DNA from: Macrostomum lignano
Taxonomy: Eukaryota
Assembly (NCBI GenBank): GCA_002269645.1
Contig: NIVC01000006.1
Location: 186,001 to 250,000 of the forward strand
Length of the DNA: 64,000 bases
Direction: 5' to 3'
Below the pieces are notes generated by a model. It had not been told where the DNA came from, ran no database searches, and saw only the letters and a program-made list of their open reading frames with translations. Within the stretch, counting starts at the first letter, position 1, and every line of letters starts with the position of its first letter. Position numbers and translations under genes: made by a program. Shown here piece by piece: positions 1 through 64,000 of this stretch.

Positions 1-1
1 T

Positions 2-3000
2 GACGCCGAGAATATTATTGGAAGGCTTGGCAGGCTGCAGTTTGGCTCTAGCGCCGGCCCCCAGAGCGCCTGGGAGCAGCAGAGTGAGCACGCAATCTCC
101 CAGCCAATCAACATGGGCGGCGGTAGCTCGCGTCTGCAGCAGCAACAGCAACAACAACAACAGCAGCATTCATTGGATAATAACATCACAACGGGTTCGA
201 TGCTGTCTCCTAGTAGCAAAGATCTTATTGCTGTCGGCTTGCGCATAGTCGATCAGGTGTTGGACAGCGGTTCGCCACCCGGCGGCGCCGGGGCTGCCGC
301 TTGCGCAGCATCGTCTAACAACAGCCTGCCAAAGAAGTCTTTAGATACGCCCGTTATCAGTCAGCATCATCAGATGGCCCAGCAGCCGCCGCCGCATCAT
401 CAGCAGCCTCCGCATTTCTCAATGATGCCGCATCATCAGCAGCAGGCTCCGCCAGTCGTGCATAGCAATGGTTACCAACAGCAGCAACAACAGCATCAAC
501 AATATCCTCCTATGCCGCCGCCTCCGCACGTGTCCATGTTTGACTACAATGACCCGAACGCCGCCGCTGCGGCTGCCTTCCTGCAGCAGCAGCAGCAGCT
601 GATTGGCGGTGCTGGAGCTGGACCCGACGGTAACGCCTTCATGGCTGCTTACAGTATTGAGCAGCAACAACAGCCGCATCAGCATAGGCAACTGTTCGAT
701 TCATCAGCCTATGCAGGATTTTATCAACAGCAGCCGGCGCCGCTTGAGGTAGCGTCTTCTTCTTACGAGCAGCAGCAGCAGGAAGATGCGTACCAACAGC
801 TCCAACAGATGGGGGGTTTTGAGCAGCTGCACTCCATGCAGCAGCAGCAGACCGCCAGAGTCCAGTCTCCCGCGCCGCATCTTCAGCACGGCCTTCAGCA
901 GCCGCCGCAGCTTTCTCACCACCAGCATCAGCAGCAGCATGGCAGCAGCTTGTTTGGCCCATTCGGAGCCCAGACTCCGCCTCTGACGCCGCCCCATCAT
1001 CAGGACCCGGCCATCGCTGCCTATTCCGGCCCGTTTGGCGCCGGTGGCCCCGCCGCGTCTGGCACCGGTAGCGGGATGAACATGCTGCCGCCGGCCGCCC
1101 AGTTTTATGGATTCCAGTATCCGCCAACTATGCTGATGCAGCAGCAACAGCAGGCTCAGCAGAACCGTCAGTCCACGCCTTTCAAAGCTCCGACGCCGGA
1201 CTTGGCGCTGTTCGGCGCCGCTTCGCCTCCACCGCACACGCCGCCAGCTATGGGGCCGGGCGCGCCCCCTTATCTTGCCATGGCTCGCCTTGATCAGCAG
1301 CACCATCAGGCTGGATTCTTTGCCCCGCCGCCGCCTCAGCATCATCACCACCAGCTTCAGCAGCATGGCCAGCAGCAGGGGCATCATTTCCAAAATCAGC
1401 AGCATCAGCAGCCAGCGCATCATCACCATCATCATATGCGCGGTCTGAGCGCTGTAGGCGTTGGCAGCGAGTCGGTCGGCAGGTCCCGCCTGCTCGAAGA
1501 CTTCAGGCAGAACCGCGTGCCAAGTCTCAGTCTGAAAGACCTGACTGGTCACGTGGTGGAGTTTGCTCAGGACCAGCACGGGTCCAGATTTATCCAGCAG
1601 AAATTAGAGACAGCCAATCCACCGGATAAGACGCAGGTGTTTACTGAGCTGCTCCAATCTGCTAACGCTCTGATGACTGACGTGTTTGGCAATTATGTTA
1701 TACAGAAATTCTTCGAATTCGGCACACCGGAGCAGAAGCAGATCCTGGCGCAGAGGGTTCGCGGCCAAGTGCTGTCTCTGGCGTTGCAGATGTACGGCTG
1801 CAGAGTGATTCAGAAAGCGCTGGAGTCTCTGCCTACTGAGCAGCAAGTAGAGATTGTTAGCGAGCTTCAGGTGAGAAGCTGCATAATTAGTTTATTAACT
1901 ACCTTTGTTTATTACTGCCGTCAGTCAGCTTAACTTACAACTCTTACAAAATTCCATCTTATAGGACAACGTGCTAAAGTGCGTCAAAGATCAGAATGGC
2001 AATCATGTCGTGCAAAAATGCATCGAGTGCGTTGATCCAGCGCATTTGAACTTCATTGTGGAAGCATTCAAAGGACAGGTTTGTGGAATTGGAACTTGTG
2101 CACCCTTGCCTCTGTGGTCTCACTCTTGTCTCTGCTGTCTCTGTGGTCTCACTCTTGTCTCTGCTGTCTCTGTGGTCTCACTCTTGTCTCTGCTGTCTCT
2201 GTGGCCTCACTCTTGTCTCTGCTGCCTCTGTGGTCTCACTCTTGTCTCTGCTGTCTCTGTGGTCTCACTCTTGTCTCTGCTGTCTCTGTGGTGTCACTCT
2301 TGTCTCTGCTGTCTCTGTGGTCTCATTATTGTCTCTGCTGTCTCTGTGGTCTCATTATTGTCTCTGCTGTCTCTGTGGTCTCACTCTTGTCTCTGCTGTC
2401 TCTGTGGTCTCATTATTGTCTCTGCTGTCTCTGTGGTCTCATTATTGTCTCTGCTGTCGCTGTGGTCTCATTATTGTCTCTGCTGTCTCTGTGGTCTCAT
2501 TATTGTCTCTGCTGTCGCTGTGGTCTCATTATTGTCTCTGCTGTCTCTGTGGTCTCATTATTGTCTCTGCTGTCTCTGTGGTCTCATTCTTGTCTCTGCT
2601 GTCTCTGGTCTCACACTTTGTCTCTGTGGCCTCACTCTTGTCTCTGCTGTCTCTGTGGCCTCACTCTTGTCTCTGCTGTCTCTGTGGCCTCACTCTTGTC
2701 TCTGCTGTCTCTGTGGCCTCACTCTTGTCTCTGCTGTCTCTGTGGTGTCACTCTTGTCTCTGCTGTCTCTGTCGTCTCACACTTTGTCTCTGTGGTCTCC
2801 TTGGTAACCAGCCTGCCAACTTCCCTCAGGTGGTCGCGCTCTCAACGCACCCCTATGGCTGCCGGGTGATCCAGCGCATTCTTGAGCACTGCACGCCTGC
2901 TCAGACTCAATCAGTGCTGGAGGAGCTGCACCAGAACACTGAACAGCTTGTGCAGGACCAGTATGGGAACTATGTTATTCAGGTATGGCAATGCCCTGTT

Positions 3001-3943
3001 AGGCCTGAGGCCTGAGCTCATCATGCTTTCGGAATTTTTTCATTTTGTTTAATCATTGAGAGATAATAAAAACTAGATCTCAGGTTGAGAATTTGCAGCT
3101 TAATCTCTAAGTGTAGATTTTTTCGCTAATATAGGGTGAGATCTGTGAGCTAAATCTCAGGGCGAGATCTGTGAGCTAAATCTCAGGGCGAGATCTGTGA
3201 GCTAAATCTCAAGGTGAGATCTGTGAGCGAAATCTCAGGGTGAGATCTGTGAGCGAAATCTCAGGGTGAGATCTGTGGGGTAAATCTCAAGGTGAGATCT
3301 GTGAGCGAAATCTCAGGGTGAGATATGTGAGCGAAATCTCAGGGTGAGATCTATGGGGTAAATCTCAGAATCTCAGCAGTCTAATCAGTGGATAAACTAA
3401 GGCAGCAATAAACTTGAACTCCACCCCCAGCACGTCCTCGAGCACGGCAAGCCGGAGGACAAGAGCCGCATGGTGTCGGTGCTGCGGGGCAAGATTGTCA
3501 CCCTGTCTACTCACAAATTCGCCAGCAATGTAGTGGAAAAGCTGGTCACCCACGCCAGCAGGCAGGAGAGGCAGGCGCTGGTGTCCGAGATTCTGGACGA
3601 TCCAGACCAGCAGACTCTGTACAACATGATGAAGGACCAGTTCGCCAATTACGTCATCCAGCGCATTCTAGACGTGGCAGACGCCAACCAGAGAAAAGTG
3701 CTGATGCACCGGATCCGGCCGCACATCACCGGGTTAAAGAAGTTCACCTACGGCAAGCATATTATCAGCAAGATGGAGAAGTACTTTATGAAGACCTGCG
3801 GCTCCGAGCTCGGCGGCGGCAGCGGCGAAGACAGCCCCGGCAGCAGTCGGGGAAGTCGGCAATCGTTGAATTCCGGCGCCCAGCTGACTGGCAGGAATGG
3901 CGGCGCGGTTGACAATGTTGATAGTAACGGAGCAACTGCTTGA
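2..3943 (+). CDS. pum: Pumilio (PUF-domain) RNA-binding translational repressor, 5'-partial; exons <2-1870, 1965-2078, 2830-2982, 3431-3943
   Basis: Eight PUF repeats with canonical triplets (SRFIQ, NYVIQ, CRVIQ, NHVVQ, CRVIQ, NYVIQ, SNVVE, NYVIQ). GT-AG introns 1871-1964, 2079-2829 and 2983-3430 are all phase 0 and join ELQ|DNVLKC, FKGQ|VVALST, YVIQ|HVLEHG. The frame is open from base 2, upstream of the ATG at 113, and reads [17 protein letters not shown], resembling vertebrate PUM SAWGTSDHSVSQPIMV, so the true start lies left of the window. Confidence 0.97.
2108..2795. repeat. 29-bp minisatellite (CTCTGTGGTCTCACTCTTGTCTCTGCTGT)n filling pum intron 2
   Basis: About 23 units read directly. 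The long Cys/Leu/Ser ORFs 1971-3015 are by-products of the array. Confidence 0.95.
3135..3370. repeat. 26-bp minisatellite (GAGATCTGTGAGCTAAATCTCAGGGT)n in pum intron 3
   Basis: About 9 units, each with a GAGAT...ATCTC inverted repeat. Confidence 0.93.
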
Positions 3944-5177
3944 TGAGGCAACTATTTATGATCCCAAGTTTCTACTCAGCATCCGGCTTCGAATCTTTGA
4001 TTCTATCGGTTTTCAAATCCCAAATATGGGATTATAATTCATAATTGAGGATTTTAATCGAAGCAGTTGGGATAAAAGCAGTAGATTCTATTGATTTTCA
4101 AATCCCTAATATGGGATCATAATTCATAAATGAGGTTTTTAAGAAATTTGTATGCGTGAACAGCCTTATTTAATTGGTTAATTTCCTTTTCCTGTTTCAA
4201 GTCAGATCGGTTTGCTTGCTGATTGAAATTGTTTTATTCTAATAATTATGGTTTTCTTTCCCAAAATAAATCCTATTGTACAACTTGCACGGAACCTATG
4301 TAATTTTTTCCTCCTTAGTGGCTTGCACTTTTCCGATTTATAATTTGTGAAAAATTTATCATTGTCTATTAATGCCGCTTATAGTAAAAAGCACTGTTAT
4401 ATTATTTATTTAATTATTTAATCTCTTTTATTATTTATTATTCGCTGTATCGCTTCCAAGTTTTTGCGGCGACCGCTGTTTGCTTTTTTGTTTAATTCAA
4501 CTTCTTTTTTTTGCGCTGTTCGGTCAGTTTTTCCTTTCAGGCGCAACTTATGCTACTTATTTAGTAGAAATATTCGGATATTGCAGGATAAGTTTATTCG
4601 TTACTTTTAAATTATCGATTTATATTTTCCGCCTTAAGCTAATGGTAAGTTTTTCTAATGTGCTGCAACTTATTGATTGACTTTCTCAGAAGCACCCGAT
4701 GCCCCTTGCATCTGTGTAAACCTCTCCATAGTGAGCATCCTGTAAGTAACTCGATGGCATTCGTGTGGATTTTAAACATAATGAATCAGCAGTGCATACA
4801 GTAGTTGTACAGTACTGTGTTATGTGGCTATTGGTTGGCTTTGTCTGTGTAAAACAGTTTGTAAAGTTTATTGCAAAAGTGTACAGTGTACTTATATAGC
4901 CTTAGTATGGAAACTATTAGCTGAAAGTGAAATCTTATAGTGCTTGAAGATTTGTTATCTTATGCCGATTTTTTTCTTTTGGTGACCGGCCTGGATAAAT
5001 TTATTTAAATTGCGCTTTAAAACTTGTTGATTTGTTCATTATAGTTGTTGTTTATCTGGCATGTCTTAGCTATCCCGCACTTTTATCCCCACAACTGATT
5101 CTGCAACCTTTTTATGACGATTTTCCTTAGCAAACCCGCCTCAAATGATAGCTGCATTGTCCTGCCAGCGAGCTCAA

Positions 5178-5695
5178 GTATCCTCTATGAGTATGACACG
5201 TTATCACGTTATACCCTCTATGAGTATGACACGTTATACCCTCTATGAGTGTGACGCGTTATACCCTCTATGAGTATGACCCGTCATACCCTCTATGAGT
5301 ATGACACGTTATACCCTCTATGAGTATGACCCGTCATACCCTCTATGAGTATGACACGTTATACCCTCTATGAGTATGACCCGTCATACCCTCTGAGTAT
5401 GACACGTTATACCCTCTATGAGTATGACCCGCCATACCCTCTATGAGTATGACCCGTCATACCCTCTATGAGTATGACCCGTCATACCCTCTATGAGTAT
5501 GACCTGTCATACCCTCTATGAGTATGACCCGTCATACCCTCTATGAGTATGACCCGCCATATCCTCTATGAGTATGACCCGTCATACCCTCTATGAGTAT
5601 GACCCGTCATACCCTCTATGAGTATGACCCGCCATACCCTCTATGAGTATGACCCGCCATACCCTCTATGAGTATGACCCTGCATCCTCCATGAG
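5178..5695. repeat. 25-bp minisatellite (ATACCCTCTATGAGTATGACCCGTC)n
   Basis: About 20 units read directly. Confidence 0.95.
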
Positions 5696-6254
5696 AAAAA
5701 AGTGAGCACTGAGCCTCGCCCGGTCCCAATGTAGCTATGCATTCGTGTATTTGTCTAACTTGTTTCTTTATTTAAACTTACCCCGATATGACGCATTTTA
5801 TGACTGCGTCTAATGCTATAGAAATGTTTGTTTAAATCGCAGCTGTCGGCATGCTACTGCTCTGATCAGCATATCTGATGATTTTCTTGGCTTTTTTCAG
5901 AATTATCTTATCGACAATTTCAATTATGAATTATGATTATTATATATTGATTGTATCTTGCTCCACGCGATATTGTTTCCCATTGCGGCTTTATACCTTT
6001 ATATTTATCCTTCGCTTATAAAATTAAAGTACATGCAACCCCTACTCTGATTGTAGTCCCTGACCTGTGCGCTACCTGTCTAATCTGTCTATTCAGTTCT
6101 ACTATAATTAAATATATTATGCAACTAACATTAATTTTATGCACTAACAGGCTCATCGTTCATTTATGCGAACCAACCAAGAGCTGACAACTAACTGATG
6201 TGCTGTTTTTGCCTTCTCGAAGTAATGTTTGCATCAGCGTGGATTACCAGAGTT

Positions 6255-8275
6255 CACTGAATGATCCCGGTTCTCTGATACTGAGTGATCCCGATTCTCT
6301 GATACTGAGTGATCCCGGTTCTCTGATACTGAGTGATCCCGATTCTCTGATACTGAGTGATCCCGATTCTCTGATACTGAGTGATCCCGATTCTCTGATA
6401 CTGAATGATCCCGATTCTCTGAAACTGAATGATCCCGATTCTCTGATACTGAATGATCCCGATTCTCTGATACTGAATGATCCTGATTCTCTGATACTGA
6501 ATGATCCCGATTCTCTGATACTGAATGATCCCGATTCTCTGATACTGAATGATCCCGATTCTCTGATACTGAATGATCACGATTCTCTGATACTGAATGA
6601 TCCCGATTCTCTGATATTGAATGATCCCGATTCTCTGAAACTGAATGATCCCGATTCTCTGATACTGAATGATCCCGATTCTCTGATATTGAATGATCCC
6701 GATTCTCTGATACTGAATGATCCCGATTCTCTGATACTGAATGATCCCGATTCTCTGATACTGAATGATCCCGATTCTCTGATATTGAATGATCCCGATT
6801 CTCTGAAACTGAATGATCCCGATTCTCTGATACTGAATGATCCCGATTCTCTGATATTGAATGATCCCGTTTCTCTGATACTGAATGATCCCGATTCTCT
6901 GATACTGAATGATCCCGATTCTCTGATACTGAATGATCCCGATTCTCTGAAACTGAATGATCCCGATTCTCTGATACTGAATGATCCCGATTCTCTGATA
7001 TTGAATGATCCCGTTTCTCTGATACTGAATGATCCCGATTCTCTGATACTGAATGATCCCGATTCTCTGATACTGAATGATCCCGATTCTCTGAAACTGA
7101 ATGATCCCGATTCTCTGATATTGAATGATCCCGATTCTCTGATACTGAATGATCCCGATTCTCTGATACTGAATGATCCCGATTCTCTGATATTGAATGA
7201 TCCCGATTCTCTGATACTGAATGATCCCGATTCTCTGATACTGAATGATCCCGATTCTCTGATACTGAATGATCCCAATTCTCTGATATTGAATGATCCC
7301 GATTCTCTGATACTGAATGATCCCGATTCTCTGATATTGAATGATCCCGATTCTCTGATACTCTGAATGATCCCGATTCTCTGATTTTGAATGATCCCGA
7401 TTCTCTGATACTGAATGATCCCGATTCTCTGATACTCTGAATGATCCCGATTCTCTGATATTGAATGATCCCATTTCTCTGATACTGAATGATCCCGATT
7501 CTCTGATACTGAATGATCCCGATTCTCTGATATTGAATGATCCCGATTCTCTGAAACTGTGATCCTGATTCTCTGATACTGAATGATCCCATTTATCTGA
7601 TACTGAATGATCCCGATTCTCTGATACTGAATGATCCCGATTCTCTGATTTTGAATGATCCCGATTCTCTGATACTGAATGATCCCGATTCTCTGATACT
7701 CTGAATGATCCCGATTCTCTGATATTGAATGATCCCGATTCTCTGAAACTGTGATCCCGATTCTCTGATACTGAATGATCCCATTTCTCTGATACTGAAT
7801 GATCCCGATTCTCTGATACTGAATGATCCCGATTCTCTGATACTGAATGATCCCGATTCTCTGATACTGAATGATCCCGATTCTCTGATACTGAATGATC
7901 CCGATTCTCTGATACTGAATGATCCCATTTCTCTGATACTGAATGATCCCGATTCTCTGATACTGAATGATCCCGATTCTCTGAAACTGTGATCCCGATT
8001 CTCTGATACTGAATGATCCCGATTCTCTGATACTGAATGATCCCGATTCTCTGATACTGAATGATCCCGATTCTCTGATACTGAATAATCCCGAATCCCT
8101 GATACTGAATGATCCCGATTCTCTGATACTGAATGATCCCGATTCTCTGATACTGAATGATCCCGATTCTCTGATACTGAATGATCCCGATTCTCTGATA
8201 CTGAATGATCCCGATTCTCTGATACTGAATGATCCTGATTCTGATACTGAATGATCCCGATTCCGATACTGAATG
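6255..8275. repeat. 24-bp minisatellite (CTGAATGATCCCGATTCTCTGATA)n, about 2 kb
   Basis: About 84 units. It generates the spurious LNDPDSLI, SENRDHSV and QYQRIGII ORFs. Confidence 0.97.
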
Positions 8276-9334
8276 GTTTCAGTCAGATTCTCAAAAAGTA
8301 AGTCAAACAGCAGGATTTGTGTTAAACAAAAGTGTTGCTGATAAAGCATTACGCGCTTAAAAGCACCATTGATTGTCACGTGACACGCTGGCACATTAAA
8401 AATCAGAGTGACTGCTTCTGTATTTCGATATTTAGAAGTTGTTCCGGTAGTACGATTGTAAGTGAAAAATCATTCAATGGTGTTTGATTGTTTGCAAATT
8501 TACTAATGATGTGTGAACGACTGTACTACATTGTCTATTTGAACAAGTATTAAATACTCGTACATTCTTTTGGGCGTCATCAAAAACGCATGGACAATAA
8601 GTTTTGGTTTGTTGACAAAAAAGTACCGTACTGGTGAATGTGGGAAAGGGTTTTATGAATCCGATCGTTGAAATGTTTGATTAAAAGTGTTAATCATTCG
8701 GTTTTGTGAATAGCATTCAGACTGACGCATAAAGTAAGCCACTTTACTGAAGGAAATGGAGCATTTCCAATATCTATGCTAGGCCCGGGTATTTTATTAT
8801 TCACACGGTTTTCATAAGACCCCTGAAGTCTATAATATACGCTCCTAACTGCTCATATTTAAGGCTGATATTTAACACTGGTACTCGTAGTCCACAATAA
8901 CAGTAATGACCTGCTGGACAATGTAACACAGGGAAAAATTACCGGTAAAAACTGACTGCAACAAATCGTGCAAATTTTTGGGCCAATTTTTGCTGCAAAA
9001 TGCATTGACGAGATGGGGAATTCTCGGGTTTCTTTTTATAGTACTAAAAATTCCAATACTTGGACTTCCGTATTGCAACATGGCGTTTTCGTTTTTTCAA
9101 GCTGTTTTTGTTTATGTTTATGATTTGTGTGATTCGAATAACACTGCATCAGTTTTCAATAACTACGAGCGTAACTGCGTTTCCAATTACTTGGGCTTCA
9201 AGCAGGTCTTCATCTATTGCAATCAAAACGACAGTTAAGTACAACTAAAGATAGCATCGGGAGTTCTCTCTCTCTCTCTCTCTCTGACTTGTCCAGCAGC
9301 AAAACAAGCGACATTCGATCATCTGCTATTTCTT

Positions 9335-9904
9335 TTAAAGTACATCACACTCTTTCTTAGCCTTGCCCGAGCCTCCGATCGCAACTCTGACCGCTTCGTC
9401 GAACACGTCCTTGAGTCCTACGCGAGTGAGCGCTGAGCACTCCAGATACGTCACAGCCTTGATCTCCTTGGCAACGAGTTTCGCTCGTTTTCGCGTCACT
9501 TCATTGCCCGTCGAGTCGCCGCTGCCGCGCAGGTCCAGCTTGGTGCCGACTAGAATGACTGGCGCCTGCGGAGCGTGGTGCCGCACCTCCGGGTTCCACT
9601 TGTCGATGACATTGTCCAAGCTGGTGGAGTTCACCAGCGAGAAGCAGACGAGAAACACGCTGGTGTAGGGGTAGCTGAGCGACCGCAGTCGGTCGTAGCC
9701 CTCCTGCCCGGCGGTGTCGCACAGCCTGAGGCGGAAGGACCTGCCGTCCACCACAACATTGGCGCTCCATTCGTCGAAAACGATGGGCAGGTACTCCTTA
9801 GGAAAGGTGTTTGTGGTGTAGGCCATCAGCAGGCAGGTTTTCCCGACCTCGCCGTCACCGACAGCGACGCATTTCACTTCGTCCGGCGTCTTCGGAGCGG
9901 CCAT
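9335..9904 (-). CDS. Rho-family (Rac-like) small GTPase, copy 1, intronless, 189 aa; switch-I Thr replaced by Ile
   Basis: G1 GDGEVGKT, G3 DTAGQE, G4 TKLD, G5 CSAL and a C-terminal CaaX (CDVL). WNPEVRHH and VFDEAVR match Rac. Confidence 0.93.
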
Positions 9905-10477
9905 GGAGGATTCGTCAGCTAAGCTAAGGACTGTGCTAGACTTACTGCTTCGTTGAGACGTCCTGGCGCCTTCCCTGTAGCATGGAGCGCCTTCTTATCA
10001 AGCTGAGATAAAATTTAGCAGGAGAGCTCAGCAGCTTGTAAAGAGGCAGCCGAATGCTTTCTATTATCCAAGCCGCAGCCAGCCGGTCCTCTCATTGGCT
10101 GGCCCGCAAGCAGAGTGTGAGCTTTGAACTGAGCTGAGCTCACAGTGTCTTGCCGTACAGCCGACAGTAACCCGGCTAATTTTGTCTGTGCCAGCGCGAC
10201 AGGGACACATAAGAACATAGCCACCAGAACTTTAACTACACTATATGCTGCTATTAGTAGAGTTTAAAGAGACTACTAAAGACTACTAATTCTACTGACA
10301 GACTTGAAGGATATTTGTTGCACAGACCTTGGCGACTGTATAGAGATAGACAAGCATCCCGCAGGATCCGTGACGATCATTAAAACGGCTGCACACAGAA
10401 GGTAAAAGCCATAAATATCTACACTAAACAGTTTTTCAGACCCTAATATACATGGATGGATGCGGGATAGATAATGG

Positions 10478-10659
10478 GGCCATAGGCCATAGACCACGGC
10501 GCTCTAATGATATGCCAGCGGCCCAGACTCGATTCCAAGTGCAGTCATATTCATTTGGGGATGAATTGGAATCTCGGCTTGGGGTTTGCTCGTGCAAAAT
10601 TATTAACACCCTTGAAGGCCAACCCCCAAGGCGCAGTAAAGTGTACTTGCCTAACGATC
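10478..10659 (+). mobile_element. Truncated, diverged copy of SINE family 1
   Basis: GGGGCCATAG...GACTCGATTCCAAGTGCAGTCA...CCCCAAGGCGCAGTAAAGTGTACTTGCCTAACGAT aligns to the 13662 element and is cut at the duplication junction. Confidence 0.8.
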
Positions 10660-11592
10660 ACCCGATTCTGATAGTTTCAGTCAAGTTCTCCAAAAGTAAG
10701 TCAAACAGCAGGATTTGTGTTGAACAAAAGTGTTGATGCGCTAAAGCAGCATTGATTGTCACGTGACACGCTGGCACCTTAAAAATCGGATTGACTGCTT
10801 CTGTATTTCGATATTTAGAAGTTGGTCCGGTAGTACGAGTGTATATGAAAAATCATTCAATGGTGTTTGATTGTTTGCAAATTTAACAATGATGTGTGAA
10901 CGGCTGTACTGCACTGTCTATTTGAACAAGTATTAAATACATTATTTAGGGCCTCATAAAAAACGCATGGACAATAAGTTTTGGTTTGTTGACAAAAAAG
11001 TAACATAAATCATTCGGTTTTGTGAATAGCATTTAGACTGACGGCATAAAGTAAGCCACTTTACGGATATCTCTGCTAGGGTACTTTATTCAAAGGGTTT
11101 TCATAAGACCCCTGAAGTCTATAATATACGTACCTTACCTACTTGCTTACGTTCACCTAATATTTCTAAGAAACGAAACGACTAAAGTCTTCCTGCAATT
11201 CGAACTGCTCATATTTATGGTTGATATTTAACACTGGTACTCGTAGTCCACAATAACAGTAATGACCTGCTGGACAATGTAACACGGAAGAATTACCAAA
11301 TTTTGCTGCAAAATGCATCGACGAGATGGGAAGGACAATACTTGGACTTCGTATTACAACATGGCGTTTTTGTTTTTTTCAAGCTATTTGTTTAAAATTT
11401 GCGTGATTAGAATAACACTGCACCAGTTGTCAATGACTAACTGCGTTTTTAATTGTACTTGGGCTTCGAGAGCAAGTCTTCATCTAATGCAATCAAAATT
11501 ACAATATAGTACGGCTAAAGATAGCATCGAGTTCTCTCTCTCTGACTTGTTCAGCAGCAAAACAAGCGATATTCGATCATCTGCTACTTCTT

Positions 11593-12162
11593 TTAAAGTA
11601 CATCGCACTCATTCTTAGCCTTGCCCGAGCCTCCGATCGCAACTCTGACCGCTTCGTCGAACACGTCCTTGAGTCCTACGCGAGTGAGCGCTGAGCACTC
11701 CAGATACGTCACAGCCTTGATCTCCTTGGCAACGAGTTTCGCTCGTTTTCGCGTCACTTCATTGCCCGTCGAGTCGCCGCTGCCGCGCAGGTCCAGCTTG
11801 GTGCCGACTAGAATGACTGGCGCCTGCGGAGCGTGGTGCCGCACCTCCGGGTTCCACTTGTCGATGACATTGTCCAAGCTGGTGGAGTTCACCAGCGAGA
11901 AGCAGACGAGAAACACGCTGGTGTAGGGGTAGCTGAGCGGCCGCAGTCGGTCGTAGGCCTCCTGCCCGGCGGTGTCGCACAGCCTGAGGCGGAAGGACCT
12001 GCCGTCCACCTCAACGTTGGCGCTCCATTCGTCGAAAACGGTGGGCAGGTACTCCTTAGGAAAGGTGTTTGTGGTGTAGGCCATCAGCAGGCAGGTTTTC
12101 CCGACCTCGCCGTCACCGACAGCGACGCATTTCACTTCGTCCGGCGTCTTCGGAGCGGCCAT
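11593..12162 (-). CDS. Rho-family (Rac-like) small GTPase, copy 2, intronless, 189 aa
   Basis: Same motifs as copy 1, with EYLPTVFD and RLRPLSY intact. Seven nucleotide differences from copy 1 by eye. Confidence 0.95.
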
Positions 12163-12829
12163 GGAGGATTCGTCAGCTAAGCTAAGGACTGTGCTAGACT
12201 TACTGCTTCGTTGAGACGTCCTAGCACCTTCCCTGTAGCATGGAGCGCCTTCTTATCAAGCTGAGATAAAATTTAGCAGGAGAGCTCAGCAGAGAAGAGG
12301 CAGCTTGTAAATTCTTTTTTGCACGCTGCATACTCGGATACACCTTAAATAAGAGCGTTCACTTTGCTGAGTACTGTACACCTAGCCAGGAATCTCAAAC
12401 TCGAACAGCCGAATGCTTTCTATTATCCAAGCCGCAGCCAGCCGGTCCTCTCATTGGCTGGCCCGCAAGCAGAGTGTGAGCTTTGAACTGAGCTGAGCTC
12501 ACGGTGTCTTGCCGTACAGCCGACAGTAACCCGGCTAATTTTGTCTGTGCCAGCGCGACAGGGACACATAAGAACATAGCCACCAGAACTTTAACTACAC
12601 TATATGCTGCTATTAGTAGAATTTAAAGAGACTACTAAAGACTACTAATTCTACTGACACACTTGAAGGATATTTGTTGCACGGACCTTGGCGACTGTAT
12701 AGAGATAGACAAGCATCCCGCGGGATCCGTGACGATCATTAAAACGGCTGCACACAGAAGGTAAAAGCCAGAAATATGCTAAACGGTATTTCGGACCCAA
12801 ATAGACACGGACGGATGCGGGATGGATAA

Positions 12830-13160
12830 TGGGGCCATAGACCACGGCGCTCTGATGTGCCAGCGGCCCAGGCTCGATTTCAAGTGCAGTAACATTCATT
12901 TGGGGTCAAATTCAAATCTCGGCTTGGCTCTGCTCGTGCAAATTATTAACGCCTTTGTACCAACACCCAAAGCACAGTGAAGTGGGGCTGAATTGGAATC
13001 TCGTCTTGGCTCTGCTTTTGCAATTAACGGCCTTGAGAGCCAGCCCCCCCAAGGCGCAGTGAAGTGTACATGCCTAACGATAAATAAAGTCAGGGCCGAT
13101 GTGCACTCCTGTGTGAGCGCGTGTGCTCAGGGGTCAGCGGTATGGGCATGGCTGCTTGCC
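12830..13160 (+). mobile_element. Composite SINE family 1 copy with its middle segment duplicated
   Basis: An old head and middle (12830-12982) is followed by a second GGGGCTGAATTGGAATCTCG...GCCTAACGATAAATAAAGTCAGGGCC segment closer to the young copies. Confidence 0.75.
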
Positions 13161-13236
13161 TCGTCTTGATATGCGGCGAGCACCCAGAACCCCACGTCTA
13201 TGGCAGAAATGCCTCATAACTATAAAGCCTGCAGCT

Positions 13237-16200
13237 ATGCTACTCGTGAATGTGCCGGCTTCATCTGCTAGTAAAATGACTTCTATTGTCAAGCCATCGT
13301 CATCTGCTTTAACTTCAGCAGGCACCGAGGACTGCTCAAACAACAACGCTATGCAGACTAAATCCTCTCCGCCAGACGAAGATGACTTCGACGACACGAA
13401 ATCGTCAAAGAGAAGGCGCAGAAGAAAGAAGCTGAAAGACGACTTTGAGCTGCCGGTGAGTGAGCTGCAGGGTTTTACCATGCGCCAGCCTATACCTAGG
13501 TGCAAAAGAGTCTGATCTTGTGACAGATCCTCTAGCACAGCTGCTGTGTTTTCGTTACCATTTTTTGCTCAGGGATGAAAGTGTCAGAACTTTTTGCACA
13601 CCCCTCGTACAATATGTAATTAAAACATCGTACGTAACTACTAAGTAAGTAGCTTTCTTAAGGGGGGCCGTAGCCCAGCGGTCTAGCGCAGGCTCTGGTG
13701 TGCCAGCGACCCAGGCTCGATTCCAAGTGCAGTCACATTAATTTGGGGCTGAATTGGAATCTCGGCTTGGCTCTGCCTTGCAATTAACGGCCTTGAGAGC
13801 CAGCCCCCCAAGGCGCAGTGAAGTGTACATGCCTAACGATAAAAATAAAGTCAGGGCCGCTGTACACTCCTGTGTGAGTGTGTGCCTGCGTACGTATCCG
13901 CGCGCTTGTATGCCTGCTCAGGGGAGTCGGCGGAATGGGCAGTAATGCCTCTCGCCGGTTGTGTGCCTATGTCGCTTAAAGTGCGCCAGGGTGCACACAA
14001 CCCCCCTGCCTCTAATAAAAAAATAATAAAGTAGCTTTCTTGACAGTTTTGTACAACCTATATTACTCAATTGGCTTAATCAGGCTTAATGGCTTAATCA
14101 GGAGACTTGAAAGATTACTTTCGCCTCCAAGCAATACTCAAGCCAGACTCCCAGTATTGACGCTTCTTTAAGTTGGAGGCACCATTTTTAAGATAACATC
14201 TCCGAGCACAGGCTACCGCTACAGCATTGTGAGTTTGCGGGAGGGCTTCAGGCACTTTTAGGCTTTAGACAGCGAGGAGACAAGCAGTGGTGCCCATTCC
14301 TAAGATGCGGCAGTGCACAGAATCAAACCGGGGATCGCGGTGCGAGGGTGCGACGCGTTGCGATTAAATCCGGGGACGCAACATCAACTCCACCGCCACA
14401 GTTTGATGATATATAAAAACATCAAACTTTACAGGAGAGCCTGCCCAACGTGTTCGAGTTCAGCACCAGCCTCTACCGGTTCACGGAACACCTGGCTGAG
14501 TTCACCAAACTCTACCAGGAGGTGTTCCCGCAGCTGATGGCCGATAAGAACAAATATTTCATCAGCACCGAGCAGCAGGGAGTCGGCTGTCTGGACCTGC
14601 TATTTGAGACATTCTGCAAGCACCTCGGCATGGAGAAACTAAAAAATTTGCCCAACGGCAGCGGCGAGCGAGTGTTCTGCTGGCTGGGCAAGCGCAAGGC
14701 CAGTGAGATCCTGCCAACTCTGCGGCCGAACCACCACATCGTCAACCGCCTGCCGATGGACGTATTCCTCAAAGACAAGCAGAGCCTGGCGTTCACCCTG
14801 CAGTCCAGCATTTTCCAACGGGGCATCGGTTACCCGGAGCACGACTGTCGGCACAACGGCGGGCGCCGGCTGCGCCATCAGCTGCTGTGCCCGCACCAGT
14901 ACGCTGAGCACAGCTTCCAGCACTGCCAAGTCCCGGGATGCTTCGAGGCCCTTCGGCTGGAGGCGCGCGCTGAGCGTCAGCTTATCGACCTGCACAACGG
15001 CGACTTGTGCCCGTGCTTCCGGGCGAACTACTTCGTGCCCGAGACTCGCGTTTTCGCCTCCTCGGTGCAGCAGAACGTCTTCATCGAGGAGGTCAGCAGG
15101 CTCGCCCCCGACTCGCAGTGGATCGTCAAGCCGTCCTACCTGCGCCGGGGTCGAGGCGTCCGAGTTCTGCCCTCAGTCAAGCATCTCAAATCCTTTCTAA
15201 AAGTGGAAACCCGACAGCGGTTCATGTGGGGCCAGGACTATGTGGTGCAGCGGTACATCAAGAACCCCATGTTGACCAATGCCGGGCAGAAGTTCGACGT
15301 GCGAATGTTCCTCCTGGTGGTTGTGTGCCGCTTCTGGCGCGTTCTCGGCTTCCTGCACCCCGGCTACGTCCGCAAGGTAGCCCGGCCGTACAAGGAGATG
15401 CGCCAGGACGACCGCTTCGACCCTAGGGAGCATCTGGCCAACACGCGCATCTGGCGACGCGCTAACGCGGTCGTCAGCACCCCCAACGCACCCGCCGCTA
15501 GCGGGGCCTCATCGCAGCGGTTGAAAGGATCTTCCAGTTCCATCAGCTCCGCCGTCGCCGCTGTTGCCGCCCCCCTGCCGGAGTCCCTGAACTCCGTCAA
15601 CGATATGGACGATGTGACGTCAGTCATGAATATCGCCGACTCCGGTGTCACCTTCAACCGACTGTCAGCGCAGCAAGCCAGCCTGTCAACAGAGCAAGTA
15701 CCTGCGTCGCTGTGGACCCAGAGTGGCTTCTCAGAGTGGCAGCAGCAGCAGCAGCAACAACGACAGCAGCAGGCAATGACGCTGACCTGCCCAAGACAGC
15801 AGCAGCTGAATCAACAGCTCCCGTGCGCTCAGCAGAGCCAGCCCTTTCAATTCCAGCAGCTTCTGCAGCAGCGGCAGAACAGCGCCAGGTCTCGATTAAA
15901 AACGCCAAAAAAAACTTCTAAATCACCGGAACCGTTCGAGCCTGTCCCGCTGACCGGCTTCTTCCGACAGTCATTCGAGTCCGACGAGTGCGAGGAGTTC
16001 AACTACGCTGTGCGTCACGGCTGCCTGAAGGGCAACAGAGCCAACCTGCCGCTGCTGCTCGGCACCATGCGCATTCCTGGAGCCAGGCACTTGGCCGCGT
16101 CACTTCCAACAGCGAAAATGTCTGCCAAGCAGCAAAACTGGAGCAGCGCCAAGCCGCAGAGTAAAAGCAAGCCAACAGCGGGAAATAAGCAAGGCAAGCG

Positions 16201-17077
16201 GAAGCAATCTAGTGTCCGGATGCGTGCCACCGAGACCAGGGAGCTGCTGGAGCCGTTCATTATGAATAAATACTTCATCCGCCGCCTTCAGCAGATGGCT
16301 ACTCGAATCTGCGAGGGCGTGTTCGATCAAGTCAAGGAGAAGTCGAACTGCTACCAGCTGTTCTCGTTGGACATCTGCATCGACTCGTTCGGCGATCCCT
16401 GGCTGCTGGAGGTGAATCCCACCATCATTACCGAGGATGTCAACTGGAACAGCGGCACCATACGCCAGGTGGTCCCGGCGGTGTTCAGCGAGAGCTTGGG
16501 TCTCGCACACGAGTGCACCCGAAAGTCGCTCAATTTCTTGGCCCTTCGAACGCCCAGTAGTTACCAGCGCAAGCCCAACGACTTGGTGTTTCGGCAAAAC
16601 TTCCTGTGGATGTACAACACCCCGGCGAAGAGCTGCGAGATGTCCGAGCTGAAGAGTCTGAAGTACGGAGTGGACAGCATGCACAAGCAGCAGCTGGCGA
16701 GTCGAGGCATCGAGTACGTGCCCGTGGACTATTATCCTAAACGAAACCTGCGTCGAATCAGCAAGAAGGAGTCCCGGCAGCTCAACGACCAGAAGAAACA
16801 GCCAAAATCAATCGCGGCCGCGTCCGCTGCTAGCCGGTGCATCTACCGTTTCCCCTCGCCCGTGCGCTCCGTACCTGTGCTGGAGGAGGACCTGGCGCAC
16901 AGCACCCGATACATGCGACTTCAACCAGACATTGTTGGCCGCCAGCTGATGGTTCGCCAAATTGAGGCCGAGGCCAGGGCCAGGCGGAAGGAAACCATGG
17001 CTCGGCGATGTGCCACACACCAGGACAGCCTGGCGAAGCGATCGGTCACGGTTAGGCACAGAGTGCAGGCGGACTAA
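13237..17077 (+). CDS. TTLL10: Tubulin-tyrosine-ligase-like (TTLL10-like, glycylase-family) protein; probable exons 13237-13455, possibly 14193-14228, and 14435-17077
   Basis: ATP-grasp motifs FVPETR, WIVKPS..RGRGV, VVQRYIKNP, KFDVRMFLL, HLAN and FSLDICID...WLLEVN. RRLQQM and QVVPAVFSESLGLAHECTRKS align with TTLL10 as I recall it. The ORF-track start at 14450 is GTG; acceptor TTTACAG at 14434 and donor CCG|GTGAGT at 13455 are both phase 0. The 5' exons and subfamily call are less certain than the TTL domain. Confidence 0.85.
13662..14028 (+). mobile_element. tRNA-derived SINE family 1, full length (about 370 bp), with target-site duplication
   Basis: A box TAGCCCAGCGG 13671-13681, B box GGCTCGATTCC 13714-13724, A-rich tail, and TSD AAGTAGCTTTCTT at 13647-13659 and 14029-14041. 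It lies in the first predicted TTLL intron. Confidence 0.92.
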
Positions 17078-17375
17078 CCAGACCTCAAGTATTAGAACTG
17101 TTGCTTACCAATAGCTAGGCGTTCTTAACCTCTGCTTAGCAACTTAGAGTAAACATTTTTATTTCTATTTCTCCCGATTTAGTGAATGCAGCAGACACCC
17201 TGCGCTGGTTTGTAAGTGTTCGTTGTAGGATAACCAGTAACTCGAATAATAAGTAAAACGAAGCATTTAAAACTCAGTCTTAGCCAGCAGCATGCAGTTA
17301 GCCATCTCAATGTCGCTTTGCAACATGTGTTTTTATTTATTGCACACCCTAAAAATTCATAGTAGCTGTTAAAGT

Positions 17376-20300
17376 CTAATGCGTGTATCGAACGCTTCCG
17401 TCGGCCTCGAACTTCACCTTTCTTAGAAACAGTCGCCTACGATTTCTAAACTTGGCGGCCTGCAGCCACAGGAATTTGAGATACGGCCTGCATACGGCGA
17501 AGCTGTCCCAATGGCTCCAAGAGTTCGGGCAGCCGCCTCCGCGGTTTGTCATTGAATTCGCCGTCTCGGCACTTCGACGCGTCTTCCATCGGAGGCATCT
17601 GGCGCGGCAGGGCATGCAGTTGCTGCGATTGGAGATCCGCAATTTGGCGTAGAGGATGCTCAAGCCGCTGAATGGCGACGGCAGGGTGGGCAGGACGGAG
17701 TACTCGCACAGCATCCGAATTCGGTGCTTGTTCCAGATGACAAAGGTTTGCTCAGCCTTGGTGTTAACTGTCAGGCTGAACTTGGCAATCAGCAGGTTGA
17801 GCAGAGCCAAGTTCACGAACAGGTAGATGTGTATGAATAGGGCCAGGTAGAGTCGAAGTCCGTCCCGATGCGGACAGAGGCAGTCGCTTCCGGCCAGGTC
17901 GGAGCAGTTGCTCGACTCGGAGCGCCTTTCGCACGGGCGTAGCGAGTCGATTTGGAACTCGCCGAAAGCCACGAGCATCGGGCGCGAGTAGATTTCCACC
18001 AGGGATTCGATAGAGCCCATCTTCACGGCTCCATTGTCGGAGACTCGATAGAGCCGTCCACCCGGGCTCAGCACCGATTGGAAGAAGACTCCGAAAGCCA
18101 CCGTGACCAGCACGAAGATGGACAGAAACGGCAGCAGGTCGTCAACAATCAGCGTCTTAAGGATGCTGACGGTCGGTCCGGTACGCCGGAACACGGTGAG
18201 GTTGTACAGCCAGCGGATGCTGAGCAGCACGTACGATGCAGCCAGGACGAGGCGCAGGTAGTACTCGTACTCGGCCGAGCCGCTGCCGCCTGGGTCAATA
18301 GCGCCAAAAACCGCTAAGCCGGTGAGGCTGACGAGCTGGAGAATCGCCGGCAGGAGCAGCTCGGTGCCGCGCCAGACCCCGGACAGATCCGGCCACCAGT
18401 GCTCGGTGCGACTGCGATGGCGATGGGGGGGAGAATGTTGTAAAGTGAGTTTCGAAACGTCTAAGCATTGCATCTGCGGATAAAGAGAATGGGGCAGGGC
18501 AGCTCGGTGGCTAAACCTGTCAAAAGGCCCCTCCTCTCCCTGCAAACTAGTTAAATAACCACCAAATCGCACGATTGATATATAAATGGGCGAAAAATAT
18601 GTACAAGCGGTCTGATCACGCACAAAATGTTACTATGACTAGATTAATGCAAACGCCTGCAGTAAAATTGAAAACATGAGTCATTCTACCATTTTTAGAC
18701 CGATTCTAATACCCTTAGATGTTCATTGATTATTGATTGACACTGATTAAGATATCCTAGAATGATTTCGAGTACTAGGTTGCGAGCCTAGTGAGTGGGT
18801 TTGTAGCCTAGTGGTTAAAGCGTCGGACTTGCGAACAAAAAAGTCGAGGGTTCGAGTCTCAACCAACTCGGAGCAATTTGTGTCCTTTAGCAAGACGCTT
18901 AACTTTGCACTGCTTCAGTTCGCCCAGCTTTTAAATGGGTGCCAGCATTAGCTGGGGTATTTGAGGGTGTGTGGCGACCCCCCCCCAGTCTATCTCGCCG
19001 CGCAATAGCTGTGGCTGAGCTGTCGGTTGCACATCAGCCCATTAGGGCAGGTGTAATCATTACCATTTATTATATGACGAGCCCGCAACCGCAAGTGATA
19101 CTAAAACTTGTATCCAGACTCGCTGTCTGGAAATGGGAGTTCGTGCGTTCAAGACACCTAGACTCGTTTCTTCTCTCTCTCTCTCTCTCTCTTCGCATTC
19201 TTTAGTGTGCTACTAAGGCGAACTCTTCGAATCATTGAGCACATTTCAATAGCTCACCGAATAATAACGCAGCCAAGAACGAGGTGGTCAACTACAAAGA
19301 CTAACAGCAGGCTGATTGCAGTTGGCTGTTGCCAATTTGAGGCGCTGTCGCCGTCGCCATCCATTAGGAGAAACACGGTGAACAAGACTGTAAACACCGC
19401 TAGCGATGCCGCGTGCAGAATGAACCGACTGGACGGTGAGAATCCCCTTCTTCCGGCACTGCAGCAGTTGGATCGGCCGCACGAGTGACAGAGCGGACCG
19501 GAGTTCGCTACCCATCGACGCTTCACCAGCATGCGGATGCAGCGGGTGGACAGGGCCTCGTCGCATCCGGCTGCCAGCAGCAGCTGCAGGATGGTGTAGC
19601 GCTGGCCTGCACTGCAAGCGTGTTTTTAGAGTTCAAGGGTTAACGAACTCGGTAAGAACTTCAGTTTTTAATAATTAGTACTAAACTCGCAATGTTTCTT
19701 CGTCCAAACAACAGATACTGGAATAACTAGATGGGCCACTCAGCACATTTGCGTGTAAGCTACTCTCAGTTCAGTAGTAAGTTAAACAGAAGCATTTTAA
19801 TGTATTTTTAAAGCCAAGACTCAATTTATTGGCTCTTAACCGGCCCCAGGCTTAAACCCTCCAACAGCTTAGCTCACATCACCTTTCTATGTTCTCGACG
19901 CTCGAACGACCCTCGCGTAGCACCGGCAGCTCGATGGCCGAAAATGTCGGCCCTTCTCCGTTGATCTCGCCGTGCACGTACGCGTCAATGCGTTGACGTT
20001 CCTGAGAGGCAAAGTAGAATTTTAACCAACTTTGATAGATAGGTTATTGTGCTTTTTACCTTCTTTAATACTCCGGCTCACTTTCTCAGAAGTGGCTCCA
20101 TCGTGCAGGCTGTTCAACGCGTTGACCAGCACGCTCTCCGCGCTCTGACGCATGTCGGCCACGCACCGGTGCCGCACCTGCCTCATCCGGGTGCACATTA
20201 GCAGCACGCGCAGGCAGCTGGGCACCAGATCGAACGGCCGCGCCAGCAGCATCTCCTCGACGATCCGACTGCGACCAAGCGACACCGCCAGGTCAAGTGG

Positions 20301-22355
20301 GTCCAAGCAGTCGGCGCCGTTAAGGTGCTCCGGCCGCAGCTGGGCGAGTCCTTTCCCGATGTAGGGCAGCGCCGATGTGCCGCCGTCCGTGGCCAGATAG
20401 CCGAGCAGGTCGCAGCAGAATCCGCTACTCCATGCTCCGTCCAGGTGGCCAAGCTCCAGCAGGCTGACGAAAGCCTCTGGACTGTCCTCGCCGATGGCGG
20501 CAACCAGGAGGCGCAGTGGCAGCGGGTACTGCCGTCTCTCGCGGCCTCCCGTCTGCCAGTAGCGCTGCCCGGACTCGTAGCTGGCAGCTTTGTCAGTGTC
20601 ATCACGACCGTCGTCGTCAGCTTGACGGAACAGGCGGCCGCTGTCGTGCTCGTCGCTGGCGGCGCACAACGGCCCGAGGAGGCGGCGCGCCCGAGCCCGG
20701 CTGGCGTCGTCCGGTCGCGGTCGAGGCGAGCCAAGGACGGGGTCCAACAGCAGCAGCGTTTGACGCCAGATGCTCGGCTCGGCTCCAGAGCAGCGCTGGC
20801 GAAGTCCAACCAGTTGACGTCGACGAGCGAGGATGTCGACGGCGGATTCGCCTCGGTTAGTGCGCTCGCCAGTCAGGCGGAGGCCGGTGAGCAGCCAGGC
20901 GAGGCGGCCGAACTCGCAGGCGAAGTGGAGGCACGAGTAGCCAGCGTGCGGTCCAGTGGTCACCCGCTCTGCGCAGAACTCCGCCCAGCGCTGCGGGCCC
21001 AAGCAGCGCAGTAGAAGACTCGCCGCCGCGCGCGAGCTCGTTGAATCGTCGTGATGAGCGTAGAACACGTGCGCCAGGTTAAAGCCGTCGCGATTGCGGC
21101 AGCCCCGTGGCGTGGAGGTCGCCGCTGCTGCCGAATCGGGTGCCGTCGACGAGTCGCGCAGCAGATGCGGCAGCAGAGTCCAGTGCCCCGTGGCGACGCA
21201 CTTCATCAACGGAGTGTATCCGCCGCTGTTCACCTGGTCCAGACTGAGACTTGGGTCAATGCGGAGCATGTCGTGCATCAGTTGGACGATGTCTATCGCA
21301 CTGGCTTGATGGTTGTGGGACAAGCTTGGCTGCTGAGAACCGTTAGGAATGGAGGCGAACCTGCAAGCAAATCGGTTTTTATTTGATGAAATATGCATCG
21401 AAGGATTTAACAATGACGTACTAATCAAGGACGGTGGCTGGTAAGAGGTCGAAATGGGGTGAGTTACTGAAAATACGTTCGCTGTTACTCGTAGAATCGT
21501 AGACTTCAAGAAATAAGTTGGAAAGATTTGGGTGCATGATTCATGGTTGCTATGGTCTTTATTTAATTCGTAGAGGAGGTTTTGAAGTACTGCCGCAAAT
21601 CAGGCGGGCACACAGCCCTCACACGGGGTGTACAGCGGTTGTGTGAAATGCACAGCAACCTTTATCATGTCAAGTCACGTGCATGATCATTAAATGAATT
21701 TGAACGAAAGTCATTGCATCCGGCTTGCTTACCCCTCCGACGGGCGTCTCCCGTGACTATTCAGGCACGCATCCGCAGGCGAAAGCACACCGGCGCTTCT
21801 CGCAGCCAGTGCGTGCAACGCCGAATTGCCGGCAGCGTCGAGGCGGCCGGGCCGGGCGGAGCCAAGGTCCAGCAGTAGGCGCGCCGATTTCAGATGCTTT
21901 CGCTGGCAGGCCGCGTGCAGAGCGGTGCAGCCGGAGCGGTTGGCCCGTTCGGGGTTCACGACGGACCTTGTTTGAGTATAATTGAGGTTGCACGCATTAG
22001 ACTCTAAGATTCGGTTTCAATAACATATTGAAATATCTTATTTACTCTAGCTCGATTTGCTTTCGCACCTGTCCAGCCGCAGCAGCAGCTCCAGAACTTC
22101 CGTGTGTCCGCAAGCCGCCGCCTCGGTCAGCGCCGTGTCGCCGTCATTGTCAGGCAGCTCGGCGGGGCAGCCGGCGGCCAGCAGGCAGGCCAGCAGCTCC
22201 GGCCGGCCCCAGTGGGCGGCCACCTGGGCGAGGCCGCAGCCACCGGAGATGCGAGCGTCCGGACAGGCGGCCGGCTCGGCCAGAAGGCGGCGCAGCAGCC
22301 GTAGGTTGCCGTCGGCGATGGCCGCCTCGGCCTGACGCGACCAGCTGGTTGACAT
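17376..22355 (-). CDS. Ankyrin-repeat TRPM-like cation channel, about 1137 aa; exons 22355-22069, 21966-21733, 21360-20082, 20001-19883, 19611-19258, about 18516-17376
   Basis: Exons 1-3 carry ANK repeats (GDTALTEAAACGHTEVLELLL, GCTALHAACQRKHLKSARLLL, GYTPLMKCVATGHWTLL, GYSCLHFACEFGRLAWLL). Exons 5-6 carry pre-S1 (TILQLLLAAGCDEALSTRCIRMLVKRRW), S1-S2, S4-S5 (TGPTVSIL..DDLLPFL..FGVFFQSVLSP), pore (RPMLVAFGE), S6 (NLALLNLLIAKF) and TRP helix (IWNKHR..EY..LPSPF). All five GT-AG introns are phase compatible (2,2,0,2,2). The last acceptor is the least certain. Confidence 0.85.
18797..19075 (+). mobile_element. tRNA-derived SINE family 2 with a CORE-like central domain
   Basis: A box TAGCCTAGTGG 18804-18814, B box GGTTCGAGTCT 18849-18859, then GTGTCCTTTAGCAAGACGCTTAAC...CCCAGCTTTTAAATGGG. 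Related copies at 35122 and 43550. Confidence 0.8.
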
Positions 22356-22403
22356 TGCTTGGGGAGACAAAAATTCCCCCTCTCTGTTCAGCAGTTGCGT
22401 TGC

Positions 22404-25400
22404 ATGCAGCTGCAGACGCTTCTCGTCGCAGCAAAGTAAGATCGCTTTTCTTTTAATAGCCAGCTAGAGAAGCAAGAAAGAAGGGCCGAGTGAGAGGACC
22501 GAGCTGTCATTGCCGTACTTTCACGTGCAAGTACGTAAGTGTGCGAATTACTTGGTTTGTGCATCGAAGTAATTGTGCACCTCGGCTCTAGATAGAGAGC
22601 ATACAGATCGAGTGGCTGTTCATTGCTATGCTTAGTTCTTTCTCTTTTACTAGTTTCTCTTACTAAATGAGATGCAATTTAGCAAAGCACGTTGTTAAAT
22701 TTTCTTCCCGCGAGCGCGCATCACAAAACTTTTTCTGGCCTAATACATGTAGAATTCGGTCTGCTGGATTGTTGATCAGCCACACCGTTTTGCCAATTGA
22801 TCAATCAAATTGATATCCATATACTAAAAATGTGATGTCTATATATATATATTAATGCTAAGTGTTGCTCTTCAAACTTTTAAACTGTGTTTCCAGCAGC
22901 TCAGACTGAATCTATGTAGGCACGGTAAACCTGAATGGAATTACATGCAAAGATTTTATTTTTAGAGATAGCTAGAAATATATACCGCACACATGTATAT
23001 TTTTTAAAGTACATGTAATTTTGAAAGAATTCAAAAAGTACTGCCTGTCATGCAGTAACACTACTGTTTATTATATTAGTTAAACGAATTAATAATAATA
23101 TAAACCTACGAATGTACAAGTACATGCACAAGCACATACATCTCGGGATCATGTCACGATTGAAACGAGGCAGATTCTCACCATGTAAAAATTCTGATCA
23201 ATCAGCAACCTTTTAGCTAAGCTCTGTCTCTGTCTTAGCTATAGTTCACGAGAGCAGTCTTCCGTTGCGACTAGAGCGCCTTGTACATTAATGTTACAAC
23301 CATTTACCGCACAGTAGCTGGATAATCAGACAGAAAAAGAACTTTTTGGTTCTACCCCTACAGGTTACGTATAAATTTTTCATTTTTAGACTGCTTGCAA
23401 AAATGTAACCAATAACCCATTTTTATATTGCGGCGGTTTCAGAAAAAAGCAGATATTTTATAGATGTACGCGACAGGATTGGCCCTAATTCAATTTACAC
23501 CGTTTCTTAGAATACACGCTACGCTGATGTTTTTCATTTCCGCGCAGTCTACAGAGTCTACAGTGAGTCTCGGCCGGCCTCGCTAACTATTTACCACCAT
23601 TTCTTCCAGGACGGGGTTTATTTGCACCTCAAATTTGAAACACACCCTGGAGGGTGGATAGTCTTGCGGGGAAAGGGCTGGTCCTGCACTCACTGACTCA
23701 CGCCCAATAGTACTACATCGTACATGTTGAACACGTACGTGCAAGCCAGAAAGCTAGCCACGTTTTTATTTTTTAGCTTTGTTCTAGCCTTGTTTACTTA
23801 GGCCTATACCCATTTCGGTTAGGCTAGCATCGCTAGGCCTACCTTAGATCCCGAGTCTGAGTCCTAGATCTTTTTTTGCTGAATAATAAAATTGATATAT
23901 TTTCCTTTAATTTATTTAATTAATAAGCCTAGCTCAAAGAATTTTGATGTCATAGCTATGATATATTTCGAACTATCCTGGGGTTGGCCAGATCTGCCAG
24001 TTGGTGAAAGACAGTGGAGTAGGCCTAGCCAGGAATTTCAATTGGGGGTGGGGGGCAGGTTGGCCAAGCACTCATTTTAGCACCACATGCATTCATGTTG
24101 GCGCTGCATGCACTCATTTTAGCACCACAGGCATTCATTTTGGCGCTGCAGGCACTCATTTTAGCACTACAGGCATTCATTTTGGCGCTGTAGGCACTCA
24201 TTTTAGTGCCCTAGGCACTCAATTGCCTCATGGTTTTTGGGGAATTGGCAATTGGGGAGGGGGGAGCTGTGGCCCTCCAGCCCCGTGGCTATGCCACTAG
24301 TGAAAGAAAAAAGGAAATATAGGCTTATATCTTATCTATCATAGTTAATATTGACTTTTTTGATAATATAAAAATGTCTTGCTAGTTCATTTTTATATAG
24401 GCCTAACCTTTTGTTAGATAACAAATCAATCTTTAATATTCAAATATTTTATAAACTGATAGAACTAGGCCTATAACTATTGTCTTCTAAATATACTAAA
24501 TCTCTAATATAATATACTAAATTTATAACTATAGTATTTATAAATTTATACTAAAAAACAAAACTATACGTAGCTTGCATATTTACAAGTGCATATTAAA
24601 AAATAAGTAGAAAGAATAAATAAAAAGTTTTTAGTAGAAAAATTTATCAACTAGGTATTTGGTACCAAAAAAGACAGGACTTTATTGATTGATCAGTATC
24701 TTTTATTTATAAATATAACTTACCCAACTTAAATTCAAACTTCTTGGCAACATTTTCCTATTTATTGCTTTGTGATCAAGCATGGCACACTGATGTGCCA
24801 CTGGTCTAGACAATTCTAACTATAGCAAGGGTTAGCAAACTTGAGCCCAGAAGCTAGATCTGGCCTGCAACACATTCAAATTTAGCCTGCAGCAGTCCCA
24901 CTATCTAACAATGTAAAAATGGCCTTTGAATCAATTTTGTATTGAAACAATTAAATTTTACAAGTAAAATTAGCTTTTGCCCCATTATTCTTGTAATTGT
25001 AGCATTGTAGGTTGTATTTTGTCTAATTATCTAAAACCCATCTCAATTTTTTTTCTGGCCCACTATCTCAGCCAGTCTTCTAATCCAACCTGCATTGAAA
25101 AAAATTTGCATACTCTTAAACTTGAATTTAAAGGTAGAAAAAGTATATGATCAATTAGTTGCACTCTTTATACAAATTATCATATTCTATTCTTACTATT
25201 ATTATATGTAATACCATGAACAAAGATACTAAAATAACTAGATAGGCCATTTAGGCATATAGTTTTCTACTTTCAGTTCATTAGCAAAGAAAAATACATA
25301 AGCAATTTTATAGAAAGGCAGCTAAGATGACTTTGATAAGTTTAGAAGCCCAAGCTTGCAGGCATAAACAACTTGCTAATTGGTTCAGGAATAATGTACA

Positions 25401-28400
25401 TTAGCCAGTCCACTGAAATGTTACATGGCAGCTTTAGGCTGGAATTCCGAGAAAGGCAATAAAAATTAAGGCAGAAGGGGTAGTGTGGAAAGGCACAGTT
25501 GGAGGGTTTAGGCGAAGGGGGGTTAAAGCCAATAAAAGGAGCCTTGTCTTTATAAAAATGCATTAAAATGCTTCAGTTTAACTTACTACTGAACTGAGAG
25601 TAGCTTACACGCAAATGTGCTGAGTGGCCCATCTATTTATTCCAGTATCTGTGCCATGAGAGTGGTCAAGGACCAATAGTACCAATGATGCCCCATGGCT
25701 ACAAAGAGGAAAAGGGAAAGGAAGTGAAAGAAGACAAACGAAGAGGATGGAAGGAGAGCAAGACACTGGAAAAGAGGAGCCTAAAAAACTGATCAAAATG
25801 GTCTTTGAGCTGAGACACCTTGCTCTTCAAAATGGATGGCTTGATGCCAGGAAAGAAGCACCGTTTCTGTTGCTATGGTGTGACTGCGGAGCAAAAGGAG
25901 GGAGGAGCTGCTTAAGTTCACTGGAGCCCTGACTCTGCGGATGTCTAAGCCAGTCCACCAACAGTTCTGCGAGTCCTGCAGGCTATATGCAACCTTGAAG
26001 GAGTGAGCAATGATCCTGACAGCAGCCTGACATTTTTGACTAGGAAATGCCATATAATATATATACTACTTTAACAAGCATATCTGGAGTAGTGTTAGTC
26101 TTACATTAAAAGTTTTTTTAAATTGAAGGTTAAGCCTCCAATTATCGAGTCAGGTACTAATAATGAAAGGCCTCCAATTATCAAGTCAGGTGCTAATAAT
26201 GAAAGGCCTCCAATTATCGAGTCAGGTACTAATAATGAAAGGCCTCCAATTATCAAGTCAGGTGCTAATAATGAAAGGCCTCCAATTATCAAGTCAGGTG
26301 CTAATAATGAAAGGCCTCCAATTATCAAGTCAGGTGCTAATAATGAAAGGCCTCCAATTATCGAGTCAGGTACTAATAATGAAAGGCCTCCAATTATCGA
26401 GTCAGGTACTAATAATGAAAGGCCTCCAATTATCAAGTCAGGTGCTAATAATGAAAGGCCTCCAATTATCAAGTCAGGTGCTAATAATGAAAGGCCTCCA
26501 ATTATCAAGTCAGGTGCTAATAATGAAAGGCCTCCAATTATCAAGTCAGGTGCTAATAATGAAAGGCCTCCAATTATCAAGTCAGGTGCTAATAATGAAA
26601 GGCCTCCAATTATCAAGTCAGGTGCTAATAATGAAAGGCCTCCAATTATCGAGTCAGGTACTAATAATGAAAGGCCTCCAATTATCAAGTCAGGTGCTAA
26701 TAATGAAAGGCCTCCAATTATCAAGTCAGGTGCTAATAATGAAAGGCCTCCAATTATCAAGTCAGGTGCTAATAATGAAAGGCCTCCAATTATCGAGTCA
26801 GGTACTAATAATGAAAGGCCTCCAATTATCAAGTCAGGTGCTAATAATGAAAGGCCTCCAATTATCACGTCACATGCTAATAAAAGGCCTCCAGTTATCA
26901 AGTCACGTGCTAATGAAGCCATCTGCCTGTAAAATCTGCAGCCACACCATTGGTGGAGCCGCCTATTGGGCCGGCTTAGCCAAGCCTACTTTTCACCTCG
27001 CAGCATCCCATTGGCTACAGCCTGTTTAGCGGGCTACATTGTCTATCAGCACTGCCCCCTGTCCCTCATGCGGGTTGATGGCGCCTCAATGCGACCGGTG
27101 CTGAATCCCGTCAGTTCGCCAGACTGCGGCGGTGCACCTTGGCGAGATTTCATTCTAGTGCGGCCTGTGCTCAATTATGAGGAGCTGCGAATTGATCAGC
27201 TGATTGTGTTCCTGTCTCCCAGGGATCCTAACTGTGTCCAGGTGACTATGCATGTTATTTTGTATTATAGCTTTATCCTCGGGTACCTAAACTGTGATCC
27301 TCGGGTACCTAAACTGTGATCCTCGGGTACCTAAACTGTGATCCTCGGGTACCTAAACTGTAATCATCGGGTACCTAAACTGTGATCCTCGGGTACCTAA
27401 ACTGTGATCCTCGGGTACCTAAACTGTGATCCTCGGGTACCTAAACTGTGATCCTCGGGTATCTAAACTGTGATCCTCGGGTACCTAAACTGTGATCCTC
27501 GGGTACCTAAACTGTGATCCTCGGGTACCTATACTGTGATCCTCGGGTACCTAAACTGTGATCGTCGGGTACCTAAACTGTGATCCTCGGGTACCTAAAC
27601 TGTGATCCTCGGGTACCTATACTGTGATCCTCGGGTACCTAAACTGTGATCGTCGGGTACCTAAACTGTGATCCTCGGGTACCTAAACTGTGATCCTCGG
27701 GTACCTAAACTGTATCCCCAGGTAACCCAACCTGTATCCCCAGGTAACTCAACCTGTATCCCCAGGTACCCAACCTGTATCCCCGGATATCCAAACTGTA
27801 TCCCCCAGGTATCCAACCTGTATCCCCAGGTACCTAAACTGTATCCCCAGGTAACCCAACCTGTATCCCCAGGTACCCAGCCTGTGTCCCCAGATATCCA
27901 AACTGTATCCCCAGGTACCCAAGCTGTAACCCCAGTTACCCAAGCTGTAACCCCACCCAAGCTGTATCCTAGCGGACACCCCATCAGATAAACGAGATTT
28001 ACCCCGGCAGGAGACCCCTGTAATCCCGGGCACCCAAACTGCTTAGTAGCCTCTTAATGCCTCACCCAGGTAAACCAACCAACTAATTCGATTTTTTCCT
28101 GGCCACACTCGCGCAGGTGAAGCGATTAACGGCCTTAAGCCACGATTTCGTAGAAACAAAGAATAGCGACAAATTCCCCAGCAGCTCCTTCGATGCCTGC
28201 AGCAGCGGCTTCGGTCTCGGCGGTGATGGCGGCTCTCGCCAGGTGATCGTGCGGCCGTGGCACCTGTGGTTGGAAGGCACACAGAAGGGCTCAGAGGACA
28301 GCCGAGTGTACGGCCCGGTGCACCAGGCCCTGGTGCTTGGCCGGGTTGTCGGCGTTCTTCGCCTGCCACCATCGGTCAGGTCGGTGCTGACTGCCGGCGC

Positions 28401-28554
28401 CCGGCCAAGGCTGCTGACTGTTGAAGCGGCTATTGAGGAGGCGGAAGATTCCACTGTGGCTGGCGGGCAGCAGCGGAAGCCTTCGGGAGCGCGCGGCACC
28501 GTGGCTGCAATGTCCGGTCCGAAACAAGGACTACTGGTTCGGGATAAAGACTAG
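22404..28554 (+). CDS. IMMP2L: Mitochondrial inner membrane peptidase subunit 2 (signal peptidase S26); exons 22404-22435 (inferred), 27004-27241, 28117-28554
   Basis: Catalytic Ser in RVDGASMRPVLNP; LSPRDPN..Q|VKRLTAL puts the catalytic Lys across a phase-0 intron; HLWLEG..SEDSRVYGPV. Acceptor CTCGCAG at 27003 is phase 2 and matches donor AA|GTAAG at 22435, giving MQLQTLLVAAN|IPLATACLAGY. Exons 2-3 are secure; exon 1 is inference. Confidence 0.85.
24012..24299. mobile_element. hAT-type MITE (288 bp) with internal 41-bp tandem repeats
   Basis: Termini CAGTGG...TAGCCAGG and GGCTATGCCACTA. An 8-bp TSD GTGAAAGA at 24004-24011 and 24300-24307 is typical of hAT. Three GCACTCATTTTAGCACCACAGGCATTCATTTTGGCGCTGCA-like units lie inside. 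Confidence 0.8.
24826..25117. mobile_element. Degenerate hAT/Charlie-like MITE remnant
   Basis: AGGGTTAGCAAACTT...GGCCTGCA at the left and TGGCCC...AAAAAATTTGCATACTCT at the right form an imperfect TIR. No TSD confirmed. Confidence 0.4.
26130..26915. repeat. 36-bp minisatellite (AAGGCCTCCAATTATCAAGTCAGGTGCTAATAATGA)n
   Basis: About 22 units in two variants, decaying toward the IMMP2L acceptor. Confidence 0.96.
27275..27990. repeat. 22-bp (CCTCGGGTACCTAAACTGTGAT)n grading into 21-bp (CCCCAGGTACCCAAACTGTAT)n, filling IMMP2L intron 2
   Basis: Read directly; the unit switches at about 27715. Confidence 0.94.
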
Positions 28555-28629
28555 GAAGATTAGCCAGGCCGGCAGCTGAAATACGAGTAGTTGAAATCCC
28601 CTTGCCTTGATTGTCGACTTTAATCTTCA

Positions 28630-29085
28630 TAAGAATCGCCCCTGAACTCCCCTTGAGTGAGAATCGCCCTCATCTCATTGCCTTCAACTCACTTTCAGAA
28701 TCGCCCTCAGTCCCCCTCCTAAGAATCGGCCTCAGCCTCCCTGTGAGAGTCGCCCTCAGCCCCATTGTGAGAATCGCCCTCAGCCTTCCTGTAAGAATCG
28801 CCCTCAGCCCCCCTGTGAGAATCGCCCTCAGCCTCCCTGTGAGAATCGCCCTCAACCCCCTGTGAGAATCGCCCTCAGCCTCCTGTAAAAATCGCCCTCA
28901 GCCTCCCTGTGAGAATCGCCCTCAGCCCCCCTGTGAGAATCGCCCTCAGCCTCCCTGTGAGAATCGCCCTCAGCCTCCCTGTGAGAATCGCCCTCAGCCC
29001 CCCTGTGAGAATCGCCCTCAGCCCCCCTGTGAGAATCGCCCTCAGCCTCCCTGTAAAAATCGCCCTCAGCCTCCTAATGAGAGTG
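28630..29085. repeat. 24-bp minisatellite (GAGAATCGCCCTCAGCCTCCCTGT)n
   Basis: About 18 units just downstream of the IMMP2L stop. Confidence 0.93.
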
Positions 29086-29489
29086 GCCTTCAATCGCCAT
29101 AAAACACCCTGAAAAGTTTACTTACCGCAAAAAAGAATACCGTTTGATTTTTGCCTTCCAAGAAAATTACGGAAGATTCTTAAAGTTATAGTTCTGCTTT
29201 GTTGCTACGCTGTGTTGAAGAGAGTTTGGTGACGAATATTGTTGCATTGAAAGCATTTTGTTATAATATTTATAATTTTATACGTTTCAAATATAAATGC
29301 GGATTGTTGTGCTAACCATACCGTTTTAGCCTGGCTGATTATTTTATAAAGCTTATTATAAAATGAAAATTTTCTAATTTCTTTGTTAATCTTAATTTTA
29401 TTACTTTGATTAAGGTTTTAAAGCCGACCCTATGTGAACTATAATCTGATTCTATTTGACGGACTATTGACTCTTTAAAGTTAGTATTT

Positions 29490-30188
29490 TTGGGAGAGTG
29501 AGATTTTGAAGCTTTTCTGTTTGGGAGAGTGAGATTTTGAAGCTAATCTCTTTTGGAGAGTGAGATTTTGAAGCTAATCTCTTTTGGAGAGTGAGATTTT
29601 GAAGCTAATCTCTTTTGGAGAGTGAGATTTTGAAGCTAATCTCTTTTGGAGAGTGAGATTTTGAAGCTAGTCTTTGGAGAGTGAGATTTTGAAGCTGGTC
29701 TCTTTGGAGAGTGAGATTTTGAAGCTGGTCTGTTTGGGAGAGTGAGATTTTGAAGCTGGTCTCTTTGGAGAGTGAGATTTTAAAGCTAGTCTCTTTGGAG
29801 AGTGAGATTTTGAAGCTAGTCTCTTTGGAGAGTGAGATTTTGAAGCTAGTCTCTTTGGAGAGTGAGATTTTGAACCCGGTTTGTTTGGAGAGAGATTTTG
29901 AAGCTGGTTTGTTTGGAGAGAGATTTTGAACCCGGTTTGTTTGGAGAGAGATTTTGAACCCGGTTTGTTTGGAGAGTGAGATTTTGAACCCGGTTTGTTT
30001 CGAGAGAGATTTTGAAGCTGGTTTGTTTGGAGAGAGATTTTGAACCCGGTTTGTTTGGAGAGAGATTTTGAAGCTGGTTTGTTTGGAGAGAGATTTTGAA
30101 CCCGGTTTGTTTGGAGAGTGAGATTTTGAACCTGGTTTGTTTCGAGAGAGATTTTGAAGCTGGTTTGTTTCGAGAGAGATTTTGAAGA
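29490..30188. repeat. 31-, 30- then 28-bp minisatellite (GGAGAGTGAGATTTTGAAGCTAATCTCTTTT-type)
   Basis: Unit length shortens left to right. Confidence 0.93.
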
Positions 30189-30382
30189 TAATATTTTTCG
30201 GAAACTTCGAATTTCGTTAGGACTTTGTGAAACTTTGAAATATTTTGTCTCATTTAAATTTAATTTGAACCCATTGGAACAGTTATACGAAGTAAAAATT
30301 TCAATGAAAAATTCTGCAGATAATGTTTCAAATTTAAATCGAGTTTGTGAACAAAGGAAGCTGCAAAATATCCATTCTTTAA

Positions 30383-30871
30383 ATTCTGGATCCGCCGGAA
30401 ATCCTTGACGGGCTGCTCAGCCATCTGCTGTCTCGATGCGGGTCATCATCAGCTTCCGCTCAGGCCTACCTGGACACTGCTCGAGCCTGCCTGACTTCGG
30501 TGACTTCCACCGAGGCTGGACGTCGAGTGAGTCGGCAGGCGGCCGTGATTGCCGCCGCCTCGGCTACCGCGGCCACGCCAGACGATGGAGTGAAGATTCT
30601 GTGGCGCTCCGTGCACTCCGAGGTGTCGCTGGACTGTCCTGCAGATGTGTACAGGCTGGCCCTGTTCTCACTGGCTCTGGCCGAGCTTACAAAGCGAATA
30701 CCTGAGGAGGCTGCCAGCCGGCTGATGAAGCACCTCAGCAGGCAGGTGTGCATCGGAGGTCGCGGCTGCGTGGACGCTCCTGAACTTTCAGCTGGAGGCG
30801 TTGAATCGGAATTGCTGAGCACTCGAGTGACGGAGTTCTTCGCCACGCCGTATCTGCACGATTTTGATTGA
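30383..30871 (+). CDS. Orphan GC-rich coding-like exon, product unknown
   Basis: Frame open from 30383 to TGA at 30871 (…KILWRSVHSEVSLDCPADVYRLALFSLALAEL…FFATPYLHDFD), GC-rich against AT-rich flanks. No in-frame ATG; possible acceptor CTGCTCAG at 30420. Confidence 0.45.
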   Translation: MLDPPEILDGLLSHLLSRCGSSSASAQAYLDTARACLTSVTSTEAGRRVSRQAAVIAAASATAATPDDGVKILWRSVHSEVSLDCPADVYRLALFSLALAELTKRIPEEAASRLMKHLSRQVCIGGRGCVDAPELSAGGVESELLSTRVTEFFATPYLHDFD

Positions 30872-31189
30872 TTTTTATGAAACAAAGTACTTTTAGTAGC
30901 CTTTTTTCACTCTGATTTTAGTGCTCAGCTGCATTTTCTATCAAGGATGCAGCTATTCTGTGACTGCTGGAAGATTTCAAATACGCTCGTATTTCCGTGT
31001 AATGTTAGCGATTTCTCATCGTGGTCGATGGTGCGACTTTGCAGAAACTCGAGTCTCACTCAGACTATTATAGAAACATTATAACAAGTAAGAGGATATC
31101 TAGAGACTATTATGTCAACTTAAGCTCATAAAAAGGAGTCCCTAATTATTCCCATACTTGTTCTCACCTATCTCTCTGGTTAACGCAAC

Positions 31190-31540
31190 CACTAATCTAG
31201 CCTACATCATGGATGCGGGAATAGAATGGATTGCTAATCTAGCCTACATCATGGATGCAGGAATAGAATGGATTGCTAATCTAGCCTACATCATGGATGC
31301 GGGAATAGAATGGATTGCTAATCTAGCCTACATCATGGATGCGGGAATAGAATGGATTGCTAATCTAGCCTACATCATGGATGCGGGAATAGAATTGATT
31401 GCTAATCTAGCCTACATCATGGATGCGGGAATAGAATGGATTGCTAATCTAGCCTACATCATGGATGCGGGAATAGAATGGATTGCTAATCTAGCCTACA
31501 TCATGGATGCGGGAATAGAATGGATTGCTAATCTAGCCTG
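31190..31540. repeat. 42-bp minisatellite (CTAATCTAGCCTACATCATGGATGCGGGAATAGAATGGATTG)n
   Basis: About 8 nearly identical units. Confidence 0.95.
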
Positions 31541-31559
31541 AGTTAACAGAAATCCTCCC

Positions 31560-31700
31560 CATTCCGCTGACTCCACAGCACACACAAGTGCAAACACCGT
31601 ACACAGACACGCACTCGCACAGTCGCTCACACAGGATGTACAGCGGCCCTTTGACATTATAATCGCCAGGCATGTACAGTCTCTTTGCCTTTGGGGTTGG
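31560..31700 (-). mobile_element. Old fragment related to SINE family 1
   Basis: CATTCCGCTGACTCC...CTCACACAGGATGTACAGCGGCCCT...GGCATGTACA aligns loosely with the 3' half of the 34627 copy. Confidence 0.55.
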
Positions 31701-32059
31701 TCCTCATGGGCTGTGAATTCGCAGTGCCAAAAGTTTAGACACGTTATTTATCTTCTGTGGCCATCTCTTATGCATAATTGGCCTGCTAAAGTTATAAATA
31801 CAAGTTTATGCAACCTGTTTTCATAGTTTTTGGTGACTGAATCTTATCTTTCAATTGAACTGGATAAGCACGTGATTGTGTTAGTGTTATTTTTTATATA
31901 CACTACATGTACTTTTAATGCAGATTTACTTAGTACAGTCTTAGTATACGAGCGTACGAGAAGAATTTGTGAAGATACAATTGAGCGGATAAAGAAGAAA
32001 GTAGGGTATCGTTAGAGTAGAGAGCGAGTTATATTCTAGGAGAGTGAGTAGACAAGGGG

Positions 32060-32615
32060 ATGAGTCTGGAGAGGTAGAATGGAGAGGTAGAGTGGGGAGA
32101 GGTAGAGTAGGGAGAGGTTGTAGTGGAGATAGGTAGAGTAGGGGGAGAGGTAGAATGAGAAAGAGGTAGAGTAGGGGGAGAGGTAGAATGAGAAAGAGGT
32201 AGAGTGGGGGGAGAGGTAGAGTGGGAGAGAGGAGAGCTGTAGAGGTAGATTGGGGAGAGGTAGAGTCGAGAGTGGGAGAGAGGAGAGCTGTAGAGGTAGA
32301 GTGGGGAGAGGTAGAGTCGAGAGTGGGAGAGAGGAGAGCTGTAGAGGTAGATTGGGGAGAGGTAGAGTCGAGAGTGGGAGAGAGGAGAGCTGTAGAGGTA
32401 GATTGGGGAGAGGTAGAGTCGAGAGTGGGAGAGAGGAGAGCTGTAGAGGTAGATTGGGGAGAGGTAGAGTCGAGAGTGGGAGAGAAGAGAGCTGTAGAGG
32501 TAGATTGGGGAGAGGTAGAGTCGAGAGTGGGAGAGAGGAGAGCTGTAGAGGTAGATTGGGGAGAGGTAGAGTCGAGAGTGGGAGAGAGGAGAGCTGTAGA
32601 GGTTGAGTGGGGAGA
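32060..32615. repeat. Purine-rich array: shorter degenerate units then 51-bp units (GAGAGGTAGAGTCGAGAGTGGGAGAGAGGAGAGCTGTAGAGGTAGATTGGG)
   Basis: A 17-aa periodicity in the ORF track gives a 51-bp unit. Confidence 0.92.
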
Positions 32616-33474
32616 CCTAGTAATTCGCTGATCCTTGAGCACGCACCCGGATGCGAGCGCAGGTCCGGAGTTCGAATTCGTTAATTGTGAAAGTGAATGG
32701 TTTATCAGCTACCCAGAAATGACATAATTTTCAACTGTACCATTTCGATTCTCAGTCACTTCATGATGCATTTCAGCCGGAAACTAAGAAAGTGACAGAT
32801 AGATATAATTATAGAACACAGGTAGCCCAAATTTAAACATTTTCGCATGCATCGCAGTGAAATAAAGTCTCGTTTAGTTTGGACTTGGAAAATAATTTTT
32901 TCTGGACCTCACTTCGATCGTCTACGCGCTCCGTGCAGGATAAAGTGGAACTTTGCAAGATGTGGATGGCATTTATGGCATGATTAGTTAATCAACATGT
33001 GCAATTTGCTGACCACAGGCTTTCCATCTGGCTCTGCTTTCGCACACACAGATACATGTTCGCTTCAAGCGCAACATATTCAGTCGTAAGTTAACTATAA
33101 ACACAAATTTGTCCTTATAGGTCAGGGCATGCAGCCGCCAGCTGCATGACATTCAGGACGTTTGAAAGCTGCACCTGCGTTTTGCCGCCAGTCATGCTAA
33201 TGGCCCGAAACTCGAGCCAACTGCTTGATAATTTAGTTACTAAGCTGGCTTTTCACGCTGGCTGGATCTCCTACTGCTGTGCCATTGTCATTGCGATCAG
33301 TGCACAGTGCGCCGCGGGTGCACCGGCTCAACATAGAAGCTACCAGAATTTCCATTGTGAGTGCTAATTTGCACTTTATGCTTTAGTACACATGTACTTT
33401 TTTGTCTTAACGGATAGATTCAGTCACTTGGTTAATCCAGACTCATACATATCATTTCAGTCCTCATACTCGTA

Positions 33475-33700
33475 GACTATCTCCATCCCCATAGATATCA
33501 CAGATCCCCATTGACTATCACAGATCCCCATAGACCATCACAGTTCCCCATAGACCATCACAGTCCCCATTGACTATCACAGATGCCCATAGACTATCAC
33601 AGTTCCCATAGACTATCACAGATCCTCATAGACTATCACAGTCTTCATAGCCTATCACCGATCCCCATAGACTATCACGGTTTTTCATATACTATCACAG
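33475..33700. repeat. Degenerate about 20-bp minisatellite (CCCCATAGACTATCACAGAT)n
   Basis: About 11 units ending at TCACAG. Confidence 0.88.
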
Positions 33701-33756
33701 AGCATGTAAAAGGCATTATTAACTCGAACTTTCATATGATCTCGCCCTACACCCAG

Positions 33757-36457
33757 ACGATCCTGACAGCATGGCCATTGAATGGTCGGATAATGAATCA
33801 TCTACTAAGGACCGAATAACGGTGGACTTCGCCTTCTTCACGCCAACCGTTAAGTCTGGTTGGCAGCACAGCTGCAGAGCTGTGCCAATATCCGAAGTTG
33901 ATTCCCGGGTGAGTCTGCACACGAGGGCACAGGCCGATAACAGCAGAGTACATTTAAAGTACCTTTAATGTACCTCTGAGAGGTTGCTCAGCTTTGAAAT
34001 TGGGATAATGCCTTTAATTTGTTTTACTAATATTTTCCTTCATTGACATACCGGGTACATAGGTTAGTTCTTCTAGACTGGGGTTAATTTGACCTTGTTT
34101 TATGTTTTTTGTGTCATCGGTATTCGTTTAACATCGAGATTATAAATAATAGTAGTAATAATATTATTCGCAGGAGGGCCTTTAGACACCTTGGCGCAAG
34201 GCCTTCGGCGACACACAGCCAGCGCTGAGGCAGCTCTGCCCATTCCACTGGCTCCTGAGCACACACAAGCACGCACTCATCCACACGCTCACACAGGGTG
34301 TACATCTGCCCTGTCTATGACCGGCATGTACAGTCTCTGCGCCTTGGGTACAAAAATTCCTAAAACTCTACTTAATAAAAGGTGTTTCGTCGCGAGTCTC
34401 ACCCGGACGCTATGAGCCTGGCCAGAACCAATAAGCGAACTCTCTGGACGGTCAGCGTTGACGAACCGAGCTGGCAGCGGTTCTCCGGCCTGTTCGTGCG
34501 CTGCACAGTCTATCAGAACTCCTCTGCTGTTGGCAAATTGACTTCGGAATGGAAATTTTCTAGAGCGGGTTCAGATCTTGGTGAGTCGAGCTGGTGTACC
34601 GTTAAACACTGTTAATTGATGTCTATTTTTTTATTAGAGGCAGGGGGGTTGTGTGCACCCTGGCGCACTTTAAGCGACATTGGCACACAACCGGCGAGAG
34701 AGGCATTGCTGCCCATTCCGCCGACTCCCCTGAGCAGGCATACAAGCGCGCGGATACGTACGCAGGCACACACTCACACAGGAGTGTACAGTGGCCCTAA
34801 CTTTATTTATCGTTAGGCATGTACACTTCACTGCGCCTTGGGGGGTTGGCTCTCAAGGCCGTTAATTGCACGCGCAGAGCCAAGCCGAGATTCCAATTCA
34901 GCCCCAAATTAATGTGACTGCACTTGGAATCGAGCCTGGGTCGCTGGCACACCAGAGCAGCTGCGCTACCGCTGGGCTACGGCCCCCCTTAATTGATGTC
35001 TATGGTAGAGCAGGTTGGATTTTTGTGCAGCTCATTTCCAAAGTAATGCAGCTGCGCATTTACGCTACTATTAGTAGTTTATAGTTAAAACTTACCGTTT
35101 TGTTTATGATAAAAATTAAAAATGCTGACACCCATTTTACAATTGGGTGAAGTGAAGCAATGCAAGTAAAGTGTCTTGCTCAAGGACACAAATTGTTCCG
35201 AGTGGGATCGGGAATCGAACCCCCGACCTTCAAGCCGTTATTCCGACGCTCTAACCACTAGGCTACAACCCTTGGTTTATACATAGGTTTTAAAACCAGA
35301 GCCTGTTGGTTGCAGAGATGAGAGCCACCAACTGATTCAGTTGGCAGGAAGAGCTCACTAATCATAGACTTGCAAAATATGGCAGGTAGCGGCAGTCAGA
35401 AGCTCAGTTTTAGATTATGATGCATTGATTTTCCAGATTCGTTGCACAAGAACTCACTACTGGTGCTGATAATAGTGCTTCCAGTCGTCTGCCTCATCAT
35501 GGGAGTTCTGGTCACCTCCATTGTCTATCAGTGTCACCGGCACAGGGTAAATATTAGCCCGTGTTGCCGAATTTGAGTTTTATAAGCTGAATCGGAATTA
35601 GCTTCAGGGTTAGGGGAGATGCAGGGTTAGGGGAGATGCAGAGAGAGGGGGAGATGCAGGAAGAGGGGGAGATGCAGAGAGAGGGGGAGATGCAGGGAGA
35701 AGGGAAGATGCAGGGAGAAGGGAAGATGCAGGAAGAGGGGGAGATGCGGGGAGAGGGGAAGATGCAGGGAGAGGGGAAGATGCAGGGAAAGGGGGAGATG
35801 CAGGGAGGGGGGAGATGCAGGGAGGGGGAGATGCAGGGAGAGGGAAGATGCAGGGAGAGGGGAAGATGCAGGGAAAGGGGGAGATGCAGGGAGACGGGAA
35901 GATGCAGGGAGAGGGGAAGATGCAGGGAAAGGGGGAGATGCAGGGAGACGGGAAGATGCAGGGAGAGGGGAAGATGCAGGGAGAGGAGGAGACGCAGGGA
36001 AAGGGGGAGATGCAGGGAGGGGGGAGATGCAGGGAGGGGGGAGATGCAGGGAGGGGGGAGATGCAGGGAGGGGGGAGATGCAGGGAGAGGGGAGATGCAG
36101 GGAGGGGGGAGATGCAGGGAGGGGGGAGATGCAGGGAGGGGGGAGATGCAGGGAGATTCGAGCATGCCACACCGTCCAGTCTGGTACAGTTGCAGCACGC
36201 AGCTCGAACCCGATTTCCCACCTCAGGCTGCTCCAAGAGTACCAAGACCCAACAGGCACCGCAGCGACACAACCGAGTCGGTCATTGAGACTCGACACTT
36301 CCCAGATGGACCCGAGCACAGGAGGCAGGAATTCGGCGACAGCCAGTACATCGGCAGCGATACCAACAACGAGAGCGCGCGTCTGGCGAGGCCGGTTTGC
36401 TTGGGTCGGCCAGGTCAGGAGGACCCCCCTTACGACATTGTGAAAGACATTCGCTGA
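33757..36457 (+). CDS. Single-pass membrane protein of unknown family, 5'-partial; exons about 33757-33908, 34382-34580, 35437-35546, and a terminal exon ending at 36457
   Basis: Phase-compatible GT-AG junctions (0,1,0). Exon 35437-35546 encodes LLVLIIVLPVVCLIMGVLVTSIVY followed by basic CHRHR. The tail ends ...GDSQYIGS...PPYDIVKDIR*. A further upstream exon may lie at 33121-33358. Confidence 0.6.
34160..34350 (-). mobile_element. Diverged SINE family 1 relative in an intron
   Basis: GCCCATTCCACTGGCTCCTGAGCAC...CTCACACAGGGTGTACA...GGCATGTACAGTCTCTGCGCCTTGGG. Confidence 0.6.
34627..34988 (-). mobile_element. tRNA-derived SINE family 1, full length, with 15-bp TSD
   Basis: Reverse complement of the 13662 element at roughly 95% identity by eye. 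TSD TTAATTGATGTCTAT at 34612-34626 and 34989-35003. Confidence 0.93.
35122..35271 (-). mobile_element. SINE family 2, 5' part (tRNA head plus CORE-like domain)
   Basis: Reverse complement reads GGGTTGTAGCCTAGTGGTTAGAGCG...GGTTCGATTCC...GTGTCCTTGAGCAAGACACTTTAC...AAATGGGTGTCAGC. Confidence 0.8.
35608..36153. repeat. G-rich 17/18-bp array (GGAGATGCAGGGAGAGGG)n
   Basis: Read directly; the same unit family occurs at 39995-40790 (inverted) and 41010-41235. Confidence 0.93.
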
Positions 36458-36607
36458 AGATTTGACTCATTGTTTCGACAGCGAGAACTTTTTAATTTAA
36501 ATTAATTAATTGTTATACGTCCGTAGTTTGTAACTTTAAAAAAAGAAAGCGATGTTTGCACCTGCTTGATGCCATGCAGCAAGCATTGTCTGCAGTAATT
36601 GTTTTAA

Positions 36608-37115
36608 AGTCACTCCGATTCCACTCAAGAGAGTCACTCCGATTCCACTCAAGAGAGTCACTCCGATTCCACTAAAGAGAGTCACTCCGATTCCACTCAA
36701 GAGAGTCACTCCGATTCCACTCAAGAGAGTCACTCCGATTCCACTCAAGAGAGTCACTCCGATTCCACTCAAGAGAGTCACTCCGATTCCACTCAAGAGA
36801 GTCACTCCGATTCCACTCAAGAGAGTCACTCCGATTCCACTCAAGAGAGTCACTCCGATTCCACTCAAGAGAGTCACTCCGATTCCACTCAAGAGAGTCA
36901 CTCCGATTCCACTCAAGAGAGTCACTCCGATTCCACTCAAAAGAGTCACTCCGATTCCACTCAAGAGAGTCACTCCGATTCCACTCAAGAGAGTCACTCC
37001 GATTACACTCAAGAGAGTCACTCCGATTCCACTCAAGAGAGTCACTCCGATTCCACTCAAGAGAGTCACTCTGATTCCACTCAAGAGAGTCACTCCGATG
37101 CCACTAAAGAGAATC
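36608..37115. repeat. 24-bp minisatellite (GTCACTCCGATTCCACTCAAGAGA)n
   Basis: About 21 units. Confidence 0.96.
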
Positions 37116-37409
37116 ACTGAATCTGAAGGAGTTTGTAATCAATATGTAAATATTGCATTCTAAGTATTGCAAAGATTGTACATGATTAGCATATTTTCTT
37201 CTCTAGGATAAAATATGCAGCCAACTGTATATTGCTATTGAATAAAATTCAATTCTCAAATATATATTACATGTACTGGTATTTTGCAAGGACCACTAGC
37301 AGTATATCTGATAGTGGTCCTTGGTTTTTTGTTGATTACAGGAGCCCCCTACTTGTGCTCTGCTTATTAAAGGAGGTTCCAGTGACTTTTTTGCTTCAAC
37401 ATTTTTTAA

Positions 37410-38728
37410 ACCAGTTTAGAGTAGCTGACACCCAGTTTAGAGTATCTGACACCCAGTTTAGAGTATCTGACACCCAGTTTAGAGTATCTGACACCCAGTT
37501 TAGAGTAACTGACACCCAGTTTAGAGTAGCTGACACCCAGTTTAGAGTAACTGACACCCAGTTTAGAGTAGCTGACACCCAGTTTAGAGTATCTGACACC
37601 CAGTTTAGAGGATCTGACACCCAGTTTAGAGTATCTGACACCCAGTTTAGAGTAGCTGACACCCAGTTTAGAGTATCTGACACCCAGTTTAGAGTATCTG
37701 ACACCCAGTTTAGAGTAACTGACACCCAGTTTAGAGTAGCTGACACCCAGTTTAGAGTAACTGACACCCAGTTTAGAGTAGCTGACACCCAGTTTAGAGT
37801 ATCTGACACCCAGTTTAGAGGATCTGACACCCAGTTTAGAGTATCTGACACCCAGTTTAGAGTAGCTGACACCCAGTTTAGAGTATCTGACACCCAGTTT
37901 AGAGTATCTGACACCCAGTTTAGAGTAGCTGACACCCAGTTTAGAGTAGCTGACACCCAGTTTAGAGTAGCTGACACCCAGTTTAGAGTATCTGACACCC
38001 AGTTTAGAGTAGCTGACACCCAGTTTAGAGTAGCTGACACCCAGTTTAGAGTAGCTGACACCCAGTTTAGAGTAGCTGACACCCAGTTTAGAGTAGCTGA
38101 CACCCAGTTTAGAGTATCTGACACCTAGTTTAGAGTAGCTGACACCCAGTTTAGAGTATCTGACACCCAGTTTAGAGTAGCTGACACCCAGTTTAGAGTA
38201 GCTGACACCCAGTTTAGAGTATCTGACACCCAGTTTAGAGTATCTGACACCCAGTTTAGAGTAGCTGACACCCAGTTTAGAGTATCTGACACCCAGTTTA
38301 GAGTATCTGACACCCAGTTTAGAGTAGCTGACACCCAGTTTAGAGTAGCTGACACCCAGTTTAGAGTAGCTGACACCCAGTTTAGAGTATCTGACACCCA
38401 GTTTAGAGTAGCTGACACCCAGTTTAGAGTAGCTGACACCCAGTTTAGAGTAGCTGACACCCAGTTTAGAGTAGCTGACACCCAGTTTAGAGTATCTGAC
38501 ACCCAGTTTAGAGTATCTGACACCTAGTTTAGAGTATCTGACACCCAGTTTAGAGTATCTGACACCCAGTTTAGAGTAGCTGACACCCAGTTTAGAGTAT
38601 CTGACACCTAGTTTAGAGTATCTGACACCCAGTTTAGAGTAGCTGACACCCAGCCTAGAGTAGCTGACACCCAGTTTAGAGTAACTGACACCTAGTTTAG
38701 AGCATCTGACACCCAGTTTAGAGTATCT
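37410..38728. repeat. 21-bp minisatellite (CCCAGTTTAGAGTATCTGACA)n
   Basis: About 63 units with TATC/TAGC/TAAC/GATC variants. Confidence 0.97.
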
Positions 38729-38761
38729 ACTGACAATAGATTTCTATTAATTTTAGGGGTG

Positions 38762-39583
38762 TGTAGTATTGACCCAATATTTCCTTGTTGTTATTAGACA
38801 TAAAATTTTTGCCGGTGTGTTCTGTAGCAGATGTCTAGGCCGACCGAAGACTTTACGGCGAGATCGCCTTGCCAAGAAACCCGTGACCTTGGCGCCAAAC
38901 CCCGGCTTTTCTGGACTTCAAGTCTACCACCCTCAAAGTGACTTAGCTGCAGGACAGTCCGAAGACAGGAGGCGAGCGCCGCCCATTCCGCTAAACTCTG
39001 GTCACCCGCTTCGGGAATGGTCGACTCAAATCGGGTATAAATACAAGCGAAAAATCCGAGCTGAAATCTCAGACTCGGAGCAGCCTCAAGAGACCTTGAG
39101 CTTTGCTAGAGCCGCCAAACGAGGCTACAAAGCTCCGAGGGAGAAGTAAACCAATTGGTAAGCCTTTGTCGAAGTCTTTGTTATTTGATTATTGAGAGCT
39201 GAGTCATTGCCGGCCGTTAGTGTTCGGTTGATTTCTATTGAGTTATTGAGCTTGAGGCCTCCCTATTCCTAAGGGATTGGATAGTATCCACGGGACCGAT
39301 TCCGATACTGTTAGTCGAGTATCGATTCGATTGAGTTCGGTACCCTAGAGTAACAGATAAGGGCACACGACTCGATTCTGTTATTTCTAGAAGAAGATGC
39401 CCTTTTGGAGGACCTCGTTATTGTTATGTCGGTAATTACTTATCACGAGGAATGCATTTACGTTGACGTAAAGTGCTCTCATATTTGGCCGACTTCAGAA
39501 TTCAGGAAGACAACTCCGGAGGAAAAATACTTTGAGGAGATGAGCTCGAGGAATCTGCCCGATAAGAAGAGGAGCCCGCAACA
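38762..39583. mobile_element. LTR-like segment
   Basis: Bounded by TGTAG...CAACA, with internal TATAAATA near 39035 and adjacent to a Gypsy integrase fragment. No TSD, PBS or second LTR confirmed. Confidence 0.35.
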
Positions 39584-39599
39584 GTAAGTGATCACTGAA

Positions 39600-39995
39600 T
39601 TCTGTTCCCAGACTTGCGGTCTGAACTTGCAAAACAAAACGATCAGGCGGTCTCCGATTTCTCTCAGAGCGACAAGGCCCAGCAGCCGTCGGCCCGTCCA
39701 GCAGATTCGTCCAGGTCTGCCGCGGATCAACAGGACTGGGCGGCCGGCCGCTCTCTGCTGCGTGTTGGTCAGCGGCGGGAAATCCTATCGTTTGCTGCGG
39801 CCGCCTGCGCACAGACACCTCCAGTCGGTGCTGGAGCACCACTGAGCTCAGCCTCCTGTCGGTGGTCTTGGAGATTCGGTAGATGACAGGTCCGAGCTTC
39901 TCTATATGGCCCCAACCACCGCCGACGGAGCGCCTTGGACCCGCCTTTTAGCACCGCCGGGTTGCTCAGCATCACCAGCTGGACGACCTGGAACT
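39600..39995 (-). mobile_element. Frameshifted Gypsy/Ty3 integrase C-terminal fragment
   Basis: FQVVQLVMLSNPAVLKGGSKALRRRWLGPY, then in a shifted frame GPVIYRISK..VVLQHRLE and RSERNRRPPDRF. This is the usual GPY-region and R-x-R-R-P-P tail of Gypsy integrases. Confidence 0.75.
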
Positions 39996-40790
39996 GCGTC
40001 TCCCCCTCTCCCTGCCGTCTCCCCCTCTCCCTGCCGTCTCCCCCTCTCCCTGCGTTTCCAACTCTCCCTGCATCTCCCCTCTCCCTGCGTTTCCAACTCT
40101 CCCTGCGTCTCCCCCTCTCCCTGCGTTTCCAACTCTCCCTGCATCTCCCCTCTCCCTGCGTTTCCAACTCTCCCTGCGTCTCCCCCTCTCCCTGCGTTTC
40201 CAACTCTCCCTGCATCTCCTCTCTCCCTGCGTTTCCAACTCTCCCTGCGTCTCCCCCTCTCCCTGCGTTTCCAACTCTCCCTGCATCTCCCCTCTCCCTT
40301 CGTTTCCAACTCTCCCTGCGTCTCCCCCTCTCCCTGCGTTTCCAACTCTCCCTGCATCTCCCCCTCTCCCTGCGTTTCCAACTCTCCCTGCGTCTCCCCC
40401 TCTCCCTGCGTTTCCAACTCTCCCTGCGTCTCCACCTCTCCCTGCGTTTCCAACTCTCCCTGCATCTCCCCCTCTCCCTGCGTTTCCAACTCTCCCTGCG
40501 TTTCCAACTCTCCCCTACGTCTCCCCCTCTCCCTGCGTCTCCCCTTCTCTGCGTCTCCTCCTCTCCCTGCATCTCCTCCTCTCCCTGCGTCTCCCCCTCT
40601 CCCTGCATCTCCCCCTCTCCCTGCGTTTCCCCCTCTCCCTGCGTCTCCCCCTCTCCCTGCGTTTCCAACTCTCCCTGCATCTCCCCCTCTCCCTGCAACT
40701 CCCCCTCTCCCTGCGTCTCCCCTTCTCTGCGTCTCCTCCTCTCCCTGCATCTCCCCCTCTCCCTGCAACTCCCCCTCTCCCTGCGCTGCC
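39995..40790. repeat. C-rich array (CTCCCCCTCTCCCTGCAT / CTCCCTGCGTTTCCAACT)n, inverted relative to the G-rich arrays
   Basis: Read directly. Confidence 0.93.
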
Positions 40791-41009
40791 TGTGCTCGAT
40801 ACTGTAAAAAGACTTAGTGTTGAGTAAGACTTCGGCGCCGACTTGGGCATTGATTGCAATGTACGTTCGTATGTATTTAAGACCCAACCTAAGGGTTCGA
40901 TGCGAGAGAAACGTACGTCCAATTGCAAGTACACCGACGTTACACTTAAATCAACTCAATACTCTTATCCTCAATATTGCCGCTATCGAGACCTAGACCT
41001 AGACTCCTA

Positions 41010-41235
41010 GCAGGGAGAGGTGGAGATGCAGGGAGAGGTGGAGATGCAGGGAGAGGTGGAGATGCAGGGAGAGGTGGAGATGCAGGGAGAGGTGGAGATG
41101 CAGGGAGAGGTGGAGATACAGGGAGAGGTGGAGATGCAGGGAGAGGTGGAGATGCAGGGAGAGGTGGAGATGCAGGGAGAGGAGGAGATGCAGGGAGAGG
41201 GGGAGATGTAGGGATAGGGGGAGGCGCAGGTAGAT
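41010..41235. repeat. G-rich 18-bp array (GGAGATGCAGGGAGAGGT)n
   Basis: About 12 units. Confidence 0.93.
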
Positions 41236-41640
41236 CCGAGCAGGCCACACCGTCCACAGTATGATACAGCGCAGCACGCAGCTTTATTTAATATGCATAG
41301 ACGCTGCCTATGACCGTGTGACAGGGATTCGCTGAAGTCTTGGCTCATTGTTGCGACTGCGCAATTGAGAAATTTGAAATTTGGAATTTGTTAATTCCGT
41401 GATGCCTCGCATTCTGAGTACTGCATAGGTTTGTACATGATGTGCATATTTTTCCCTCAAGCATAAAATACATAAAATTCAATGCTCAAACATATATTAC
41501 ATGTAAATGCATTTTGTTGATTACAGGAGCCCTGCTTCTTATCTGCTCATTAGAGATGGGTTTTGGTGACTTTTTTGCTTTAACATTTTCTAACTCCCAG
41601 TTTAGAGTATCTGACACCCAGTTTTGAGCATCTGACATAC
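41225..41640 (+). pseudogene. Partial duplicate of the membrane-protein terminal exon and 3' flank (paralogous to about 36150-37430)
   Basis: CCACACCGTCCA...GCAGCACGCAGCT and AAYDRVTGIR* versus PPYDIVKDIR*. Flanks GCATTCT.AGTA.TGCA and TTTTGTTGATTACAGGAGCCC align. No TM exon is found upstream. Confidence 0.65.
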
Positions 41641-42491
41641 CATATTTTTATCTGGTACTTTTACGATCTCCTATCCTCATTATTGCCGCTGATCGAGTTC
41701 CCCTTAGTTATAAAAGCAGAAGCATCAAAGTACCGGGTAGGTTTAACAAGTTCAAAAATGTCAAACTAGTTAAAAATAAATTAGCTGGTTTACAGGCTTG
41801 TTAGAGGGCATTAACGAACGAGGACTGACAGAGTTGAGTTGGCAGAAAACAGGCGCAACACCTTGAAATGATCTGTCATGCATATTGGTGGGTGGAAGCC
41901 AACGACTTACATGTATGGGATGGCAAAGGACCGACGCCCAACCCCGACGGGCGTAGCAACGGAGGGCTGGATGTGTGAAGCGGCCCGCACAACAGGACAG
42001 TAAAAGAACGCAGAAATGAGCTCCCCCAGATGCTCCAACTCAACCTGAGTAAAACCGTTAAGTCAAACCGCACAACCCTTGCTCCTGTAGCAGCGGGCAT
42101 GTCCAGTGCTGATTTAATTGCATGCGCTGTTTGTGTAAACCCTTCCGTCGTTAAGTATGCGGTATCCCCACCTCATCGGCGGCAGGGGGTGAAATTGCGG
42201 AAAATCTATAACATACATCGAAACTCAGCCCCGAGCAAGCTATAGGTCGGACTCAAGCCAGCCCTGCTCAAGTCATCGGCACTCAAGTGGAAAACTGCAG
42301 CCCTACTATCGGTCAGAGTGACCATGACAATATCTACAGGCTATGACATGCGCAGCAGATGCTCAGGCCTCTATAAGTTAGATGGATGAGCAGGAATCTA
42401 CCCTCACAGTCCCCAGCTCAAGCCGCAAGCAAGCACAGAGACCCTAGCGAGTCACCGCCCCCCGATTGAAGTAAACCAGCTCGTCAGGACC

Positions 42492-45400
42492 ATGGAGGCG
42501 ACATCAGCCGGACAGCAGTCGGACACCCTGTCGCGGCAGCTCCGCGAGAAGGCGCTGATCTCCTTCGCCCAGCAGACCACGGCTCACGGTATAGTGCGAC
42601 TCACACAGGGCTCCAGCCTCCGCCGCCTCATCTGGGCTCTGGCCATCATGGAGCCTGCACCGGGATCTCTCTGCATCTGGCTGAGCTGGCGCAGAGGTAC
42701 CTGAGCTACCCGGTGAGCACCGAGTTCTCCAACGAGGGCGCCGACTTCCAGTTCCCGACCGTGACCATCTGCCCGACCAACTTGTTCTCATATTTCGGTC
42801 CGCAAATGCCGCCTACCGTTTCTGATGGTGAGAATTGCGCCAATATTGAGCAGCAACAGCAACAAAATAAGATGCCACTGTGGATACCGGTATTGAGTTA
42901 TCTTAATTAGGCTTTATGAAACAGGAGAAGGTCTCTGACGTACGGCCAAATTCAACAGACTTTTTCTGACGATGGAAGCACCAGGTGGTTGCTCACGGTC
43001 TGGTTGTATTCGTGGTACTGAATAAAATCGTAGCGATGTTAACTTACAATTGAGAGTGAAATATAAGGGCGGCGCTCCAAGTGAGGTGCTTTCGACTATT
43101 GGGTGTTCGCTTTTGGGTTTGGGCTTGATCAAACTGATAGTTCGATCTGGTATTTAGCGGTAGAGGGGAGGGTTGTCATTTGTTAGGATTCACTGAAGCC
43201 GATATATTTGATCCGAGTAGTTCGGTTATAAATATCCGAGTGGCCCTCTAACTCTGTAGGCCGCGATAGGCGCCTTCGTAACATGATTTTCGGCAACGCG
43301 CGTTTTCAAACTGCTTGACACGGAAGAATTGATCAATGTCTCGATGCCACAGTACCCGTACAACTACTATCAAGACGGAATGCTTTCGCTTCACAGGATG
43401 GCTTATCGCGACATCAACAATTTCCAGCAGCCTTACGAGACCGTTCTCTACTGCCGGTACAACTCGGAGCTCTGCTCTTTCGAGAACTTCACTATTCACA
43501 AAGACGAGGAAAGGTAACTGCGACAAAGCAATAATAATAAAATTGATTTCACGTGTCCCAATTGAGCCCCATTTGCAACCGACAGCTCAGCCGCAGCTAT
43601 TGCGCGGCGCATCTGAAGGATGCGTCGGCTGTTCAGTCGATTGACGGGGGGGGGGGAGTCCGCCCTCAAGCACCCTCACTTACCCCAGATAATGCTGGCA
43701 TCCGTTCTACAGTTGGGTGAACTGAAGCAATGCAGAGTTAGGTGTCTTCCTCGATGACAGAAAAATCAAATGGATTCAGACGGTAGTTACAATAAAATAC
43801 TGGCGATAATTTGAGTCAGTTGCTTCGAAAATACAGACTATCACCAAAATGTTCTTAACAAATTGTAAACTACTGAAATCTATTTGTACCTACTTAGCCC
43901 GCATACGAAACTACCCACCTCACAGCTTCGCGTGCATATAGTTCACACCGTCGAACCGGACACTCGTCAGAGCTGTACCTGGTGCTCTATCAAGGCGCGA
44001 GGTATTTTTCAACTGAGGAGCAGCAAATCGACACCATGCCGGGCTTTTGGGTGGCCCTGCACGAGAGAGGTGAGCTTGGCTACTTAGCCGAAGAGAATCG
44101 GCAAAACAGTTTTTAAGAGAGCAGAACAGCTCTTACGGATACGCGTCTGACTCGTCAGCAGAAAGAGCACGAATCTTTAGAACCAAAGAAACCGTTTCAG
44201 GTTTCAGGCCGGACATAAAACTGGGCTTCAAAGCTTAATTTGGTCGGAAGACCTCGGCCCAGATATTCGCAGATACGGTCACCAAGGTCAACCGCGAGGA
44301 CGCGCCATGCAGCGATGATCTGCCGAACGTCACCTACACAAAGAACTTCTCGTACCCTGGCAACTTTGAAGAGCAGAGCTTTTTTGGTACCTACCAAGAC
44401 TGCGTGGTGAGAATTAAACAGGAAGAGCTCAGAACTACGTGCGGATGTCTTGGCACCCACCTGCCACTGCCAAGTGAACTCACAAACAGCACGGATGTGT
44501 GCCATCAGATGCCGGATGAGGTGCGTTTGCATTTTGGTTTGAAGTTGCGACCTTGCAACTCGTTTGCACCTTCATCTTTTTGGGTCTTTTGTTATCCCAA
44601 AACAGCTAGTGCAGAGCCATAGTGATTCTGCCTTTCTGAAACTGTGACGTTTCAGATTTACCACTTCGACATTTCCTCCCGAATGAACGCGTTCAACCTA
44701 AGGGAGTACATTATACGAACCAGAACGAGTGGATATTTTTTTTTATGGATTTTCTTCTGAATACTTGGAATACTTCGAATTTCGATCTTATCAAAAGCTA
44801 AGTGCTACCGCAAGGTGTTGCACCATCAGAAGACTCAAGGAGTGTTGGACAGAGGGTGCACAGTCCGCAGCACTAACACTCGCTACAGAGCCTTCGCCAC
44901 AACGTCCACTTGGCCGAAAGATTTTCGCTGGCGTCGAAAATTATTAGCGGCTACGCGAACGGCATATTGGATCGGATCAACTCTACTGGATTGCGGAGGA
45001 TCCGGCTGGACTATTTGATCGACAATCTAAATCATACCCTGAGTGATTCGCCCTTTATCAGCGTGTTGGACCTGTACCCGATGTCAACCAAGACCAGCGT
45101 CTTCACTGAGTCGTTTTCCTACCTGCTACGGAATCTGTTCTCCGATCTGGGCGGCATTCTGGGTGAGTGCATGGATTTACTGGCTAAAAATGCACTTTTT
45201 TTCTGAAACCCCTGAGCTCTACAGACACTCTCCAGACATTCTGCATATGTCATATGAGCAAATGGTTAATTTAATGGTAAATGGTAAATGCAATGACGTC
45301 ACCATGCACTGAAAAATCACGTCTATACCTCTGTGTCGCTTTCACAGGCCTGTGGGTTGGAGTATCGATCGTCACTATTCTTGAGATGCTGGAGCTCTTC

Positions 45401-45751
45401 ATCCAACTAGTCCAACTGATCTTACTGAGAATCTTTGCAAACTCTAACAAATCAACACCTGGCCCTAGTGGGAGCGAAGAGAAACCCGAGCACGGAGCTG
45501 TCAGGAACATCTACGCTACTGAGGTCTTCAGCTACGGTGACAATTCGGTTTCCAAGGCGTCGGAGCTCGCGCTGCACTTCGAGCCGCCACCCGACACGAA
45601 GTCGAAAACTGCTCAAGTCAACGATTGCAAGGAAATGGTGAAGCAACCGAGCCTCGTTAATGCAGAAGATCTTCTCGATTTGATTATGAGTAGCCATAAG
45701 TCACTTATATTAGTTGGGACTGATCAGCTGGTTTGGCTGGAGTACTCATGA
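42492..45751 (+). pseudogene. DEG/ENaC-family channel pseudogene (exons about 42492-42827, 43260-43513, 43926-44068, 44200-44520, 44656-45163, 45348-45751)
   Basis: Family motifs TTAHG, FPTVTICP, TCGCLG and FSDLGGILG|LWVGVS. Lesions relative to the 50410 paralogue: 1-nt deletion at about 42650, frameshift at about 43297, TAG at 43939-43941, TAA at 44236-44238, frameshift at about 44927. Confidence 0.9.
43550..43760 (-). mobile_element. SINE family 2, 3' part, in an intron of the ENaC pseudogene
   Basis: Reverse complement has CTTCAGTTCACCCAAC...GCCAGCATTA.CTGGGGTA and GCCGCGCAATAGCTGCGGCTGAGCTGTCGGTTGCA, as at 18900-19035. Confidence 0.75.
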
Positions 45752-45911
45752 GCACTTGAATAATTTATCAGTTTTGTCTATTTAGCTATGCTCGAAAAAA
45801 AATTTCGAGACGTATACTTGTAGAATTGTGACGGTAGTACATATAAATCTTGTAAGCTTTATTGAAAGACTATTATTCAAATATGAATTATGAATTATTA
45901 TATCCTTTTGC

Positions 45912-46422
45912 TGTCAATCTCGAAGTCATAGCCGATGATAAGGGACACTGCTGGGACTAGATCGCATTGGCCATGCAGGTACAGAGGGGACTTGTGCAGG
46001 GGATTCTTGCAGTTGCCAGACTATGGGGTAGCTACATGTACTATAACATAGCTAAATACGAGGAATTGTACTCTTTGCCTTCAACGCGCCAACTAGCCTC
46101 TCCTAGCGCTGATGATAGGCTAACTCGAACATCGGAGGCTGCATGATTCATTACCCGAGCCGCTTGGCTAACCTAGAGTGCACAGAGTACATCTCTGGAG
46201 CCGATTCTGCACTATTGGCAATTTCACTAACTGATTTGATAGATTGATCGACTGAGAACTGCCTTGCCATTGGTCCACTGTGACCGGCGCCTACTAGCTT
46301 AGCTACTCATCTGAGCCATCGGCGAACAAAGAAATAAAACCGATAGAAATAACTGTCATATTTAACCTTCTCCTTAAATCACTTCACACTTCAGATTGAA
46401 TTGGAGTCTCAGACTACTAACA
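45912..46422 (+). mobile_element. Possible solo-LTR-like segment
   Basis: TG...CA bounds, AATAAA at about 46333, and an end reading CAGACTACTAACA. No TSD seen. Confidence 0.25.
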
Positions 46423-48049
46423 GTATTATTGAATGATTTCTGCCTAAATAACAGCACTGTTGAACGAAATGAGCAAAAGTGTGCGCCTAATCCAGCTATT
46501 GAAATAGGGGACAGATAAGGGATCACCCAATCAAGCAAGTCTAGGTAGCCTCTCACCCAACCAATCAGAAACTCAACAGCCGGAGACCAGGTAATCCACA
46601 GTGAGCGAATCGGCTTAGTGCTTCGCAGCTGTAGACTCGGGATGATGCTGTCACAGTCTTCGCAGATAGCTAGCAGGTGATGCTCTTCACTTTGATGTTC
46701 ACTGCTGATGACCGGGGGGATTCGTCCTTGATGATGATGGGGGGGAGTCGCAATCCTGGGATCAAGAAACGACGGTCAATTCCTGGCCGGTGGAGCGAAG
46801 GGTGGCACCCGGTCGCAAGAAGGTTTGCAGGGGTAGCACCCGGAAAGGATGCCGTCCGAGCGGGCCAAAAACACCGGTTTAAATAGCCGCCAATTGGACC
46901 GCAGTTTGTTATAATGGAACACGTCGATTCTGATTGGCTGAGCTGATTTGTTAAAATGAGCGTCGAATTTTATGATTGGCTAAGCTGGTTGCTACCCAGA
47001 ATCACGTGACCGGGAGATCCTATCAGTTCCCTCGGGGTCGTAAAAACATGACAGGTGCGGCCATAAATCAATCAAAATCGCAACAAAATGATTTATGACC
47101 TTTCGCGTAGAATTAACAAAAATTAATGAAAAAATATACATTAGAAAGCTCTTATTAAATAGAAAGTGAAGGTAATGAAGAGAAACCGCTAATCGCTAAT
47201 CCCAAAGTACTTTTAGGGGTAAAACGCATAGCTGTCAAAGCTGTCACGCGCTTGAGTGAAAACGAACAATATGCCCTGACCTCATAAATCTTGATGGCCT
47301 GTCAAAATGATGAGAAAAAAAGCTCTCATTCGCATCCCCTCAGACCATCTGGCGCCCGCCTCAACACTGAGTGAGGCCAGGTGGCTGTCAGACCAGCTTC
47401 GAAAGCGATGATTTATGACCCAAAAAGCTGCGCCTATGTTATTATGACTACTAGTATGACCAAACATTATATCTAGTATAGATTCTATGACAATTCGCAG
47501 AAAAAGGATAAAAATGCCCATTGCCCACTGTTAGTAGGCCAGTAAGTTTAGAGCCCATGTGCTAGCGTGGAATTTGGGAAAAAGTGCGTCCTCATTAACT
47601 GGATGATATTATATACGTTAACACGTATTTTTCTCAGGGCTGCAAATTAGGCAGAAAGACGACGTGAACAAAGCAGTCAGCAAACGGCTGAGGCACAGGA
47701 CGCAATGAAAAACAACCATGAGAGTGTTATGTCCCACAAACTAGCTTTCGCAAAGCACTTAAGCTGATCTGCGCTGCAGCTTAATGGGTGGTACAAGGAC
47801 ATTTACACATGTACAACTCTTGCTAGGTTTAGAATTCCTTGGGTGTGGTAACTGCACACTGCTACTTTCTACAGACTTTAGACTTTAGACTTTAGCTTGA
47901 GAGGAGAGAGAAGAGCGAGATGAGAGGGCAGAAAGGAGAGAGAAGAGAGGAGAAAGCTCTAGAATAGTCCAATTCTGTTCGAAAGCATAGTTTAAAGCTC
48001 GTAAGCATATTATTTGTTCATAATACTCTTAGGGTTAGGGGAAGGGTTA

Positions 48050-48300
48050 CAGAGTCCTGAAGATGTACATAACGGGATGCCCATCCTGAGTCAGGACACC
48101 AGCCAGGGCGCCCTTCGACGCATCGGTTGTGAGGATGGCGTCCTTTTCTAAGCTGTACGGTTGCACGACCGTTCGGGATGATGTTTCTCTTTTAAGTTCT
48201 TCAAAGTCCCAGAAACAGGCGTCTCGATCCGAACCACATAAACGGCGTGCCCGCCTTTCTGAAGCAATTCGATGGAGCAACCTTCGCTGAGAGGCGTTCA
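48050..48300 (-). mobile_element. Gypsy (Mag-like) pol fragment: RT connection and RNase H start
   Basis: FEELKRETSSRTVVQPYSLEKDAILTTDASKGALAGVLTQDGHPVMYIFRTL. Confidence 0.85.
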
Positions 48301-49034
48301 AATAAGTTCACCAATACAATATTGACGTATTTACGAGCTATGATCGACAGCTCCTGGGCAGAATCATCCAGTGCGATTTGCCTGTGCGCGCAACGGAGGG
48401 TCAACTTTTTGAAACTTTTTTGCGTTCTTCAGCTTTGCAGATAGGGCTCGATCGATGGTATTGGGTTCGACTCCGACTGGATTTTTCCATTGAGCAAACA
48501 GCTAACGAAAATTTTGGTCAGAAAATTCACTTCCTGGTCAAAGGAACATCAGATGTTTGCTCCACAGAGCTTACACTGTCTGCAACACCTGGATCAATTT
48601 TGACCAGGAAGTGAATTTTCAACAGAAGGATTATCCTCGTGTGTTAATCCAAAACAGAAAACTGCAAAAACCGATCACTGAGCACTAGCTCAAACCGTTG
48701 GTAATCCAAATCCTCACCTCTTAGAATGCAGCAGTTGCTTCAATTGTAAACCTGAGGAATGCTTCAAAGTCATTGACAATTGCTCATTTGACTCTAAACT
48801 GCAGATTCGAGAAGCTCTGTAAATTAAATCTCAATCCCCCAGCCCTTAACTCTCAACTTCAACATAGTGTTAAATATATGGAGCCCAAGCAGCTCCGTCC
48901 CTAGACCTTGTCTATCGACTACGGACAAAAATTATATACATATCTTATTGATTCGATTTTACACAAATATCATATTTATTCACTCGCAACCTATACTCGT
49001 ACGTTAGTTCAAATAAACCTGAAGATGCACATTG

Positions 49035-49300
49035 TTAGTGCGAAATTCTCTCAATAACTCCCAGTAGCTCGAGTTTGTCCAACTCAGCGTTGATCTGGCT
49101 CTCCTGCAGTGCAATGGGCACAGGACGGGCTCGGCCTACTTGGAGCCCCTTGATTGGTGGCAGGGGTTCGACCGTAGGAGCCACGGATGTCTCAAAAATC
49201 GAATCAGGAATCCAGCAGGTCGTCCTGTCCCATGAGCTCAGTCGGGTGGCGATGGTCTCGCATCTCGACAGTGGTGGGGAGATTTCCAAGCGTTTTAAGA
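49035..49300 (-). mobile_element. Gypsy (Mag-like) pol fragment: protease-RT junction
   Basis: RARPVPIALQESQINAELDKLELLGVIERI matches the N-terminus of Mag-clade RT. Confidence 0.75.
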
Positions 49301-50409
49301 GTGCGACCATCATAGGTTTCAAGGCGCCGCTGACACTTTTGCAGCGCTGACTGCTACATCAATATCAGTCATTGAATTCATTGGATTGAGAAAAGCCTAA
49401 GAAATAACCTGTGGGCTACTTCTGACTAAAGTTTTGAAAGTACTGAATGTTAAATTTTCGGAACTATAAGACCTCAAAATTTTAATGTGTATAGTTCGAA
49501 AATAGAAATATGATCGGGCCGTTCTCAAACTATGAGGAATATGAGGACAGTCCTACAGTCCTACTGTAATGATTTGGGTCTAAACTTGAAGCTAATTTAA
49601 CTGGCGTCATTTTATCTACCATTTGCATGAAATATTTCCCAGTAGTTCAACAGTGGCCTTAACTTTCGGCCTCATTGCCACCCTAAAACAGGTGCTCAAC
49701 TAAGCTAACTGACCCACTGTTCAGCAGTCTCAAGCCCTGATCTTCAGACTTGACGCTACAGACTGAATAAAAAATTATTCAAATTTGATCTGTTGGAAAC
49801 CACATTCGATTTGAGCTATAGCCCTTGGAAGTGAACAGAAATTTCTTTAAGAGTGAGAGAGAGAAGAGAGAGAGAAAGAGAGAGAGAGAGATCTGTTCCT
49901 GCTTAATCCAATCCGGAAGATTCTGTAGATTGTTCTCATGGTTTTCTATCAACCGCAAACAGAGTTGCCAATTAAAATAAGCTGTAGACTCTTGGAATTT
50001 CTGGCGCCATAAAGTCCAACAATTTGTAGCTAAAACTGCTTTAATGAGATTAATGCTGCTTAATGCAGCCACTATCCTCCGTAAATAATCGTCGCAAAGA
50101 CAAATTATTCAACCCCTGTCTAAATCTAATTAGCACGTGTGCTCAGCTCCAGTCACTGAGAGATCAGCGCAACTACACCCGACCCCCGCAAGTCACCTGC
50201 CGCTGCTCCGCACTGCAGCCCTACTATCGGTCAGAGTGACCATGACAATATCTACAGGCTATGACATGCGCAGCAGATGCTCTGGCCTCTATAAGTTAGA
50301 TGGATGAGCAGGAATCTACCCTCACAGTCCCCAGCTCAAGCCGCAAGCAAGCACAGAGACCCTAGCGAGTCACCGCCCCCCGATTGAAGTAAACCAGCTC
50401 GTCAGCACC

Positions 50410-53400
50410 ATGGAGGCGACATCAGCCGGACAGCAGTCGGACACCCTGTCGCGGCAGCTCCGCGAGAAGGCGCTGATCTCCTTCGCCCAGCAGACCACGG
50501 CTCACGGTATAGTGCGACTCACGCAGGGCTCCAGCCTCCGCCGCCTCATCTGGGCTCTGGCCATCATGGGAGCCTGCATCGGGTTCTCTCTGCATCTGGC
50601 TGAGCTGGCGCAGAGGTACCTGAGCTACCCGGTGAGCACCGAGTTCTCCAACGAGGGCGCCGACTTCCAGTTCCCGACCGTGACCATCTGCCCGACGGAC
50701 AATTTCGTGGACTTTTGTCAACCTGTTCCGCTTTTCATTCCTATGAGTAAGGACATGAGACACTCTCCCATTTTGATAGTGCTTACGAGGGATGATGTTG
50801 CCGAAGCCTTTGCGCCAGAGTGCCCACAGCCCTCCTTTGAATATTATTGTACATGTATCTATTGACAGAGCTTCAAATCGAATAATACATCCTAATATGT
50901 TTTAGAATACGCTTGCCTTCCGTCTAAGGTACATTGGATAAAGATTCGTTAATGGAAGTTCAAAACCCATATTGCACTATGCGCAACGATGTCAAGCTGA
51001 GAGCAACTCAGGGAGGATTGAAAATGATCATTGCGGTTCTGAAGGGAGCAGCAGTAGAAGCCACAGAGCATATGCGGTACACCGGGGCAACAAATCGCGT
51101 ACAAGCCTCGTGATCACGCAAAAAATTGGTTTCTTTTGATGATGTACAATTAACATACAACTAGTAATTTTTGAAAACTTTTCAGACTACTTCAGATGCC
51201 TTCAGGACATGGTTCTTGACAACAATCGAGTGTACAAACTTCTTGGCTCAGAAAATTGGAATGCCTCACTGAGGGTATTTCCTTACAACTACTATCACCA
51301 CGGACGGCTTTCTCTTCGAGCCGTGGCCTACCGGGGAAATTTATTCCAGCAACCCTACGAGACGGTGCTGTACTGCCGGTACAACTCTCAGCCCTGCTCA
51401 TTCGAGAACTTCACCACGTACAAGGACGAGGAAGGGTAAGTGCTCGTAGCAGTTTTAGATTGAAATGAGATTAAATGAGACATTTACATTTCCACAGGTT
51501 AATGTGCATCTCGTTCACCCCCACGAACCGCACGATCGTTAACGCCGGACCTGGCAACGGTCTCTACCTGGTGCTTCATCACGTCACTGAAAACTACCTC
51601 ACTGACGAGGAGCAAATCGACTATGTGCCCGGCTTCCAGGTTGCCCTGCATGAGAGTGGTGAGTCTTCAGTGCCTTCTTCGATGCCTTCAGTGACATATT
51701 CTCACAACGCTGACGGCAATTCTACCCATTCTGCAGACTCCTGAGCACATCCAAGCGCGCCAATACTGTACTCAGGCACACACACACACGCACACACACA
51801 CTGGGTGTAGCTCGTACAGCAGCCCTGACTTTCTAATAGTCAGGCATGTAAGCTTTCTATGCCCTGTAGGTAGGCCCTCATGGACGTGAATCGAACGAAA
51901 ACTCTCCAACAAAACTTCGGTGCACAGGTCTCAAATGAATGTGGCCATGCACGGAATACGGAATCGAACCAAGGCTTATGCGAGAGAGTCAGACTGAGCT
52001 GAGCTGCTCTGCTCACTCTGGTTAGTCATGCAGCTGGTCTGTTGCTTTCAGACTGCTTGACACATCAGCTTTTTTAATCGTTTATTGCTTGCACAATGCC
52101 GTTGAAAGGAAAGCGACTATCCAGGCTACTCGCAAATCTAAAACCTAAATCTAAACCTAAATCTAAACCTAAATCTAAAACCAAAACTGCAGGCTTCAAG
52201 CCAGACATGTCGCTAGGCTTCAAAGTTCCGTTTGGCCAGAAAACCACCGCTCGAGTGTACGCTGAGACCGTCACGAAGGTCAATCGCGACGCTACGCCCT
52301 GCAGCAAAAACCTGCCGAACGTCACCTACACCATGAACTATTCGTACCCTGACAACTTTGAGAACCAGAGCTTCTTCGGCGACTATCAGGACTGCGTGAT
52401 TCGAATTAAACAGGAAGAGTTCAGAGATACCTGTGGCTGTCTTGGCACACACCTGCCACTGCCAAGTGAACTCATGAACGACACGTTAGTGTGCCATCAG
52501 CTTCCGGATGAGGTGCGCTTGTAGTATTGATAGGTCGATAGTAATCTGTATAATTAGGGTATCGGGTGAGCATTCTGCGTTCGCTGACGTTGCGAATATG
52601 TGAAAAGAGAGGCTTGCTTCACATACTGAAAATTTTGTTGTGCAGTACAGTAAGTGGGTCGCCAGGCAGGGAATTGAAGTTAATTAAATTAACTTCCAAT
52701 TGTAACAAAAACTTGAATTTTCAGGTACTACATCAGAACATTTATGCTGTTACGTTCCGTCACGACGATGGCACCGTGGGGCACACGGACTACAGAATAT
52801 CAAACTGGACGGAACCGGACGATAGGTCGTTCGACTTTGATAAATTAATTATGTTGTCGGATTACCTGAAGGACAATTGGGATAGTTTGAACTTCAATCG
52901 CAGCAAGACATTTCTCCGATGCTACGATCAAGTTCTAAACCGTCAGAAATCGCAAGGAGTTACTACAACAAATTGCAAAGTCCGCTGCACCAAAACGCGC
53001 TACAGGGACATCACGACCACTTCCAGCTGGCCCAAGGATTTCCAGCTGGCTGCTAAAGTTGTCCAGCGCTACGCGAAGCAAACTCTGGATAGAATACAGA
53101 ACACCAGCTGGGAGAAGCGACGGCTGCAACGGTTGTACAACAATACGAACTTTTCCCTTTTCGAGCATCCGAGCCTCAGCGTGCTGGACCTGCACCCGAT
53201 GTCAACGAAGACCAGCGTCTTCACTGAGTCGTTTGCCTACCTGCTGCGGAATCTGTTCTCCGACCTGGGCGGCATTCTGGGTGAGTGCAACATTAGCTTC
53301 ATTACTCAAAGGTTTGTTCTGTTGACCACATCAAAAGGATCTAAGAATATCATGCTTTTTGCGTTTATATTTCTATGATCCTTTGTCGAGCTACGCTTTC

Positions 53401-54320
53401 TTAGCTTCTCCCAGTGTTCTGATTGTAGCAAATAAATATCCTGCACAGGGACAACTAAAACACTCGGGACGCGAAATGAGCCAAATCATGGTGAAAAAAG
53501 TTGGGGGCTCATTTAAGTTTATGGGTGCGCAGGTTTTTATGCATTAAATACGGTACATTACGATCACTGCTCAGCTGCTGAAAAGAAAGACTAAGGCCAC
53601 ACAGTTCTATTATTTTTGCTTCACAAGGTTCAGAAGGTTGTCTAAAAGGTTTTCTGAGATATAGTTTGATCTGCAGGTAAAGACGCTGCACTTTCTCGGC
53701 ATTTTTCAAATTCGCACAAGAGTTGAGGGCTTGTTATTTGCCCTCACACTTTTTGAGACTTGAGAATTGCAGTTGGAGCGGCATAGAACGTACATTACTG
53801 CTTTCAAACGAGGCCTTAACTTTTTTCACCATGTATGATTTGGCTCGTTTCGCGTCCACAGTGTTTTAGTTGTCCTTGATCCTACACAAAATCTAAACAA
53901 AATCAAAATGTTGCTCATAGTAGTCAACAAATACCAACAATTTATTGATTAACGTGTGGAAAATATCGATTCAAAGGCCTGTGGGTTGGAGTGTCCATCG
54001 TCACCCTCGTTGAGATGCTGGAGCTCCTCATCGACATGGCCAAATTGGTCTCGCTCAGACTTCTCGTGAGCTCAAGAAGTAAAGCCAGAGTTCATCCGCA
54101 CGACCCCGAAGAAAACTCGCAGCAGAACGCCGTCAGAAACATCTACAAGACCGGCGTGTTCACATACGGAGACCACCCGGAGTCCAAGTCGTTTGAGTTC
54201 GCGCCGCATTTCGCTCTGCCGCCGAAGCCGCCTGAAGCCTCATCGATGAAAGTCGACGAAGACTGTAAAAACTTGGTGAAGCACCGGCCCTCCTTGCTTC
54301 AAAAGCTTCTAAAATTTTAA
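50410..54320 (+). CDS. DEG/ENaC-family (amiloride-sensitive) sodium channel subunit, intact, 655 aa; exons 50410-50746, 51186-51435, 51498-51658, 52193-52512, 52725-53280, 53977-54320
   Basis: HG motif (TTAHG), TM1, FPTVTICP, YCRYNSQPC, AGPGNGLYLVL, DTCGCLG, WPKD, TM2 LFSDLGGILG|LWVGVSIVTLVE. GT-AG introns in phases 1,2,1,0,1 give 1968 nt with no internal stop. Confidence 0.92.
51740..51860 (-). mobile_element. Old SINE family 1-related fragment with a CA microsatellite
   Basis: CCTGAGCACATCCAAGCGCG...GTACAGCAGCCCTGACTTT...GGCATGTA. Confidence 0.5.
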
Positions 54321-56512
54321 ATTTTCATCGATATTATACAGCCAGCAGTCGATGAACATTCCGGAACGATTTCTCCGTGTAACTCCGTGATTTTTAATAG
54401 GAAGGATGAGATCGTACACGTAGATCGTACATAAGATCGTACAGATCGTAAAAGTCTTCTTAATTTTTGTCTATTTCCATATACTAGAAATGAAAATTTA
54501 CTCTACATGTAATTATTTTGTTTATTAGAATTTTCATATTTATGTGATTGTGCGTAAAAAGTGTATTGGTTAATTTGAGCCTAAAAGATAAGCACCATGA
54601 TCTATCTGCATTAAGGGCGTCGCCTGCATGGATTTTATGGTGGGAGACAAAGCCAATGGATTCTAAATGTACATGACTAAATTTCTACAATACTTTGAGA
54701 ATCGGTGTACATGTACATGTATGTCAATTGGATCAGCGAAGGTTACATGCACCGTGATAATTACATGCACGATATGGTGAGTGGTGGGACATTATAAAAA
54801 AATTAATGATAGCTCTCCTTCACGGATTAGAAATTGTGTAACTGCATAAGCGTCCTGAATCTAGAATTGTTTTACTGTTTAATTAAAAATTATGAATGCT
54901 GCAACGGTGTGTGATTTGCACGTTGGCTATTCAGACAGACTTTTCACTTTTTTATGCGCGCTTAATATTATTCTATAATTTATTCAAACCTTAACAAATT
55001 TTCTCTAAAGTAAAAATCCAATAAAAATTGATTTTGGTTGGATCATTCCTTTAGTTATCAAGCTCAAGTTTTGCTTGAGCAAATGAGCAAATGAGCAAAA
55101 AACTTTTTTTTTTAATATTTAAACTACTGTACGTAAGAACATATATTCACGTATGCTGGATGCATAAAAGTGTATGCCACTTTTTGATCGATTTTTCGAC
55201 TTTATAAACAAGATCTAATAGGACGTAAAGCTTTAAAATTAAAAAAATAGACATGTATAATTACTCGTTCTTCTACGAATGTTCATGATTGATACAGTAC
55301 ATGAATTTCATGGTGTAATAAAGAGTGCATATGTTTAGGCTACATGTACGTACGTAGCCTAGTAGCTAGCTGGTTGCACAATTCGCACGCGATGAGAAGA
55401 GTTAAACAATTTTATAATTCCAAGAAAAATACCGTCCCGTGAAAGGTTGTCAATCGTAACGAATGAGTGAAAGTCTAAGTTGTTGAGCTATACACGAGCT
55501 ACAAGCGTTTAGTCCATCTTCACAAATACAACAAATATCAACCTGCGTAATGAATTATTACTGTTAGCAATTCTAATTTAAAGACCGCAAGGCTAATGAA
55601 AATTCAATAAACTCAGTTTTTTACTGTGCTTTGATTTACTACTCTTGTCGGAACCTTTGTTTTATTTACTACGATAAAGAAAATTTTATTCAGTTTAAAA
55701 CAGACATCCTTCGTTTCGTTTGCAATTTTAAGGTCGACGAATACGAATACGGTCGTACATACTGGAATAAATTTACTATGTCGAATGTAGTTTCTAAAAA
55801 ATAATCCTGGTTGAACCCACAAGTTTTTGGTGAATATGAATTGACTGGAAGTCCTACAAATCCAATTTGTTGAGACTTAAAGCACTCGATTTTTCTCTAT
55901 CTTTTATTTCTGATTTGTGAAGCAAGAAAGATTTTTTTGAGCTTTTTTAGTTCAATATGTAGCTTTTTATAATTTTCTGTATTATATTGCAGTTACTAAC
56001 GCTAGATTATAAAAAGTTTATTAGCGAGAAATAAAATTATGAATCCAATTGTTATGTTATTGTTTTTAAAGCAAAAATACTTCAATTGAAGATTTTGATG
56101 TTCATAAGTAAACTTTTTTTAATAAAGCACAATGACTGCTAATAACTTAGATATAGCTCAATTCGGATGTAAAAAGCGGTTATTATTTATCGTAAAAATA
56201 AAATTCTATCTCATATCAAAATCACAGCTGGCAAAGAAAAAATAAAAATCTACTAACACTTAAAATATTTAGCAATATATCATGGACTTTAAGGTTGTTT
56301 TAACGTACTTATTTTACAAGTTCTATGAGAGATTATAGTTTACATCATGCAGTCTTGACTAAAACAATTTTAACAACTTACGAGTAATATTTGTTTTAAA
56401 CTTATAAGACGATAGTTTAAAAGTTACTACAACAATTTTGCTCAAATTTTCAGCAGAATAACTTTCTTTAAACACTGAAACTAATAAGTTACAGCAGCCA
56501 TACAAAGCCTGA

Positions 56513-56711
56513 ATGGAACGGCACAGACCAGTCAGAACGGTGTCGCAGCCAGGTGGAAGCAAGTTTATCACTCTCGGCAAACTGCTCAGGCCATGGAAAT
56601 GGGGCAAATCGGGCGCTAAAGACAGCGGCAACTCGAGCGATTCAACGCAGAATTCTGATGGATCCAGTCAATCGTCCAGCCTGCGAGATGTCCGGGGAGA
56701 AAGAGGCACTG
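56513..56711 (+). CDS. PHACTR: Phosphatase-and-actin-regulator (PHACTR)-like N-terminal exon
   Basis: SKFITLGKLLRPWKWGKS matches the conserved PHACTR motif (KFxxxGKIFKPWKWRKK). ATG at 56513 and donor ACTG|GTGAGC at 56711. Confidence 0.65.
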
Positions 56712-56884
56712 GTGAGCTGCTCAATGCTTGTTAACATTGGTGCATAAGTCAAAAGATGCAAATGAATCGTGACATTTGCCAGCAGAATTTTTTGCCAGCC
56801 GACGTTGTACTAATCCTAGGTTCACATTTCACATGTATATTAAATAATGCATCTATGTCTAGCTCAACATACTGTGCGTGTACA

Positions 56885-57254
56885 TTTTTAGAGACAGGGG
56901 CTGTGTGCACCCTGGTGCACTTTAAGCGACATTGTAACACAACCGGCGAGAGGAATGGCTGCCCATTCCACCGACTCCCCTGAGCAGGCACACAAGCGCG
57001 CGGATACGCACGCAGTTATACGCACAGGCACACACTCACACAGGAGTGTACAGCGGCCCTAACTTTATTTATCGTTGGGCATGTACACTTCACTGTGCCT
57101 TGGGGGTTGGCCCTCGATCAATGGCGTCAATTGCCCGAGCAGAGCCAAGCCGAGATTCCAATCTAGTCCCGAATTAATGACTGCACTTGGAATCGAGTCT
57201 GGGCCGCTGGCACATCGGAGCGCCGCGCTATACCACTGGGCTACTCCCCCCCCC
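56885..57254 (-). mobile_element. tRNA-derived SINE family 1, full length, more diverged
   Basis: Aligns end to end with the 34627 copy; head reads GGGGGAGTAGCCCAGTGGTATAGCGC on the minus strand. No clear TSD. Confidence 0.88.
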
Positions 57255-58714
57255 ACGTACATGCACATGTAATACATGCATACTTGGCTTCCGTTCAGAA
57301 TATCCAAAAGGATATTTGCAGTGTGGTATATCTCATCAGAATGCTAAACTCAAATTTTAACATTTGTTTAGTACATCTCGTACTTGCAGAGAGTGAGGAT
57401 TGAATGACATTGAGAAACCTAGGTTTTTGATGAGGTTTTTATTTCATCATGTAGTATATATTGCAAGCGGATTTTCGTTCGACATTTTATTGTGTTTTCA
57501 TGCTCAAGCTCAATTTATACTTGTTTATTGAGCATCTGCAACTTGCAAGGTCTTTGGGTTACTATAGTCACTAAAACTTCACAAGCAGCATGGAACAATT
57601 GACCCAGCCCCAAAAATGGAACACCTGTTTGGAGTTCTGTTGGTGAGATGATTTATCAACCATATTTAGTGTGTTGATGGAGTCAACGGAGAGTCTCGCG
57701 GACCGCACTGAGGTCGGAAAGGGCACCCTTAAGCCCGTGCAACATTCCGACCTTCGCCAACGTACCCAGCGTAGCTGGATGTCGCATTACGCCGACTGGA
57801 AACGACATCAACGAGTAGTTATTGAATACCTTTTTGTGTTAAAAGTCGCTGGGAAAGAAGCTAAAGGGGCTGAACCAAACTCTGGACGGTACGAGCGTAC
57901 AGTAGTCTCAAATTCAACCAGTAAAGTTTATCGAGCGTAGGCAGTCTTAAAACATTCAGTTTTGCAGCGCACTGCGGCACAGACGCGGTTGCATCTCCCT
58001 GCCCTGACGGCCCGTGTTTACAAAACCAGAATTATCATTTTAGCTCGTATACGTGAACCACAGTTTGTCAGAACTGTGTTTGAAAACCTTAAACATTTTC
58101 TAGCAGCTAATCGTGAACGGAGATGGAAAAGCTTGCTTGCTAGCATATCTACACTGCCTTGTATTTTCGAAGGAATGGACTGCACAAACAAGTTTTGTAG
58201 TACGCTCGTTACAAGCAATGAGGTGCAGACAGTGCAGTGTGCGGGCTCCAAAATCAGTATTAAAAAATTGCCGTCATGCTTCCATCATGAGGTTAGCAGG
58301 TAGCTCTAATTGCTGCCACGCCTGTATAGAGTAGCGAAGGCGCACGAAAAAATGTAGTTAATTATAAATTGCAGGATACGGCCGGTACCGTAGTCAGCTG
58401 CTCATCGCAGGCTCAATGGTGGAATCAACTAGAAAATACTCGTACCTCTGATTCAATTTTTTTAGACTGGATTAAGGCGTCCCTTTTTCTACCGTACATT
58501 CAAAGGTTGCTTCTTTGACGGAATTTAAACTCTCTTTCTCTCTTACTGAAGTAGTTTCCGAGATCTACTTTCAGAGCCATTTCTACGAGCTGTCTCGAAG
58601 ACATTACTTTTCCCTTTCCAGTGGCTTCTGCAGGAATTTTATTTGGAGGGGACGCAAACCTAAGGGGCACCAATATTTGCTTTCTCTTGGTGGGGGGGGG
58701 CTTGTCTCCTAGTG

Positions 58715-61070
58715 GGCGCCCTTTGGTCTTTCTGGGTGTGGGCGCCCCTGTCTCTTGGTTGGGCGCCCCTGTCTCTTGTTGGGCGCCCTTGTCTCTTGGT
58801 TGGGCGCCCCTGTCTCTTGTTGGGCGCCCCTGTCTCTTGTTGGGCGCCCCTGTCTCTTGTTGGGCGCCCCTGTCTCTTGTTGGGCGCCCCTGTCTCTTGT
58901 TGGGCGCCCCTGTCTCTTGTTGGGCGCCCTTGTCTCTTGGTGAGCGCCCCTGTCTCTTGGTTGGGCGCCCCTGTCTCTTGTTGGGCGCCCCTGTCTCTTG
59001 TTGGGCGCCCCTGTCTCTTGTTGGGCGCCCCTGTCTCTTGTTGGGCGCCCCTGTCTCTTGTTGGGCGCCCTTGTCTCTTGGTGAGCGCCCCTGTCTCTTG
59101 GTTGGGCGCCCCTGTCTCTTGTTGGGCGCCCCTGTCTCTTGTTGGGCGCCCTTGTCTCTTGGTGGGTGCCCTTTGTCTTTCATGGTGTGGGCGCCCCAGT
59201 CTTTTAGTGGGCGCCCCTGTCTCTTGGTGAGCGCCCCTGTCTTTTGGTGAGCGCCCCTGTCTCTTGGTGGACGCCCCTGTCTCTTGGTGGGCGCCCCTGT
59301 CTCTTGGTGAGCGCCCCTGTCTCTTGTTGGGCGCCCCTGTCTCTTGGTGGGAGCCCTTTGTCTTTCTGGGTGTGGGCGCCCCTGTCTCTTGGTGAGCGCC
59401 CCTGTCTCTTGGTGAGCGCCCCTGTCTCTTGGTGGGAGCCCTTTGTCTTTCTGGGTGTGGGCGCCCCTGTCTCTTGGTGGGTGCCCCTGTCTCTTGGTGG
59501 GTGCCCCTGTCTCTTGGTGAGCGCCCCTGTCTCTTGGTGGGTGCCCCTGTCTCTTGGTGAGCGCCCCTATCTCTTGTTGGGCGCCCCTGTCTCTTGTTGG
59601 GCGCCCCTGTCTCTTGTTGGGCGCCCCTGTCTCTTGTTGGGCGCCCCTGTCTCTTGGTGGGAGCCCTTTTTTCTTTCTGGGTGTGGGCGCCCCTGTTTCT
59701 TGGTGAGCGCCCCTGTCTCTTGGTGGGAGCCCTTTGTCTTTCTGGGTGTGGGCGCCCCTGTCTCTTGGTGAGCGCCCCTTTCTCTTGGTGGGTGCTCTTT
59801 GCCTTTCTGGGTGTGGGCGCCCCCGTCTCTTGGTGAGCGCCCCTGTCTCTTGGTGGGTGAACCTGTCTCTTGGTGAGCGCCCCTGTCTTTTGTTGGGCGC
59901 CTATGTCTCTTGTTGGGCGCCCCTGTCTCTTGGTGGGCGCCCCTGTCTCTTGGTGGGCGCCCCTGTCTCTTGGTGGGCGCCCCTGTCTCTTGGTGAGCGC
60001 CCCTGTCTCTTGTTGGGCGCCCCTGTCTTTTGGTTGGCGCCCCTGTCTCTTGGTGGGCGCCCCTGTTCTGGTGGGCGCCCCTGTCTCTTGGTGAGCGCCC
60101 CTGTCTCTTGGTGGGTGCCCCTGTCTCTTGGTGAGCGCCCCTATCTCTTGTTGGGCGCCCCTGTCTCTTGTTGGGCGCCCCTGTCTTTTGTTGGGCGCCC
60201 TTGTCTCTTGTTGGGCGCCTCTGTCTCTTGGTGAGCGCCCCTTTCTTTTGGTGAGCGCCCCTGTCTCTTGGTGGACGCCCCTGTCTCTTGGTGGGCGCCC
60301 CTGTCTCTTGGTGAGCGCCCCTGTCTCTTGTTGGGCGCCCCTGTCTCTTGGTGGGAGCCCTTTGTCTTTCTGGGTGTGGGCGCCCCTGTCTCTTGGTGGG
60401 TGCCCCTGTCTCTTGGTGAGCGCCCCTGTCTCTTGGTGGGTGCCCCTGTCTCTTGGTGAGCGCCCCTATCTCTTGTTGGGCGCCCCTGTCTCTTGTTGGG
60501 CGCCCCTGTCTCTTGTTGGGCGCCCCTGTCTCTTGGTGGGAGCCCTTTGTCTTTCTGGGTGTGAGCGCCCCTATCTCTTGTTGGGCGCCCCTGTCTCTTG
60601 TTGGGCGCCCCTGTCTCTTGTTGGGCGCCCCTGTCTCTTGTTGGGCGCCCCTGTCTCTTGTTGGGCGCCCCTGTCTCTTGGTGGGAGCCCTTTTTTCTTT
60701 CTGGGTGTGGGCGCCCCTGTTTCTTGGTGAGCGCCCCTGTCTCTTGGTGGGAGCCCTTTGTCTTTCTGGGTGTGGGCGCCCCTGTCTCTTGGTGAGCGCC
60801 CCTTTCTCTTGGTGGGTGCTCTTTGCCTTTCTGGGTGTGGGCGCCCCCGTCTCTTGGTGAGCGCTCCTGTCTCTTGGTGGGTGAACCTGTCTCTTGGTGA
60901 GCGCCCCTGTCTTTTGTTGGGCACCTATGTCTCTTGTTGGGCGCCCCTGTCTCTTGTTGGGCGCCCCTGTCTCTTGGTGGGCGCCCCTGTTCTGGTGGGT
61001 GCCCCTGTCTCTTGGTGAGCGCCCCTGTCTTTTGTTGGGCGCCCCTGTCTTTTGTTGGGCGCCCTCTCTC
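58715..61070. repeat. 20-bp satellite (TTGGGCGCCCCTGTCTCTTG)n, about 2.35 kb, with higher-order structure
   Basis: About 115 units. Variant blocks recur at an offset of 1024 nt. Confidence 0.97.
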
Positions 61071-62553
61071 TTGGAAAAAAAGTTGAATAAGTGGAAAAAG
61101 TTGAGCTTTTGTTTTAGTTCAATTTTTGGGGAGGGGCGATCAAGGGCGGGAGTGTCCCCTGGCCCTCCCTTTCTGTCTTTCCTCCCTACAGTTGTTCAGG
61201 TGTGTACATTCAGCTGTACATACAATGGTGGATGGTGGCCCACGGTTCACTAATCGTACTAATTGAGAGTCAGAAGTCGCAGAATGGCTAAGGTACACTT
61301 GGGTTTCCAGCTCTGGTGCAATAAATTTGACGCAAAACTGCGCAATTCCGAGGGCCTTTTACGAATCTCTCTGCCAGGGCTGCCTGACAGGACAGAATGA
61401 ATTAAATCGAGCCTGATGCTGAAATTGGTCTAAAAATTAATAAAATCGCTCTATAATTGCGAAATATCTAATATTCTACAAGTTTTAATTTGAACCGAAA
61501 AAATCATAACCGCTACTTTCGACTACTATAAGTAGTAAGCATGTGCACATTTGGATTCTCATAGCTCTGCATTCTCAAGTATTTAATAAAACATTTTATT
61601 AGTAGTGAGGCATCTAGGCTCCCATTACAGTACAGTAATCTGCATCAGAGTCTCGTGTTGTATTCTAAATTATTCACATTTTCCCGTGCAGTTACTTTCC
61701 TTCTCGCTCCGCATGTCTATTAGAGTTGTCTCCGTGCAGCTTTTATTGGCCAACGGTCACCATCTGACCACATGCACACGGATGCAGCAGGCCTTGCCCT
61801 CAAGCATATTACTGCGAACATCTTATAATCCTTCCTCTCTGACAAGTCGCGGCAATCAAACCTTCTCGTTTTGCTCCTTTCTATTAAGTTCGTCCTGTAC
61901 AGTTCATAAATAGCTTATGACGAAGTTAAAGAACCTAAATAAAGGATCAAAAGTCCCTGAGTGACCTCAGGCTGTACAAAACAGATACAGAAGATCTTCT
62001 GTGTCATTCTAAATACCGGCGGATTCGTCATTTAATGAGCCTCAACTATACAATTCTGCCGTGCTAAACGACTGCAATAAGCGAGGCTTCGTGCACTTGA
62101 AAAACGGAGTCGCAGGAGGCAAGAGATTCTATGCTGTACAGAGCTAGCTGGTTTTGAAAGTCTCGTAAAGCTTAGGCTATTAAAACCATCGAACTGTACC
62201 CTGTGCATTAGCGGCCTCACTCAACCAAACACACACTCTCTCTCCCGCATCCAACTCGACTATAGAAAAGAAAATCTGTGGAAAGAGAATCGGGGGTCGA
62301 GTGGGGTACGCAGCGCCTGCGCAAGGAGAAGTATAGTGTGACATTTTACCGCGTACAGAGCCAGAGTTCTTCTGCGAATAGAGCTGACACCAAAAGCATT
62401 CGATTGTAATACTGGAGTCGACCAAATCTTCCTTTACAAACTGATCGCTTCTTATCTTGGAATTTGCCCGCATGGTCTGTCTTCTTCTAAACTGCGATAA
62501 TAGCAAGCTGACTTTGCACGCAGCCAAGGGAACGATCAAATCTTTTGCAACAG

Positions 62554-62852
62554 TCGGTTTCAACGCGCCAGCTCAGATCTTCTCTGTCAAAAGAGGCCCA
62601 AGAGCTGCTGCAAATGGGCTGCGTCCAGTCCTGCAGCCGACGTTCGAGGGAGCTGAACAGCTCTGCGACGGCTGAGGGGCACGACGGCTATGACCCGTCC
62701 GAGCCGACGGCCACCTCGGCCAAGTACATTTACATACCGACAGTTCACACAGAGGCCGCGCCTGTTGAACCAGACTCTACCGAAAGGAACAACCCAAACA
62801 GTTGTCAGGACTCAAACAATAATGGCCGGGACGAGAGCGGCAACGATACAGG
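62554..62852 (+). CDS. Candidate downstream PHACTR exon with a degenerate RPEL-like segment
   Basis: Acceptor TTTTGCAACAG at 62553 and donor GGAG|GTATTT at 62852. SLSKEAQELLQMGCV resembles RPEL1 (SxRxxxEELxxxGxL). Its phase does not match the 56711 donor, so another exon would be needed. Confidence 0.35.
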
Positions 62853-63164
62853 AGGTATTTTAACTCTTGAAGCTTAGGATTATCAAGGACTTTGGCTTCA
62901 TGTTCAAATTCCTTTTACCGTTGATTGTTGCTCTCACTCTGAGAACAGGAATTTTATCTAAGAAATTGAAATTTCAAATCATCTACATGTATTTATTATT
63001 TAGGTTTTATTAGAAATGAGCTGGAGGCTGTTAAAAGAGCAAAGTACGTGTTTGAGTTTCTCTAGAGGAAGCATAGTGCTGTATGGACTTTTTCCATAGA
63101 CAAATGAGTGGTCTGTGAAACCTCTACAATAGCTATCCGGGCCGCTCAAGGTTTGTCTCATCTC

Positions 63165-63660
63165 AGCTCTCTTCTTTCTCTCTCTTCTCTCCTCTCTCAT
63201 TTTCCCTTCCCCTATCGTCGCTCTCTCCTCTCCCCTATAGTCTCCTCTCCCCTTTCGTCTCTCTTCACTCATCTCCCCTCTCCTTTCCACTCGCCTCTCT
63301 CCCCTCTCCACTCTCTCCTCTCTCCTCTCTCCCATCCCCTCCCCTCTCTCTCCTCTCTCTCTTCTCCTCTCCCCTCTTTCCACTCATCTCCCCTCTCCCC
63401 TCCTCCTCCCCATCCCCTCGTCTCTCCCCTCTCTCCACTCATCTCCCCTCTCCTCTCTCCTCTCATCTCTCCCCTCTCCCCTCCTCTCCCGTCTCCTCTT
63501 TCTCCTCTCTCCCATCCCCTCCCCTCTCTCTCCTCTCTCCTCTCCTCTCCCCCCTCTCCCCTCCTCTCCCGTCTCCTCTTTCTCCTCTCTCCCATCCTCT
63601 CCCCTCCTCCCCCATCCCCTCGTCTCTCCCCGGCCTCTTCAAGCTCCTCTCCTCTCTCAG
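63165..63660. repeat. Polypyrimidine (CT/CCT) low-complexity tract
   Basis: About 500 nt almost free of purines on the + strand. Confidence 0.92.
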
Positions 63661-64000
63661 GCTCTTGCGCTAGATACTATTTCTAGCATTTAAGGTTCAA
63701 AAAAGTTTACCGACCCCCTGGCTTAGAAATTGAATTCTCCGTCCAGTTTACTTTTCTAATTCTACCTTCCCCTCTTTTTCATCCTAGGGCAAAACAGGAA
63801 TTAATTAGCAGAGTTCGCAAATTCCTGTCTAAACCTAGCGGATAAAAATATGAGACCCGGTGCTTCCTTACCTCCGCACTGTAATATGACCCTAAATGTA
63901 CATAACTGGGTCTTTTAAAGTTCAAATTAACACAGTCGCTTTTATTCTGAGTGATAGGAACAGTCCTTTTAATATTTTCGTGCAAGACACGACTATAGAA

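Follow-up and report, generated by a model that had tools for sequence, protein, structure and literature searches.

The window, a stretch of 64,000 nucleotides from the flatworm Macrostomum lignano, contains a minus-strand gene of six exons, modelled from an ATG at 22355 to the end of the stop codon at 17376. Judged from its sequence, the locus is a real protein-coding gene for a TRPM-like channel. The ORF encodes 1102 aa (3.3 kb across the six exons) with no internal stops or frameshifts, every intron is GT-AG with canonical splice sites throughout, and the exons (GC 0.58-0.74) stand out from the introns (0.34-0.46) with a GC3 of 0.77. The six exons, single reading frame, and CDS ends proposed in the initial annotation were recovered, with the product being 1102 residues long instead of the approximately 1137 originally given. 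The exons, with the residues they encode, are as follows:

22069..22355, minus strand: exon 1 (residues 1-96, phase-2 donor), N-terminal cap and ankyrin (ANK) repeats 1-2
21733..21966, minus strand: exon 2 (residues 96-174), ANK repeats 3-4
20082..21360, minus strand: exon 3 (residues 174-600), degenerate ANK-like repeats, linker, MHR3-like segment and first part of the MHR4-like region
19883..20001, minus strand: exon 4 (residues 601-640), a loop within the MHR4-like region, low-confidence insert (AF2 pLDDT <50 at residues 624-641)
19258..19611, minus strand: exon 5 (residues 640-758), end of the MHR4-like region (RYTILQLLLAAGCD), pre-S1, S1 and S2
17376..18411, minus strand: exon 6 (residues 758-1102 and stop), S3-S6, pore, TRP helix and C-terminal tail

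At 846 bp, intron 5 exceeds all the others in length, and it contains repeat-like sequence.

The public model P0001 (UniRef, M. lignano, 754 aa) is identical to residues 5-758 and reproduces junctions 1-2 to 4-5, including the exon 1 donor (CTGGACAG followed by gtgcga), both junctions of exon 2, and the phase 0 donor of exon 3 (GAGAAA followed by gtgagc). Exon 6 was covered by no protein among a 15-billion-sequence collection, nor was a matching NCBI M. lignano protein found in database searches, and junction 5-6 is without annotation support; the reading frame continues across it, and the alignment to P0002, the closest paralog, is collinear there and free of indels. That two adjacent genes, one carrying the ANK exons and the other the channel exons, had been misjoined is scarcely credible. 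Such a reading draws on the exon 5/6 join being the only one without outside annotation and on the length and repeat-like content of intron 5, but even without exon 6, P0001 has the ANK exons in one model with the MHR3/4-like region, pre-S1, S1, and S2, the S2 of exon 5 and the S3 of exon 6 would be non-functional apart, the junction keeps frame and collinearity with P0002, and the same layout recurs in Sm.TRPM_MCLZ, whose sequence was checked by cDNA (PMC10788528), and in dozens of relatives. The earlier assignment of the ANK and channel exons to one gene is upheld by P0001, by these relatives and by the schistosome cDNA. The regions of the predicted protein were delimited as follows:

21804..22322, minus strand: canonical ankyrin repeats (residues 12-150, across intron 1), with Pfam and PDB ankyrin/DARPin matches
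20787..21299, minus strand: degenerate ANK-like repeats (residues ~195-365), AF2 helix pairs
20532..20786, minus strand: linker (residues 366-450), mostly disordered, with the clade-I motif L.DP..R.L.LPD (alignment consensus)
20325..20531, minus strand: MHR3-like segment (residues ~451-519), including AAIGEDSPEAFVSLLELG (20448-20501)
19446..20324, minus strand: MHR4-like region and pre-S1 (residues 520-695, across introns 3 and 4), including PLDLAVSLGRSRIVEEML (20247-20300)
18192..19436, minus strand: S1-S4 voltage-sensor-like domain, VSLD (residues 699-831, across intron 5)
17775..18182, minus strand: S4-S5 linker, S5, pore helix, AFGEF filter motif (17955-17969), Cys-rich turret and S6
17625..17774, minus strand: TRP helix (VIWNKHRIRMLCEY) and post-TRP segment, LPSPF and a helix (residues 971-1020)
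17379..17624, minus strand: short C-terminal tail (residues 1021-1102), with the family consensus motif FL..QA..(F/L)R..R

At the N-terminus, Pfam returned Ank_2 (4e-18), Ank (1.7e-15), and further ANK families for residues 12-150. Further along, the degenerate region displayed AF2 helix pairs within exon 3 (224-245, 269-294, 317-332, and 347-364) and a weak single-repeat match at residues 221-241, and was found to be homologous to the distal ANK of relatives in clade I of the tree described below (tblastn) and to clade II (hhalign). The eight to nine repeats originally counted comprise about four canonical ones, recognised by Pfam, and about four degenerate ones, seen in the AF2 model up to residue ~365. 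The linker that follows has a pLDDT below 50 at residues 409-450. No SLOG, Nudix, or kinase domain was detected by Pfam in the predicted protein; the ANK array and the partly disordered linker sit where the MHR1/2 (SLOG) of a TRPM would be, as had been proposed.

Profile-profile comparison (hhalign) aligned the ANK family with canonical SLOG-bearing TRPMs over residues 520-1022 (E=1.1e-62), and the segment PLDLAVSLGRSRIVEEML, formerly assigned to MHR4 by eye, lies inside this direct match. Neither PF25508 nor the canonical MHR3/4 profile matched the predicted protein directly, and the MHR3-like segment falls outside the direct TRPM-profile match. It reaches the start of canonical TRPM MHR3 transitively, from the model to P0034 (a clade II protein with the domain order ANK, PF25508, Ion_trans) and from there to TRPM; the assignment of AAIGEDSPEAFVSLLELG to MHR3 stands in this alignment, but only by way of clade II. 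In a fold search with the fragment 366-700, TRPMs made up 47 of the 50 listed matches, including the top 37, at weak E-values of 0.08 and above. The protein has kept an MHR3/4-like helical region, the MHR3 part resting on the transitive alignment and the weak fold matches.

Matching of the whole protein to TRPM2 begins at residue 694 in a PDB sequence search. With the channel part, the best 60 PDB matches were all TRPMs (top TRPM2, 2e-13); TRPN, TRPA, TRPC, and TRPV were absent from these 60, and every non-TRPM structure had E > 0.04. Pfam placed Ion_trans at residues 814-978, and in the AF2 model (pLDDT 70) the transmembrane domain is folded with good confidence, with the helices of exon 5 at 699-723 and 736-759. 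The S6 motif NLLIAKF (17778-17798) has conserved Asn and Ile, and the TRP helix can be aligned to that of TRPM2, its Trp and Glu being conserved. The tail, with AF2 helices at 1024-1047 and 1066-1079, gave no Pfam match, and no NUDT9H, kinase, or coiled coil was detected in it. S1-S6, the Cys-containing pore loop, and the TRPM-type TRP helix of the initial annotation were all recognisable by PDB search, AF2, and motif alignment, its TRPM-like pore was matched in sequence and profile comparisons, and Pfam agreed with it in finding neither NUDT9H nor kinase. Features in common with canonical TRPM2, TRPM4, TRPM5, and TRPM8 are the MHR4-like region, pre-S1, S1-S6, FG(E/Q) pore motif, Cys-containing turret, S6 NLLIA(M/K)F, and a TRP helix W...EY followed by LPSPF, resembling LPPPF; the protein differs from them in having ANK in place of SLOG/MHR1-2, in an MHR3 match that is only transitive, in the missing coiled coil, NUDT9H, and kinase, and in Ca2+-site residues that are not conserved.

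TRPN/NOMPC and TRPA1 likewise combine an ankyrin solenoid at the N-terminus with a six-TM TRP channel, the layout being general to TRPN/TRPA/TRPC, and a Foldseek search with the whole AF2 model ranked Drosophila NOMPC first, ahead of TRPM4/2/5/8/3 (~685 aligned columns), with Drosophila TRPA1 13th. It is nevertheless highly improbable that the gene belongs to TRPN, TRPA, or TRPC with a merely superficial likeness to TRPM. The NOMPC fold match is a full-length ANK-plus-TM alignment with a TM-score of 0.31, the NOMPC sequence match is confined to the ANK part, and against this stand the exclusively TRPM composition of the best 60 channel matches, the hhalign match to TRPM (E=1e-62) that includes MHR4, and the TRPM-specific domain PF25508 of the relatives. 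The array is also shorter (about 8 repeats, whereas NOMPC has 29 and TRPA1 14-17), and a TRPM-type MHR3/4 lies between it and a TM domain and TRP helix that are TRPM-like by sequence.

The VSLD lacks the S2 Glu, and its S3 motif reads WRGTE (18360-18374) in place of WNxxD, with Arg at the Asn position; S3 also has a 3-residue insertion. Among the 95 sequences of the tree alignment, Asn occupies the S3 position in 88 and Glu the S2 position in 83, residues conserved in nearly all relatives and lost here. These losses could signal a loss of function, with the gene being a decaying, silent, or non-conducting paralog of a large Macrostomum expansion, its reading frame intact and its sensor degenerating. 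The insertion, the long branch of the gene, and the lack of exon 6 from any database protein, the public model being only fragmentary, point the same way. Such decay is unlikely, given the six-exon ORF of 3.3 kb without stops or frameshifts and with canonical splice sites, the GC3 of 0.77 with its strong exon/intron GC contrast, the retention of pore FGE, S6 Asn/Ile, and TRP Trp/Glu, and a transmembrane domain that folds with good AF2 confidence.

The nearest relatives are dozens of flatworm proteins carrying ANK and never SLOG, and the named ANK-type members are all flatworm proteins. In a simple NJ tree of the 95 aligned sequences, without outgroups, the ANK proteins occupied one side of a split free of SLOG proteins. 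The very divergent clade I (bootstrap 99%) holds the present gene, which lies on a long branch; every named member of the clade comes from Macrostomum, and one unnamed member is on a metagenome contig. Clade II, in which the S2 Glu and S3 Asn are retained, includes the trematode and cestode proteins, among them the schistosomatid P0196. The split joining the two clades had a bootstrap of 58% in this simple, outgroup-free tree; profile alignment united them (E=7e-61) along 785 columns that take in the ANK region, with an identity of ~20% between this gene and clade II. Clade II matched canonical TRPM at E=6e-77, beginning at the MHR3 start and covering MHR3/4 in full. Midpoint rooting placed clade I outside all other sequences, probably a long-branch effect.

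TRPS, which is sister to TRPM, has a similar channel core, and ANK arrays are carried by all other group-1 TRP families. From that distribution, as from the midpoint root, the ANK lineage might be regarded as an early-branching sister of TRPM plus TRPS in which an ancestral ankyrin array persisted and SLOG was never gained. In the same direction point the degenerate ANK repeats of MHR3/4 mentioned where PMC13143021 cites Burroughs 2015, and the position of the TRPM_MCLZ group beside the other flatworm TRPMs rather than among them (PMC12861061). This history is quite unlikely: with all named members in Platyhelminthes, losses would be needed in every other animal lineage, SLOG is already found in choanoflagellate TRPMs (bioRxiv 10.64898/2026.06.15.732245), clade II is too near canonical TRPM for a pre-SLOG stem, and the midpoint root probably reflects the long branch. 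TRPS proteins themselves (soromelastatin, ced-11-like) contain SLOG and often Nudix, with ankyrin repeats not detected (PMC7306681); the present protein, with ANK and no SLOG/Nudix, is set apart from them by description only.

The gene belongs with a flatworm group of "TRPM-like" channels that carry ankyrin repeats and lack SLOG, exemplified by TRPM_MCLZ, a schistosome drug target. Sm.TRPM_MCLZ (Smp_333650) was reported, from a cDNA-checked sequence, to have a long N-terminal domain bearing multiple ankyrin-like repeats (PMC10788528), lacks MHR1/2 or SLOG (PMC11731825), and is stated to be the only SLOG-less schistosome TRPM paralog; its group was named "TRPM-like" for the N-terminal ankyrin repeat domains (PMC12861061). 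The novelty claimed for the architecture does not hold, since ankyrin-bearing, SLOG-less channels have already been published, with channel activity described for TRPM_MCLZ (PMC10788528, PMC11731825, PMC12861061). Sm.TRPM_MCLZ and its parasitic-flatworm orthologs share with the present protein the N-terminal ankyrin(-like) repeats without SLOG/MHR1-2, the TRPM-like VSLD, pore, and TRP helix without NUDT9H or kinase, and the occurrence in flatworms. Clade II would be the TRPM_MCLZ group on grounds of taxonomy, architecture, and the only-SLOG-less-paralog statement, Smp_333650 being set beside it by description. Despite the homology over ~785 columns, the present gene differs from that group in its position in a separate, very divergent clade, in its lost S2 Glu and S3 Asn, and in a PF25508 that is not directly detectable. 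A large Macrostomum expansion of this ANK-bearing family is possibly new, no description having been found in the literature searched.

Taken as a whole, the gene is very likely to encode an ANK-bearing, SLOG-less TRPM-like cation channel subunit that arose by secondary ANK replacement and Macrostomum expansion. By analogy with the family, the protein would be one subunit of a tetrameric, non-selective channel, gated as in TRPM through coupling of the VSLD, S4-S5 linker, and TRP helix, and would conduct cations, Ca2+ probably among them, as has been demonstrated for Sm.TRPM_MCLZ. Gating by ADP-ribose or nucleotides via SLOG or NUDT9H would not be expected because both domains are absent, and Ca2+ activation via the canonical TRPM2/4/5/8 site is improbable because S2 lacks its Glu and Arg takes the place of the S3 Asn. 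The ANK array would most likely serve cytoplasmic assembly or partner binding; the TRPA/TRPN-like sensing once suggested for it is speculation. Its origin may most simply be envisaged as a secondary replacement that took place within Platyhelminthes and preceded the large expansion in Macrostomum, because SLOG-TRPM predates animals and the named ANK-type members are all from flatworms. Three exons have been reported for Sm.TRPM_MCLZ, compared with six in the present gene.

The channel gene, read from the minus strand of the window, is a divergent further member of an already described group of TRPM-like channels that bear N-terminal ankyrin (ANK) repeats and have no SLOG domain; the initial annotation read the structure correctly but erred in taking it to be new. 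Three-frame translation of this strand displayed coding blocks with AT-rich spacers between them, and ORF assembly gave the following six exons, separated by canonical GT-AG introns:

22355-22069, minus strand: exon 1 of the channel gene
21966-21733, minus strand: exon 2 of the channel gene
21360-20082, minus strand: exon 3 of the channel gene
20001-19883, minus strand: exon 4 of the channel gene
19611-19258, minus strand: exon 5 of the channel gene
18411-17376, minus strand: exon 6 of the channel gene

Joined together, these exons yield a single ORF of 3309 nt (1102 codons plus stop), and both the ends of the coding sequence (17376-22355) and the compatibility of the six exons are as initially proposed; the product is 1102 aa in length instead of the ~1137 aa then estimated. 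The GC content is 0.58-0.74 in the exons as against 0.34-0.46 in the introns, with a GC3 of 0.77, and these values fit real coding exons, as expected. An alternative exon 3 donor, GTAAAA, situated 8 nt further downstream, was rejected because its use would disrupt the reading frame at exon 4. The open stretch upstream of 22355 contains no in-frame ATG, and a search of the entire 64-kb window revealed neither more ANK exons upstream nor other channel paralogs.

The only close database match was P0001, a 754-aa UniRef fragment from M. lignano annotated as an “ANK_REP_REGION domain-containing protein”, which uses the same exon 3 donor (GTGAGC) and is identical to residues 5-758 of the channel protein. 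The four junctions of exons 1-5 are therefore reproduced, and the ANK exons are joined to S1-S2. An exact-sequence look-up of P0001 for transcript or assembly support returned no record. The fragment begins at Trp5, directly after the AG in ATGTCAACCAG/CTGG (window 22341-22355, minus strand); this AG could be an alternative or trans-splice acceptor, and the real 5' end of the channel mRNA may not correspond to the chosen ATG. Neither of the two large protein collections searched contains a protein that covers exon 6. The junction of exons 5 and 6 falls in frame between S2 and S3, aligns collinearly to P0002, the closest paralog, with no insertion or deletion, and lies where the S2 and S3 helices are continuous in the AF2 model.

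Pfam assigns strong ankyrin families to residues 12-150 and a weak Ion_trans domain to residues 814-978, with no match to SLOG (LSDAT), PF25508, Nudix, or kinase; LSDAT_euk and LSDAT_prok gave no match at E<=1. Five canonical TRPM matches were used to build a local SLOG profile, which detects 38 other proteins, with P0149 as the sole ANK-bearing relative, and misses the channel protein too, so the initially noted absence of MHR1/2 (SLOG), NUDT9H, and a kinase tail is borne out. In the full-length AF2 model (30-row alignment, pLDDT 70.4, pTM 0.61), about eight helix pairs of the ANK type extend as far as residue ~365. A disordered linker leads from there into a helical region (450-690), after which come the six TM helices, the pore helix, and finally a long S6-TRP helix. 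Taken with Pfam, this places the repeat number at about eight, in keeping with the 8-9 first counted. Only ~80 residues follow the TRP region, and they are predicted to form two short helices; Pfam found no C-terminal coiled-coil tetramerisation helix (TRPM_tetra) in the protein.

When solved structures were searched, the N-terminus matched ankyrins and DARPins, and residues 694-1016 matched TRPM2. Comparison of the channel part alone with PDB sequences gave best 60 matches that were all TRPM2/5/4/8/1/3/7, with E ranging from 2e-13 (TRPM2) to 0.04; TRPA, TRPC, TRPN, and TRPV were absent among these 60, and the TRP helix region VIWNKHRIRMLCEYSVLPTLPSPF aligned with its TRPM2 counterpart. Together with the pore and TRP residues that are kept, these matches uphold the earlier reading of S1-S6 and the TRP helix as TRPM-type. 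A fold search with the full-length model ranked NOMPC first, in an alignment spanning both the ANK array and the channel, and the remaining matches listed were almost all TRPM4/2/5/8/3, with ~685 columns aligned. TRPN membership on the basis of this top match was rejected, since the sequence evidence is exclusively TRPM: the NOMPC sequence match is limited to the ANK region, and NOMPC does not occur among the best 60 channel-part matches. Moreover, TRPN (NOMPC) has ~29 ankyrin repeats in contrast to the ~8 of the channel protein. TRPS, which carries SLOG and often Nudix without ankyrin repeats (PMC7306681), is the opposite of the channel protein on all three by Pfam, and TRPM sensu stricto differs by its N-terminal MHR1/2 (SLOG).

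Word-indexed homolog searches with the C-terminal part or with a 14-sequence family profile gave almost nothing beyond the self-match P0001. The family came to light only when residues 438-1102 were used to query 1.84 billion representatives exhaustively with HMMER, a search that returned 296 matches at E<=0.001. The nearest full-length matches all combine N-terminal ANK with a channel, none with SLOG, and the more distant ones are canonical TRPMs with SLOG, PF25508 (MHR3/4), and Ion_trans. The ANK-type matches bearing an organism name are all from flatworms: many M. lignano paralogs, further sequences from Opisthorchis, Dicrocoelium, Fasciolopsis, Paragonimus, Echinostoma, and Heterobilharzia (a schistosomatid), and the cestodes Schistocephalus, Mesocestoides, and Hymenolepis; several had been auto-named “TRPM7”.

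An unrooted NJ tree was built from the MHR4-to-TRP region of 95 TRPM-like sequences (400 columns, 200 bootstraps). A split free of any SLOG protein, with 58% bootstrap, unites 32 of the 33 ANK-bearing proteins, P0149 being the exception. Clade I (99% bootstrap) contains the channel gene and most of the Macrostomum expansion, and all parasite sequences fall into clade II together with seven Macrostomum lineages. Clustered at 50% identity, the ANK-bearing TRPM-like channels of M. lignano (P0002-P0060) amount to ~25 clade-I and ~7 clade-II clusters, many with two to three near-identical copies (g1/g2/g3). P0149 itself, a 1708-aa “TRPM2” of Clonorchis sinensis, is the sole match with both ANK (92-182) and SLOG (293-522), and may reflect either a fused gene model or a real intermediate between the two architectures. 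A 1537-aa clade-I ANK and TRPM-like protein (P0009 / P0163) was also encountered, on a contig of 5.1 kb that had been placed in a “Kangiellaceae bacterium” MAG; the position of this protein adjoining Macrostomum P0008 in the NJ tree suggests eukaryotic (flatworm-like) contamination of the bin and not a bacterial TRP channel.

The extent of the replaced region was addressed with hhalign, by which the ANK family aligned significantly with canonical SLOG-TRPMs over residues 520-1022 (E=1.1e-62). This span includes MHR4 and encloses the MHR4 match PLDLAVSLGRSRIVEEML originally made by eye; at the level of sequence, the retention of MHR4 in the channel protein is directly demonstrated. Residues 377-519 (MHR3) do not align directly to canonical TRPM by hhalign, and neither PF25508 nor a local canonical MHR3/4 profile matches the channel protein. 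PF25508 matches the relative P0034, of ANK + PF25508 + Ion_trans architecture, at 45.8 bits (cut-off 27). Clade I aligns with clade II over 785 columns, ANK repeats included (E=7e-61), and the alignment of clade II with canonical TRPM opens exactly where MHR3 begins (E=6e-77), giving a transitive chain from EEVLQTALVNNKPGFVAQFLENGVN of canonical TRPM through SNIVRYVLFREDSVMLERIMNCGLI of P0034 to LRLLVAAIGEDSPEAFVSLLELGHL of the channel protein. The second by-eye match of the initial annotation, that to MHR3, is accordingly reproduced through the intermediate P0034 and not by direct alignment. A separate AF2 model restricted to residues 366-700 (pLDDT 66.6) was compared with PDB by fold search, which returned TRPM in 47 of the 50 listed matches, including the top 37, over 230-295 columns, at E values of only 0.08-0.7. 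Retention of MHR3 is thus supported indirectly. With MHR4 aligned directly and MHR3 via clade II, the alignments argue that it is specifically SLOG/MHR1-2 that has given way to the ANK array and linker.

This architecture is not new. TRPM_MCLZ (Smp_333650) of Schistosoma mansoni is the channel on which meclonazepam, an antischistosomal drug, acts. It is described with several ankyrin-like repeats in a long N-terminal domain, its sequence was verified from cDNA, and its activity was recorded by electrophysiology (PMC10788528); it is without NH2-terminal MHR1/2 or SLOG, being unique in this respect among schistosome TRPM paralogs (PMC11731825). Its group was termed “TRPM-like” for the N-terminal ankyrin repeat domains and clusters beside other flatworm TRPMs (PMC12861061). 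The novelty claimed in the initial annotation therefore falls to prior description, the ground which that annotation had itself named, in these three parasitology papers. The group and the channel protein share N-terminal ankyrin repeats without SLOG, and a TRPM-like VSLD (the S1-S4 voltage-sensor-like domain), pore, and TRP helix without NUDT9H. We infer that clade II is the TRPM_MCLZ group, because clade II has trematode, cestode, and schistosomatid ANK-type proteins and TRPM_MCLZ is reported as the sole SLOG-less schistosome TRPM paralog (PMC11731825). The channel gene may thus share descent with Smp_333650 and its orthologs, in favour of which speak the clade I to clade II alignment and the joint position of both clades opposite all SLOG proteins in the NJ tree, at 58% bootstrap.

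The melastatin region is regarded as universal in two broad phylogenies, the first with an ankyrin-free TRPM/TRPS ancestor (PMC7306681) and the second with all four MHRs in every TRPM and TRPS member (PMC13143021). The first includes acoel “flatworms” only, the second has no flatworm in its species table, and Platyhelminthes and Macrostomum appear in the text of neither. The parasitology papers do not mention Macrostomum or free-living flatworms for the TRPM_MCLZ group, and no published account of the Macrostomum expansion was found in the literature searched. The modestly new points are only this unreported expansion and the altered VSLD site. M. lignano is a tractable, free-living laboratory model with many copies of a drug-target family for which schistosomes have a single TRPM_MCLZ gene (PMC11731825). 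The ANK-type flatworm sequences, if included, would alter statements such as the presence of MHR1-4 in all TRPM/TRPS members, and would make it possible to distinguish a swapped-in ANK array from one retained from an ancestor.

The altered site emerged from a residue tally in columns anchored on canonical TRPM across all 95 tree-alignment sequences. The S2 Glu is present in 83/95 and the S3 Asn in 88/95, positions that, by established structural knowledge, coordinate activating Ca2+ in TRPM2/4/5/8. In the channel protein the S2 position is not acidic, the S3 position is occupied by Arg (WRGTE as opposed to WNxxD), and S3 carries a 3-residue insertion; its VSLD, the domain through whose pocket meclonazepam activates channels of the TRPM_MCLZ type, is strongly diverged. 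Conserved in it are AFGEF in the pore, Asn and Ile in S6, and Trp and Glu in the TRP helix. The gene is most likely a functional paralog with a diverged sensor, and may less probably be a decaying copy. Such a paralog, with its altered VSLD site, would be a natural variant that could inform gating.

By analogy with TRPM_MCLZ and TRPM structures, the channel protein would form tetrameric cation channels whose gating involves VSLD, S4-S5 linker, and TRP helix. As SLOG and NUDT9H are absent, neither ADP-ribose nor nucleotides would be expected to act on it; canonical Ca2+ activation is probably missing, and the ANK array probably acts in cytoplasmic scaffolding or partner binding. Since SLOG-TRPMs are present in choanoflagellates (bioRxiv 10.64898/2026.06.15.732245) and the ANK type is known from flatworms only, a secondary replacement within Platyhelminthes is more parsimonious, the tree being unrooted, than an early-branching relic. 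We consider it rather improbable that clade I constitutes a previously unrecognised ankyrin-bearing TRPM-like subfamily that expanded to about two dozen lineages within free-living macrostomid flatworms and diversified its sensor, the channel gene being a copy with conserved Ca2+-site residues replaced, or, in the boldest version, that all ANK-type channels descend from an ancient sister lineage of TRPM and TRPS that kept an ancestral ankyrin array, with no flatworm-specific swap.

Two other ORFs were recognised in the window:

14450-17077, plus strand: tubulin-tyrosine-ligase-family ORF, 875 aa (PF03133, 5.6e-24)
113-1933, plus strand: Pumilio-family RNA-binding repeat ORF, 606 aa (PF00806, 2.3e-36)

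The tubulin-tyrosine-ligase-family gene and the channel gene face each other with their 3' ends, their stop codons lying ~300 bp apart, and neither of the two ORFs has an evident functional link to the channel. Inside intron 5, a tRNA-like stretch with A-box/B-box-like motifs (GCCTAGTGGTTAAAGCGTCGGACTTGCGAAC ... GAGGGTTCGAGTCTC; window 18790-18880, plus strand), adjoined by a CT microsatellite, (CT)n, at ~19170-19195, occurs as one copy in the window and gave nothing by ARAGORN or Rfam; it is probably a decayed tRNA-derived SINE. Lastly, an AT-rich block at 6200-8400 holds several long overlapping ORFs (388-605 aa) on both strands, the 605-aa one having no Pfam match, and may be repeat or transposon-derived sequence.
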